From: Candidatus Woesearchaeota archaeon
GTDB lineage: Archaea > Nanobdellota > Nanobdellia > Woesearchaeales > CG1-02-33-12
Assembly (NCBI GenBank): GCA_017609385.1
Contig: JAFCEA010000005.1
Coordinates: forward strand, 1-47,511
Direction: 5' to 3'
DNA length: 47,511 nt
Made by a program: the position numbers and the translations under genes. Shown here piece after piece: positions 1 to 47,511 of this stretch; position 1 is the first letter of the stretch; each line of letters starts with the position of its first letter. Below the pieces are notes generated by a model that saw only the letters and a program-made list of their open reading frames with translations, had not been told where the DNA came from and did no database searches.

Positions 1-139
1 CATAATCATTGTGAAGGTGCTTTTCTGTAAGCTTTTTACCTTCCTCAAATGTTCCAAAAACTTTGTGAAGTTCTAGCCAGAAATTAGGCTTTTTAAAGAT
101 TACGCCATCAAGGTCAAAGCATATCAGTTTGTATTTCAT
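1..139 (-). CDS. HAD-superfamily hydrolase, N-terminal fragment (gene continues past window start)
   Basis: Minus-strand ATG at 139-137. Translation MKYKLICFDLDGVIFKKPNFWLELHKVF... carries HAD motif I (DxDGV). Confidence 0.55.
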   Translation of the reverse strand, partial: MKYKLICFDLDGVIFKKPNFWLELHKVFGTFEEGKKLTEKHLHNDY

Positions 140-295
140 TCTCAATGCTAAGATTATAACAATCAATTTTATTAATAAAACTTTCTAATTGATTTTACTA
201 TTTCAGATTCCAATAACTTTTTATAATATCTTTATTTTAGCTTGATTATATTATCTTTTTTGGGATAATCATACTATAATATTAAAAAATAAAAG

Positions 296-790
296 GTGGT
301 TAAACTGGAAAACAGGATAAGGGTTGGTGTTTTAATCTTTGAAGATAACAAGATATTATTAGTTAAGCATGTTCACCCTGTAACAGGGTTTAGTTGGTGG
401 GTGCCGCCAGGCGGTGGATTAAAAGGAACTGAATCTGTCTTTGAGTGCGGGGAAAGAGAGGTAAAAGAAGAAACAAACCTCAAGGTAAAATTAGATAAAA
501 TTGCTTATATAAGGCAATTCATTTTTCATCAACAGAAAGAGAATAATATTGATTTATATGTAACTTCCTCAAAGCATAAAGGCAAAAAGTCTATTAAAGG
601 GATTATTGGAAAAGGGGAAGATGAGCACTATATTAAGCAATTAAAATTCTTTTCAAAAACTGAACTTAAGAACATAAGGGTTTTTCCCCCCGTTATAATG
701 GAAGAGATGTGGGAAGACTATAAAAAAGGTTTTCCTACTATTAAATTTCTAGGAGTAGAAGATGACTCAGAACATGGCATAATGGGATAA
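296..790 (+). CDS. Nudix hydrolase
   Basis: Nudix box GGGLKGTESVFECGEREVKEETNL (GX5EX7REUXEEXGU). GTG start preceded by aaaagg. Confidence 0.85.
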   Translation: MVKLENRIRVGVLIFEDNKILLVKHVHPVTGFSWWVPPGGGLKGTESVFECGEREVKEETNLKVKLDKIAYIRQFIFHQQKENNIDLYVTSSKHKGKKSIKGIIGKGEDEHYIKQLKFFSKTELKNIRVFPPVIMEEMWEDYKKGFPTIKFLGVEDDSEHGIMG

Positions 791-926
791 TCTTTTATTT
801 GAAAAAAAGTTAATTTAAATGTGTATTCTCCGAAAAATCTCCGAAGTTTTTTAAAAAGATTTATATATACCTGATAATAATCTCATTTTAGTTAATCTTA
901 TAATTAAAGCAAGCAGGTGGGTGATT

Positions 927-2771
927 ATGGCCAAAAAACAAAACAAAAAAAATAATGCTAAAAATATAAAATCAAAAGAAAATGACCAGTTCAAGGAGAT
1001 TGAGTCAAAGCTTCCAAAAGATGCCAAGAAAAAACTAAGGGCAATCAAGTCAAAGCTTGATAAATTTCAAAAAATAGTCTTAAAAAAGTTTGAACAATAC
1101 ATAATAGGCATTGCGCTCCTGCCCCCAAAAAAGCCAGAAAAAGATGAAAAACCTAGTGAGCAGATTAATATTCTTGTCTTGGTTGATGATTCTGACAGCA
1201 AGAGAATGTCTAAGGATGAACTAAAGACAAAACTTTCATCTATTATAGAAGAAATGGCAAAAGATATTGACAAAAATCTTGCACCACAAACAATTATTCT
1301 TTCTGAACTATGGCAGAGCTGTTATGACGGGAAATATGAGCTACTAGAGATGATAGCACTATCTGCTCCAGTTTATGATACAGGAATGCTGTCTGCTATC
1401 AAGATAGCTGAGATCCATAAGTCAATGGTCCTTAAAAAGTTTGAGAAATACATTGTAAGCTATGTTCTTGCAGGCTCTCTTGTTCAAGGCAAAGCAACAC
1501 CTGAATCAGACATTGATGTCTTTATTGTAGTGGATGATACAGACGTCAAAAAGATGACAAGAGCTGAGTTAAAAGATAAATTAAGGGCAATAATAATAAC
1601 AATGGGAATGGAAGCTGGAGAGGTTACAGGAATCAAAAACAAGCTGAATGTCCAGGTCTATATACTTACAGACTTCTGGGATAACATAAAAGAGGCCAAT
1701 CCAATAATATTCACCTTTTTGAGGGACGGAGTTCCATTCTATGACAGAGGAATATTCATGCCATGGAAGCAGCTATTGAAGATGGGCAAGATAAAACCAT
1801 CTGCAGAGGCGATTGATATGTATATGAACAGCGGAGAGCAGATGTTAAAGCATGTGAAGTTTAAGATAAGAGATTTAGGAATGGAAGATACATTCTGGGC
1901 CATCTTAACACCAAGCCAGGCAGCACTTATGCTTTATGGTGTTCCACCTCCAACTCCAAAGGAAACCCCTGAATTGATGAGGCAGCTGTTTGTAAAAAAA
2001 GAAAAAATGCTGGAGGAAAAGTATGTAAAGATACTTGAAAACAACATACAGGTCAGAAAGGATCTTGAGCATGGAAAAGAAAAGAAGCTTAGCGGCAAAG
2101 AAGTAGATGTATTATTAGAAAACGCTGAAAACTATCTGAAAAGAATAAAAAAATTATTCAGCCAGATAGAGAAGATAAAAGAAAAAGAGTCAATGCTCCA
2201 TGTTTATGACACTGTTGTTACAATAATAAGGGATATCCTACGGATTGAGGGAATAGAGAGTGCTAATGATTCAGAGATAGTTAATATATTTGAGAAAGAA
2301 ATAATAAGCAAAGGGAAAATACCTGCAAAGTTCCTAAGAATACTGCATGCTATAATGAAGGCAAAGAAAGATTATGATGAGAAAAAACTGACAAAGGTAG
2401 AGGTAGAGAAGGTTAAAAAGAACTCCCAGGAATTTATCAGATTTATGATTGAGCATATACAAAGAAAAAGGGGCATGGAGATTGAAAGGACAAAGGTAAG
2501 AGTAAAATATGGGGACAAATATGGAGAAGTCCTTTTGCTTGGAAAAAACGCTTACATTATACATGACATTGATCAGGAGGAAAAAAGAATTACTAAAGCA
2601 GAAATACTTCCAAATGGTGGCCTAGGAAAAATCACCAAGAGCTCTCTTGAAGAGCTTGAGAAAGAGCTCTCAAAGATAGAGATTCTATCCAAGGTCTTTA
2701 TAAAAGAGCCAATATTTGAGGACATGAAAAAAATCTTTGGTAAGAATGTAGAGATACTGATTAACTACTGA
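927..2771 (+). CDS. Protein with tandem nucleotidyltransferase-fold domains (first degenerate, second with GS..DxD) plus a helical C-terminal region
   Basis: Internal duplication: KFEQYIIGIALL...ILVLVDDSDSKRMSKDELKTKL versus KFEKYIVSYVLAGSLVQGKATPESDIDVFIVVDDTDVKKMTRAELKDKL. Only the second copy keeps the Pol-beta-type GS-x9-DxD signature. ATG at 927 follows aggtgg; the track start at 921 is GTG. Confidence 0.6.
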   Translation: MAKKQNKKNNAKNIKSKENDQFKEIESKLPKDAKKKLRAIKSKLDKFQKIVLKKFEQYIIGIALLPPKKPEKDEKPSEQINILVLVDDSDSKRMSKDELKTKLSSIIEEMAKDIDKNLAPQTIILSELWQSCYDGKYELLEMIALSAPVYDTGMLSAIKIAEIHKSMVLKKFEKYIVSYVLAGSLVQGKATPESDIDVFIVVDDTDVKKMTRAELKDKLRAIIITMGMEAGEVTGIKNKLNVQVYILTDFWDNIKEANPIIFTFLRDGVPFYDRGIFMPWKQLLKMGKIKPSAEAIDMYMNSGEQMLKHVKFKIRDLGMEDTFWAILTPSQAALMLYGVPPPTPKETPELMRQLFVKKEKMLEEKYVKILENNIQVRKDLEHGKEKKLSGKEVDVLLENAENYLKRIKKLFSQIEKIKEKESMLHVYDTVVTIIRDILRIEGIESANDSEIVNIFEKEIISKGKIPAKFLRILHAIMKAKKDYDEKKLTKVEVEKVKKNSQEFIRFMIEHIQRKRGMEIERTKVRVKYGDKYGEVLLLGKNAYIIHDIDQEEKRITKAEILPNGGLGKITKSSLEELEKELSKIEILSKVFIKEPIFEDMKKIFGKNVEILINY

Positions 2772-2865
2772 TTTAACCTTTTTTGATTATATTCTTTGTT
2801 ATATATTTTCTATTTTACTTAAGTTTATTAATCAGAAAGATATCTTATTATTATTAGGGGTTTAG

Positions 2866-3429
2866 ATGAGATTAAAATACAAGACAGGTTATAAAATATG
2901 TGATGCCATGACAAAAAAGCCTGTTTCTGTTTCACCAGAAACTTCTATTGAAGAATGTGCTTTGAAGATGAGGGACAATCACATAGGAAGCCTTGTTATA
3001 ACAAAGGAGTCTAAACTTCTTGGCATATTGTCTGACAGGGATATTGTAAGGAGGGTTATTGCAAAAGGACTAAACCCTAAAGAATTAAAGGCTGAAGAAG
3101 TAATGATAAAAAAAGTCATAACAATTGGTCCTGAAAAAGATATTTATGATGCTCTCAAAAAGATGAAGGACAACGATGTAAGGCACCTTCCTGTTATGAA
3201 TAAAAAAGAGATGATTGGCTTGCTTACATTAAAAGACATACTCAAAATACAGCCAGAGTTATTTGAGCTAATGGTTGAGAAGTTTGAGCTGAGAGAAGAA
3301 TCAAGAAAACCTATATTTGGCGGCCCAATATCAGAAGGCATATGCGAGGCTTGCGGTTTTCCATCCACAAACTTAAGGGAAATTGAGGGCTCATTTCTTT
3401 GCACACGGTGTGCATCCAAAAAGCTTTAG
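2866..3429 (+). CDS. CBS-domain pair protein with C-terminal CxxC...CxxC zinc ribbon
   Basis: Two CBS repeats (MTKKPVSVSPETSIEECALKMRDNHIGSLVIT...; VMIKKVITIGPEKDIYDALKKMKDNDVRHLPVM...). The tail has CEAC and CTRC. Confidence 0.8.
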   Translation: MRLKYKTGYKICDAMTKKPVSVSPETSIEECALKMRDNHIGSLVITKESKLLGILSDRDIVRRVIAKGLNPKELKAEEVMIKKVITIGPEKDIYDALKKMKDNDVRHLPVMNKKEMIGLLTLKDILKIQPELFELMVEKFELREESRKPIFGGPISEGICEACGFPSTNLREIEGSFLCTRCASKKL

Positions 3430-3434
3430 AAACC

Positions 3435-3442
3435 TTTAAATA
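3435..3442 (+). promoter_or_regulatory. Putative archaeal TATA box (TTTAAATA) for tRNA-Leu
   Basis: Octamer TTTAAATA lies 29-36 nt upstream of the tRNA 5' end. The identical octamer occupies the same position upstream of tRNA-Val and tRNA-Pro. Confidence 0.45.
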
Positions 3443-3470
3443 TATTCTATTTTTCTGTTCTATCTATCTT

Positions 3471-3580
3471 GCGGGGGTAGCAAAGTCTGGTCAAATGCGC
3501 AGGACTTAAGACTAAATATAATTACAAGGCAGAAATCCTGTCTCTTAGTGAGTCCATGGGTTCAAATCCCATCCCCCGCA
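3471..3580 (+). tRNA. tRNA-Leu(UAA) with an anticodon-loop intron of about 24 nt
   Basis: Acceptor GCGGGGG/CCCCCGC plus A. Anticodon stem CAGGA (3500-3504)/TCCTG (3536-3540), loop CTTAAG..A with TAA at 3507-3509. Long variable arm TCTCTTAGTGAGTC. T arm ATGGG-TTCAAAT-CCCAT. Intron is about 3511-3534; I could not draw a clean BHB, so exact boundaries are uncertain. Confidence 0.88.
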
Positions 3581-3621
3581 TAAATAGTTCTGAAGAATAT
3601 GTAATTAATGCAATATTCTGA

Positions 3622-5250
3622 TTAGTAAGAATTTCTAGGGTGCCCCCTTTTATAACCCATATAAAGAGCAGAAAGTAAAACAAAAATAAAAAATATTCCA
3701 ATCGGGATCATAAGTGAACGTATGGAAAAAGTATATTTTCTTGATTTAATCCACTCTTTTAAACTAATATTTAGTTTTGCAGGAGGATTATCTGCCTCTT
3801 CTTTTGTTATATTTGTTTCATTTATTATTGGGGGGACTACTTCTGTTCTTCCAACAACTGTAACAATTTTTTCTTGGTTTGCTTCTAATATTTGATTATA
3901 CTCAGATTCATATATAATTCTTAAATTTATTGAATAATTTTTTTTACCCACAACATCTGGAGCTGTGAAATATATATCATCGATTTTTTTATATTTTAAT
4001 GGTTTTAAATTACCTATTTTTTCTGTTATTTTTATAAAATTGGGCAGGTCACTTTCTATTATTACTTCTATATTTTTAAATGAATGTATTGGGCTTGGAT
4101 TCTTTATCTTTACTGAAATATTTGATTTTTCAGAACTTAACACCTCTTTATTAACTTTAGAGTCTATAGATAATGTCTTTCCATAAATATTTAGGCTTAT
4201 TGATTTCTCAACTTCTTTCCTAATATTATTAATTACAAATGAGGCTTTTGGCTTTAATGTATGATTTCCTATGTATTTACTTTTTAATTTTATATTGAAT
4301 AGTTTAGTCTCTCCTTTAGCTAGTTTACCTTCCCAGCTTAATTCCTTGTAATCTTGTATTAGGTATTTTGGTGGTGTTGATATGTCTAGTTCATTAGGTA
4401 TTGTTATTTTAAATGAGGTTATGGTAATGCTATTGTTATTATTTATATTTGTTAAGTTAATGTTTAGATTAGCCTCTTGACCCAACTTTACTTCATTCTT
4501 ATCCAGTGTTAAAATCATATTCAGTTGATAATCAGGGATAGTTATTGTTGAGGTATCAGAATGACTTTCTACTATTTTAACTCCATTGTTATAGCTTATA
4601 GATGCCCGCGATTTAAAGGTAGTGTTCTGCAATGCCTTGATTTTATAAGAGCATCTTTTTTCCATACCTCCCCTTAGGCTACCATGCCATTTAACAGTTC
4701 TGTGTGTACTGTTAGCATATGCAACACAATCTGATATTTGTGTAATCGCAAATGAAGAAGGGATAGGGTCTGAATAAACAATGTTAGTAGCTTCTACATT
4801 TCCTGTGTTTTTTAGGGTTACCTCTATTTTTGTCTGTTCATTAATCAAGAACTCTGTAGTTCCAACTGTTCTTGTTAATTCAATTTCTGTGGTTTCTAAA
4901 AGAAACGAGTATATTTTAATAGATGCCTTATATATATCATCATCTAATGTTGTGTTATGATACCAAAACTCTGAGTTAGTAACACATAACTCATAGTTTT
5001 CCGTGGTTTCACATGAGTCATTCTTTACAATAACATATGAATTAGTTGGTAAAGTAATAATTACCCTGTCATGGGCAGAGCTTAAACTAAAACTAAATAT
5101 TTCATTACTTATATTAATTGTATTTATTTGATTAGAATAAATAGTTCCAGAGTAGATTTCCTTTTCATCTACAGCATATGTAGATGGAATTATAATTAAT
5201 AACATAAGTGCTATATATATAAAAACCTCTTTTTGCATATCATAATACAT
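3622..5250 (-). CDS. Cell-surface protein: signal peptide, repeated beta-sandwich-like (DUF11/CARDB-like) modules, C-terminal TM anchor
   Basis: N-terminal hydrophobic segment FIYIALMLLIIIPSTYA. Repeated segments such as IEVTLKNTGNVEATNIVYSDPIPSSF and ANLNINLTNINNNNSITITSFKITIP. C-terminal TM MIPIGIFFIFVLLSALYMGY followed by basic residues. Confidence 0.55.
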   Translation of the reverse strand: MYYDMQKEVFIYIALMLLIIIPSTYAVDEKEIYSGTIYSNQINTINISNEIFSFSLSSAHDRVIITLPTNSYVIVKNDSCETTENYELCVTNSEFWYHNTTLDDDIYKASIKIYSFLLETTEIELTRTVGTTEFLINEQTKIEVTLKNTGNVEATNIVYSDPIPSSFAITQISDCVAYANSTHRTVKWHGSLRGGMEKRCSYKIKALQNTTFKSRASISYNNGVKIVESHSDTSTITIPDYQLNMILTLDKNEVKLGQEANLNINLTNINNNNSITITSFKITIPNELDISTPPKYLIQDYKELSWEGKLAKGETKLFNIKLKSKYIGNHTLKPKASFVINNIRKEVEKSISLNIYGKTLSIDSKVNKEVLSSEKSNISVKIKNPSPIHSFKNIEVIIESDLPNFIKITEKIGNLKPLKYKKIDDIYFTAPDVVGKKNYSINLRIIYESEYNQILEANQEKIVTVVGRTEVVPPIINETNITKEEADNPPAKLNISLKEWIKSRKYTFSIRSLMIPIGIFFIFVLLSALYMGYKRGHPRNSY

Positions 5251-5444
5251 AATATAAATAGTATAAAAAACCTTTTGTTATTTAGCTTTTTCTTCAGCTA
5301 TTAATTGCTGTTTAGTCTCTTCTTAAAAACAATTAGGAGATAACGGTCATTCGCTTTGGTTAATAGTACCATTTTTTAGTAATGTTTTTAAATAATGATA
5401 AAATTCCTTAATATTTATAGCGTGATGTGTATATGGTGATAAAA

Positions 5445-6557
5445 ATGATGAAAACAAAAACATTGAAAATTATTGTATTAATGTTTTTAATTAATACACT
5501 ATTTGTAACAGCATCAATAGACTCTAGCTATAAATGTAAGGAAAGAAATTGTATGGAAGGCACAGAAATAGATTTTACTGTAAACATATACAATAACATC
5601 AACAAAAGCATCAATGTAGGTGATGTATACATAAAAGATAGGGATTATGGTACTGTTCTTGGATTTGACATTAGTGAGGATGTAGTTTTAGGTCCAGATG
5701 AGGTTCATAGCTTTAACTTCACAAGTCTGGTTAAAGCTCCAACAAAGGGCTATACATTTTACTATGTTCCGTGTTTTAAGATGTCTTATGCTAATAAACC
5801 AGAAGAGGTTTTTAATATATGTGGTAAGACTGTGAAAAGTTTTACAGTTCTTCCATTGTCAAAGATTGAGTGCAAAGAGGATTCTGAGTGTGAAGAGGAT
5901 GAATACTGCAACACGTTCAGTATTTACAAATGCAGGAAACTGGAATGCAATCCTAATGAAACTGCAGTTAATCATTCATGTGTTTTATCAGAGCCAAAAA
6001 AAGTAGTTATCATTAACTGGAGAAATGTTATATTAACAGCAGGATTTATTGTTTTGGCTGTTATTTTATTGTTTTTGTTTATAGGAAGAAAACAAAAGTA
6101 TGGAAGTGAGGATTATGTGGATATGACTACTGAATTCACTGAAGAGAAAGAAACCACTAAAGAAGAGAAGTTAGATAAGGAGTATAAAAAGATTGAAGAA
6201 TCCTTTAGAGAATTAAAAGAAGATAAACCTAAAAAAGATGAAGAGAATAAAGAAATTAAGGAACTTACTCAAGAACCTAAACAAGAAAAAGCTGAAAAAG
6301 ATGAAGAAAAGGATCATAAAAAGGATGTTGGGAGGGATGAAGAAATTAAAAAAAAGAAAACTAAACCTAAAAAGAACAACAAAAAGAAATATAAGCGCGT
6401 AAAGCAAAATAAAACTTATGACGCAGTTCCAGACTATGTGGTAGATGAGCAAAAAGAGGAAACTAAAAAAACAGATCAGGAAATAGAAGACAAAGACATA
6501 GAAATTATGGATTACAGCGGTTATGAAGATGATGATGAAAGTAAAGATATATTATAA
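5445..6557 (+). CDS. Single-pass membrane protein: Cys-rich ectodomain and long Lys/Glu-rich cytoplasmic tail
   Basis: Signal/TM MMKTKTLKIIVLMFLINTLFVTA, Cys-rich region (CKEDSECEEDEYCNTFSIYKCRKLEC), TM ILTAGFIVLAVILLFLFIG, then a K/E/D low-complexity tail. No recognisable family. Confidence 0.45.
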   Translation: MMKTKTLKIIVLMFLINTLFVTASIDSSYKCKERNCMEGTEIDFTVNIYNNINKSINVGDVYIKDRDYGTVLGFDISEDVVLGPDEVHSFNFTSLVKAPTKGYTFYYVPCFKMSYANKPEEVFNICGKTVKSFTVLPLSKIECKEDSECEEDEYCNTFSIYKCRKLECNPNETAVNHSCVLSEPKKVVIINWRNVILTAGFIVLAVILLFLFIGRKQKYGSEDYVDMTTEFTEEKETTKEEKLDKEYKKIEESFRELKEDKPKKDEENKEIKELTQEPKQEKAEKDEEKDHKKDVGRDEEIKKKKTKPKKNNKKKYKRVKQNKTYDAVPDYVVDEQKEETKKTDQEIEDKDIEIMDYSGYEDDDESKDIL

Positions 6558-6576
6558 TTACATAAATTTTATTAAT

Positions 6577-6649
6577 GCCCCGGTGGCTTAGTGGCTATAG
6601 CGCCACCTTGGTAAGGTGGAGGTCGCGAGTTCAACTCTCGCTCGGGGCT
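6577..6649 (+). tRNA. tRNA-Thr(GGU), intron-less
   Basis: 73-nt cloverleaf. Acceptor GCCCCGG/TCGGGGC plus T. D arm GCTT-AGTGGCTA-TAGC. Anticodon stem CCACC/GGTGG with loop TTGGTAA. T arm GCGAG-TTCAACT-CTCGC. Confidence 0.9.
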
Positions 6650-6662
6650 TTTTTACACAACA

Positions 6663-6670
6663 TTTAAATA
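6663..6670 (+). promoter_or_regulatory. Putative archaeal TATA box (TTTAAATA) for tRNA-Val
   Basis: TTTAAATA lies 27-34 nt upstream of the tRNA-Val 5' end. Same octamer and spacing as at tRNA-Leu and tRNA-Pro. Confidence 0.45.
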
Positions 6671-6696
6671 TTAATTCTAATCTTATATTTTTAGTT

Positions 6697-6922
6697 GGGC
6701 CTGTGATCTAGTGGCTATGATGTCACCTTGACGATTTAAAAAAATCAAAATGGTGAATATCCCCGGTTCGAACAGCTTCTTGCTAAGCTGGCACGCAAAT
6801 GGTTACGCTCATTTGATACGCAAAGAGCGACATTCAATTGCTCTGCAATTGAAGTCCCTCACGCTCGCTAGCGCTCGCGAAAGTTAGAGCTCGCAAGTGC
6901 TTTGAAAGTCCGGGTGGGCCCA
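6697..6922 (+). tRNA. tRNA-Val(GAC) with two introns: 17 nt at 37/38 (6734-6750) and 136 nt at 59/60 in the T-loop (6773-6908)
   Basis: Removing both introns leaves a 73-nt cloverleaf. Acceptor GGGCCTG/TGGGCCC plus A. D arm ATCT-AGTGGCTA-TGAT. Anticodon stem TCACC/GGTGA with GAC at 6730-6732. T stem CCCGG (6762-6766)/CCGGG (6910-6914). Both introns are framed by 3-4-3 bulge-helix-bulge motifs (see findings). Confidence 0.85.
6796..6861 (+). repeat. 66-nt conserved intron module, copy 1 (inside the tRNA-Val T-loop intron)
   Basis: Identical at 65/66 positions to 43432-43497. Two predicted hairpins: cgctc/gagcg and ttcaattgc/gcaattgaa. Confidence 0.9.
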
Positions 6923-6925
6923 TGA

Positions 6926-6987
6926 CAGCTGCTTGCTCAGCTGGCACGCAGTCCAGCATAAAGCCGGACACGCTCGCTTTGCTCGCA
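6926..6987 (+). repeat. Partial paralogous copy of the tRNA-Val intron flanks, just 3' of the tRNA (GC-rich, non-coding)
   Basis: 6926-6950 cagctgcttgctcagctggcacgca versus intron 6773-6797 cagcttcttgctaagctggcacgca (23/25; the two differences are compensatory in a 6-bp hairpin). 6969-6987 cacgctcgctttgctcgca versus intron 6860-6880 cacgctcgctagcgctcgcga. Confidence 0.7.
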
Positions 6988-7032
6988 ACAAATGAAGAGG
7001 TAAATAACATCAGAAGAATAAAAGAGATTAAA

Positions 7033-8046
7033 ATGGAGATAGGTTTTTTTGAATTAAAACCTTGGGAAAAAGCCTACTTACAAAAGAAACTAAAGGGCTA
7101 TTCCTTAAAATTTTTTGAAGAACCTCTCAGCAACAATAATGTTTCTAAAGCAAAAAACTCTGATATAATCTCTGTTTTTATTTATTCAAAGATTAACAAA
7201 GATATCCTAAAAAAACTTCCGAAGCTCAAGATTATCACAACAAGGTCAACTGGCTTTGACCATATTGACCTAAAAGAGTGCAGTAAGAGGAAAATTATCA
7301 CCTGTAATATCCCTTATTACGGAGAAAACACAGTTGCAGAGCATACATTTGCCTTAATATTATCTTTATCAAGGAATATTCATAAATCATATGTAAGAAC
7401 CTTAAGGGATGATTTTTCTATTGAGGGTTTGACTGGTTTTGACCTGAAAGGAAAAACCATGGGCATTATCGGGGGAGGCCATATAGGACTGCATGTAGCA
7501 AAAATGGCTCGCGGTTTTGGAATGAATGTGCTTGTCTATGATATAAATAAGCAGAATTTCCTGGCAGAAGTAATTGGATTTAGTTATGCAAATCTTGACG
7601 AATTATTAAAGAAATCAGATATAATTTCATTGCATGTTCCATATAACAAGCACACTCACCACTTAATAAATAGGAACAATATAAAGAAGATAAAAAAAGG
7701 TGCAATCCTAATAAATACTTCTAGGGGAGGGGTGGTTGATACAAGTGCTTTACTGTATGCCCTAGAAAAGAAAATCCTAGGTGGAGCTGGTCTGGATGTA
7801 ATTGAGGGTGAAGAGCTAATAAAAGAGGAGCATGAGCTCCTTTATGAAACAGGAAATCCAGAGAAATGGAAAACCATTGTCAGGGATCACAAAATATTCC
7901 ATATGGATAATGTTGTTTTTACTCCGCATAATGCCTTCAATAGCAAAGAAGCATTAATCAGGATATTAGATACAACAATAGGGAATATAGAATCCTATTC
8001 TAATAAAAATCCTGTAAATGTTGTTAATTCACAAGAAAGGATCTAA
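7033..8046 (+). CDS. D-isomer-specific 2-hydroxyacid dehydrogenase (NAD-binding)
   Basis: Rossmann motif GIIGGGHIGLHVAKMARGFGMNVLVYD and the C-terminal FTPHNAF motif typical of the family. The track ORF starts at 6922, inside the tRNA-Val 3' end. The first plausible start is ATG 7033 (MEIGFFELKPW). Confidence 0.85.
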   Translation: MEIGFFELKPWEKAYLQKKLKGYSLKFFEEPLSNNNVSKAKNSDIISVFIYSKINKDILKKLPKLKIITTRSTGFDHIDLKECSKRKIITCNIPYYGENTVAEHTFALILSLSRNIHKSYVRTLRDDFSIEGLTGFDLKGKTMGIIGGGHIGLHVAKMARGFGMNVLVYDINKQNFLAEVIGFSYANLDELLKKSDIISLHVPYNKHTHHLINRNNIKKIKKGAILINTSRGGVVDTSALLYALEKKILGGAGLDVIEGEELIKEEHELLYETGNPEKWKTIVRDHKIFHMDNVVFTPHNAFNSKEALIRILDTTIGNIESYSNKNPVNVVNSQERI

Positions 8047-8105
8047 TTTGAAAAAATATTGGAAAAACAGAAAATCCTTATAAAAATACTGGAACCATTA
8101 AGGAG

Positions 8106-9164
8106 GTGAATAATATCAGAAAAATAAAAGAAGAATTTTCGAAATACTTTATCTTTTTATTTTTTATTATAGCTGCTTATATGGTTTTTTTGGTTGTCAA
8201 ACCATTTATAGTTGCAATATTAACTAGCATTATAATCTCATATATCTCCTACCCCTTATACAAATGGATTAATAAAAAAACCAAGAGAAAAAACCTTTCT
8301 GCTATTATAGTAACAATGCTTGTAATAATTTTAATAATCACCCCAATTTTATTTATCGTGAATTCGCTTACAAGAGAAGTAACAACTGTTTATACTGATT
8401 CAAAACAAAGGATCGCAGAGGGGAATATAATTGATACAGAACCTGGCTCTAATTTATGGAAATTAAACTCTTTCCTGGTTAATATAGCAGAGAAACCGCA
8501 AATTAGTTCTTCCCTCGACAATATCACAAACACTATAATAAGCTCATTATCAAATTTTATATTTACAATACCAAAAAGAATACTTAGTTTTTTTGTTATG
8601 ATATTTTTAATCTTTTTCATGTTAAGGGATGGGGAGTTAATGGTTAAAAAGATAAAATATCTTATACCATTAAAAAATCATTACCAAAATAAGATAGTAA
8701 AAAAATTTGGCAGTGTTACACGTGCTGTTATATATGGACACTTTATAACAGCATTAATCCAAGGCATGGTTGGTACATTAGGATTATATATATTTGGAAT
8801 TAAATCACCCCTTGTATGGGGGGGGATTATGATAGTTGCATGTATGATACCCTTTGTTGGCGCACCAATTGTATGGTTTCCCCTTGGAGTTTTTAAACTC
8901 ATTATTGGTCTGACATCTAGCAACAGTTCTGCAACCATTATGGGTATAGGTCTTCTTGCTTATGGCTTTATTATAGTCTCATCAATTGACAATTTAATAA
9001 AGCCTAAAATTATTGGTGATAAGGCAAGGATTCATCCTACAATCATACTGTTGGGGATATTGGGTGGATTAGCTATTTTTGGATTTATAGGAATTGTTGT
9101 AGGTCCCTTGATATTATCACTATTTTTGACATTTGCTGAAATCTATAAAACAGAGATTATCTAA
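8106..9164 (+). CDS. AI-2E family (PerM/UPF0118) membrane transporter
   Basis: Polytopic membrane protein with family-typical FMLRDGE and IPFVGAPIVWFP segments. GTG start directly after aaggagg. Confidence 0.78.
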   Translation: MNNIRKIKEEFSKYFIFLFFIIAAYMVFLVVKPFIVAILTSIIISYISYPLYKWINKKTKRKNLSAIIVTMLVIILIITPILFIVNSLTREVTTVYTDSKQRIAEGNIIDTEPGSNLWKLNSFLVNIAEKPQISSSLDNITNTIISSLSNFIFTIPKRILSFFVMIFLIFFMLRDGELMVKKIKYLIPLKNHYQNKIVKKFGSVTRAVIYGHFITALIQGMVGTLGLYIFGIKSPLVWGGIMIVACMIPFVGAPIVWFPLGVFKLIIGLTSSNSSATIMGIGLLAYGFIIVSSIDNLIKPKIIGDKARIHPTIILLGILGGLAIFGFIGIVVGPLILSLFLTFAEIYKTEII

Positions 9165-9167
9165 AAG

Positions 9168-10661
9168 ATGAAATTAAAAGTAAAGGATATTGATATTGCA
9201 ACAGGCTGGCCCTTAGTAGCAGTACTAAATGAGCTTGATGCACTAAAACTTGATCTTCATTATGAAGACAGGCTTAAAATTAAAAAAGGAAGGAAGAGTG
9301 TTATTGCAATAATAGATATTACTGAGTCCAAAAAAGTAGTTCCAACTGGCCAAATAGGATTGTATGAGGAGGTTTTAACCAAGCTAAATGCAAAATCAGG
9401 CAATTTTGTTGATGTATCTCTTGTTGAAAAGCCTGTTTCCATACAGTATATCAAGAGGAAATTAAAAGGAAAAAAGCTTGGTTATAAGGAGATTTATAAG
9501 ATTATTGATGATATAAACAATAACAGATTAAGTGAGATAGAGATAACTTATTTTGTTTCTGCCTGCTACACAAAAGGCCTTGATCTTGATGAAACTGTTT
9601 CATTGACAAAGGCAATGATCAATACAGGAGGAATATTAAAATTGAATAAATACCCTGTAATGGACATGCATTGTATTGGGGGGGTTGCTGGAAACAGGAC
9701 AACAATGGTTGTAGTGCCAATAGTTGCTGCTGCTGGCCTGACAATTCCAAAAACATCATCAAGGAGCATAACAAGCCCTTCTGGGACAGCTGATACAATG
9801 GAGGTTTTATGTAATGTATGTTTTTCAATCAAAGAAATAAAAAATATTATTAAGAAAACAAATGCCTGTCTTATATGGGGCGGCTCTGTTAACCTTGCGC
9901 CTGCAGATGATAAGATAATAAGAATAGAGCATCCTTTATCACTTGACCCAGAGGGCCAGCTTCTGGCCAGCATTTTGGCAAAGAAAAAATCTGTTTCTGC
10001 AACACACTTACTTATTGATATACCTGTTGGCAAAGGAGCTAAGATAGAAAGCAGGAAAAAAGCACTTTACTTAAAGAGGCTTTTTGAATCAATATCAAAA
10101 AAGCTTGGAATAAAAATTAGGGTTGTAATCATAGACGGCTCTCAGCCAATAGGAAATGGCATTGGACCAGAATTAGAGGCAAGGGATGTTATGTGGGTTT
10201 TGGAAAATGATTTAAGACAGCCTCTTGATTTAAAAGAAAAATCAATTAAAATGGCTGGACTGCTTCTTGAGATGGGGGGAAAGGCAAAAAAAGGGGCTGG
10301 CACTAAAAAGGCATTGAAAATACTTAACTCAGGAGCTGCTTACAGGAAAATGATGCAAATCATAAGAGCTCAGTGCGGTAAGAAGATAAAAGCTGATGAC
10401 ATAAAGATAGGGAAATTCAGATATAACTTTAGAGCTAAGAAATCTGGTGTTGTAACCCATATAGATAATGACTCAATCTCCAAGATAGCAAGGGCTGCAG
10501 GAGCTCCACTTGACAAAGGTGCAGGAATCTACCTTCATAAGCATGTTAAGGATTCTGTTAAGAAAGGAGATAAAATATTTACAGTTTATGCTAAAAATAA
10601 GCAAAAGCTAGGTTATGCTGTTAATGTTCTCAGAAAGATAGATGGTGTTGTTGTTAAGTAA
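9168..10661 (+). CDS. deoA: AMP phosphorylase (archaeal thymidine-phosphorylase-family enzyme)
   Basis: About 500 aa with the extra N-terminal domain (MKLKVKDIDIATG...DRLKI) ahead of the glycosyltransferase-family-3 core (HCIGGVAGNRTT, TSSRSITSPSGTADTME). Confidence 0.78.
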   Translation: MKLKVKDIDIATGWPLVAVLNELDALKLDLHYEDRLKIKKGRKSVIAIIDITESKKVVPTGQIGLYEEVLTKLNAKSGNFVDVSLVEKPVSIQYIKRKLKGKKLGYKEIYKIIDDINNNRLSEIEITYFVSACYTKGLDLDETVSLTKAMINTGGILKLNKYPVMDMHCIGGVAGNRTTMVVVPIVAAAGLTIPKTSSRSITSPSGTADTMEVLCNVCFSIKEIKNIIKKTNACLIWGGSVNLAPADDKIIRIEHPLSLDPEGQLLASILAKKKSVSATHLLIDIPVGKGAKIESRKKALYLKRLFESISKKLGIKIRVVIIDGSQPIGNGIGPELEARDVMWVLENDLRQPLDLKEKSIKMAGLLLEMGGKAKKGAGTKKALKILNSGAAYRKMMQIIRAQCGKKIKADDIKIGKFRYNFRAKKSGVVTHIDNDSISKIARAAGAPLDKGAGIYLHKHVKDSVKKGDKIFTVYAKNKQKLGYAVNVLRKIDGVVVK

Positions 10662-10746
10662 TTCTAAGGTCCATAAGTTATGTTTTCATAAAAACTTAAA
10701 CAAAATTTAGAAATGTTTATATATAACCAAATAAATAATTAACTTA

Positions 10747-11589
10747 ATGAAACCAAAAAGAGTGCTGATAGCAAGTTTTGTTCTTATTATAGCAGGCCTA
10801 TTCTTCATGCTAAACTTTGAGGCAAATATAACCGGAGCAGTAGCCGGGGCCCCTGCAACTGCCTTAAACCCAGCATCAAGCATATTGTTTGGATTTTTCC
10901 TCATATGGATTGCAGGGATTATGTTGGTTGGTGCAACAGAAAAAAAGAAAAAACCTTTTCCGGATTTAGAGGAAATTATGGAAAAAGCCCCCGTTGTTAC
11001 AGGAGAAAAATTCTTAGATGATCTAAAAAAAATTCCTGTTTCTGCGGATGATAGGGGATTTGAACTCGATGCAGCTTATGCAGATATAATCCGCAGTCTT
11101 GGTGCAAAGTATCCAAGCCAGTTAGACAAGAAAGGCAAGTATAAAGCCGGAAGCATGTTCATAAGTCAACTAAAATTAAAACATGTTGAAGATTTTTATG
11201 GCAAGAAAGGAGTAGAGAATTATATTGAAGCATTAGAAAAAGGGGATTACAAGGAAAAAGGGAAGGTTGATGAATCATTTGCCACATACGAAGGGGTCAC
11301 TAAAAAAGATGAGGCCATATTTAAAATAGACCCAAGTCGAAAGGGTAAATCTGGTCTGGTTGATAAAGTTACGCAAGCTAAAATTGAAAGAGAGGAAAGA
11401 TGGAGAAAAAATTTAAGGGAAAAAGATTTAAAAAGAATTTCTGAAGGTATTAGCGAGATGATAGGAGGAAATCTTGACCCAAATTATTTCATACAGCATC
11501 CTGAGTTGCTTGATGAACTTACAAGAGCGGCAGGGTATCAGGAAATGATAAATCAATTCAAAGAAGGTTACAAAAGAAGAAAAAAATAA
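10747..11589 (+). CDS. Hypothetical membrane-anchored protein (two N-terminal TM segments, charged soluble domain)
   Basis: Long ORF with normal codon usage for the window. No motif recognised. Confidence 0.4.
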   Translation: MKPKRVLIASFVLIIAGLFFMLNFEANITGAVAGAPATALNPASSILFGFFLIWIAGIMLVGATEKKKKPFPDLEEIMEKAPVVTGEKFLDDLKKIPVSADDRGFELDAAYADIIRSLGAKYPSQLDKKGKYKAGSMFISQLKLKHVEDFYGKKGVENYIEALEKGDYKEKGKVDESFATYEGVTKKDEAIFKIDPSRKGKSGLVDKVTQAKIEREERWRKNLREKDLKRISEGISEMIGGNLDPNYFIQHPELLDELTRAAGYQEMINQFKEGYKRRKK

Positions 11590-11619
11590 AATTTTAGAAA
11601 ATTACAAAAAGTAGCTTAA

Positions 11620-12690
11620 CTAAATATTCAACAATCTGCCGTTTACTGTTATTCTCGGGTTTTTAAAGACCTGGTCAAGATGGGTCATTGCAAATATTGA
11701 GCCGCCAAACCAGTTGTTTGAGCCAAGTGCAATATGTGCTGTTCCAAGGGCTTTTTCATCAATAATTGTTGAGCCGATTATTTTTGCTTTTGGATTTAGG
11801 CCTATTCCAAACTCGCAGACCTTTCTTATGCCCCAGGGGTATTTTGAATTTCTTTCAGCCCATGAAAGGCTTTCTTCCAGAAGCCTTGCTTCCTTGCCTC
11901 CCTCAATTCCAACAAGGTCACTGTTTTTAATTATAAGAGTTATTGGTTTGTTTATTACTGTTGTTCCATACCTGTTTCTTGAGCTTCCGTCAACAACAAT
12001 CTTTCCGTTAACTGTTTTTTTCCTTGGAGGAAAATAGACTTCACCAGCAGGCAGGTTGCCACCAGAACCATGTTTGCTGTAATTGCCATCTGCAGACTTG
12101 ACTTTTCCCCTGTCAAATTTCATATGCAGATCTGTTCCAGCTTTTGTCCTTACATGCAGATCTGTTCCCTTTTCAATAACTGCCTTAACTGTTTTATGCT
12201 TTCTTTGTATTTCTGGATAGTTTAGGTTAATTGCTTTTATTAAAGACCTGAAATTCCTTGTTTCTATTGGTCCAAGACTTGTTGTAGAGGCAAATCTCAT
12301 GTTTCTCTGTTTGCACAAGCGCCTATAGCTCTTGGTTATGCCCCTTAAAGAGCCAAGCCTGTTAGACAAAGCAAACAATAAAATGCTTTTCTCACCCAGA
12401 TAATTAATTGCATCAACAATGCTTTTATCTGCCAGATCTCCTCTTAATTTAGGTACCTGAAAAAAAAGTCTTGGATGCAACCCGAGTTTTTTTGCTGCAA
12501 AATAATAAGAGCCTGCAAGTAAAGCAGCAACATGCCTTCTTTCATAGCCAGTATCACCAACTATTAGAACACTTTCATTCTTGGCCTTAAGGCAGTCTTT
12601 GAAAACCCTCTTAAGATAAGTAGAATAAGTTTTGCAGGTGTTTAATAAGTTTTTTTTTCCAAGCCAATCAATGCAAGCCCTTGAATCCAA
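11620..12690 (-). CDS. Aminopeptidase, peptidase family M29 (AmpS/aminopeptidase T-like)
   Basis: GGNLPAGEVYFPP, VVDGS, EFGIGLNPKA, GTAHIALGSN segments typical of M29. TTG start preceded by gaggtg. Confidence 0.72.
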   Translation of the reverse strand: MDSRACIDWLGKKNLLNTCKTYSTYLKRVFKDCLKAKNESVLIVGDTGYERRHVAALLAGSYYFAAKKLGLHPRLFFQVPKLRGDLADKSIVDAINYLGEKSILLFALSNRLGSLRGITKSYRRLCKQRNMRFASTTSLGPIETRNFRSLIKAINLNYPEIQRKHKTVKAVIEKGTDLHVRTKAGTDLHMKFDRGKVKSADGNYSKHGSGGNLPAGEVYFPPRKKTVNGKIVVDGSSRNRYGTTVINKPITLIIKNSDLVGIEGGKEARLLEESLSWAERNSKYPWGIRKVCEFGIGLNPKAKIIGSTIIDEKALGTAHIALGSNNWFGGSIFAMTHLDQVFKNPRITVNGRLLNI

Positions 12691-12817
12691 TTTAACACCT
12701 CAAAGAATAATCTGTTAAGCTTGTTTTTAAATCTTTTGATTGGCAACTGCTTCCGTAAAATCAACGGAAATTTAAGGCAAAGCATAATAAATAATGTATT
12801 TCTATCTAGTATAGGCC

Positions 12818-13081
12818 ATGAAAACCAAAAACCTTAAATACTATAGTGGATTACAGTGCACTATGGTAACCACAATACAAATAAGCAATAAACTGCAGGG
12901 GGAATTGAGTAAAAGAAAGCTTTTCAACAGGGAGACCTATGAAGAGGTTATATGGGACTTAATGGAGGACACAATGGAGCTTAATGAGCAGACTAAAAAA
13001 GAGATTGAAGAGGCCCGCGCAGAAATAAGAAATAACAAATACGTTAAACTTGATGAAGCCAGGAAAAGGCTTGGTATATAA
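12818..13081 (+). CDS. Putative antitoxin partner of RelE (start could instead be ATG 12863)
   Basis: Small acidic protein whose stop overlaps the toxin start (TAATG at 13079-13083). A/T-rich TATA-like stretch ataataaata lies about 26-35 nt upstream of 12818. Confidence 0.55.
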   Translation: MKTKNLKYYSGLQCTMVTTIQISNKLQGELSKRKLFNRETYEEVIWDLMEDTMELNEQTKKEIEEARAEIRNNKYVKLDEARKRLGI

Positions 13082-13335
13082 TGTATGAGATAATTATTTC
13101 TGAAAGAGCTTTCAAACAGATAGGCAGGCTTGAAAAGCCAATGCAGAAAAGGATAATTAAGGCCCTAGAAAGAATAAGGTTCAGGCCTGAGGCTTATGTA
13201 ACAAAATTAGTTGGTGATCCTGGATACAGGCTAAGGGTAGGTGACTACAGGATTATAGTTGACATTAATAAGAGCAAACTTATTATTTTTGTGTTAAAGG
13301 TCGGCCACAGAAAAAACATATACAAAAATTCATGA
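13081..13335 (+). CDS. relE: Type II toxin, RelE/StbE (ParE superfamily) mRNA interferase
   Basis: 84 aa. ...PMQKRIIKALERIRFRPEAYVTKLVGDPGYRLRVGDYRIIVDINKSKLIIFVLKVGHRKNIY is a classic RelE/StbE pattern. Confidence 0.85.
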   Translation: MYEIIISERAFKQIGRLEKPMQKRIIKALERIRFRPEAYVTKLVGDPGYRLRVGDYRIIVDINKSKLIIFVLKVGHRKNIYKNS

Positions 13336-13415
13336 TAATTATTTTCTAAATATAAACTATAAAGTAGTTACAAATAGGAAAGATTTATAAATAAATAGTC
13401 AAATTGGTGTGGTTT

Positions 13416-13931
13416 ATGGACAAAGTAGAAAAACGTTTTAGGGAATTACTTGAAGGAAAGCATGAAAAATGGTCAAATGATATCTATATGTTATCAGATA
13501 TAACTATGCATGATATAGGCTACTTATCCTGTGTTGGTGTGATTATTCTAGGAAAAAAATATGCAGGAATTCTTCATTCAATCTTAGGTAATGATAAACA
13601 AATAGAACCTTTGGTTGAATTGATGTATACAGAGGAATCTAATCTAAAAGGGGTTATTATAGCAGGCGCAGATAATTATGCTAATAATCTGGAAAACAAA
13701 ATGAGGCAAATGGATATCCCAATTATAAATTCATATAAAGACCATTATATGACTAAAGCAGAATTTAACGAATGTTATTGTCAAATAATTGGAGATCATA
13801 GTGAAGAATTCAAAAAAAATCCAAGTAGGACCCCTTATTGGTCAAAGGAAGTTGTTGTTAACCCCTCAACTCAAGAAATTTTGATGTATTCAGGAAGGTC
13901 AGGTTTTTTACAATTAAGCCCCTTAAGATAA
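13416..13931 (+). CDS. Hypothetical protein
   Basis: ORF with window-typical composition. No recognisable motif. The ATG at 13416 is preferred over the TTG at 13404. Confidence 0.35.
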   Translation: MDKVEKRFRELLEGKHEKWSNDIYMLSDITMHDIGYLSCVGVIILGKKYAGILHSILGNDKQIEPLVELMYTEESNLKGVIIAGADNYANNLENKMRQMDIPIINSYKDHYMTKAEFNECYCQIIGDHSEEFKKNPSRTPYWSKEVVVNPSTQEILMYSGRSGFLQLSPLR

Positions 13932-14175
13932 GAAATAAATATTAGATTCTTAATATTTTCCAAACAAAATCTTTAAATAATTCAATTTAAAAATGGCCTA
14001 TAACATGAAAGAAATAAAGCTAACGGGAGATGTAAATGAGTTCCTTCTAGATATATTTCTTTTAACAACACGTTAGTTCTAGTGCATTTTTATAACAAAG
14101 CTTAAATACTATTTTGTTGTTTTATGGTTTTATTAAGGAATATTAAACCAAATAATGATTATGGAGGATGTTCAG

Positions 14176-16092
14176 ATGGCAAAAATAAAAATAAAATTTC
14201 CAGATGGCTCAGTTAAAGAGTATGAAAAGGGAATAAGCATAATTAAGGTAGCAGAAGGCCTAGGAAAAAGGCTTTCAGAGGATGCAATTGCAGCAAAGCT
14301 TAACAATGAATTAGTTGACCTTAACACAAAACTAAACAAAGACTCCAACCTAAAAATAATAACCTTCAAGGATGATGAAGGAAAAGAGGTTTTCAGGCAT
14401 TCAAGTGCTCACCTAATGGCCCAGGCAGTAAAAAACCTCTTTCCAAAAGCAAAATTTGCAATAGGCCCTGCAGTAGAGGAAGGCTTTTACTATGACATTG
14501 ATTATGAAAAGAGCTTCACACCAGAAGACTTTGTAAAAATTGAAAGAGAAATGGACAAGATAGTAAAAGAAAACCTAAGCATTGAAAGAACTGAACTGAC
14601 AAAGAAAGAAGCATTAAAGCTGTTCAAGGACAACCCATACAAGACAGAATTAATAAAAGAACTAAAAGATGAGAAAATAAGCATCTACAAGCAAGGCAAT
14701 TTCATAGATTTTTGCCGCGGTCCACATGTTCCTTCAACAGGAAAACTAAAGGCCTTTAAGCTGACAAAAATAGCAGGAGCATACTGGAAAGGTGATGCAA
14801 AAAACAAGCAGTTGCAGAGACTGTATGGAATCTCATTCCCAGACAAAAAACAGCTAAAAGATTATCTTAAGCTGTTGGAAGAGGCAGAGAAAAGAGACCA
14901 TCGAAAGCTTGGAAAAGAGCTTGACCTTTTCAGCGTCCACGACGAAGGACCTGGTTTTCCATTTTTTCATCCAAAGGGAACTGTTATAATAAATATTTTA
15001 AAAGATTTCTGGAGAAAAGAGCATGCAAAAGCAGGCTATACAGAGGTTATAACACCAATAATATTAAACAGAAATCTTTGGGAGCAGAGCGGCCACTGGG
15101 ATCATTACAAGGAAAACATGTACTTCACTAAAATAGATGACCAGGATTATGCTATAAAGCCAATGAACTGCCCTGGAGGAATATTAATCTACAAGACAAG
15201 ATTAAGATCCTATAGAGAGCTTCCAATGAGAATGGGTGAAATGGGAACTGTTCACAGGCATGAGCTATCTGGTGTTCTTGCAGGCTTATTTAGAGTAAGA
15301 TGCTTTACACAGGATGATGCACACATATACATGACAGAAGAACAGATAAAAAATGAGATTATTGGAGTACTTAACCTGACAGACCACTTCTATAAAACAT
15401 TTGGATTTGATTATAAGGTTGAATTAAGCACAAAGCCAGATAATGCAATGGGTTCTGATGAGTCATGGGAAAAAGCAACCTCTAGCTTAAAAGCTGCTTT
15501 GGATGCAAAAAAAATAAAATACAAGATTAATGAGGGTGAAGGTGCTTTCTATGGCCCAAAAATTGACTTTCATTTAAAGGACTGCCTTGGAAGGACATGG
15601 CAGTGCGGAACAATACAGCTTGATTTTGCAATGCCTGAAAAGTTTAACTTAACTTATGAGGGGAAGGATGGAAAAAAGCACAGGCCTATTATGATTCACC
15701 GTGTTATATATGGCTCAATAGAGAGATTTTTGGGCATACTTATAGAGCATTATGCCGGGAAATTTCCATTATGGCTAAGCCCGGTACAGGCAATTATCTT
15801 AAACATAAATGACAGCCATATTAACTATGGTGAAGAGCTAAAGAAAAAATTAGCTGAGAATAATATAAGGGTTGAAACTGATTTTAGGGCAGAGACAATG
15901 CCAAAAAAGGTTAGGGAAGCGCAGTTAAAGAAAATTCCATTAATCCTGACAGTTGGAGATAAAGAAATAAAAAACAAAACAGTAGCAGTGAGAACACTTG
16001 ACGGCAAGGTTTATTTCAATATAAAGCCAGAAGACTTAATCAAAAAGATGCAGGAGATTATAGACAGGAAATCATCTGAGATTAAGTTTTAA
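14176..16092 (+). CDS. thrS: Threonyl-tRNA synthetase, bacterial-type architecture (TGS + HxxxH/CxxxH editing domain + class II core + anticodon-binding domain)
   Basis: N-terminal TGS (MAKIKIKFPDGSVKEYEKG), editing motifs HSSAHLMAQA and CRGPHV, class II core (FRVRCFTQDDAHIY, GAFYGPKID). ATG 14176 lies 8 nt after ggagga. Confidence 0.92.
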   Translation: MAKIKIKFPDGSVKEYEKGISIIKVAEGLGKRLSEDAIAAKLNNELVDLNTKLNKDSNLKIITFKDDEGKEVFRHSSAHLMAQAVKNLFPKAKFAIGPAVEEGFYYDIDYEKSFTPEDFVKIEREMDKIVKENLSIERTELTKKEALKLFKDNPYKTELIKELKDEKISIYKQGNFIDFCRGPHVPSTGKLKAFKLTKIAGAYWKGDAKNKQLQRLYGISFPDKKQLKDYLKLLEEAEKRDHRKLGKELDLFSVHDEGPGFPFFHPKGTVIINILKDFWRKEHAKAGYTEVITPIILNRNLWEQSGHWDHYKENMYFTKIDDQDYAIKPMNCPGGILIYKTRLRSYRELPMRMGEMGTVHRHELSGVLAGLFRVRCFTQDDAHIYMTEEQIKNEIIGVLNLTDHFYKTFGFDYKVELSTKPDNAMGSDESWEKATSSLKAALDAKKIKYKINEGEGAFYGPKIDFHLKDCLGRTWQCGTIQLDFAMPEKFNLTYEGKDGKKHRPIMIHRVIYGSIERFLGILIEHYAGKFPLWLSPVQAIILNINDSHINYGEELKKKLAENNIRVETDFRAETMPKKVREAQLKKIPLILTVGDKEIKNKTVAVRTLDGKVYFNIKPEDLIKKMQEIIDRKSSEIKF

Positions 16093-16169
16093 TTTTCTTT
16101 TTCTTTAAATAAAACAAAAGATTTATAAAGAAGTTGTAACTAACTAATTACAATAGAACAAAGGTAAAA

Positions 16170-16469
16170 ATGACAGATGTTTACAAGACTCCAAAGTACC
16201 CTAATTCAAATGATTGTGGTTGCGGTTATGCTAACAAGGCTATAGCAGAATTAAAAAATAAAAGAGTATATCCTCTTGCTGAAGAATTAAGTCATATTGA
16301 ATTATTATTACCAAAAGACAAGATAGGAACTCAACCTTTGTCTGATGAAAGCCTGGATGAAATGATTAATTCAGGGGAATATGATTTCTTTGATATTCCT
16401 GAATTACCTTTTAGATTGTTGAATTATAAGTCAAAGATTATTAAGAGTCAAAGATTTTCTCATAAATAA
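16170..16469 (+). CDS. Hypothetical protein
   Basis: 99-aa ORF in an otherwise empty interval. No motif recognised. Confidence 0.3.
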   Translation: MTDVYKTPKYPNSNDCGCGYANKAIAELKNKRVYPLAEELSHIELLLPKDKIGTQPLSDESLDEMINSGEYDFFDIPELPFRLLNYKSKIIKSQRFSHK

Positions 16470-16551
16470 TTATATTTTCTTTTATGATTAAAAGATTAAT
16501 CTTATGTTTTTTCTAAAGTTTTATAAATGAAAACCTGTTTTCAGATGTAAA

Positions 16552-17913
16552 ATGGTGCTTGAGAAGCTTGGAAGCTCGCTAAAAAATACCCTAAGCAAGA
16601 TAGCTAAAGCTATATTTGTAGATGAGAAACTCATAAATGAGCTTGTCAAGGACATACAAAGGGCATTATTACAGTCAGATGTTAATGTTAAATTAGTCTT
16701 TGATTTAACTAATAAGATAAAAGAGCGCGCCTTAAAAGAGGAAACTCCAGCTGGCCTCACAAAAAAAGAATATCTTGTAAAAGTAGTTTATGAGGAATTA
16801 GTAAATTTTGTTGGAAAAGAAGAAGGCAAGATAGAGATAAAAAAGAAACCAACAAAAATAATGCTTGTTGGCTTGTTTGGCTCTGGAAAAACAACTCAGG
16901 CAGGAAAGCTTGCAAAATATTATACAAAAAGGGGCTATAAGGTTGCACTGGTTGGCCTTGATACTCACAGGCCTGCTGCAATGGAACAGATTGAGCAGAT
17001 AGCTAAAAAAGCAAAGGTTCCTGTTTTTCTTGACAAAAAGGAAAAAAATCCATTGAAGATATGGAAAGAGTTTGAAAAGGAATTCAATAAGTACAATATA
17101 ATAATCATAGACACTTCTGGAAGGGATGCATTATCAAAGGATTTAATTGAGGAAATAAAAAAGATAAATAATGCTGTAAAGCCAGAGGAAAATCTTCTGG
17201 TAATAAGCGCTGACATTGGTCAGGCAGCCCAGAAACAAGCACAAAAATTTCATGAATCATGCAAGGTAACAGGAATAATTGTTACAAAGATGGACGGTAC
17301 TGCAAAAGCAGGAGGAGCCTTAACATCATGTGCTGCAACAGATGCAAAAATAAAGCTTATTGGTATTGGTGAAAAACTAGATGATTTAGAGATTTTCAAA
17401 CCAGAAGGATTTATTTCAAGACTGCTTGGAATGGGTGATTTGGAAGCATTACTAGAGAAAGCAGAGCAAGCAATATCCAAAGAGGATGCAGAGGATTTAG
17501 GAAAAAGATTCCTAAAGGGAGAGTTTAACTTAATCGACTTATATGAGCAGATGCAGGCAATGAGCAAGATGGGGCCATTGAGTAAAATAACTGAGATGAT
17601 CCCAGGATTTTCCAAGTTAAAGATGCCAAAGGACTTGTTGAAAGTTCAGGAAGGCAAGCTGAAAAAGTGGCGCTTTATAATGGATTCAATGTCAAAGCAG
17701 GAGCTTGAAAATCCGGATGTTATAAGCATTACAAGAATTGACAGGATTGCAAAGGGCTCAGGAACATCCACAAGGGAAATCAGGGAATTATTAAAGCAGT
17801 ACAGGCAGAGCAAAAAAATGGTAAAGCTCTTTAAGGGCGGCAATCAAAAAAGCATGGAAAGAATGATGAAAAAGTTCAGCGGAAAAGGAATGCCAAATAT
17901 AAAGTTTAAGTAA
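16552..17913 (+). CDS. srp54: Signal recognition particle protein SRP54
   Basis: N domain, GTPase G domain (GLFGSGKTTQAGKLA, DTSGR, TKMDG) and Met-rich M domain. Confidence 0.95.
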   Translation: MVLEKLGSSLKNTLSKIAKAIFVDEKLINELVKDIQRALLQSDVNVKLVFDLTNKIKERALKEETPAGLTKKEYLVKVVYEELVNFVGKEEGKIEIKKKPTKIMLVGLFGSGKTTQAGKLAKYYTKRGYKVALVGLDTHRPAAMEQIEQIAKKAKVPVFLDKKEKNPLKIWKEFEKEFNKYNIIIIDTSGRDALSKDLIEEIKKINNAVKPEENLLVISADIGQAAQKQAQKFHESCKVTGIIVTKMDGTAKAGGALTSCAATDAKIKLIGIGEKLDDLEIFKPEGFISRLLGMGDLEALLEKAEQAISKEDAEDLGKRFLKGEFNLIDLYEQMQAMSKMGPLSKITEMIPGFSKLKMPKDLLKVQEGKLKKWRFIMDSMSKQELENPDVISITRIDRIAKGSGTSTREIRELLKQYRQSKKMVKLFKGGNQKSMERMMKKFSGKGMPNIKFK

Positions 17914-17931
17914 AAGTATTAATTCTTTTAA

Positions 17932-18363
17932 TTAGCTTAACCCAGCTCTTATTGCTGCAATTATCAATCCTAGTATTATTCCTATTACCAAGCCACAAAA
18001 AAACTCCCTGACACCACACCTTAACTGCTCTTTTGGGCAGTAACTTCTCTGAAGTTTGTCAAGCTCTTCAACCCTTTTTCTGACTGTTTTGAGTGCCTCT
18101 TCCCTTGTTTTTGCTTTCAATAAATCCCTGCTAAGGTCAATATCATAAATAATATCCCTCACCCAGTTGCTGAAATCATTTCTATCTTTTGTTACATGAT
18201 GTTTAAATGTATTTTCATCCATTATTTCCAAGGCATCAGCAAGTTCTTGCAGGTTTCTTACAGATGCCCCCATGTGCAGATTAAAGTAGTGCCTTGGAAC
18301 AACATCCATTAGGATTAATTTTGCATCTTCTGGAAACAAAATTTTTCTTACTATTTTAATCAT
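17932..18363 (-). CDS. Small conserved-motif protein, paralog A (FKHHV...RNDFSNW motif, C-terminal TM anchor)
   Basis: Shares HYF...FKHHV..x..RNDFSNW(V/I)(R/K)D...LLK with the adjacent ORF. C-terminal hydrophobic helix FFCGLVIGIILGLIIAAI. Last gene of the tightly packed minus-strand glycogen operon. Confidence 0.6.
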   Translation of the reverse strand: MIKIVRKILFPEDAKLILMDVVPRHYFNLHMGASVRNLQELADALEIMDENTFKHHVTKDRNDFSNWVRDIIYDIDLSRDLLKAKTREEALKTVRKRVEELDKLQRSYCPKEQLRCGVREFFCGLVIGIILGLIIAAIRAGLS

Positions 18364-18367
18364 CCCT

Positions 18368-18697
18368 TTAGCTGAATTTCTTTATTATATGTTTTAAGAT
18401 GATTATCTGTGTTTTATCTTTGCTAGTTGTTTTCAAAAGCTCTTTTGCTAGCTTTTCTTCCTTAAAAACATCTTTAATCCAATTACTGAAATCATTTCTC
18501 ATTTCATTAACATGATGTTTAAATATGTCATCAGTCATTTTATCAAGCTGTTTGGATAAATCCAACACATTTTTTAAAATTGTTCCATCTTGAACAAAAA
18601 AATAATGCTCTGGATTAGCATCTCTTAATATATCTCTCTTCTTCATTGATTTTTTCTTAACCCCCCCTTTCTTTACAACTTTTCTTTTTGTTTTCAT
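18368..18697 (-). CDS. Small conserved-motif protein, paralog B (polybasic N-terminus, FKHHV...RNDFSNW motif)
   Basis: N-terminus MKTKRKVVKKGGVKKKSMKKRD, then the same motif set as paralog A. Its ATG overlaps the GH57 stop (ATGA at 18694-18697). Confidence 0.6.
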   Translation of the reverse strand: MKTKRKVVKKGGVKKKSMKKRDILRDANPEHYFFVQDGTILKNVLDLSKQLDKMTDDIFKHHVNEMRNDFSNWIKDVFKEEKLAKELLKTTSKDKTQIIILKHIIKKFS

Positions 18698-19961
18698 ACT
18701 ACCACCTCTTTTTTTAAAGTATTATGCTCTTTTAGCCTGAAGTTTATATCATTTAATATATTCATAAAGGTTATAAATGCATCATAAGGATTGTCATAAG
18801 GATTAAAATATTTATGCACATCACCATCATTGAACCACTTTGTGCACATGTAATAAAAATGGTCGCTTGTCTGAAGATTTCTCCAGTCATTAATAAGTTT
18901 TTTATCATTTGATTTTTTTATTGCTTCTTCTATAAGATATATCTCATTTATTGCTGATTTTTGCATGTCATTCCCATCCCATGCACTTGTATCTCTCTCA
19001 ATATCTGCCCATGAAACAGGGCTGTGAATATCTAGTTCTGCAACAGGATTATATGTTTTTACTGCCTCACTTGGAGTTTTGAAATCATTGTCAGGGTGCT
19101 TCAATAGCTCCTGAGGCAAGTATCTCAAAAAATTAAATATCCCTGTATCTGCCCACTGGTGCTCACCAAATGTCTCATAATCCATAAAAAGATTTACTAG
19201 ATTGCCATTTCCATTAACAGCATTAATCCAACTAGCATATTTATCAACTGTCAGCGGCCATTCCTTCCAGCTTCTGTCTGAAAACCTGAATGCAACATCA
19301 TCAGATAACTTGTAGTTTTTAAGCAAAAGCTTTATCCTTGATGTTGTTTTTGGCCTGTAAATAAAGTTGGGTGATCTCCAACCAAGTATATGATCAGCAC
19401 CTTCTGCCAGTATTCCCTTATAACCCATTGATTCAACAAAATTTGCAAGCTCATTATTATAGACAAGCTCTGTATTCCTGAAAATAGATGGATTTTGCTT
19501 AAACAAGCTTCTTATCTTTTTGTTATGCAAAATAACCTGCTCCTTAAATTCCTGTTTTGAATGCAGGAATGCAAGTGAATGATAGTATGTTTCATCAAGT
19601 ATTTCAACCTTGCCAGTATCAACTAGAATGCAAGTGAATGATAGTATGTTTCATCAAGTATTTCAACCTTGCCAGTATCAACTAGATCCTTAAATGATTG
19701 TAAAACATCTGGCATAAGCTCCTCAAATTGTTCCAAGATAACACCTGAAAAAGAATAGCTTATCTTAAATTCTTCATGCTTGTTAAGCAAATCAAGCATT
19801 AGCTCATTGGTTGGGAGATAACATTTTTCTGCAACCTTTTTTAGTATACCCAGATTCTTCTTCTTATTAGTATAACTATGATTCTTCCCAATCTCAAAAA
19901 CATTATATTCTCTCAGCCTATAAGGCTGGTGAACCTGGAAATAAAAACAAATTGATACCAT
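18694..19961 (-). pseudogene. Glycoside hydrolase family 57 (alpha-amylase/alpha-glucanotransferase-like), frame broken by a 59-bp tandem duplication
   Basis: The N-terminal fragment (19623-19961) starts MVSICFYFQVHQPYRLREY, the GH57 signature, and ends ...ETYYHSLAF*. The C-terminal fragment (18694-19530) continues the family. Deleting one 59-nt copy gives ...YYHSLAFLHSKQEFKEQVILHNKKIRSLF..., a 1209-nt open frame. Confidence 0.8.
19568..19685. repeat. Perfect 2 x 59-bp tandem direct duplication
   Basis: aatgcaagtgaatgatagtatgtttcatcaagtatttcaaccttgccagtatcaactag occurs at 19568-19626 and again at 19627-19685. Confidence 0.95.
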
Positions 19962-19999
19962 TTTATTGCTTTTTATTTAATTTTTTGAACCCTCCTTTA

Positions 20000-21211
20000 T
20001 TACATAGTTAATGCTTTTTTATAAACATCAATGCATTTTTTGGCACTATCATCCCAGCTGAATTTTTTTATTTCTATCAAGCCGTGCTCTTTCAAGCAAT
20101 GATGTAATGCATTATATTTAAGTACTGCTATTATTTTGTTGGCTATTTCATCTATATCCCAAAAATCAGCCTTAAGACAGTTTTTTATAACCTCTGAAAC
20201 ACCTGACTGCTTTGATATAATAACGGGTGTTCCATTTCTCATTGCTTCCAAGGGCGTTATCCCAAATGGCTCTGAAACAGAGGGCATAACATATAAGTCC
20301 GCCATTTTATATGCCTTGTCAACATCATCACCCCTTAAAAAACCAGTAAACAAGACATGCTTTGCTATTCCAAGTTTGGCTGCTCTCTCAACCATATTTA
20401 TTTCCATATCACCAGAGCCTGCAACAATAAACTTAATATCTTTTTCCTTTTCAAGTACTTTTTTAGCAGCATCAAGGAAATAATCAGGGCCTTTTTGCAA
20501 TGTTATCCTTCCAAGGAACAAAACTATTTTATCCTGGCTTTTTATCTCAAAATATTCCCTATCAAGAAAATCCTTAAATTCAATAGCATTATATACAACA
20601 AATACCTTTTCAGGGCTTATTCCATAATGCTCTATTATTTTATTTTTTGTAAAATTAGACACAGCTATAATCAAATCTGCAGCATGCATTCCCTTTCTTT
20701 CAATATCATAAACAGCCTGGTTTGGGTGGCCGCCAGTGCGATCAAACTCTGTTGCATGCACTTGTACGATCAATGGCTTTTTTGATACTTTTTTTGCTTC
20801 AATTCCTGCCAAAAAAGTCATCCAGTCATGGCAATGTATTAAATCAAAGGATTCATTTATTGCTATTTCCCTCGCTTTCATGGCATACCTGTTTACTTCC
20901 TCAAAAAGATTTTGTCCATAAATATTTCCAAAGTTTTTGTTGAAATATCTGCTTTTATATGTTTTGGCGTATCCCTCAGATGAGATATAAGGAACTAACA
21001 AAGAGCTTACTCTCTTAATATTAAGAAAACTAGTGCAACTTGCAATTATAAGATTAACAAAATCTGATTTAATTGGCCTTGGTGCTGTTGGCAGTACAAA
21101 TGTTATATTAACGTCCTGTTTGCTTAGGGCTTTTGTAAGGCCATAGCAAGCAGTTCCTAAGCCGCCTGTGTTAAAAGGCGGAAACTCCCAGCCAAACATT
21201 AAAACTTTCAT
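20000..21211 (-). CDS. Glycogen/starch synthase-like GT-B glycosyltransferase (GT5/GT4-type)
   Basis: N-terminus MKVLMFGWEFPPFNTGGLGTACYGLTKAL (KxGGL-like), C-terminal EPFGITPLEAM (E-x7-E region). ATG 21211 is preferred over TTG 21214. Confidence 0.72.
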   Translation of the reverse strand: MKVLMFGWEFPPFNTGGLGTACYGLTKALSKQDVNITFVLPTAPRPIKSDFVNLIIASCTSFLNIKRVSSLLVPYISSEGYAKTYKSRYFNKNFGNIYGQNLFEEVNRYAMKAREIAINESFDLIHCHDWMTFLAGIEAKKVSKKPLIVQVHATEFDRTGGHPNQAVYDIERKGMHAADLIIAVSNFTKNKIIEHYGISPEKVFVVYNAIEFKDFLDREYFEIKSQDKIVLFLGRITLQKGPDYFLDAAKKVLEKEKDIKFIVAGSGDMEINMVERAAKLGIAKHVLFTGFLRGDDVDKAYKMADLYVMPSVSEPFGITPLEAMRNGTPVIISKQSGVSEVIKNCLKADFWDIDEIANKIIAVLKYNALHHCLKEHGLIEIKKFSWDDSAKKCIDVYKKALTM

Positions 21212-21282
21212 CAAAATCCTCTTTTTATAGCTCTATCTAACTAAGTTAAACAGAAACAGTTACTACTTAAATAAGTTCTCGA

Positions 21283-21296
21283 TTACTAGATAGTAA
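21283..21296. promoter_or_regulatory. Inverted repeat TTACTA-GA-TAGTAA in the divergent promoter region (candidate operator)
   Basis: 6-2-6 inverted repeat. Additional half-sites are TTACTA at 21260-21265 and TAGTAG at 21303-21308, within the 190-bp spacer between the divergent glycogen operons. Confidence 0.3.
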
Positions 21297-21403
21297 CATA
21301 AATAGTAGTTTGTTGACAAATTCACCCTTAAAGAGATAAAACAAAACATATTTATATTAGTCTTGCCTTGTATGTGACATAAAAACATTTCTTGGGGGAT
21401 AAA

Positions 21404-21976
21404 ATGAGGGAAATTGATAAACAAGAGGAAATTATAGTTAAAGAACTTATAAAAAATCCAAGAATTTCTGACAACCAGATAAGCAAAAACACTGGTGTTC
21501 CTGTAAAGACAGTTAACAGAAAAAGAAAAAAACTTGAAAAGGAAGGGCTTCTTTATTACTTTGCATACCTTAACAATGGACCGCATGGAACAGGCATTTT
21601 CACAGCAAGACAATTGTATATAGTTACATTCAAGCTAGGAATAACAAGAAAGCAAATAGAAGAAATGATGAAAAAAGAGGAGCCAACCAAAACAGAGTTA
21701 AAGCATATAGCTGAATCTTATCTTGGTGATAGAGATGGCAATGTTATAATTGTTATGATAATTGAATCAAGGCGTGAATCTGATATTATTGAGATATTTA
21801 ATGCAGAACTAGTTCCAAAATTCAAAAGATATTTTGGCAATGATGCAATTATTAAGACAGAAGCGCTAACACTCAATATTCCAACAGTAATGCTGCGTAA
21901 CTACATGCCTTTGGTTAATATAATGCATGGGAAGGTCAAGGAAGACTGGCCAGATGAGCTAATATTTGTCGATTAA
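21404..21976 (+). CDS. Winged-helix (Lrp/AsnC-type HTH) transcriptional regulator with an unrecognised C-terminal domain
   Basis: N-terminus EIIVKELIKNPRISDNQISKNTGVPVKTVNRKRKKLEKEGLL matches the Lrp/AsnC-type HTH pattern. First gene of the plus-strand glycogen operon. Confidence 0.6.
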   Translation: MREIDKQEEIIVKELIKNPRISDNQISKNTGVPVKTVNRKRKKLEKEGLLYYFAYLNNGPHGTGIFTARQLYIVTFKLGITRKQIEEMMKKEEPTKTELKHIAESYLGDRDGNVIIVMIIESRRESDIIEIFNAELVPKFKRYFGNDAIIKTEALTLNIPTVMLRNYMPLVNIMHGKVKEDWPDELIFVD

Positions 21977-21977
21977 A

Positions 21978-23765
21978 ATGGAAAAAGAAGCAGATTATTT
22001 ATTTGAGGTTTCATGGGAAGTCTGTAATAAGGTTGGAGGCATTTACACTGTTGTTAAATCAAAAGCTGCTGAAATAATAGAATATTATAAGGGAAATTAT
22101 TTTACAATAGGTCCTTTTTTTCCAGAAAAAGTGGCTGGGGAATTCCAGGAAAAAGTTCCTTCAGATAAATTAAGGCAGGTATTTGAAAAACTGCAAAAAC
22201 AGGGTATAAAGTGTCATTATGGCAACTGGCTTATCAAGGGCGAGCCTAACACAATCCTGGTTGATTTTAGCGGCTTTACATCTAAAAAAGACGAAATAAA
22301 AACAAGTTTGTGGCAGAATTTTAAAATAGATTCACTTAACACACAATACTTTGATTTTGATGAGCCTGTTATTTGGTCATATGCCGTTGGAAAGCTCTTA
22401 GAGGAAATAAAAAATGTTTTTAAAGATAAAAAAATTGTTGCGCAGTTTCATGAATGGATGTCTGGAGCTGGCCTGCTTTATCTAAAGCAGAATAATATCA
22501 AGGTTGCAACTGTTTTTACAACACATGCAACAATACTCGGAAGAACAATGTCTTTTGCAAATGAAGAGCTTTATGAAACATTTGACAAGATAAATCCAGT
22601 GGAAAAGGCCTATGACTATGGCATACAGGCAAAATATCTTACAGAAAAGCAAAGCACATTAAATGCAAATGTATTTACAACAGTAAGTGAGATTACAGCC
22701 CTAGAAGCAGGGCATCTCTTAGGAAAAAAGCCAGATGTTCTCTTGCCAAATGGCCTTGACCTTAGGAAATTCCCAACATTTGAGGAGGCATCCATAAAAC
22801 ATCGTTTATACAGGGAAAGAATAAAGGAATTCCTGATGTATTATTTTTTCCCATATTATTCATTTGACCTTGATAATACTCTTTTTTATTTCCTGTGCGG
22901 AAGATATGAATTCAGGGCAAAGGGCATTGATATATTTATCAAGGCATTGGCAAAATTAAATGAAAAACTTAAAAAAGAGAAACATAACAAAACCATTGTG
23001 GCCTTTTTCTGGGTTCCTGGAGATATTAGGGCAATAAAAACAGGATTACTAGAAAATAAAACCTTTTTTAAAGATATAAAGGACGCTATTGATGATGATA
23101 TGGGTGAAATTAAAAACAGGATAATTTATTCAATAGTTTCAAAAAAGAGCATTACAGAAAAAAATATTTTTGATGAGGATTTTCTGCATGAAAACAAAAA
23201 AAAGGTTCTGAAGCTAATGAAAAAAGGAGATCCAGAGCTAACAACGCATGATTTGCATGATGAACAGAATAATTCTATTATCAATTCCCTTAGTAAAGCT
23301 GGCTTATTAAACAAAAAAGAAGACAGGGTGAAAGTAGTTTTTTATCCAATCTATCTAACTGGAGCAGACAGGCTTCTTGATTTGGGTTATTATGAATGTA
23401 TGCAGGGCTCACATCTTGGTGTGTTTCCATCATATTATGAGCCATGGGGTTACACCCCTTTGGAAGCAGCTGCACTTGGTGTTTCATCTGTAACAACAGA
23501 CCTTGCTGGATTTGGAAGGTATGTTAATGAAAAATCAGTTCAAACTAAAAATCCAGGCATATTTGTTCTGAAAAGATTAGGCAAAAAAGATGATGAGGTT
23601 GTTGAAGAGCTTGCCAATGCACTTTATTATTTCAGTAGTTTATCAAAACAGGAAAGAATAAAAAACAAGATGGAAGCGCAAAGACTTGCTTCATTAGCTG
23701 ATTGGGAGGTTTTAATCAAAAATTATATTGAAGCACATAATCTCGCTGTAAAGAGGCTTGGTTAA
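21978..23765 (+). CDS. Glycogen synthase, eukaryote-like GT3 family
   Basis: N-terminus LFEVSWEVCNKVGGIYTVVKSKA is the hallmark of GT3 glycogen synthases. C-terminal YEPWGYTPLEAAALGVSSVTTDLAGFG. The ATG follows the regulator stop by 1 nt. Confidence 0.85.
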   Translation: MEKEADYLFEVSWEVCNKVGGIYTVVKSKAAEIIEYYKGNYFTIGPFFPEKVAGEFQEKVPSDKLRQVFEKLQKQGIKCHYGNWLIKGEPNTILVDFSGFTSKKDEIKTSLWQNFKIDSLNTQYFDFDEPVIWSYAVGKLLEEIKNVFKDKKIVAQFHEWMSGAGLLYLKQNNIKVATVFTTHATILGRTMSFANEELYETFDKINPVEKAYDYGIQAKYLTEKQSTLNANVFTTVSEITALEAGHLLGKKPDVLLPNGLDLRKFPTFEEASIKHRLYRERIKEFLMYYFFPYYSFDLDNTLFYFLCGRYEFRAKGIDIFIKALAKLNEKLKKEKHNKTIVAFFWVPGDIRAIKTGLLENKTFFKDIKDAIDDDMGEIKNRIIYSIVSKKSITEKNIFDEDFLHENKKKVLKLMKKGDPELTTHDLHDEQNNSIINSLSKAGLLNKKEDRVKVVFYPIYLTGADRLLDLGYYECMQGSHLGVFPSYYEPWGYTPLEAAALGVSSVTTDLAGFGRYVNEKSVQTKNPGIFVLKRLGKKDDEVVEELANALYYFSSLSKQERIKNKMEAQRLASLADWEVLIKNYIEAHNLAVKRLG

Positions 23766-24708
23766 AATAGAACTCAGAAAAGATTATATATTAAATAGAT
23801 GGGTTATTATAGCTTCTGAAAGAAAGAAAAGGCCAAAAGAATTTAAGAAAATTAAAACAAAAAAAGAGGGAATTTGCTATTTCTGTCCTGGCAATGAAAA
23901 CCTCACTCCAAAAGAGACTGGAAGGATTGAAAAAAACAACAAATGGATTATAAGGTGGTTTCCAAACAAGTTTCCTGCTGTAAGCCATGAGGGAAGCCCT
24001 GAAATAAGGTGTGCAAACAAGTATTTTACATATGCTGATGCATTTGGAATCCATGAGGTAATAGTTGAAACACCTAATCATAACAAGCAGTTAGCTGATT
24101 TAGCAGAAAATCACATAAAAGAAATCTTGAAAGTGTATGCCAATAGGATAACTGAATTAAGCAAAACAGCTGGCACAAAGTATGTTCTTATTTTTAGGAA
24201 TGAGGGAATGGAAGCAGGAACCTCACTAATACATTCACACACACAACTAATGACATATAACAAGATTCCTGCTTTGGTTGAGGATGAGATTAATGCATCT
24301 AAAGCTTATGGAACATGCCCATACTGTGAGATAATCAATATTGAGAAAAACAGTTACAGAAGAGTTTTTGAGAACAACTCTTTTGTGAGTTTTACGCCAT
24401 ATGCATCAAGATTTAATTATGAGGTTTGGATATTTCCAAAAGAGCATATAAGGAATATAATAGAGATGAATGAAAAAAAGCTATTGGATTTGGCTTCAAT
24501 GCTTAAAAAGATCTTGCTAAAACTAAAGGAAATAAATCTTCCATATAACTTCTTCCTGCATTATGCTCCTGAGGGAAAAGATTTACACTTTCATATTGAA
24601 GTCTGCCCAAGGCTTGCTACATGGGCTGGTTTTGAGCTAGCTACAAATGCAACAATAAATTCTGTAAGCCCAGAGGATGCTGCAAAATTTTACAGGGGAG
24701 AGGAATAA
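23758..24708 (+). CDS. galT: GalT-family (HIT superfamily) hexose-1-phosphate nucleotidyltransferase / NDP-sugar phosphorylase
   Basis: Zinc motif CYFCPGNE and catalytic HSHTQL (HxHxQ). TTG start overlaps the end of the GT3 gene by 8 nt. Confidence 0.78.
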   Translation: MVKIELRKDYILNRWVIIASERKKRPKEFKKIKTKKEGICYFCPGNENLTPKETGRIEKNNKWIIRWFPNKFPAVSHEGSPEIRCANKYFTYADAFGIHEVIVETPNHNKQLADLAENHIKEILKVYANRITELSKTAGTKYVLIFRNEGMEAGTSLIHSHTQLMTYNKIPALVEDEINASKAYGTCPYCEIINIEKNSYRRVFENNSFVSFTPYASRFNYEVWIFPKEHIRNIIEMNEKKLLDLASMLKKILLKLKEINLPYNFFLHYAPEGKDLHFHIEVCPRLATWAGFELATNATINSVSPEDAAKFYRGEE

Positions 24709-24754
24709 AAGATAAGAAATATATACTAGAATTTATTTTTATTTCGCTTAAAAA

Positions 24755-26569
24755 ATGGTAAACATAGTTCATTCATTAAATAATCATGAGATAGAAAAGA
24801 AATCAAATAAAGATAAGAGATTTCTAATTACAAATAGGAAAGGGGGATATTTCTGTCTTGCGAATGAAAATAAAAGCAGGTATGACGGACTTTTCTTTTT
24901 TGATGAAAAAATGTATAAGATTATTGAAAGCCTGCATATAGTTGGTTCTGCTAAGGCAGGCAAGATAATCAATAAATTTTATGAAATTAAAAGGGAATGC
25001 GGCAGTGCAACTGAAACATTTTTTATGCCTCATTATTATGATTCATTGGTTTATGAAATAACCAATCCAATTCCTATTGAAGTGGTTTTTGATGCAAGGG
25101 AGAGCTATGACCAAAGGCAGTGGGGCAGGTTTTACAGTATTTGGCAGGAAGGTGATAAGATAATAGTCAAGTTTGTCAAAAAAACAGATGCAAGGGAAGA
25201 CTACTCTGACGCCAAGGAAGAATATTCTTTATTCTTGGTGCTTAAGTTTGAGGGCATGTTCAAGAAGGTTGAAGAGTGGGAAAAAAGACATTATGAATTT
25301 GACAAAAAAAGAAATTCAATGCCTTATGAAAGATATGTTTTTTCTGCACTAACATTAAAGACAGATAGGGTTGTTTTTAGTTTTTCAAAAAACAAGGAAA
25401 AGGCAAAGAAAGAGGCAGACTATATTTTTAGGAATAGTAAGAGATTAAGAAAAAAGCAAAAAAGGTATTATGGTAGTTTATTAAAGTCAAAAGAAACTAT
25501 TAAAAATGATATTCTAATGGCATATTCTTGTGCACTAAGCTCTCTTGATTCATTGGTTGTTAATGATAAAGGGATATTTGCAGGTCTGCCATGGTTTTTC
25601 CAGTTCTGGACAAGGGATGAAGCTATCTCATTAAAAGCTTTAATTTTATATGGAAATTTTAGTTTAGCAAAAAATATCTTATTCAGGCATCTAAAATCTG
25701 TTTTGCATGATGGAAAACTGCCAATAAAGCCAGACTCTTTGTCAAAAAGTGCTGACTCTGCTGGCTGGGTCTCAAAAAGAGCAAAAGATTTTGTTTATAT
25801 TTTAAAAAAGAAAAAAATTCTTAAAAATAATCTGACAAAAAAAGAAATTAAAAAGATAGAAGAAAGGATTGAGCATTCGCTTGATTTTATGATAAAATAC
25901 CACACAAGAGAGCATCTTGTTTTTAATAATGCAAAGGAAACCTGGATGGATTCAATTGCTAGAGAAGGTTTTAGGATAGAGATTCAGGCAATGCAGCTAA
26001 GCATGTATAAGCTAATGCATGAGCTTACTAATAACAGGATTTATCAGGAACTTGAAAGTGATTTAAAGAAGGAGGTTAGAAAAAAATTCTGGAACAAAAA
26101 ATATCTTGCAGATGGCTTAGATGATTTTACAATAAGGCCAAACATTTTCATTGCTGCTTATATGTATCCTAAGCTTCTGGCGAAGAAAGAATGGGTTGCA
26201 TGTTTTGATAATATATTAAAGCATTTATGGAACAGCTGGGGTGGAATTTCAACAGTGGATAAGAAAAGTGAGTTCTTTGTTTCAGAGCATACAGGCGAGA
26301 ATAATGAAAGCTATCATAATGGGGATTCATGGTTTTGGATAAATAATCTTGCTGCAATTACTTTGTATAAGTTAGATAAAAAAAGATACAAAAAATACAT
26401 TGATAAAATAGTTGAGGCAAGCACAAAAGAGATTTTATGGCAAGGGGCAATAGGCCACCATGCAGAATTATCAAGCTCTAAAGAGCTAATATCAGAGGGC
26501 TGCCTGGCCCAGGCCTGGTCTGCTGCAATGTATATTGAAATGATTAATGAGATATTCTTAAAAAGATAA
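24755..26569 (+). CDS. Glycogen debranching enzyme, archaeal type (amylo-alpha-1,6-glucosidase, GDE_C domain)
   Basis: GLPWFFQFWTRDEAISL and YHNGDSWFWINN segments typical of the (alpha/alpha)6 GDE C-terminal domain. Confidence 0.8.
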   Translation: MVNIVHSLNNHEIEKKSNKDKRFLITNRKGGYFCLANENKSRYDGLFFFDEKMYKIIESLHIVGSAKAGKIINKFYEIKRECGSATETFFMPHYYDSLVYEITNPIPIEVVFDARESYDQRQWGRFYSIWQEGDKIIVKFVKKTDAREDYSDAKEEYSLFLVLKFEGMFKKVEEWEKRHYEFDKKRNSMPYERYVFSALTLKTDRVVFSFSKNKEKAKKEADYIFRNSKRLRKKQKRYYGSLLKSKETIKNDILMAYSCALSSLDSLVVNDKGIFAGLPWFFQFWTRDEAISLKALILYGNFSLAKNILFRHLKSVLHDGKLPIKPDSLSKSADSAGWVSKRAKDFVYILKKKKILKNNLTKKEIKKIEERIEHSLDFMIKYHTREHLVFNNAKETWMDSIAREGFRIEIQAMQLSMYKLMHELTNNRIYQELESDLKKEVRKKFWNKKYLADGLDDFTIRPNIFIAAYMYPKLLAKKEWVACFDNILKHLWNSWGGISTVDKKSEFFVSEHTGENNESYHNGDSWFWINNLAAITLYKLDKKRYKKYIDKIVEASTKEILWQGAIGHHAELSSSKELISEGCLAQAWSAAMYIEMINEIFLKR

Positions 26570-26620
26570 GGGGTAATGGTTATAGCAACTTTTTTATATA
26601 AATCTGTTTTATTAGGGCAA

Positions 26621-27901
26621 ATGAGGGTAATTGCTGATTTTCACATCCATTCTAAATATAGCAGGGCCACTTCTAAACAATTAAATATAAAAAACCTTGA
26701 GAAGTATGCACGGATAAAGGGCCTCAGTCTTCTTGGAACAGGCGACTTTACACATCCAATATGGATTAAAGAGCTTAAATCAGAGCTTACAGAGGATGGA
26801 ACTGGAATTTTAAAAACAAAAACAGGATTTAATTTTATACTGCAGACTGAAATCTCCTTAATGTACACACAGGATGGAAAAGGAAGAAAAATCCATAATG
26901 TTATTTTAGCAAATAATTTTGATATTGTTGAGCAGATAACAGAACAGCTAAAGAAAATTGGAAGAGTTGATTATGACGGCAGGCCAATATTCGGAATAAA
27001 ATGCCCTGATTTTGTTGAGATGATGAAAGAGATTGATAAGGATATAGAAATAATTCCTGCTCATGTATGGACTCCATGGTTTGGATTGTTTGGCTCAAAC
27101 TCTGGTTTTGACAGTGTGCAAGAATGCTTTAAAGACCAGACAAAGCATATACATGCATTGGAAACAGGCCTTAGCTCAGATCCTGCGATGAACTGGCGTT
27201 TAAGCTCATTGGATAAATACACATTAGTAAGCAACTCTGATCTGCATTCATTCTGGCCATGGCGCATTGGCCGTGAGTGCAATATCTTTGACTTAAAAGA
27301 ATTAAGTTATAACTCACTATTAAATGCAATAAAAACAAAAAAAGGGCTAAAAGAAACAATAGAGGTTGACCCAAGCTATGGAAAATATCACTTTGATGGC
27401 CATAGAAATTGCAATGTATGCATGAGCCCAAATGAATCTCTAAAAAATAAAGATATCTGCCCTGTATGCAGAAGAAAGCTAACTATAGGGGTTTTGCACA
27501 GGGTTGAAGAGCTTGCTGATAGGCCAGCTGGCTTTAAACCAAAAGATGCTGTTCCATTCAAATCACTGATTCCATTATCAGAAATTTTATCAAAGCTGTT
27601 GAATTCTGGTGTTGCATCTCAAAAGATATGGAAAGCATACTATAACCTGGTTAATGGCTCAAGGTCAGAGATGGACATATTGCTCAACTCATCTTTTGAC
27701 GAACTAAAGAAAATAACCAATGAAAAGATTGCAGAGGCAATAATTAATAATCGTAATAGAAAAATAAAAATCCAGCCAGGCTTTGACGGTGAGTATGGTT
27801 ACCCAATATTTTCAGATGATAATAAGAAATCAAAAGGGGGGTTTGTAGAAACAAATAAATCCTTACACAAAGGCCAGAAAGGTTTGGATGAATTTATGTA
27901 A
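26621..27901 (+). CDS. Endonuclease Q (PHP-domain deaminated/abasic-base endonuclease)
   Basis: MRVIADFHIHSKYSRATSK, GTGDFTHP, IPAHVWTPWFG, SNSDLHSFWPWRIGRE and the Zn finger CPVCRRKLTIGVLHRVEELA match the EndoQ pattern. ATG 26621 is preferred over the track start. Confidence 0.8.
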   Translation: MRVIADFHIHSKYSRATSKQLNIKNLEKYARIKGLSLLGTGDFTHPIWIKELKSELTEDGTGILKTKTGFNFILQTEISLMYTQDGKGRKIHNVILANNFDIVEQITEQLKKIGRVDYDGRPIFGIKCPDFVEMMKEIDKDIEIIPAHVWTPWFGLFGSNSGFDSVQECFKDQTKHIHALETGLSSDPAMNWRLSSLDKYTLVSNSDLHSFWPWRIGRECNIFDLKELSYNSLLNAIKTKKGLKETIEVDPSYGKYHFDGHRNCNVCMSPNESLKNKDICPVCRRKLTIGVLHRVEELADRPAGFKPKDAVPFKSLIPLSEILSKLLNSGVASQKIWKAYYNLVNGSRSEMDILLNSSFDELKKITNEKIAEAIINNRNRKIKIQPGFDGEYGYPIFSDDNKKSKGGFVETNKSLHKGQKGLDEFM

Positions 27902-27940
27902 ATTATTAAAGAAATATTAAAAAGTTAAAAAAATAAAAAT

Positions 27941-28369
27941 TTATTCTACTACTACCGTGCCTTTAAATCCAAATATTGCATCCATAACCTGGTATGTTCC
28001 TGCTTCCTCAAATTTGTACTCAAAGGTATCTCCTTCACTTAGTTTTGGGCTTCTTTCCCCACCCACTAAAACAACTATATGTACTCTGTCATCCATGTTT
28101 TTCCATGTAACTACTGTGCCAACACTTACTGTCAGTTCCTCAGGATCAAATCCCCCTCTAAGGACTCGGACATCTTCTGCTCCGCCAACAACTTCAGGTT
28201 CTTCTTCTACTAGTTCTTCAGCTGGTGTCTCAGGTTCTACTGGTGGCTGTTCTTCTACTGGTGGTGTTACTTCCGGAGTAACAGCTTCCCCTGGTTGTTC
28301 TGGAGCTTTTGCAGCACATCCGCTTAACATAAGAACAACCAATATTGCTAAAATATGTTTTATTTCCAT
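27941..28369 (-). CDS. Lipoprotein with Pro/Glu-rich linker and small cupredoxin-like beta domain (no Cu ligand set seen)
   Basis: Lipobox-like VVLMLSGC, linker PEQPGEAVTPEVTPPVEEQPPVEPETPAEE, C-terminus VTWKNMDDRVHIV...GTYQVMD. No Cys in the folded domain. Visibly more GC-rich than its neighbours. Confidence 0.5.
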   Translation of the reverse strand: MEIKHILAILVVLMLSGCAAKAPEQPGEAVTPEVTPPVEEQPPVEPETPAEELVEEEPEVVGGAEDVRVLRGGFDPEELTVSVGTVVTWKNMDDRVHIVVLVGGERSPKLSEGDTFEYKFEEAGTYQVMDAIFGFKGTVVVE

Positions 28370-28393
28370 TCTTTCACCTCAAAAAAGCATTTT

Positions 28394-29044
28394 TTATAAT
28401 CTTATTCTTTTATCTTTAAATACCTTTGGGTATTTTTTAAAATTACATAGTTTGCTTATAACACATTTATCACATTTTGGTTTGATTGGACTACAAATAG
28501 TCTGGCCATGTTTTACAAACAGCTCATTAATACTAATCCAGTATTTTCTTGGAATTTTTTTCATTAGTTCATGCTCTGTTTGCTCAGGTATTTTTGTTTT
28601 TACAATTCCAAGCCTGTTTGATATTCTATGAACATGTGTGTCAGCGGGTATTGCTGGAATATTAAACCCATAAACCAAAACACAGTTAGCTGTCTTTCTT
28701 CCAACTCCGGGTAGCTTCAAAAGTTTATTTAATTCATGGGGAACCTTACCATTATATTTTCCTAATAAAATTTTGCTAACCTCTTTTATTCTCTCTGCCT
28801 TTACATTATAGAAACCTGACTCTTTAATTAATCTCTTAATGTCAGAAAGATTCGCATTTGCAATTTTTCTTTCTGTTGGAAACTTTGAAAATAACTTTTT
28901 AGAGGCCTTTATTGTATTCTCATCTCTTGTTCTCTGGCTTAGTATTGTAGAAATTAAAACACGGAATGGTTTTTGTTTTGAAAAAAATGTTAAAGGATAA
29001 TCTTTCTTGAGTAATTCAATAATTGTTAGGATTTTATTCTGCAT
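28394..29044 (-). CDS. nth: Endonuclease III (HhH-GPD DNA glycosylase/AP lyase with 4Fe-4S cluster)
   Basis: HhH motif LLKLPGVGRKTANCVL, catalytic Asp region PADTHVHR, cluster CSPIKPKCDKCVISKLC (Cx6Cx2Cx5C). Confidence 0.9.
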   Translation of the reverse strand: MQNKILTIIELLKKDYPLTFFSKQKPFRVLISTILSQRTRDENTIKASKKLFSKFPTERKIANANLSDIKRLIKESGFYNVKAERIKEVSKILLGKYNGKVPHELNKLLKLPGVGRKTANCVLVYGFNIPAIPADTHVHRISNRLGIVKTKIPEQTEHELMKKIPRKYWISINELFVKHGQTICSPIKPKCDKCVISKLCNFKKYPKVFKDKRIRL

Positions 29045-29071
29045 TTAATAAAAGAATATTTGAAGTTTTAT

Positions 29072-29110
29072 AAAAAAATAAAAAACTGCCTACAAAAATA
29101 AAGAGGCAGG
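29072..29110 (-). terminator. Hairpin plus oligo-T tract downstream of the polybasic micro-ORF
   Basis: On the minus strand: CCTGCCT-ctttatttttgt-AGGCAG followed by TTTTTTATTTTTTT. Plus-strand stem arms are at 29086-29091 and 29104-29109. Confidence 0.35.
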
Positions 29111-29123
29111 TAAAAAAATAATC

Positions 29124-29249
29124 TTATCTTCTCCTTTTCTTCTTTGGTTTTTTCTTGACTTTTCTCTTGGCTTTCTTCTTAGCCTTTTTCTTAGGTTTTT
29201 TCTTGACTTTTCTCTTGGCTTTCTTCTTAGCCTTCTTCCTTGCTGCCAT
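29124..29249 (-). CDS. 41-aa polybasic protein (about 75% Lys/Arg) containing a 16-aa tandem repeat
   Basis: Hand translation: MAARKKAKKKAKRKVKKKPKKKAKKKAKRKVKKKPKKKRRR*. The ATG is preceded by gaggtga at a 7-nt spacing. Not in the ORF track (too short). The 48-bp repeat period runs 29146-29241. Confidence 0.5.
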   Translation of the reverse strand: MAARKKAKKKAKRKVKKKPKKKAKKKAKRKVKKKPKKKRRR

Positions 29250-29817
29250 TATTTTTTCACCTCTTGGTTTTTTGTGTTTTGAACAACACTAGTATTATTT
29301 TTTATTTTTATTGTTTAAATAGTTTTCGTTTTTTTCGAGAAAAAAATGTTCCTCGTCGATAATTTTTTGTTTTTTAAATTTAAAAAATAACTTTTTTGAA
29401 AATAAATTAAACTAAATTCTGAGGGAATAAAAGTAAAATTAATTGTCAAACTATAATAAATAGGTTTATAATCAAAAAAAATTAATTTTATCGTCGCTGT
29501 TAAAAAGATTAATGATCTAATTTAGGAAATATTTGATGAAAATTTTAAAAGTATATTAAATTTTTCAGAAAAAATAAAATATAGAGTTATTTGTCATAAA
29601 TAAAATTTTAAATACTTAGTTTGATTAGCAATTGAAATAAATTTTTCATAAAAAATTTTAATAAAAAAAGTTTTATGATTTTATTTTCAAAACCAGCAAA
29701 GAAATTATAAAAAATTAGTTAGTTCTGGAAAATGGTTACAAAGATTTATAAAGAATTAAAATAAAATAATAAAAAAGCTAAAGAATATAGCTATAATAAA
29801 AGAAGGAGGTGTAACTA

Positions 29818-30174
29818 ATGGAGAAAAAGGTAGGAGAAGTGTCCTTTGTTTTAGGCGTTGTTCTTGCAGTGATTCTGGGATTGATAGGCGGTTATTTAGG
29901 AACCTTGGGACCATGGCTAATATCCCTCTTGATAGTATTGGGATTAATAGTAGGACTTGTAAACATAAGTGGTAAGGAAACAAAGGAGTTTGTTTGGATG
30001 GCAGTAGCATTAGTGTTAGTTATATATGCAGGAGGAGCATCAGGTACATTAACAAATGTATTGTACATTGGTGAATACCTGTCTGGAGTATTAAATGCTG
30101 TAATGGCATTTGTCGTGCCAGCAACAGTTATAGTTGCTCTGAAAGAGATATATACACTTGCACAGATAAAATAA
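29818..30174 (+). CDS. Small integral membrane protein (3-4 TM), hypothetical
   Basis: Strong SD aaggaggtg 7 nt upstream of the ATG. Hydrophobic throughout. Followed by T-rich tracts. Confidence 0.5.
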   Translation: MEKKVGEVSFVLGVVLAVILGLIGGYLGTLGPWLISLLIVLGLIVGLVNISGKETKEFVWMAVALVLVIYAGGASGTLTNVLYIGEYLSGVLNAVMAFVVPATVIVALKEIYTLAQIK

Positions 30175-30295
30175 ACAATTTATTTTTTTATTTATTTTTT
30201 AATTTCTTCGCTATGATTCTTATAATTTCTAAATCATAATTTTAAATTTTAATCTGTTTTTCTCAGAAAAATATATAAACCCGAGGCTTTATTTA

Positions 30296-31285
30296 ATGAG
30301 TAGGATGTATGATATTATTACTGTAGGATCTGCAACTGTTGATGTTTTTGCCCACACAAAGTCTGAGCTTATAAAAATAAAAACATCCAGTTCTGAGGAA
30401 GATTTGATTGCTTATCCCTCTGGCTCTAAGATTCTGATTAAAGAACTCAGGTTTACTATAGGTGGTGGTGGAACAAATAGTGCTGTTTCTTTAGCTAGAT
30501 TGGGCCACAAGGTTGCTTACTTAGGCAGTTTAGGAAATGATGAGAATGGAAGAAGAATTCTTGATTTATTAAAAAAAGAAAAACTAGATTTTATTGGGGT
30601 GTTAAGCAAAGAAATCACTGGCTATTCCATAATCCTTGATTCAATAGAGCATGACAGGACTATCTTAACATACAAGGGTGCAAATGACAAATTGAAGTTT
30701 TCTGGTATTAACCTTAAAAAACTGAAAACAAGATGGTTTTATTTTTCTTCAATGATCTCTGAATCATTCAAGACATTAGAGAAACTGGCAGAATTTGCTG
30801 AAAAAAACAAGATTAAGATAGCCTTTAACCCAAGCACTTACCTTGCAGAAAAAGGCAAGAATTATTTAAAAAAGATTCTCATTAGAACAACAATTCTTAT
30901 ATTAAATAATGAGGAAGCATCATTATTAGTAGGAAAAAATAATATTAAAACTACGTTAAAGAAACTCTATGAACTAGGACCAAGGATAGTAGTAATTACC
31001 AATGGAAAAAAACCTATTCATGCTTATGATGGAAAAAATATCTATGCTCTGATGCCAAATAAGATAAAGGTTATTGAAAGTACAGGTGCAGGTGATGCAT
31101 TTGCCTCTTCATTTTTGTCAGGAATAATAAAGAAGAATGATGTCAAGTTTGCTTTGAAGATGGGCTTGGCAAACTCTGAATCAGTTATCACACATCCCGG
31201 CGCAAAAAACAGGTTGCTTAACTATAAGGAAATATTAAAAGTCATAAAAAAAAGACATGCTAAAATAAAAAAGTTTAAAAAATAA
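30296..31285 (+). CDS. PfkB-family carbohydrate/nucleoside kinase
   Basis: GGGGTNSAV (di-Gly region) and the C-terminal GAGDAFASSF signature. Start could be ATG 30305. Confidence 0.8.
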   Translation: MSRMYDIITVGSATVDVFAHTKSELIKIKTSSSEEDLIAYPSGSKILIKELRFTIGGGGTNSAVSLARLGHKVAYLGSLGNDENGRRILDLLKKEKLDFIGVLSKEITGYSIILDSIEHDRTILTYKGANDKLKFSGINLKKLKTRWFYFSSMISESFKTLEKLAEFAEKNKIKIAFNPSTYLAEKGKNYLKKILIRTTILILNNEEASLLVGKNNIKTTLKKLYELGPRIVVITNGKKPIHAYDGKNIYALMPNKIKVIESTGAGDAFASSFLSGIIKKNDVKFALKMGLANSESVITHPGAKNRLLNYKEILKVIKKRHAKIKKFKK

Positions 31286-31303
31286 AAGGTATTTTAGAAA
31301 AAA

Positions 31304-31864
31304 ATGAAGATTGTAGGCATAAGCGGTTCTCCGACTAAAAGCGGCAATAATGAGAGAATAATAGATTATGTGTTTGATATTGCCAAGCAAAAGGGTTTTA
31401 TGACAGTAAGAATATTTCTCTCTGAGTATAAGATAGCTGGATGCACTGATTGTGGCCTGTGCAAAGATAAAAAAGAATGCAGTATAAAGGATGATATGAA
31501 AAAACTACTGCCTTTATTAGAGGATGCTGATGCAATTGTTATAGCTAGCCCTGTTTATTTTGGCTCTGTCAGCTCGCAATTAAAGGCATTTTTTGACAGA
31601 ACACAGGTTTTGAGAAGAGCAGGCTTTTTACTAAAAAATAAGGTTGGAGCTGCTATTGCTGTTGGTGGATCAAGAAATGGTGGTCAGGAAAAAACAATTG
31701 AAGCAATACATGCCTGGATGAACATACATGGTATGATTATTGTTGGGGATGGAAGCCATTTTGGTGGCATTGTGCAAAAGCCGTTTGAAGAGGACAATAT
31801 AGGCATAAGAACTGTAAAAGACACAATTTATAAGGTCTGTGATGTCCTTGATATGATAAAATAG
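31304..31864 (+). CDS. Iron-sulfur flavoprotein / NADPH-dependent FMN reductase family
   Basis: MKIVGISGSPTKSGNNE flavodoxin-like start plus the compact Cys motif CTDCGLCKDKKEC (CX2CX2CX5C). Confidence 0.72.
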   Translation: MKIVGISGSPTKSGNNERIIDYVFDIAKQKGFMTVRIFLSEYKIAGCTDCGLCKDKKECSIKDDMKKLLPLLEDADAIVIASPVYFGSVSSQLKAFFDRTQVLRRAGFLLKNKVGAAIAVGGSRNGGQEKTIEAIHAWMNIHGMIIVGDGSHFGGIVQKPFEEDNIGIRTVKDTIYKVCDVLDMIK

Positions 31865-31897
31865 GAAAAAGAGGTGAATTTTTTGACAAAACTGCAG

Positions 31898-32671
31898 ATG
31901 CAGAAGATAATGCATAATAAAAAATCTTTATTTCTTGCATATGACCAGGGCCTTGAGCATGGACCAACAGATTTTAACCTCAATAATGTTAATCCAGATT
32001 ATATTCTTAAAATAGCAGAAAAGGGAAAATACAATGCTATTATACTGCATCATGGGATTGCTGAGAAATATTATGACAAGCATAATGCAGCTGTGCCATT
32101 AATAGTAAAGCTTAATGGAAAGACAAATCTTGTTAAGAAAGACCCAATCTCAAGCCAGGTTTGCTCTATTGGAAGAGCTGTAAAGCTTGGAGCAGAGGCT
32201 GTTGGCTACACAATATATCCAGGCTCTGAGTTTGAGCATAAGATGTTTAAGGATTTCAGCAAGCTTGTTGAAACAGCCCATATTTATGGAATTCCTGTTA
32301 TTGCCTGGGTTTATCCTAGAGGAAAATTTATCAAGGATGAGCTTTCAACTGAAACAATTGCTTATGCTGCACGCATAGGTCTTGAGCTTGGAGCTGATTT
32401 TGTAAAAATAAACTATAACAATGATTTTGAGGGCTTTAAATGGGTTGTAAAAGCAGCTGGAAAAGCAAAGGTTTTGGTTGCTGGCGGCCAAAAATTATCT
32501 AACAAAGAAGTACTGCAAAGAACTTACGAGGTTATGAAAGCAGGAGCTTCAGGCCTTGCCGTGGGCCGAAATGTCTGGCAGCATGACCATCCTTTAAAGA
32601 TGACAAAGGCCCTGAAGAAGATAATATTTGACAACAAGAGCGTTAATGAAGCATTGAAAATATTAAAATAA
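31898..32671 (+). CDS. fba: Class I (archaeal type, DhnA/FbaB-like) fructose-bisphosphate aldolase or related Schiff-base aldolase
   Basis: LAYDQGLEHGP, GADFVKINY (candidate Schiff-base Lys), GASGLAVGRNVWQ. Cannot be distinguished from the AroA'-type paralog by eye. Confidence 0.7.
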   Translation: MQKIMHNKKSLFLAYDQGLEHGPTDFNLNNVNPDYILKIAEKGKYNAIILHHGIAEKYYDKHNAAVPLIVKLNGKTNLVKKDPISSQVCSIGRAVKLGAEAVGYTIYPGSEFEHKMFKDFSKLVETAHIYGIPVIAWVYPRGKFIKDELSTETIAYAARIGLELGADFVKINYNNDFEGFKWVVKAAGKAKVLVAGGQKLSNKEVLQRTYEVMKAGASGLAVGRNVWQHDHPLKMTKALKKIIFDNKSVNEALKILK

Positions 32672-32674
32672 TTT

Positions 32675-33298
32675 TTAATATCCATACTTTCCCTTTAATG
32701 GCACAAACACAAAATTACCAAGTGATTCTGTTTTTAAGTCTTTGCCTTTTTTTATGCCTTTTATCATGTTTTGGCCCAAAAAGTATGAAACAGGAGCAAC
32801 TATTATTCCTCCTTCCTTAAGTTGCTCTATTAAAGGTGGAGGTATTTTAGGGCATGCAGCAGTGACCATTATTTTGTCATAAGGTGCTTGTTTTTCATAT
32901 CCCTGTGAGCCATCATAGTTTATTACTTCTACATTTTTTATTCCAGTCCTTTTTATATTGTTAGCTGCAAACTCTGCAAGCTCTGGGATTATTTCTGTTG
33001 TGTAAACAAATTTAACCATCTTGGACATTATTGCAGCACAATATCCAGAGCCAGCACCAACCTCCAAAACCTTGTCTGTTTTTTTAAGTTCCAGGGCATT
33101 GATCATAATCATAACAGTTGTTGGCTGTGATATTGTCTGGCCCTTCAAAATAGGCAATGGATAGTCGCCATAGGCCTCATTTAATGATTCACCTAAGATA
33201 AATTCCTCTCTTGGAATTGCTTTAAAGGCCTCTATCAGTCTTTTATCTGTGATTATTTTGCTGTTGGTCCAGTATTTTATTAATTCTTGTTTTCCCAT
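32675..33298 (-). CDS. pcm: Protein-L-isoaspartate O-methyltransferase
   Basis: ISQPTTVMIM, SAM motif VLEVGAGSGY, GGIIVAPV. Confidence 0.9.
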   Translation of the reverse strand: MGKQELIKYWTNSKIITDKRLIEAFKAIPREEFILGESLNEAYGDYPLPILKGQTISQPTTVMIMINALELKKTDKVLEVGAGSGYCAAIMSKMVKFVYTTEIIPELAEFAANNIKRTGIKNVEVINYDGSQGYEKQAPYDKIMVTAACPKIPPPLIEQLKEGGIIVAPVSYFLGQNMIKGIKKGKDLKTESLGNFVFVPLKGKYGY

Positions 33299-33401
33299 AT
33301 TAAATGTTTGATAGTTCCTAAATATAAATAGTTTTTCAATTTTTTGTCAGATGAAACAACTTTTGCTTAATAGCAGAGAATCTAATGATGGCAAGAAATT
33401 C

Positions 33402-34298
33402 TCAATATAAGATAATGATTCCAGAACCCAGAATAATTAAAATAATAGCAATTAATTTTTGAAATAATATTTTTTTATTAATTTCTTCTTTTAAAAGTTG
33501 CGGGAATTTAACTGACAATATCGATGCTGAGAACAAAACAAAAATTGACTGGATTCCTGCTGAAGCACTAACTAATGAAACAGAAGCAATAGACACAGCA
33601 AAATTAAAGAAAGCTAATCCAATAAGATTAAGAATCCCATAAATAATTATTGTTCCTCTTACTTTGTTGCTAATTGAAGAAAATGTTTCTATTAATCCAA
33701 TCCTATATTTTTTAATCAATAAAATAGATAATGCACCAAAAAAAGAGCCAAGTCTGATTAAGATAAAGCCATCATAGTAAGGTTGATTTAAATAAACAAA
33801 TTTTGTTAGAGTATGGTAAATTCCAAAAAGAAAGCTTGAAAAAAGCATGAAGTAAAATGCCTTGCTTATTTTAAAAGAGTCTTTAATCTTCTTAACTGAA
33901 ATTAAAAATCCGCCAAACAAAAGAAGGAAGAAAACAATTATCTCATAAAAACATAATCTTTCTCCAATAAAAATAAAAGAAAAGATTAAAACAAATAAAG
34001 GCTTAAATCTCCATAATGGAATAACCCTTGAGACCTCTTCAATAGAAAGTGCTTTAAAATAAGGCATTAGTGCATAAATATAAAGCATCCCAGTTACAAG
34101 AGATAGTATTAGTAACCAAATATTTGGAATTAATAAACCCTTAAATGGAATTAATAATAGGGGTAACAAACCAATAAATCCCATAAATATTGCATAAACA
34201 AAAATATTCTTAATGTGTTTTGTAAGAAGTACTTTGCTAATCAAATTACAAGATGTCCAAAACAGATAAGCTAAAATTGCAAAAATTAACCATTCCAT
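33402..34298 (-). CDS. EamA/DMT-superfamily transporter
   Basis: About 10 TM segments in two halves, typical DMT size. Family assignment rests on topology and size only. Confidence 0.6.
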   Translation of the reverse strand: MEWLIFAILAYLFWTSCNLISKVLLTKHIKNIFVYAIFMGFIGLLPLLLIPFKGLLIPNIWLLILSLVTGMLYIYALMPYFKALSIEEVSRVIPLWRFKPLFVLIFSFIFIGERLCFYEIIVFFLLLFGGFLISVKKIKDSFKISKAFYFMLFSSFLFGIYHTLTKFVYLNQPYYDGFILIRLGSFFGALSILLIKKYRIGLIETFSSISNKVRGTIIIYGILNLIGLAFFNFAVSIASVSLVSASAGIQSIFVLFSASILSVKFPQLLKEEINKKILFQKLIAIILIILGSGIIILY

Positions 34299-34405
34299 AA
34301 TGTCTGTATTTATTAGTTAATATAAAAATTTATGTTATTTTAAACAGAAAGATTTATATAAATCCTTGATTAAGTTTTTGACAACAGAATATTAAAATAA
34401 GAGGT

Positions 34406-36784
34406 GTGTTTAAGGAAATATCAAAAGATAGTATTTCTATTGTTGGAGGGAAAGGAGCTAATCTTGGTGAGATGTATAATCTTGAAATGCCTGTTCCGCC
34501 GGGGTTTATAGTAAATGCAGAGGCATATAAGGAATTTATAGAGGTAACTAACATAAAAGAAAAAATAACAGAAATTCTTTCTGACCTAAATGTTGAAAAC
34601 AATGATGAGTTACAGAATAAAGCAAATAAAGTGCAAAAGCTGATTATTGCAACAGAGATTCCTGATGACATAAAAGAAGATATCATAGATGCTTATGAGA
34701 GCATGGGCATAAGTGATGAACAGGCAAATGCTGCTGAGCTCGTAAAAAAAGGAGAAGATGAGTTTGTTGCAGTTAGGAGCAGTGCAACTGCAGAGGACCT
34801 TCCAGAGGCTTCTTTTGCAGGTCAGCAGGCAACATTTCTCAACATAAAGGGAAGTGAGGATGTTGTCAAGGCAGTAAGGGCATGCTGGGCATCACTTTTT
34901 ACAGCAAGGGCAATATACTATAGAGTAAAAAATAATTTTGAGCATATGAAGGTATTGATAGCTGTTGTTGTGCAGAAGATGGTTAATTCAGACAAGGCAG
35001 GTGTAACTTTTGGTGTAACTTTTTCTGTAAATCCATCAACGAATAATGAAAATGAGATTGTGGTAGAGGCATGCTTTGGTCTGGGAGAAGCAATTGTTTC
35101 TGGCTCTGTAAATCCTGATTCCTACATTGTTGATAAAAACACAATGGAAATAAAAAGCAAGGACATAAAGGAGCAGGAATGGGCATATGTTAGGGATGAA
35201 ACAGGTAAAACAGTAAAGAAAACAATAGTTGAAGATCAGAGGTCAAGGCAGATAGTAGATGATGAGGAGATTATAGAGCTTGCAAAGATTGCAAAAAAAT
35301 TAGAAGAGCATTATAACAAGCCGCAGGATATTGAGTGGGCCATTGAAAAAGATAAAATTTATGTTGTGCAGACAAGGGCCATAACAACACTAAAAAAAGT
35401 TGAAGAAAAAGAGGCAGAGGAAATAACGATAGAAGAGGAAAAAACAACTGTAGAGGAAACTGAAAAAACACCTGTTGAAGAAAGCTCTGATATTTCTAAT
35501 GCTGAAGTTTTGGTTACAGGAAACACAGCCAGTCCTGGAATTGCATCTGGAATTGTTAAGATTGTCCATGATGTAAATGAGCTTTCAAAAGTCCAAAAAG
35601 GAGATGTTCTTGTTACAAAGATGACAAATCCAGATATGGTGCCAACTATGAAAAGAGCATCAGCCATTGTAACTGATATGGGTGGAACAACATGCCATGC
35701 AGCAATTGTAAGCCGTGAGATGGGAATACCATGCATTGTTGGAACAGGAAATGCAACCTCTGTTTTAAAAGAAAACAGAATGATTACAGTAGATGCAACA
35801 CATGGCAAGGTTTATGAGGGCAAGATAGCAATAAAAAAGCCAAAGCAAACAGAGGAAATCAGAAAAGAATATGGTGAATTAATCACAGCAACACAAATAA
35901 AGGTGGTTATGGACTTTCCAGAATATGCTGAAAAAGCAGTTGCAACAGGAGCAGATGGTGTTGGTTTGTTAAGGGCAGAGCATATGATTTTAGGAACAAA
36001 AATTCATCCAGCCTATTTAGTAAAGCAGGGCAGAAAACAAGAGCTTATAGATATTTTAGTTAAAGGGATATCAACTGTTGCAAGGGCATTTGATGGCAAG
36101 CCAGTCTGGTACAGAACACTAGATGCACCAACAGATGAGTTTAAAACCCTTGAAGGTGGCTCTGATGAGCCTGAAGAGGAAAACCCAATGCTTGGCTGGA
36201 GAGGCATAAGGCGTTCATTGGACCAGCCTGGATTTTTAAGAGCAGAGTTTGAGGCAATAAAAAAAGTCCATGAAATGGGGCTAAAGAATGTTGGAGTTAT
36301 GATTCCGCTTGTTACAAGAGTTGATGAGGTTAGGAAAGCAAAGGAAATTTTAGATGATGTTTTTGATGATGAATATGTTGAGTTTGGAGTAATGGTAGAA
36401 ACACCTGCTGCTGTATGGGTAATAGAGGATATATGCAAGCTTGGAATTGATTTTGTGAGTTTTGGAACAAATGACCTGACACAATACACACTTGCTCTTG
36501 ATAGGAACAATGATTTAGTGCAAAAGCATTATGATGAATTGCATCCGGCAATACTTGCAGAGATCTCAAGGGTTATAAAGATATGCAAAAGATATCATGT
36601 ACAGACTTCAATATGCGGCCAGGCTGGCTCAAAGCCAAAGATGGCTGCTTTCCTTGTAAGGCAGGGCATTGACAGCATAAGCGCAAACCCAGATGCTGTT
36701 GGCCAAATAAGGGAAACAGTTGCAATAACAGAAAAAAGGCTTTTATTAGATGCAGAGAGAAGGAATTTGAGGCCGCAGCAGTAG
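34406..36784 (+). CDS. ppsA: Phosphoenolpyruvate synthase (pyruvate, water dikinase)
   Basis: VGGKGANLGEM, phosphohistidine swivel motif GGTTCHAAIVSREMGIPCIVG, PEP-utilising C-terminal TIM barrel (FVSFGTNDLTQYTLA). Confidence 0.92.
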   Translation: MFKEISKDSISIVGGKGANLGEMYNLEMPVPPGFIVNAEAYKEFIEVTNIKEKITEILSDLNVENNDELQNKANKVQKLIIATEIPDDIKEDIIDAYESMGISDEQANAAELVKKGEDEFVAVRSSATAEDLPEASFAGQQATFLNIKGSEDVVKAVRACWASLFTARAIYYRVKNNFEHMKVLIAVVVQKMVNSDKAGVTFGVTFSVNPSTNNENEIVVEACFGLGEAIVSGSVNPDSYIVDKNTMEIKSKDIKEQEWAYVRDETGKTVKKTIVEDQRSRQIVDDEEIIELAKIAKKLEEHYNKPQDIEWAIEKDKIYVVQTRAITTLKKVEEKEAEEITIEEEKTTVEETEKTPVEESSDISNAEVLVTGNTASPGIASGIVKIVHDVNELSKVQKGDVLVTKMTNPDMVPTMKRASAIVTDMGGTTCHAAIVSREMGIPCIVGTGNATSVLKENRMITVDATHGKVYEGKIAIKKPKQTEEIRKEYGELITATQIKVVMDFPEYAEKAVATGADGVGLLRAEHMILGTKIHPAYLVKQGRKQELIDILVKGISTVARAFDGKPVWYRTLDAPTDEFKTLEGGSDEPEEENPMLGWRGIRRSLDQPGFLRAEFEAIKKVHEMGLKNVGVMIPLVTRVDEVRKAKEILDDVFDDEYVEFGVMVETPAAVWVIEDICKLGIDFVSFGTNDLTQYTLALDRNNDLVQKHYDELHPAILAEISRVIKICKRYHVQTSICGQAGSKPKMAAFLVRQGIDSISANPDAVGQIRETVAITEKRLLLDAERRNLRPQQ

Positions 36785-36785
36785 A

Positions 36786-37046
36786 ATGAAAAAACAAAAA
36801 ATATTAGTATTAACAGGAGCAGTATCCACATTATTAGGAGGTATTGGTGCTGCTATCTCTGGGCTTGGTTTATGTGCCTGTGTTTGGGCTCCATTGTTTT
36901 CATTGGCTGGCCTGGTATCTTTGATAGTTGGTCTCTTGTCTAACAACAAAATATTTTTTCTAACAACAGGAATTATATTATTACTAATAAGCTTAATGCT
37001 CCATAAAAAAAAGAAAGTATGTAAGATACATCATAAAAAAATTTAA
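36786..37046 (+). CDS. Small membrane protein with intramembrane CAC motif, hypothetical
   Basis: The ATG is 1 nt after the ppsA stop. Two TM helices (GLGLCACVWAPLFSLAGL...) and a basic tail. Confidence 0.4.
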   Translation: MKKQKILVLTGAVSTLLGGIGAAISGLGLCACVWAPLFSLAGLVSLIVGLLSNNKIFFLTTGIILLLISLMLHKKKKVCKIHHKKI

Positions 37047-37083
37047 AAGCAAAGGAAAAGGAATCTGAAACCCTAGCAATAAA

Positions 37084-37689
37084 TCAAATCTCAACATTTA
37101 ATTTTTTTAATTCTTTAATTAAATTTTCATAAGAGGTATAATGTATTCCATGTATGCCTAGTTTTAATGCAGCATCAGAATATTCTTTTATGTCATCTAT
37201 GAAAACACATTCTTTTGGCTTAAGATTTAATTTCTTTAATGCATCAAGGTATATTTCTTTTTCAGGCTTTTTATGCTCTACTTCAAAAGAAAGTGTAACA
37301 GCATCAAACAAAGGAAAAACCTCAGATTTTTTCAATACATATTCAAAATTTATCTTATTTGTGGTTGAAAGCAATGCAACCTTGTAGTATTTCTTTAATT
37401 TCTTTATCAGACTTATTGTTGTCCCAATCTCTTGGAATAATTTACTATTATATGCCCTAAAAAACTCATCCTGAGACAGTTTAAGATTTAGTCCTTTTTT
37501 TATTGTGCTAAAAAATTCTGCTGGCTGTATTTTTCCTAATTCAAACTTATCATGTAATCCTAAACCAAAGATAAAATTAACAATATAATTATAATTTTTA
37601 TCAGATTTCTTTACAATCTTATTTAAGAAAATATCATTATCCCATTTGTGGATTACATTTCCATAATCAAATATAATTGCTTTTATCAT
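37084..37689 (-). CDS. HAD-superfamily hydrolase (subfamily IA-like)
   Basis: MIKAIIFDYGNVI (motif I variant), LSTTNK (motif II), CVFIDDIKEYSDAA (motif IV). Confidence 0.68.
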   Translation of the reverse strand: MIKAIIFDYGNVIHKWDNDIFLNKIVKKSDKNYNYIVNFIFGLGLHDKFELGKIQPAEFFSTIKKGLNLKLSQDEFFRAYNSKLFQEIGTTISLIKKLKKYYKVALLSTTNKINFEYVLKKSEVFPLFDAVTLSFEVEHKKPEKEIYLDALKKLNLKPKECVFIDDIKEYSDAALKLGIHGIHYTSYENLIKELKKLNVEI

Positions 37690-37784
37690 AAACAAAGAAG
37701 ATTAACAGGTTACATAAAAAGCTTTTGGAAAAAATTAATTTCAATATAGAAAATTATTTAAAATAGGGGAAATAAAATAATGCT

Positions 37785-38114
37785 ATGAACAGAGGAAGGC
37801 CAATCCAGAGCAAGATAAGGCAGAACATTGTTGAGATACTCTATTTTATGAAATCTGCATACGGATATGATATATACAAAAAGTATATTGATATTTTTCC
37901 TGCAGTAACAATGAGATCAATTTACTATCATCTTAAGAAAGGCCTTGCATTAAAGGAATTCAAAATAAGCAAAATCAAAAGTGAAAAAGGCAACTATTCA
38001 TGGGGCCCAGAGGCAGAAAAGATTTACTATTGTCTTGATGTAAACGCAAGACCTCAAATAAATAAAAGGGTTAAAAAATACTTTGAAAAAAGAAGTTCTA
38101 AAAAAATTAAGTAA
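37785..38114 (+). CDS. Small winged-helix (PadR-like) DNA-binding protein
   Basis: IVEILYFMKSAYGYDIYKKYIDIFPAVTMRSIYYHLKKGLALKEF resembles PadR-type wHTH. Low certainty. Confidence 0.45.
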   Translation: MNRGRPIQSKIRQNIVEILYFMKSAYGYDIYKKYIDIFPAVTMRSIYYHLKKGLALKEFKISKIKSEKGNYSWGPEAEKIYYCLDVNARPQINKRVKKYFEKRSSKKIK

Positions 38115-39299
38115 TTACATAAAGAAAGCAAATAAAATATTAATTACAATAAGACTTAGAAATATAAAGCTGATTGCCTTCCAGATCTTGTCGCCTTTCT
38201 TTTTCTTAAAGAGCTTGTGCATCAATAGCTGAAGCATCCTTCCTCCATCAATTGGGCCTAAAGGAACTAGGTTAAACAAACCAATTCCAAGATTTAAAAC
38301 ATAAAGCCAGTAAAACAATCCAACAAACCAAATAAAAATATCTGGAATAATTTTTCCGTATTTTTGCAATATATTCTCTTTTATTTCTTGATTTTGGGTT
38401 AAATAAATTCCAAGATAACCCATGCTTTTATTATCAGGGCTTTCAGTCAAGGTAATATTATAATCTGTCACATTTGTTGTAATAACAATAGATTCACCAG
38501 GTGTTTTAGTTTGCATGATTTCTGTGAAATTCTCTACAGTGCTGATAGGCACATTATCTACGCCAATTATTAGCTCATTTTCTGTTATTCCTGCGTTTTC
38601 TGCAGGAAAGGTCTCGTTGCCTGGAGTAAAACCTGTTACTAAAATACCATTATAATCAAAAACAGCGTTAGAGATTGGTGCCATAACAAGTCCCATTATA
38701 GCTAAAACAACAAAGGCAAATATAATATTAGAGAAAGGTCCTGCTGCAAAAATAGATAGTTGCTGTATCTTTGGTCTTTTTCTGAGCTCTTTCTCATCTG
38801 GCTCAACAAATGCTGCTGGGATTACAGGAACAAAAATATTAAGGAATGCCAGCCCGCTTGACTTTATCTTAATTTTGTATAACCTTGCTATAACTCCATG
38901 AGAAAACTCATGAACTAATGCAAGCAAAAATATTGATATAATCCAGTAAAAGAAAGGAACATAAAAAGCACCTTTAACCTGAAATGGAAGCACAACACCT
39001 ACACCTGAAACTGCTGCAGGCTTTGTAATTAAATTGTAAAAGTTATTCACAAGCATAACAGACATTGCAGCCATACCTAAAAATCCAATTGCAATGCCAA
39101 CATATGCCAAATATCTTAAGAATTTTGGATGTTTTTTGGCCATATTGTCCATTGATTTTAATCCAAGCTTAGTCTTATACATAGAGAAATAAAGAAATGG
39201 AAATAAAATCTTCTGAATGACTATTTTCTTTCTCTTTGAATAAAGAAATAGCAACATACAACCTATGAATACAAAAGTGCATATTGTCTGAAAATCCAT
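38115..39299 (-). CDS. Site-2 protease, peptidase family M50, with PDZ domain
   Basis: HEFSHG (HExxH) in a TM helix, PDZ-like segment GITENELIIGVDNVPIS, distal NLVPLGPIDGG motif. Confidence 0.85.
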   Translation of the reverse strand: MDFQTICTFVFIGCMLLFLYSKRKKIVIQKILFPFLYFSMYKTKLGLKSMDNMAKKHPKFLRYLAYVGIAIGFLGMAAMSVMLVNNFYNLITKPAAVSGVGVVLPFQVKGAFYVPFFYWIISIFLLALVHEFSHGVIARLYKIKIKSSGLAFLNIFVPVIPAAFVEPDEKELRKRPKIQQLSIFAAGPFSNIIFAFVVLAIMGLVMAPISNAVFDYNGILVTGFTPGNETFPAENAGITENELIIGVDNVPISTVENFTEIMQTKTPGESIVITTNVTDYNITLTESPDNKSMGYLGIYLTQNQEIKENILQKYGKIIPDIFIWFVGLFYWLYVLNLGIGLFNLVPLGPIDGGRMLQLLMHKLFKKKKGDKIWKAISFIFLSLIVINILFAFFM

Positions 39300-39300
39300 T

Positions 39301-39462
39301 TTATTTCTTTCTAAGGGGCCTTAATGCCTTGCTATTGCACTTCCTGCACTTGATTTTGCCCTGGAGAACCTTCATTATATTGGCCCTTATCTTTGTCTTG
39401 CAGTTTTTGCATACAAATATGTTATGTATTATTCTTGCCTCTGCCTCTGGAAATCTTACCAT
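39301..39462 (-). CDS. rpl40e: Ribosomal protein eL40 (L40e)
   Basis: Hand translation: MVRFPEAEARIIHNIFVCKNCKTKIRANIMKVLQGKIKCRKCNSKALRPLRKK*. It has the eL40 N-terminus and a C4 zinc ribbon. Not in the ORF track. Confidence 0.85.
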   Translation of the reverse strand: MVRFPEAEARIIHNIFVCKNCKTKIRANIMKVLQGKIKCRKCNSKALRPLRKK

Positions 39463-39469
39463 CTTACAC

Positions 39470-39865
39470 CTACTCTGATTTAACCTGCTTCATAACCCTA
39501 CTGTTCATGATTGACCAATAAAGCACATTAGAGCCAGGAACACAGTCTGCTCTTAACTCTTCAGGAATTTCAAGGTCAAATGTTTCATATGTTTCTGCAT
39601 CCATCACATTAGCAACATTGCCATGCACTGATAAAACTTGTGCTGTTTTTTTATCTATTACAGGTGTTTGTAGCATATCGTGACCAGGCGTTACAGTTTC
39701 CCTTTTCTTATTATCAATAAGACCTATTGCTGTTATTCTGACCTTTGCGTGACCATGCTTTCCTGGCCATGATGTCTGGATACTAGTGACTTTGCATGGA
39801 GCATTATCAAGTATAATATACCTGCCCGCTTGTATTGAAGTAGCTTTAATAAGTTTTGTAGCCAT
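39470..39865 (-). CDS. eif5a: Translation initiation factor 5A (aIF5A)
   Basis: Hypusination loop SWPGKHGHAKVRI and an OB-fold C-terminal domain. Confidence 0.95.
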   Translation of the reverse strand: MATKLIKATSIQAGRYIILDNAPCKVTSIQTSWPGKHGHAKVRITAIGLIDNKKRETVTPGHDMLQTPVIDKKTAQVLSVHGNVANVMDAETYETFDLEIPEELRADCVPGSNVLYWSIMNSRVMKQVKSE

Positions 39866-39922
39866 GATATTTACCTCGTTATAATAAAAAGGGAAAACCA
39901 GCTATATTTATAGTTTTTGATT

Positions 39923-40591
39923 TTACCAGTTGAAAGGCCTTAGAAAGCTTTTGTATTTTGACTTTTTGATTAAATCCTTTATTTTTTTCTCCATCTCTTT
40001 ATGGCCTTCAAATTCTTTTTCCTTTAACCTGAATTCTTTTGTATGGTGATAGCTTCTATTATCTTTGTTGTTGAACTTCAGCTTTTTATGAAGCATCTCA
40101 TGATACATCAGATAATCAAGAAGCTCTTGTTCAGCATCTAAAAATATCCTGCTTATGATTATTGTGTCTGTATGATAATCATAAGAGCCGAGCTTTCTTT
40201 TTGAGTTGCTTCCCCACTCAAGATTAGAAATCTCAATAAAGTTGTAGAAATATTTTTTATTTATCCTGTTGAAAGAGCTTTCCAGTATTGGGTCTGACTT
40301 TTGTTTGGGGATTGATATATGAAGATTCCTTATAAAAGAATTATATAAATCAATGTTTATTGTCTGTTTTTTGTCATTAAACACCTTTAGAAGAAGGCTT
40401 TGTATTAATCCAATAACAATGTCCTTGCTTATATGTTTCCACTGCCTGCTCAGGCTGAACTCAAGATTATTTTTATAATGCCTTACATTAGCATTATATG
40501 GCTTGAACCTTGCAGTATATTTGAGTTTTACAGAATAATTAAATTCCTTATTAGGATAAAGCTTCTCAAAAGCTTCTTTAATTAGTTGCAT
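39923..40591 (-). CDS. YgjP/DUF45-like (SprT/WLM-like) zinc metallohydrolase
   Basis: KLGSYDYHTDTIIISRIFLDAEQELLDYLMYHEMLHKK matches the (R)WGSC...I.LN..L...P....DYV..HEL.H pattern of DUF45. Confidence 0.6.
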   Translation of the reverse strand: MQLIKEAFEKLYPNKEFNYSVKLKYTARFKPYNANVRHYKNNLEFSLSRQWKHISKDIVIGLIQSLLLKVFNDKKQTINIDLYNSFIRNLHISIPKQKSDPILESSFNRINKKYFYNFIEISNLEWGSNSKRKLGSYDYHTDTIIISRIFLDAEQELLDYLMYHEMLHKKLKFNNKDNRSYHHTKEFRLKEKEFEGHKEMEKKIKDLIKKSKYKSFLRPFNW

Positions 40592-40626
40592 TTTATAAAA
40601 GAAATATAACAGCTATAATAATCTTT

Positions 40627-43245
40627 TCAAACCTCATACCTTAGGATAGCAGCTATCTTGCCAAACTCCCTTAGCTGGATGCCCTCTCTTGTTTCTGTTG
40701 ATATTATCTTAACTGTAGTGCCAACTGTTTTTGCCAGCTTTTCCATTTCATCTATTGTATTGTCATCAAGGCTTTCTGAAAGCAATAAAGTATCTACGAC
40801 TCCAATCTCAAGGTTTTTCTTTACTTCATCAAGGCCATAGCTGACCATTCCTGGCTTTGTTGACAATAAATTAAAGAATTTTCCCATTATCTCTTTTTCA
40901 GCTGCTACCTCTTCTTTTGCCAGTACATCCTGGGATCTGTCTAATAATTCCTGCAGGCCAAATTCTTCGGTATAAGATAAATCCTTTATTGCAATTATCT
41001 TGTTTTTCACTTCTGTGGTTATATAACCCCCATCAATAAAATCATATTTTGTGGGGCCAGGGCCACCAACAATTATTCCCTTAAGATCTTTTAGTGTTAG
41101 AAACTGGTTTTTCATATATTCTGCAACCTTTTTATAGTGGTCTTTTGCAGCGCCCTCTCTTATTCTTGCAAAACGAGCTGCTGAATTATGGACAATTATT
41201 CCATTTGCTATGAAGTTTTTGTTTTTGACTGATATATCAATCATTTTTACTTTCTTATTGATTTTTTCTATCTTGTTTATCTTAATTGGAAGAATTGGAT
41301 AATTGTAAATAATCTCTAGTTGATTATACAGTTTTTTATCTTTAATATTAGATAAAATTGAATTTTTGAAAGTTTGTTTGCTCATCATTCTTTCATTTCT
41401 AAAAAAGTTATTAACTTTGGGAAACAATTCAAGATTATAGCCTGATTTTTCTATCAATTTCCTTATTTTTCTTCCTGAAACTATTATTTGTCTGGAATAG
41501 CTTGAATCTGATTTTTTATTAAGGAGAGCACTTAATTTATTAGTTTTTTCATGAAAGCTGAAACCAATGTGTTTTTTGAACAATTGAATTGATTTTTTTT
41601 CAGTTATATCAACTGTAAATCTTGGATTATTGCTATATTTATTTGCTTTATTGTCATATTCCAACAATGAACTTAAAATAGAAAACCTTAACAGTGCAAG
41701 TTGGGTATGTTGAGCCAATTTCTTATTATTTACCCCCAAGGCAATTCCTCTTTTGATATTAACATATCCATCTGCGTCAAATAATCCTCTTAAGAAAGCT
41801 GCAACAATCCCATTATCAGATTGGAGTATTTTTTTAGGGATTTCAGAATTTGAGGCTTTCCTTATTTCCAGGAATTCTTCTTTGATTAATCTAACCAATG
41901 GTCTGCTAGTAAATCTTATTTGATGGTAGTTTTTGCTTTCTCTAAATCTATAGCTGGAATTTATTTTGAAGAATTGATTGAATTTTCTCTGGTAAGTTAA
42001 CGCTAATTGTTTATTTTGCTCAAAGAAAGTAACCCTATCAGTTTCTATGCAACCATCATCTCCTATGAGATATCCTAGAAATTGAGCAAACTCTTCATTT
42101 AAACTATTTGGCAAATTTATATTTTTATACATATAAGGCTGGGTATAATCTTTTAAAAATTTATCAAAATTAATATTTAAGCTATTACACACCATTTTTA
42201 ATGGCATCCTGCATGCAGTTGATTTACCAACTTCATAACGGGAGATTGTTGTTTGTGCTAAACCTGCTTCTTCTGCTAATTGCCTTTGAAGCAATCCCTT
42301 TTTTAATCTTCTTTTCTTTAGAAATTCCTGGCCTTCTCTGGTTATGATAAAAGAATTATAATATTTTTTTGAATTTATTTCTTGTATTTTTCCTTTGATG
42401 TATATTTTTTCAGGCATTATTAGATAATCTCCCTGTTTTAATTCCTCAGCAGATTTTTCAATGATTCTTTCAGAAGTTGCTACAAAAAACAAATGATCTT
42501 TAGATGATTGAATTTCTAAACGTGGATTTTTAGTAATAATCTTGTAAATTTTGTTCTTCTTTACATTCCATTTGTCTATGATATTTGAATCAAAAATTGC
42601 AAAATTGTTCTTAATCGTAACAGACTTAATTATGTTTGGATTATGAATAGTTTCAATTTTTGGAAGAGAACCATCAGATAATTGGATTAAGGACTCATTT
42701 ACAAGACATTGTCCTCCTGCCCTTTGTTTTCCAGGCACTTGTGAATGAGTTTTAACCAAAGGGATTATTGTTTTTCCCTTTAAAAGAGCAATGTTTGCAT
42801 CTCTCCTGTCTAGTACAACAAGACCATAAACCTCTTTTGTGTCAAGCATATCTCTCAACAAATCAAGAACAAACTGCTTGTCACACCTGTATATTCGGGT
42901 ATTTAAAGGCACTGGCGGCTCTATGCTCCATACTTCCAAATCAATCTGACCTTCTCTTTCAGCAACATTTCCAGAGAAAACAGCCAAGCCATTTTTTGGT
43001 GTCTGCTTAAATAAGCGCAAGTGCTGAATCATTCTTTCAAGGCCATCTATAACATTCTTCCTTGTTGTGGCTGATTTTATGTTAGCAGCAGTCCCCTGCT
43101 CCTGTTTCAGATGGTTTATTATTTTGTTTAAGTCATATCCTGTAGGCATATACACTGTAATAAGCTCTGTGTGCGGCCTTCTGAATACCTCGAGCTTCTT
43201 GATAAATTTCTTTAGTTCATACCTTTGTTTTTCAGTTAGTGCCAT
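40627..43245 (-). CDS. prf1: Peptide chain release factor aRF1, interrupted by an intein after the GGQ motif
   Basis: NIKS motif at residues 55-58. ...VPGKQRAGGQ (res 171-179) | intein (res 180-687) | SAARFARIREGAAKDHYKKV... The C-terminus ends GKIAAILRYEV. Exteins total 364 aa. Confidence 0.92.
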   Translation of the reverse strand: MALTEKQRYELKKFIKKLEVFRRPHTELITVYMPTGYDLNKIINHLKQEQGTAANIKSATTRKNVIDGLERMIQHLRLFKQTPKNGLAVFSGNVAEREGQIDLEVWSIEPPVPLNTRIYRCDKQFVLDLLRDMLDTKEVYGLVVLDRRDANIALLKGKTIIPLVKTHSQVPGKQRAGGQCLVNESLIQLSDGSLPKIETIHNPNIIKSVTIKNNFAIFDSNIIDKWNVKKNKIYKIITKNPRLEIQSSKDHLFFVATSERIIEKSAEELKQGDYLIMPEKIYIKGKIQEINSKKYYNSFIITREGQEFLKKRRLKKGLLQRQLAEEAGLAQTTISRYEVGKSTACRMPLKMVCNSLNINFDKFLKDYTQPYMYKNINLPNSLNEEFAQFLGYLIGDDGCIETDRVTFFEQNKQLALTYQRKFNQFFKINSSYRFRESKNYHQIRFTSRPLVRLIKEEFLEIRKASNSEIPKKILQSDNGIVAAFLRGLFDADGYVNIKRGIALGVNNKKLAQHTQLALLRFSILSSLLEYDNKANKYSNNPRFTVDITEKKSIQLFKKHIGFSFHEKTNKLSALLNKKSDSSYSRQIIVSGRKIRKLIEKSGYNLELFPKVNNFFRNERMMSKQTFKNSILSNIKDKKLYNQLEIIYNYPILPIKINKIEKINKKVKMIDISVKNKNFIANGIIVHNSAARFARIREGAAKDHYKKVAEYMKNQFLTLKDLKGIIVGGPGPTKYDFIDGGYITTEVKNKIIAIKDLSYTEEFGLQELLDRSQDVLAKEEVAAEKEIMGKFFNLLSTKPGMVSYGLDEVKKNLEIGVVDTLLLSESLDDNTIDEMEKLAKTVGTTVKIISTETREGIQLREFGKIAAILRYEV
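41185..42708 (-). mobile_element. Intein (508 aa): Hint splicing domain + XRE-type HTH + LAGLIDADG homing endonuclease
   Basis: Block A CLVNESLIQLSDGS (Cys1), block B SSKDHLFF (SxxH), LAGLIDADG motifs FLGYLIGDDGC and FLRGLFDADGYV, terminal IIVHN followed by the +1 Ser. HTH LLQRQLAEEAGLAQTTISRYEVGKS (nt about 42160-42333). Confidence 0.88.
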
Positions 43246-43316
43246 AGCTATAAAGAATTAGAGGCCATATATAAAATTTTGGTAAAAGTTGGTTATCTAA
43301 AATCTAAAACAAAAGA

Positions 43317-43324
43317 TTTAAATA
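43317..43324 (+). promoter_or_regulatory. Putative archaeal TATA box (TTTAAATA) for tRNA-Pro
   Basis: TTTAAATA lies 29-36 nt upstream of the tRNA-Pro 5' end. Confidence 0.45.
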
Positions 43325-43352
43325 ATGCCCCAATCCCCCAAAATAAATAGTT

Positions 43353-43539
43353 GGGGCTGTAGGGTAGCTTGGTTCATCCTTTCTGGTTTGGGTTGTTAAA
43401 ACACAAGAAACCAGACGACCCCGGTTCAAACCAAATGGTTACGCTCATTTGATACGCAAAGAGCGACATTCAATTGCTTTGCAATTGAAGTCCCTCAAGT
43501 TCATTACGCTCACCAGTTGTGAAAGTCCGGGCAGCCCCA
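43353..43539 (+). tRNA. tRNA-Pro(UGG) with two introns: 17 nt at 37/38 (43393-43409) and 95 nt at 59/60 in the T-loop (43431-43525)
   Basis: The spliced product is a 75-nt cloverleaf. Acceptor GGGGCTG/CAGCCCC plus A. Anticodon stem TCTGG/CCAGA with TGG at 43389-43391 and G37. T stem CCCGG (43420-43424)/CCGGG (43527-43531). Both introns are framed by 3-4-3 BHB motifs. Confidence 0.85.
43432..43497 (+). repeat. 66-nt conserved intron module, copy 2 (inside the tRNA-Pro T-loop intron)
   Basis: 65/66 identical to 6796-6861. The single difference is t43479 versus c6843, in a hairpin loop. Confidence 0.9.
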
Positions 43540-43563
43540 GTTTATGGTAATATAAGAAACAAA

Positions 43564-43800
43564 ATGGCAAAAGTCAAGGGTTTAGGGTCCATTAAAAGAT
43601 TTGGATCAAGGTATGGAAGAACAGTCAAGCTAAAACTTGCTAAGATTGAAAAGGAGCAGAGAAAAAAGCATAAGTGCCCGTACTGCAATAGCTTGCAGGT
43701 CAAAAGGGTGGCTGTTGGAATATGGTTCTGCAAGAAATGCAAGACTAAGTTCACTGGAAAGGCCTATACTCTTGCAAAAGAAGAGAAGAAGGTGCTCTAA
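43564..43800 (+). CDS. rpl37ae: Ribosomal protein eL43 (L37Ae)
   Basis: MAKVKGLGSIKRFGSRYGRTVK...CPYCNSLQVKRVAVGIWFCKKCKTKFTGKAY. The track ORF start (43519) lies inside the tRNA-Pro 3' exon; ATG 43564 is the real start. Confidence 0.9.
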   Translation: MAKVKGLGSIKRFGSRYGRTVKLKLAKIEKEQRKKHKCPYCNSLQVKRVAVGIWFCKKCKTKFTGKAYTLAKEEKKVL

Positions 43801-43938
43801 ATGGTAGAATACAGATGTTTTGATTGTAATAAAAAGGTGTCCATAGATTACCTGAAAAAAAAGATTAGATGCCCTTACTGCGGCTCTAAAATACTTTTCA
43901 AGCCAAGAACAACAATAACAAAGGTCAAAGCCAGATGA
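43801..43938 (+). CDS. rpoP: DNA-directed RNA polymerase subunit P (Rpo12/RPABC4)
   Basis: Hand translation: MVEYRCFDCNKKVSIDYLKKKIRCPYCGSKILFKPRTTITKVKAR*. It has a C4 zinc ribbon with IRCPYCG.RIL.K.R. It starts immediately after the eL43 stop. Not in the ORF track. Confidence 0.85.
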   Translation: MVEYRCFDCNKKVSIDYLKKKIRCPYCGSKILFKPRTTITKVKAR

Positions 43939-44168
43939 TTTATTCAGCTAGAATAAGGGTCTATAAAAATCCAGACATTATTTACAAATGCTTTTGTTCA
44001 GAATCAAAAAGTTTAAAAACAGACAGGTCAGATTACACTATCAAAAAATACAAGGATTACATTGAATTCAATATCAAGGCAAAAGACTCTGTTGCATTAA
44101 GGGCAACCCTTAATTCAATCACAAAACTGCTTACTGTTTATGAAAAAATAGGGGGATTAAAAAAATGA
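43935..44168 (+). CDS. pcc1: KEOPS complex subunit Pcc1-like protein
   Basis: 77 aa with the pattern A.I.V....IY......I.F.I.A.D..ALRATLNS...LL.V.E.I. It sits in the conserved archaeal eL43-RpoP-Pcc1-prefoldin-beta neighbourhood. ATGA overlap with rpoP. Confidence 0.62.
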   Translation: MIYSARIRVYKNPDIIYKCFCSESKSLKTDRSDYTIKKYKDYIEFNIKAKDSVALRATLNSITKLLTVYEKIGGLKK

Positions 44169-44494
44169 ATGTTTCAAAGGAAACCGAGCAAAAAATCCAG
44201 CAGCTGCAGCTTATTGAACAAAGCATGCAACAGTTTTTAATGCAAAAACAAAGCTTTCAAACACAGCTAGTGGAAATAGAATCAGCATTAAAAGAGCTGG
44301 ATAATTCTGAAACTGCATATAAGATTGTGGGCAACATAATGGTTTCCTCAAAAAAAGAGGAACTAGAGAAAGACCTAAAATCAAAAAAAGAAACAGTTGA
44401 GCTAAGGATAAAGATGCTTGAAAAACAAGAGGAAAAAATCAAGGAAAAGGCAGATAAAATTCAAAAAGAAGTTCTCAAAGAAATAAAGGAGTAA
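44165..44494 (+). CDS. pfdB: Prefoldin beta subunit
   Basis: Coiled coil - beta hairpin - coiled coil: QQLQLIEQSMQQFLMQKQSFQTQLVEIESALKELD...AYKIVGNIMV... Confidence 0.85.
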   Translation: MNVSKETEQKIQQLQLIEQSMQQFLMQKQSFQTQLVEIESALKELDNSETAYKIVGNIMVSSKKEELEKDLKSKKETVELRIKMLEKQEEKIKEKADKIQKEVLKEIKE

Positions 44495-44505
44495 TAACCC
44501 TAAAG

Positions 44506-44760
44506 ATGACAGAAGAAAAAATAAAAGAGATTATTGATGCCCTTTCAGAACTTGGCAATGATTTAGCAGTTCCTAAGAACATAAAGAACAGAATAAACCA
44601 TATGATTGATATTTTAAAAGATGATTCAGAACTATCGATAAGAGTTAACAAGGTCTTGAATGATCTTGATGAGATAGCAGATGACACAAACATGCAGGCT
44701 TACACAAGAATACAGATATTGAATATTGTATCTTTATTAGAAACAACTCAAACTAGCTGA
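44506..44760 (+). CDS. UPF0147-family small helical protein
   Basis: ...DLAVPKNIKNRINHMIDILKDD...DDTNMQAYTRIQILNIVSLLE matches the archaeal UPF0147 pattern (VPRNIRR...DPNMP.HTR..IW). Confidence 0.75.
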   Translation: MTEEKIKEIIDALSELGNDLAVPKNIKNRINHMIDILKDDSELSIRVNKVLNDLDEIADDTNMQAYTRIQILNIVSLLETTQTS

Positions 44761-45340
44761 ACTTTTTCCTTTTAAGCTTCACAACTGTTTTCTTTGTTAA
44801 TAAAGAATTTGGAATATAAATTATATCCCCTTGTTTTGTCTCTATCTTTGTTTCAATAAGGTTTATATGAACAACTTTCCCCTCAGTGCTATCAACCTTG
44901 AGGATATCACCCTCTTTAATAAATCTTTTCTGATGAATAAATAACCCTGCGAACATATTGGGCATAAAGTCTTTTATTGAAAGTAAAACTGAGATTATTA
45001 TTATGATTAGTACGGCTCCTGATATCATATGCAGAACAACTGTTGTAAGGCCAAGCTGGTTTAAGGCCATAACAATAAATATAAAATAAATAAAGTAGGT
45101 AATAAAAGTGGAGATTATCTCCTCTACAGAAACCTTGATTCCAGCTGCTTTTTTTATAATTCTATTGAGTTCAACCTCATGAAGTGCTTTCTGGATAAGC
45201 TTGCCAAGGATCTTCCCCAATACAAGACCTATGAGCACAATTATTACTGCAACAACCAGTTTAGTAAAAATACCAGATAATAGTTTGGGCAAAATATTTA
45301 TTGAGTTAGTAATCACAGATGCATTATTTACAGGATCCAT
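44753..45340 (-). CDS. Small MscS-family mechanosensitive channel
   Basis: Three TM helices followed by the beta domain GDILKVDSTEGKVVHINLIETKIETKQGDIIYIPNS. Confidence 0.75.
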   Translation of the reverse strand: MDPVNNASVITNSINILPKLLSGIFTKLVVAVIIVLIGLVLGKILGKLIQKALHEVELNRIIKKAAGIKVSVEEIISTFITYFIYFIFIVMALNQLGLTTVVLHMISGAVLIIIIISVLLSIKDFMPNMFAGLFIHQKRFIKEGDILKVDSTEGKVVHINLIETKIETKQGDIIYIPNSLLTKKTVVKLKRKKFS

Positions 45341-45438
45341 AGCAAACCTTGGTGTTTATTCATTTAAAAAACTTATGCTTTTCTATGAAAAAAATTAGTT
45401 AGAAAAGAATATAAAGAGAGTTTACTTTTTATTAAAAT

Positions 45439-46596
45439 ATGGCACAGAAAAAGAAAACAAAGCATGTTAAACTAGATGAAAGGCTAAAGAAAAGACCTGA
45501 AAAGAAAACCAATTATGATAAAATAAAAGAGCTTGAGCAGGAGCTTTCAACCACAAAATACAACAAAAGAACCCAGCACCATATTGGCTTGGTAAAGGCA
45601 AGGATAGCTAATTTAAAGAAAAAAGAGCTTGCACGTTCAGCATCAAAAGGAAAAAAAGATGGCTATTCTGTAAGAAAAACAGGCGATGGAACAGTTATTA
45701 TATTAGGATTTCCATCAGTAGGAAAATCAACCCTGCTAAACAGCATTACAAACGCTAATTCACAAATAGGCACATATGATTTTACAACGCTTAAGGTAAT
45801 ACCTGGAATCATAAAATACAAACATGCAAAGATTCAGATTCTTGATGTCCCAGGGGTTGTATCTGGTGCTGCATCTGGCCGAGGTCGTGGAAAAGAGGTG
45901 CTTGCAGTAATACGCAACTGTGATTTGGTTATTATTCTATTAGATATAAATCAGCTTAAGGCATATAATGTTTTATGCAAAGAGCTTTATGAAGCAGGAA
46001 TACGTCTAAATCAGGAAGAGCCTGATGTAAGGATAAAAAAGAAAGCCCGCGGAGGAATACAGATAGGCAAGACTGTTCATTTGCCAGATTTAGATGACAA
46101 GACAATAAAAAGCATACTAAAGGAGTTCTCAATATCAAATGCAGAGGTTCTCATAAGAACTCCAATAAATGCAGACCAGTTTATTGATTGCATTGAGGGA
46201 AACAGGAAATATCTTCCAGGCATTGTTATTGTAAATAAGATTGACCTGGCTACTCCTGAACAGATTGCTGGTGCTAAGAAAATATTTCCTGATGCCTTAT
46301 TTATATGTGCCAATAAAGAGGGTTATACTAATGAACTCAAAGAAAAGATATACAACGGGCTTGAACTTATCAATATATACCTAAAAGAAGTAGGGAAAAA
46401 AGCAGATTTAAAAATTCCCCTGATAATGAATAAGGGTTGTACAATAAGGGATGTATGCAGCAAATTACACCAGGATTTTATAACAAAATTCAAATATGCT
46501 AGGGTTTGGGGAAAATCTGCAAAGTTTGACGGCCAGATGCTTAGATTAAAACACAAACTTTTAGATGGAGATGTTGTTGAGCTTCATTTAAGATAA
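45439..46596 (+). CDS. DRG/Rbg-type OBG-family GTPase with C-terminal TGS domain
   Basis: G1 GFPSVGKSTLLN, G3 DVPGVV, G4 NKID, and a C-terminal TGS-like segment (KGCTIRDVCSKLHQDF...VWG). Confidence 0.9.
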   Translation: MAQKKKTKHVKLDERLKKRPEKKTNYDKIKELEQELSTTKYNKRTQHHIGLVKARIANLKKKELARSASKGKKDGYSVRKTGDGTVIILGFPSVGKSTLLNSITNANSQIGTYDFTTLKVIPGIIKYKHAKIQILDVPGVVSGAASGRGRGKEVLAVIRNCDLVIILLDINQLKAYNVLCKELYEAGIRLNQEEPDVRIKKKARGGIQIGKTVHLPDLDDKTIKSILKEFSISNAEVLIRTPINADQFIDCIEGNRKYLPGIVIVNKIDLATPEQIAGAKKIFPDALFICANKEGYTNELKEKIYNGLELINIYLKEVGKKADLKIPLIMNKGCTIRDVCSKLHQDFITKFKYARVWGKSAKFDGQMLRLKHKLLDGDVVELHLR

Positions 46597-47469
46597 GCTC
46601 TTTAAGTAATCTTTTTTGTATTTAAAGCCATTCTTCTTTGTTAATTTTGATATTGCCTTATCAATCCCAGAGCCATATTGTGCAGCTGTTTTCTTCCTGA
46701 ATGCCAACTCTTTTGGCAGTCCTAAATCAAGTGCAATTTCACGTAGTATGTATTTTCTTATATTATTTTTTATTTTGTATTCTGATGGAATTTGCATGGC
46801 TAATTTTATTATATTTTCATCAAGAAATGGTGTGACTAATTTTGCATTCAGGTTTTTGGCTATAAGAAAGTCCCTTTCAATGTCATTATAGATGTTTTTG
46901 ATGCTTGACCAGCACTCTTTATTTATGTTTTTTATATTTTCAAACCTGCTGTATCCTGCAAACATTTCATCAGAACCAGTACCAGTAAATAAAGTGTTTA
47001 TTGAATCTTCTTTTGCAAGCCTTATTCCTGCATAAAGCACAGAGCCAACTCCCACATCAACAATATCTGTTTGTTTTAGTATCTTAATTGTTTTTTTTAT
47101 TATTTTTTCTGTTTTATCTAATTCAAGGGTTACTGTTTTTAGCTTTAGGTTAAGAGCCAAAGCTGTTCTTTCTGCCCATTCAATGTCTTTAGAGTTCTTG
47201 AGGCCAATGCAATAACAAGTGAGGTTGAGATTTAGTTTTTTGCATATCAATGCAATTATTGAGGAGTCTATACCTCCTGAGAAAAGAATCCCAAATTTCT
47301 TTAAGTTAATAGTTCTTTTTTTTATTGATTTTACAAGTTTCTCTTTAACTAACTCCCTGCACCTTTCTTTATTTGTTTCTATCTTGTTTGTCTTCAGGCC
47401 ATTAATATATTTATCCCATTCATCCTGGCTAATCAGTTTTTTATTTTTAATTATGCCTTGCATTTCCAT
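46588..47469 (-). CDS. Asparagine-synthase-C-terminal-like PP-loop ATP pyrophosphatase (no glutaminase domain)
   Basis: PP-loop FSGGIDSSIIAL and a downstream TGTGSDEMFAGY segment typical of the AsnB C-terminal domain. Confidence 0.68.
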   Translation of the reverse strand: MEMQGIIKNKKLISQDEWDKYINGLKTNKIETNKERCRELVKEKLVKSIKKRTINLKKFGILFSGGIDSSIIALICKKLNLNLTCYCIGLKNSKDIEWAERTALALNLKLKTVTLELDKTEKIIKKTIKILKQTDIVDVGVGSVLYAGIRLAKEDSINTLFTGTGSDEMFAGYSRFENIKNINKECWSSIKNIYNDIERDFLIAKNLNAKLVTPFLDENIIKLAMQIPSEYKIKNNIRKYILREIALDLGLPKELAFRKKTAAQYGSGIDKAISKLTKKNGFKYKKDYLKSLS

Positions 47470-47511
47470 ATTTTTATCAAAAATTCAGAAGTTTAAAAAT
47501 ATGCCTTTTTT

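What the first reader, a model, noticed from the sequence alone, without database searches (positions are those of the whole stretch)
43431..43525. 95-nt intron at the same 59/60 T-loop site in tRNA-Pro, with the same BHB geometry
The T stem is cccgg 43420-43424 / ccggg 43527-43531. The inner 4-bp helix is ttca (43425-43428) pairing with tgaa (43520-43523), all Watson-Crick. The bulges are aac (43429-43431) and agt (43524-43526), the same sequences as in tRNA-Val. A 3-bp outer helix follows (caa 43432-43434 with ttg 43517-43519). The fourth helix pair is A-U here and G-U in tRNA-Val. The anticodon-loop intron is again 17 nt (43393-43409) with a BHB: tttg 43387-43390 pairs with caag 43404-43407, with bulges ggt and aaa. 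Two tRNAs with identical two-intron architecture suggest a lineage-specific, actively maintained arrangement.
Basis: partly seen in the sequence, partly recalled or inferred. Interest (0 to 1): 0.7.

Follow-up and report, generated by a model that had tools for sequence, protein, structure and literature searches.

The report
Repeat-filled T-loop intron in tRNA-Pro
A proline tRNA gene of an uncultured Woesearchaeota archaeon is interrupted twice, and its long second intron, at a known T-loop site, is a copy of a small hairpin repeat that also sits in other tRNAs' introns and between genes.

Summary
Removing 43393-43409 (17 nt, site 37/38) and 43431-43525 (95 nt, site 59/60) from 43353-43539 gives a clean 75-nt tRNA-Pro(UGG). 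Standard tRNA finders miss the unspliced gene.

The organism is a 33% G+C Woesearchaeota (DPANN) archaeon. All 11 distinct orthologous tRNA-Pro genes upstream of the L37Ae gene carry a 59/60 intron of 21-150 nt. The central helix is kept through compensatory changes (TTCA/TGAA, TTCG/CGAA), except for an A.C mismatch in two distant loci. The site is therefore old and maintained. The anticodon-loop intron is not universal.

That core is one module of a mosaic of hairpin modules. It also fills the 59/60 introns of tRNA-Ser(GCU) and tRNA-Ser(UGA), and related modules fill that of tRNA-Glu. Copies also lie outside tRNAs, in both orientations. No Rfam family, virus, plasmid or transposase matched.

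Caveats: no splicing evidence was available, and thermodynamic folding of this gene prefers a decoy pairing over the T-loop motif. BHB introns at 59/60 and intron spread between tRNAs are known. The repeat-filled, partly ultra-conserved intron is a new variant.

The parts
43318..43325 (+). Putative archaeal TATA box (TTTAAATA) of the tRNA-Pro gene, about 28 nt upstream of the first tRNA base
   Evidence: Read directly from the sequence. The block AAAGATTTAAATA is conserved in orthologs and is duplicated in tandem in L022. Promoter function is inferred.
43353..43392 (+). tRNA-Pro exon 1: acceptor 5' strand, D arm, anticodon stem 5' strand and loop positions 32-37, with anticodon TGG at 43389-43391
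   Evidence: It is 100% identical in L004, L019 and L022.
43393..43409 (+). Intron 1: 17 nt at the canonical 37/38 site, with a BHB (TTTG 43387-43390 with CAAG 43404-43407; bulges GGT and AAA; inner helix TGT/ACA)
   Evidence: It is identical in six close orthologs. Its absence in L032, L033 and L035 fixes the junction.
43410..43430 (+). tRNA-Pro exon 2: position 38, anticodon stem 3' strand, 4-nt variable loop, T stem 5' strand and T-loop positions 54-59 (TTCAAA)
43431..43525 (+). Intron 2: 95 nt at the 59/60 site in the T loop, with an hBHBh' motif
   Evidence: An intron occupies the same site in 11 of 11 orthologous loci.
43432..43467 (+). Module B1 (CAAATGGTTACGCTCATTTGATACGCAAAGAGCGAC). 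It contains the small hairpin CAAATGG/TCATTTG. Its first 7 nt also form the outer BHB helix with 43513-43519.
   Evidence: It is identical to 6796-6831 in the tRNA-Val intron. It is 97-100% identical in orthologs. The hairpin comes from RNAalifold.
43461..43496 (+). Module B2: long irregular hairpin GAG-C-GAC-A-TTCAATTGC / GCAATTGAA-GTC-C-CTC with a 3-nt loop
   Evidence: It is 98.6% paired across 14 variants, with three compensatory double changes.
43499..43513 (+). Degenerate module C (GTTCATTACGCTCAC; consensus GCTCGCT-n-GCTCGC). It contains the decoy GTTCA, which competes for TGAA.
43520..43525 (+). 3' end of intron 2: TGAA, the partner of T-loop positions 54-57, followed by AG, the first two bases of the 3' bulge
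43526..43539 (+). tRNA-Pro exon 3: T60, T stem 3' strand, acceptor 3' strand and discriminator A. CCA is not encoded.
6697..6922 (+). tRNA-Val(GAC) with the same architecture: 17-nt intron at 6734-6750 and 136-nt 59/60 intron at 6773-6908. The long intron is made of module A 6774-6796, B1 6796-6831, B2, C 6863-6878 and an extra C-like unit.
6927..6988 (+). Third copy of the repeat, outside any tRNA: module A, the hairpin GTCCAGCATAAAGCCGGAC and module C. It lies between the tRNA-Val 3' end and the 2-hydroxyacid dehydrogenase gene.
   Evidence: It is 87% identical over 63 nt to an intergenic copy in L015.

Best explanation
The region 43353-43539 is a functional, twice-interrupted tRNA-Pro(UGG) gene of a Woesearchaeota (DPANN) archaeon.

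Proposed mechanism (inferred):
1. The gene is transcribed from its own TATA promoter.
2. The precursor presents two bulge-helix-bulge motifs, one in the anticodon loop and one in which T-loop bases 54-57 pair with the intron's 3' end.
3. The archaeal splicing endonuclease EndA cuts at 43392|43393, 43409|43410, 43430|43431 and 43525|43526.
4. An RtcB-type ligase joins the exons and probably circularises the introns. CCA is then added.

The 59/60 intron site is ancestral in this group. The 95 nt now occupying it are a copy of a modular hairpin repeat (modules B1, B2 and a degenerate C). That repeat also forms the 59/60 introns of tRNA-Val, tRNA-Ser(GCU) and tRNA-Ser(UGA), with related modules in tRNA-Glu. 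It also occurs in spacers outside tRNA genes. The intron therefore acts as a spliced-out safe site for a spreading repeat, and the repeat's own ends supply the pairings the BHB needs.

Shown: the gene structure, the motif, its conservation, the homology of introns between different tRNAs, the copies outside tRNAs and the hairpin covariation. Inferred: the splicing, the enzymes, the mobility of the repeat and its mechanism.
For: - In-silico splicing gives a canonical tRNA-Pro(UGG). After removal of the 59/60 intron, ARAGORN called a tRNA at all 17 candidate loci tested.
- The BHB geometry is exact.
- Eleven of 11 distinct orthologous tRNA-Pro loci carry a 59/60 intron of 21-150 nt, with L37Ae identity down to 65%.
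- The helix pair at position 57 appears as A-U 9 times, G-C 6 times and G-U 3 times.
- Exons and the anticodon-loop intron are 100% conserved. The 5' flank is 57-83% identical and the L37Ae coding sequence 86-90%.
- The Pro and Val introns share 65 of 66 nt. A 41-nt piece occurs only at these two sites in the window, with none expected by chance.
- A 20-mer from the core found 22 true loci in metagenomes and Woesearchaeota/Nanoarchaeota genome bins. Nineteen are sense-oriented 59/60 introns of four different tRNAs. Three lie outside tRNAs, two of them inverted.
- Module combinations differ between orthologous sites. Further partial copies lie in spacers of contig L015.
- The B2 hairpin shows compensatory changes.
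- EndA cleavage at BHB motifs and circularisation of tRNA introns are established biology (PMC4090602, PMC12558985).
Against: - No RNA data were available, so splicing and a mature tRNA are unobserved.
- For this gene the minimum-free-energy fold lacks the T-loop BHB. The double-BHB fold costs 7.2 kcal/mol more, the central helix has about 0.03 probability, and an internal GTTCA pairs with TGAA at 0.65-0.83 probability.
- The outer helix is out of register or weak in several relatives, so some copies would need a broad-specificity endonuclease. I did not identify one.
- I found no transposase, no target-site duplication and no clean terminal inverted repeats. Mobility is inferred only from distribution.
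- Module B1 is as conserved as the exons. A merely selfish repeat does not explain that.
- The loci were largely collected through the core itself, so counts are biased.
Confidence: 0.75

Rival explanations
1. The long intron is not mainly a selfish repeat. It carries a functional RNA. Module B1, perhaps with B2, would be released as a stable and probably circular intron RNA, or would act in cis as a protein-binding scaffold or folding aid for the pre-tRNA. This would be analogous to the box C/D guide RNA in the tRNA-Trp intron.
For: - B1 is 97-100% identical between orthologs whose neighbouring coding DNA is only 86-90% identical. It is nearly invariant in four different host tRNAs.
- Nineteen of 22 B1 hits are sense-oriented and start at intron position 1-2 or just after module A.
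- Wobble pairs in the hairpins are G.U on the tRNA-sense strand.
- tRNA introns are circularised in archaea (PMC12558985).
Against: - There are no C or D boxes, and no Rfam family matched even at E-values up to 10.
- Orthologous introns in other relatives lack B1 entirely (L026, L030, L032-L035) and still keep the site.
- B1-B2-C occurs inverted next to tRNA-Val in L025 and L013, and antisense to genes in L015.
- Apparent invariance is inflated because the copies were found with an exact 20-mer from B1.
Confidence: 0.2
2. The whole intron moves as a unit between T loops, as in the intron transposition proposed for Thermoproteales. The extragenic copies would be by-products. Spread could occur by gene conversion through the shared GGTTCRAA...TCC flanks, or by an RNA-level route.
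For: - The same B1-B2-C intron, with the same 3' end (T/C)GAAAG, sits at exactly 59/60 in Pro, Val, Ser(GCU) and Ser(UGA), although their T stems differ.
- In the window's clade the intron ends (CAAATGG...TGAAAG) differ completely from the TAGCC...GGGCTGCGAAAG ends of more distant orthologs. This suggests replacement rather than insertion into an older intron.
- Contig L011 joins a tRNA-Ser 5' part to a tRNA-Pro 3' part inside the core.
Against: - Modules also combine independently. Module A appears before or inside B1, B1 can be absent, and extra hairpin-plus-C units occur.
- The modules occur in spacers without any T-loop flank.
- Extragenic copies show no circular-junction sequence (GAAAG joined to CAAATGG), which argues against a circular-RNA intermediate.
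- L011 may be an assembly collapse.
Confidence: 0.3
3. The locus is a tRNA pseudogene disrupted by an insertion, and a separate intact gene supplies tRNA-Pro(UGG).
For: - Standard tRNA finders do not call it.
- Folding prefers a structure without the BHB.
Against: - Exons are 100% conserved, and the promoter block is conserved.
- The interruption lies at the same site in 11 of 11 orthologs, with compensatory changes that keep the helix.
- The spliced product has no defects.
Confidence: 0.03

Closest known systems
Non-canonical bulge-helix-bulge tRNA introns of Archaea, including site 59/60 and multi-intron tRNAs (Marck and Grosjean 2003; Sugahara et al. 2008; reviewed in PMC4090602, PMC4033280, PMC8450103)
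   Same: It has two 3-nt bulges separated by a 4-bp helix, with the splice sites defined by the motif rather than by position. Site 59/60 is listed among the known sites. There are two introns in one tRNA.
   Different: The host is a Woesearchaeota (DPANN) lineage, not Crenarchaeota or Thaumarchaeota. The 59/60 site appears fixed in tRNA-Pro across the group. The intron is long (95-150 nt) and built from repeat modules. I know of no published description of these introns in this lineage. PMC5829648 notes only that DPANN tRNA sets are incomplete and often disrupted.
[quoted passage not shown] 2010, as cited in PMC4033280 and PMC4090602)
   Same: Near-identical introns sit in non-orthologous tRNAs at the same position. 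The mechanism is unknown.
   Different: Here the shared sequence is a mosaic of hairpin modules that also occurs outside tRNA genes and in both orientations. One module is conserved as strongly as the exons. I could not read the original paper, so the comparison rests on reviews.
Box C/D guide RNA inside the tRNA-Trp intron of Euryarchaeota
   Same: It is a long, conserved, structured tRNA intron that could have a life after excision.
   Different: There are no C or D boxes and no Rfam match. The site is the T loop rather than the anticodon loop.
Bacterial REP/BIME mosaic elements and MITEs
   Same: The modules are short imperfect palindromes combined in variable mosaics. They lie in intercistronic spacers with a consistent orientation, and the occupants of orthologous sites turn over.
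   Different: The host is archaeal. No RAYT or Y1 transposase, clean terminal inverted repeats or target duplication were found. Many copies lie inside spliced tRNA introns.

Membership tests
Archaeal BHB tRNA intron (non-canonical site 59/60) | Removal of the insert restores a canonical cloverleaf tRNA | tested here: met
   ARAGORN calls a 75-nt tRNA-Pro(UGG) after in-silico splicing. After removal of the 59/60 intron alone, ARAGORN called a tRNA at all 17 candidate loci tested.
Archaeal BHB tRNA intron (non-canonical site 59/60) | A 4-bp central helix flanked by two 3-nt bulges on opposite strands, with the splice sites after the second base of each bulge | tested here: met
   TTCA/TGAA with bulges AAC and AGT. 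The cuts at 43430|43431 and 43525|43526 fall after bulge base 2.
Archaeal BHB tRNA intron (non-canonical site 59/60) | Flanking helices on both sides (h, exon-exon; h', intron-intron, at least 2 bp) | tested here: met
   h is the 5-bp T stem. h' is CAA/TTG, extendable to 6 of 7 pairs. h' is weak or out of register in several relatives.
Archaeal BHB tRNA intron (non-canonical site 59/60) | The motif is conserved with compensatory changes in homologs | tested here: met
   Across 18 distinct T arms the pair at position 57 is A-U 9 times, G-C 6 times and G-U 3 times. My scan required this pairing, so the 100% pairing figure is partly by construction, although the loci themselves were collected without reference to the motif. 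L033 and L034, read by hand and not among the 18, have an A.C mismatch at that pair.
Archaeal BHB tRNA intron (non-canonical site 59/60) | The motif is the predicted stable fold of the precursor | tested here: not met
   For this gene the BHB fold costs 7.2 kcal/mol more than the MFE for the full precursor and 2.6 kcal/mol more for the T arm alone. The helix probability is 0.03-0.04. Among 19 family members the helix probability is at least 0.5 in 10, and the BHB fold equals the MFE in 4. This feature supports membership but does not define the family, because the enzyme binds and stabilises the motif.
Archaeal BHB tRNA intron (non-canonical site 59/60) | Cleavage by EndA and ligation by RtcB; mature tRNA present in cells | not testable with these tools
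   No RNA data were available. No EndA or RtcB gene is present in the window.
Transposed tRNA-intron families (Fujishima et al. 2010) | Near-identical intron sequences in non-orthologous tRNA genes at the same position | tested here: met
   Pro and Val share 65 of 66 nt. The same core is found in Ser(GCU) and Ser(UGA).
Intron-encoded box C/D sRNA | Box C (RUGAUGA) and box D (CUGA) forming a kink-turn, plus guide regions | tested here: not met
   Reading the intron sequence shows no such boxes. No C/D family reached significance at E-values up to 10.
MITE | Terminal inverted repeats and a target-site duplication | tested here: not met
   The only terminal complementarity is an imperfect 7-nt pairing (CAAATGG with CCAnTTG), which doubles as the BHB outer helix. 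No duplication is visible at extragenic copies.
REP/BIME-type mosaic palindromic repeats | Short imperfect palindromes in variable mosaic combinations at extragenic sites | tested here: met
   Modules A, B1, B2, alternative hairpins, C and D occur in different orders and numbers. Module copies lie in spacers of L015.
REP/BIME-type mosaic palindromic repeats | An associated RAYT or Y1 transposase in the genome | not tested
   Only ORFs of the window and of L015 were scanned, and they contain none. No whole genome was available.
Self-splicing group I or group II intron | A catalytic core recognisable by covariance models | tested here: not met
   No Rfam match. At 95 nt it is too short, and it has no ORF.

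The most novel reading that the evidence does not exclude
These Woesearchaeota carry a family of small modular hairpin elements that spreads between tRNA T loops and intergenic DNA, and that survives inside essential tRNA genes because its ends recreate the BHB splice motif. This would be the first traceable vehicle for archaeal tRNA-intron gain. One module, B1, would be held invariant because the excised and probably circular intron RNA, or its DNA, has a function in its own propagation or in pre-tRNA processing.
Probability: 0.3. Interest if true: 0.75.

Novelty: new variant of a known kind. Interest (0 to 1): 0.5.

Why it matters
- Annotation: standard tools miss these genes. This probably contributes to the 'incomplete' tRNA sets reported for DPANN archaea (PMC5829648). 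Any tRNA with a long T-loop intron will be scored as absent in these genome bins.
- Intron gain: how archaeal tRNA genes acquire introns has been open since intron transposition was proposed, and reviews state that the mechanism is unknown (PMC4090602). Here the same sequence sits inside several tRNAs' introns and outside tRNAs, in populations sampled many times. Presence/absence polymorphisms and intermediates can therefore be looked for directly.
- The 59/60 intron of tRNA-Pro is fixed across a wide span of Woesearchaeota. That raises the question of whether it is merely tolerated or serves a purpose, for example ordering T-loop folding or modification.

Tried and rejected
- ARAGORN and Rfam at gathering threshold on the raw window did not find the gene. 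This motivated the in-silico splicing.
- Rfam at E-values up to 10 on both intron regions gave only chance-level hits: a microRNA, a CRISPR repeat and snoRNAs, all far below threshold. I rejected a known RNA family, including box C/D.
- Viral contig scans with the B1 20-mer and with module A gave 0 hits. blastn of 6773-6990 against plasmids and phages gave no match. I rejected a recognisable viral or plasmid origin.
- Pfam scans of 30 window ORFs and 10 L015 ORFs found no transposase, integrase, EndA or RtcB.
- I looked for a circular-intron junction or a target duplication at extragenic copies and found neither.
- I considered that the reverse strand of extragenic copies encodes a small protein. 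The module C spacer varies by lengths that are not multiples of three, and B2 varies by compensatory pairs, so I rejected this.
- I considered an H-type pseudoknot in B1 (CAAATG/CATTTG together with CGCTC/GAGCG). B1 varies too little to test it.
- Looking up the 78-aa L37Ae by exact sequence found nothing, because the gene is called with an upstream GTG start that overlaps the tRNA.
- The Fujishima 2010 paper is not held.
- One 20-mer hit, L017, is a chance match.

Full report
**1. What is at the coordinates**

The window has 33% G+C. Reading 43353-43539 gives:
- acceptor stem GGGGCTG/CAGCCCC with discriminator A
- D arm
- anticodon stem TCTGG/CCAGA, with loop TTTGGG...A
- 4-nt variable loop
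- T stem CCCGG/CCGGG

Two inserts interrupt it: 43393-43409 (17 nt, between positions 37 and 38) and 43431-43525 (95 nt, between positions 59 and 60). Removing both inserts gives a 75-nt, 60% G+C sequence that ARAGORN calls as tRNA-Pro(UGG) with a normal cloverleaf. ARAGORN and the Rfam tRNA model do not find the unspliced gene.

The companion tRNA-Val(GAC) is at 6697-6922. It has a 17-nt anticodon-loop intron (6734-6750) and a 136-nt 59/60 intron (6773-6908), with the same bulges and a G.U pair in the central helix.

**2. Organism and context**

Neighbouring genes are archaeal housekeeping genes:
- aRF1, here with an intein
- aIF5A, L37Ae, an RPAB4-like zinc ribbon, Pcc1, prefoldin beta and a DRG GTPase
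- SRP54, ThrRS and glycogen metabolism genes

L37Ae homologs are named Woesearchaeota or Nanoarchaeia. The genome records that share the intron core are Woesearchaeota/Nanoarchaeota genome bins. A few are bins labelled Methanosarcinales, with 33-38% G+C over the stretches held and, in L022 and L023, the same gene order around the tRNA. These are probably mis-binned. Two JGI contigs carry the tRNA-Pro gene and its immediate flanks with identical sequence.

**3. Is the 59/60 intron real and maintained?**

I collected orthologous loci through the L37Ae gene immediately downstream, without using the motif. All 11 distinct tRNA-Pro(UGG) genes carry an insert at 59/60. This holds down to 65% L37Ae identity and in a much more G+C-rich relative. 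The insert lengths are 95, 95, 94, 95, 142, 150, 30, 42, 51, 31 and 21 nt.

The central helix is kept while its sequence changes: TTCA/TGAA, TTCG/CGAA, TTCG/CGAG and TTCA/TGGA. Two distant loci, L033 and L034, have an A.C mismatch (TTCA/CGAA). Across 18 distinct T arms, including Val, Ser, Glu and others, the pair at position 57 is A-U 9 times, G-C 6 times and G-U 3 times. My scan required that pairing, so only the compensatory pattern counts as evidence, not the 100% pairing.

In close relatives the exons and the 17-nt intron are 100% identical. The 5' flank is 57-83% identical and the L37Ae coding sequence 86-90%. The anticodon-loop intron is absent in L032, L033 and L035, which fixes its junction. 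It is a different 29- or 31-nt sequence in L030 and L034. So the T-loop site is the ancient, fixed feature, and the two-intron architecture holds only for the window's close clade.

**4. Thermodynamics**

For this gene the minimum-free-energy fold (-63.9 kcal/mol, z = -4.0) keeps the acceptor, D, anticodon and T stems but not the T-loop central helix. Forcing both motifs costs 7.2 kcal/mol. The helix has about 0.03 probability. An internal GTTCA (43499-43503, inside the degenerate module C) pairs with TGAA at 0.65-0.83.

In T-arm-only substrates the cost is 2.6 kcal/mol for this gene. Among 19 family members the motif is the minimum-free-energy fold in 4, and the helix probability is at least 0.5 in 10. 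I treat this as a real weakness of this copy. It does not refute the intron, because the endonuclease binds and stabilises the motif and the comparative signal is strong.

**5.

Aligning the Pro and Val precursors shows a 66-nt block, CAAATGG...CCCTCA, with 65 identities. The anticodon-loop introns are not alike, and the exons differ outside the shared T arm. A 41-nt piece occurs only at those two places in the window, with none expected by chance.

A 20-mer from the block found 15 true loci in metagenomes and 7 in reference genomes. One further hit is a chance match. Nineteen of the 22 are sense-oriented 59/60 introns of four different tRNAs: Pro(UGG), Val(GAC), Ser(GCU) and Ser(UGA). The other three are:
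- an inverted copy just 3' of tRNA-Val (L013 and L025)
- a copy in a spacer between protein genes (L015)

**6. Anatomy of the repeat**

Comparing copies resolves these modules:
- A: the AGCTnCTTGCTnAGCT hairpin followed by GGCACGC. It shows a T-A to G-C compensatory change between 6774 and 6927.
- B1: 36 nt, containing the small hairpin CAAATGG/TCATTTG.
- B2: a 15-bp irregular hairpin with a bulged A. It is 98.6% paired in 14 variants, with three compensatory double changes, and most other changes lie in the loop.
- Alternative hairpins in place of B2, such as GTCCAGCATAAAGCTGGAC or GGGCATTGAATT...AATTCAAGCCC.
- C: GCTCGCT-n(1-4)-GCTCGC.
- D: a T-rich tail, seen in extragenic copies.

Orthologous introns hold different combinations. 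The tRNA-Pro intron is B1-B2-C in the window, L004, L019 and L022. It is A-B2-C plus another hairpin in L026. It is a B1 fragment, A, a hairpin, C, another hairpin and C in L029.

The site between tRNA-Val and the next gene holds different occupants in different genomes:
- a full A-B2-C unit in L008 and L021
- only C in L006, L020 and L023
- an inverted B1-B2-C in L013 and L025
- A, a hairpin and C in the window at 6927-6988

The 11-kb contig L015 contains at least five full or partial copies, the three best resolved lying in spacers between ATPase-type genes; all are antisense to the genes there. In the window itself the only copies are the two introns and the tRNA-Val flank.

**7. What it is not**

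- No Rfam family matches, even at E-values up to 10. There are no C or D boxes.
- There are no viral, plasmid or phage matches.
- No transposase, integrase, EndA or RtcB is present in the window or in L015.
- Extragenic copies show no target duplication and no circular-junction signature.

**8. Interpretation**

The best-supported reading has four parts.

1. The locus is a working tRNA-Pro gene whose precursor is cut at two BHB motifs and re-ligated. This is standard archaeal splicing. Site 59/60 is a listed non-canonical site (PMC4090602), and tRNA introns are circularised at BHB motifs (PMC12558985).
2. The 59/60 site is ancestral in these Woesearchaeota.
3. The present 95-nt content is a copy of a spreading mosaic hairpin repeat.
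4. The repeat's ends (CAAATGG at the 5' end; CCAnTTG followed by TGAAAG at the 3' end) provide the outer and central helices, so insertion is tolerated.

I cannot decide whether whole introns move between T loops, as proposed for Thermoproteales (Fujishima 2010, known to me only through PMC4033280 and PMC4090602), or whether modules insert singly. The intron ends in the window's clade differ completely from those of more distant orthologs, which favours replacement of the whole intron. The independent assortment of modules favours piecemeal change.

The strongest unexplained fact is that B1 is conserved like an exon and is found mostly at the 5' end of sense-oriented introns. That leaves room for a functional intron RNA or a protein-binding site. 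I rate that rival at about 0.2.

**9. Comparison and novelty**

BHB introns at 59/60, multi-intron tRNAs and similar introns shared between different tRNAs are all known from Crenarchaeota and Thaumarchaeota. DPANN tRNA sets are reported as often disrupted and incompletely predicted (PMC5829648).

In the papers I could search, I found no description of the following:
- a T-loop intron fixed in tRNA-Pro across Woesearchaeota
- long introns built from a mosaic repeat that also lies outside tRNAs in both orientations
- a module within that repeat under exon-like conservation

I therefore class the finding as a new variant of a known kind, of moderate interest. Its main value is that it offers a concrete system for studying how archaeal tRNA introns are gained. 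It also shows why these genes are missed by annotation.

Noticed in passing
window 40627-43245 (- strand): The aRF1 gene is 872 aa long because an intein with LAGLIDADG and HTH domains is inserted directly after the catalytic GGQ motif (...RAGGQ|CLVNE...VHN|SAARF...). Orthologs in L026, L028, L029 and L034 are 364-366 aa and have no intein.
   Followed up: partly
window 6927-6988: A third copy of the repeat (module A, the hairpin GTCCAGCATAAAGCCGGAC and module C) lies between tRNA-Val and the 2-hydroxyacid dehydrogenase gene. The longest ORF for that gene (6922-8046) runs through it. The true start is probably the ATG at 7034.
   Followed up: partly
L025 7622-7700 and L013 1464-1545: An inverted B1-B2-C copy lies immediately 3' of tRNA-Val, at the site that holds other module combinations in relatives. 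This is a clear occupant polymorphism at one orthologous site.
   Followed up: partly
L011 (whole contig, 2193 nt): The contig joins the 5' part of tRNA-Ser(UGA) to the 3' exon of tRNA-Pro and L37Ae, exactly within the shared intron core. This is either an assembly collapse across the repeat or a real recombinant.
   Followed up: no
L007 (1395-nt contig, - strand): Four tRNA genes lie in a row: Val (94-nt 59/60 intron), Gly(GCC) with no intron, a tRNA with anticodon loop CTTATAA and a 20-nt 59/60 intron, and Glu(UUC) with a 139-nt mosaic 59/60 intron plus an anticodon-loop intron. T-loop introns seem very common in this lineage.
   Followed up: partly
L034 about 1330-1400, and L032 about 3840-3880: The distant tRNA-Pro orthologs may carry further introns. 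L034 has an extra insert in the D-arm region (a possible third intron). In L032 the acceptor 5' strand reads GAAGCTG, with a GGGGC about 35 nt upstream.
   Followed up: no
window 43519-43800 (+ strand): Gene callers start L37Ae at a GTG inside the tRNA-Pro 3' end, giving 93 aa. The real start is probably the ATG at 43564 (78 aa). Many homologs in the database are similarly over-extended into the tRNA, at 92-137 aa.
   Followed up: partly
L022, about 60 nt upstream of tRNA-Pro: The promoter block (ATTTAAATACGGCCCATATTCCCCTTGTTTA) is duplicated in tandem.
   Followed up: no
L022, L023 and L024 (records JAFCBX01 and CAYOHL01): These genome bins are labelled Methanosarcinales but have 33-38% G+C over the stretches held. 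L022 and L023 also have Woesearchaeota-type gene order around the tRNA. They are probably mis-binned contigs.
   Followed up: no
L015 rc 1063-1230 and rc 10247-10420: In this contig the repeated unit extends about 110 nt beyond module C. It runs through a T-rich module D to a conserved GGTGAG ribosome-binding site and an ATG on the opposite strand, so the repeats there may be part of larger duplicated cassette junctions.
   Followed up: no
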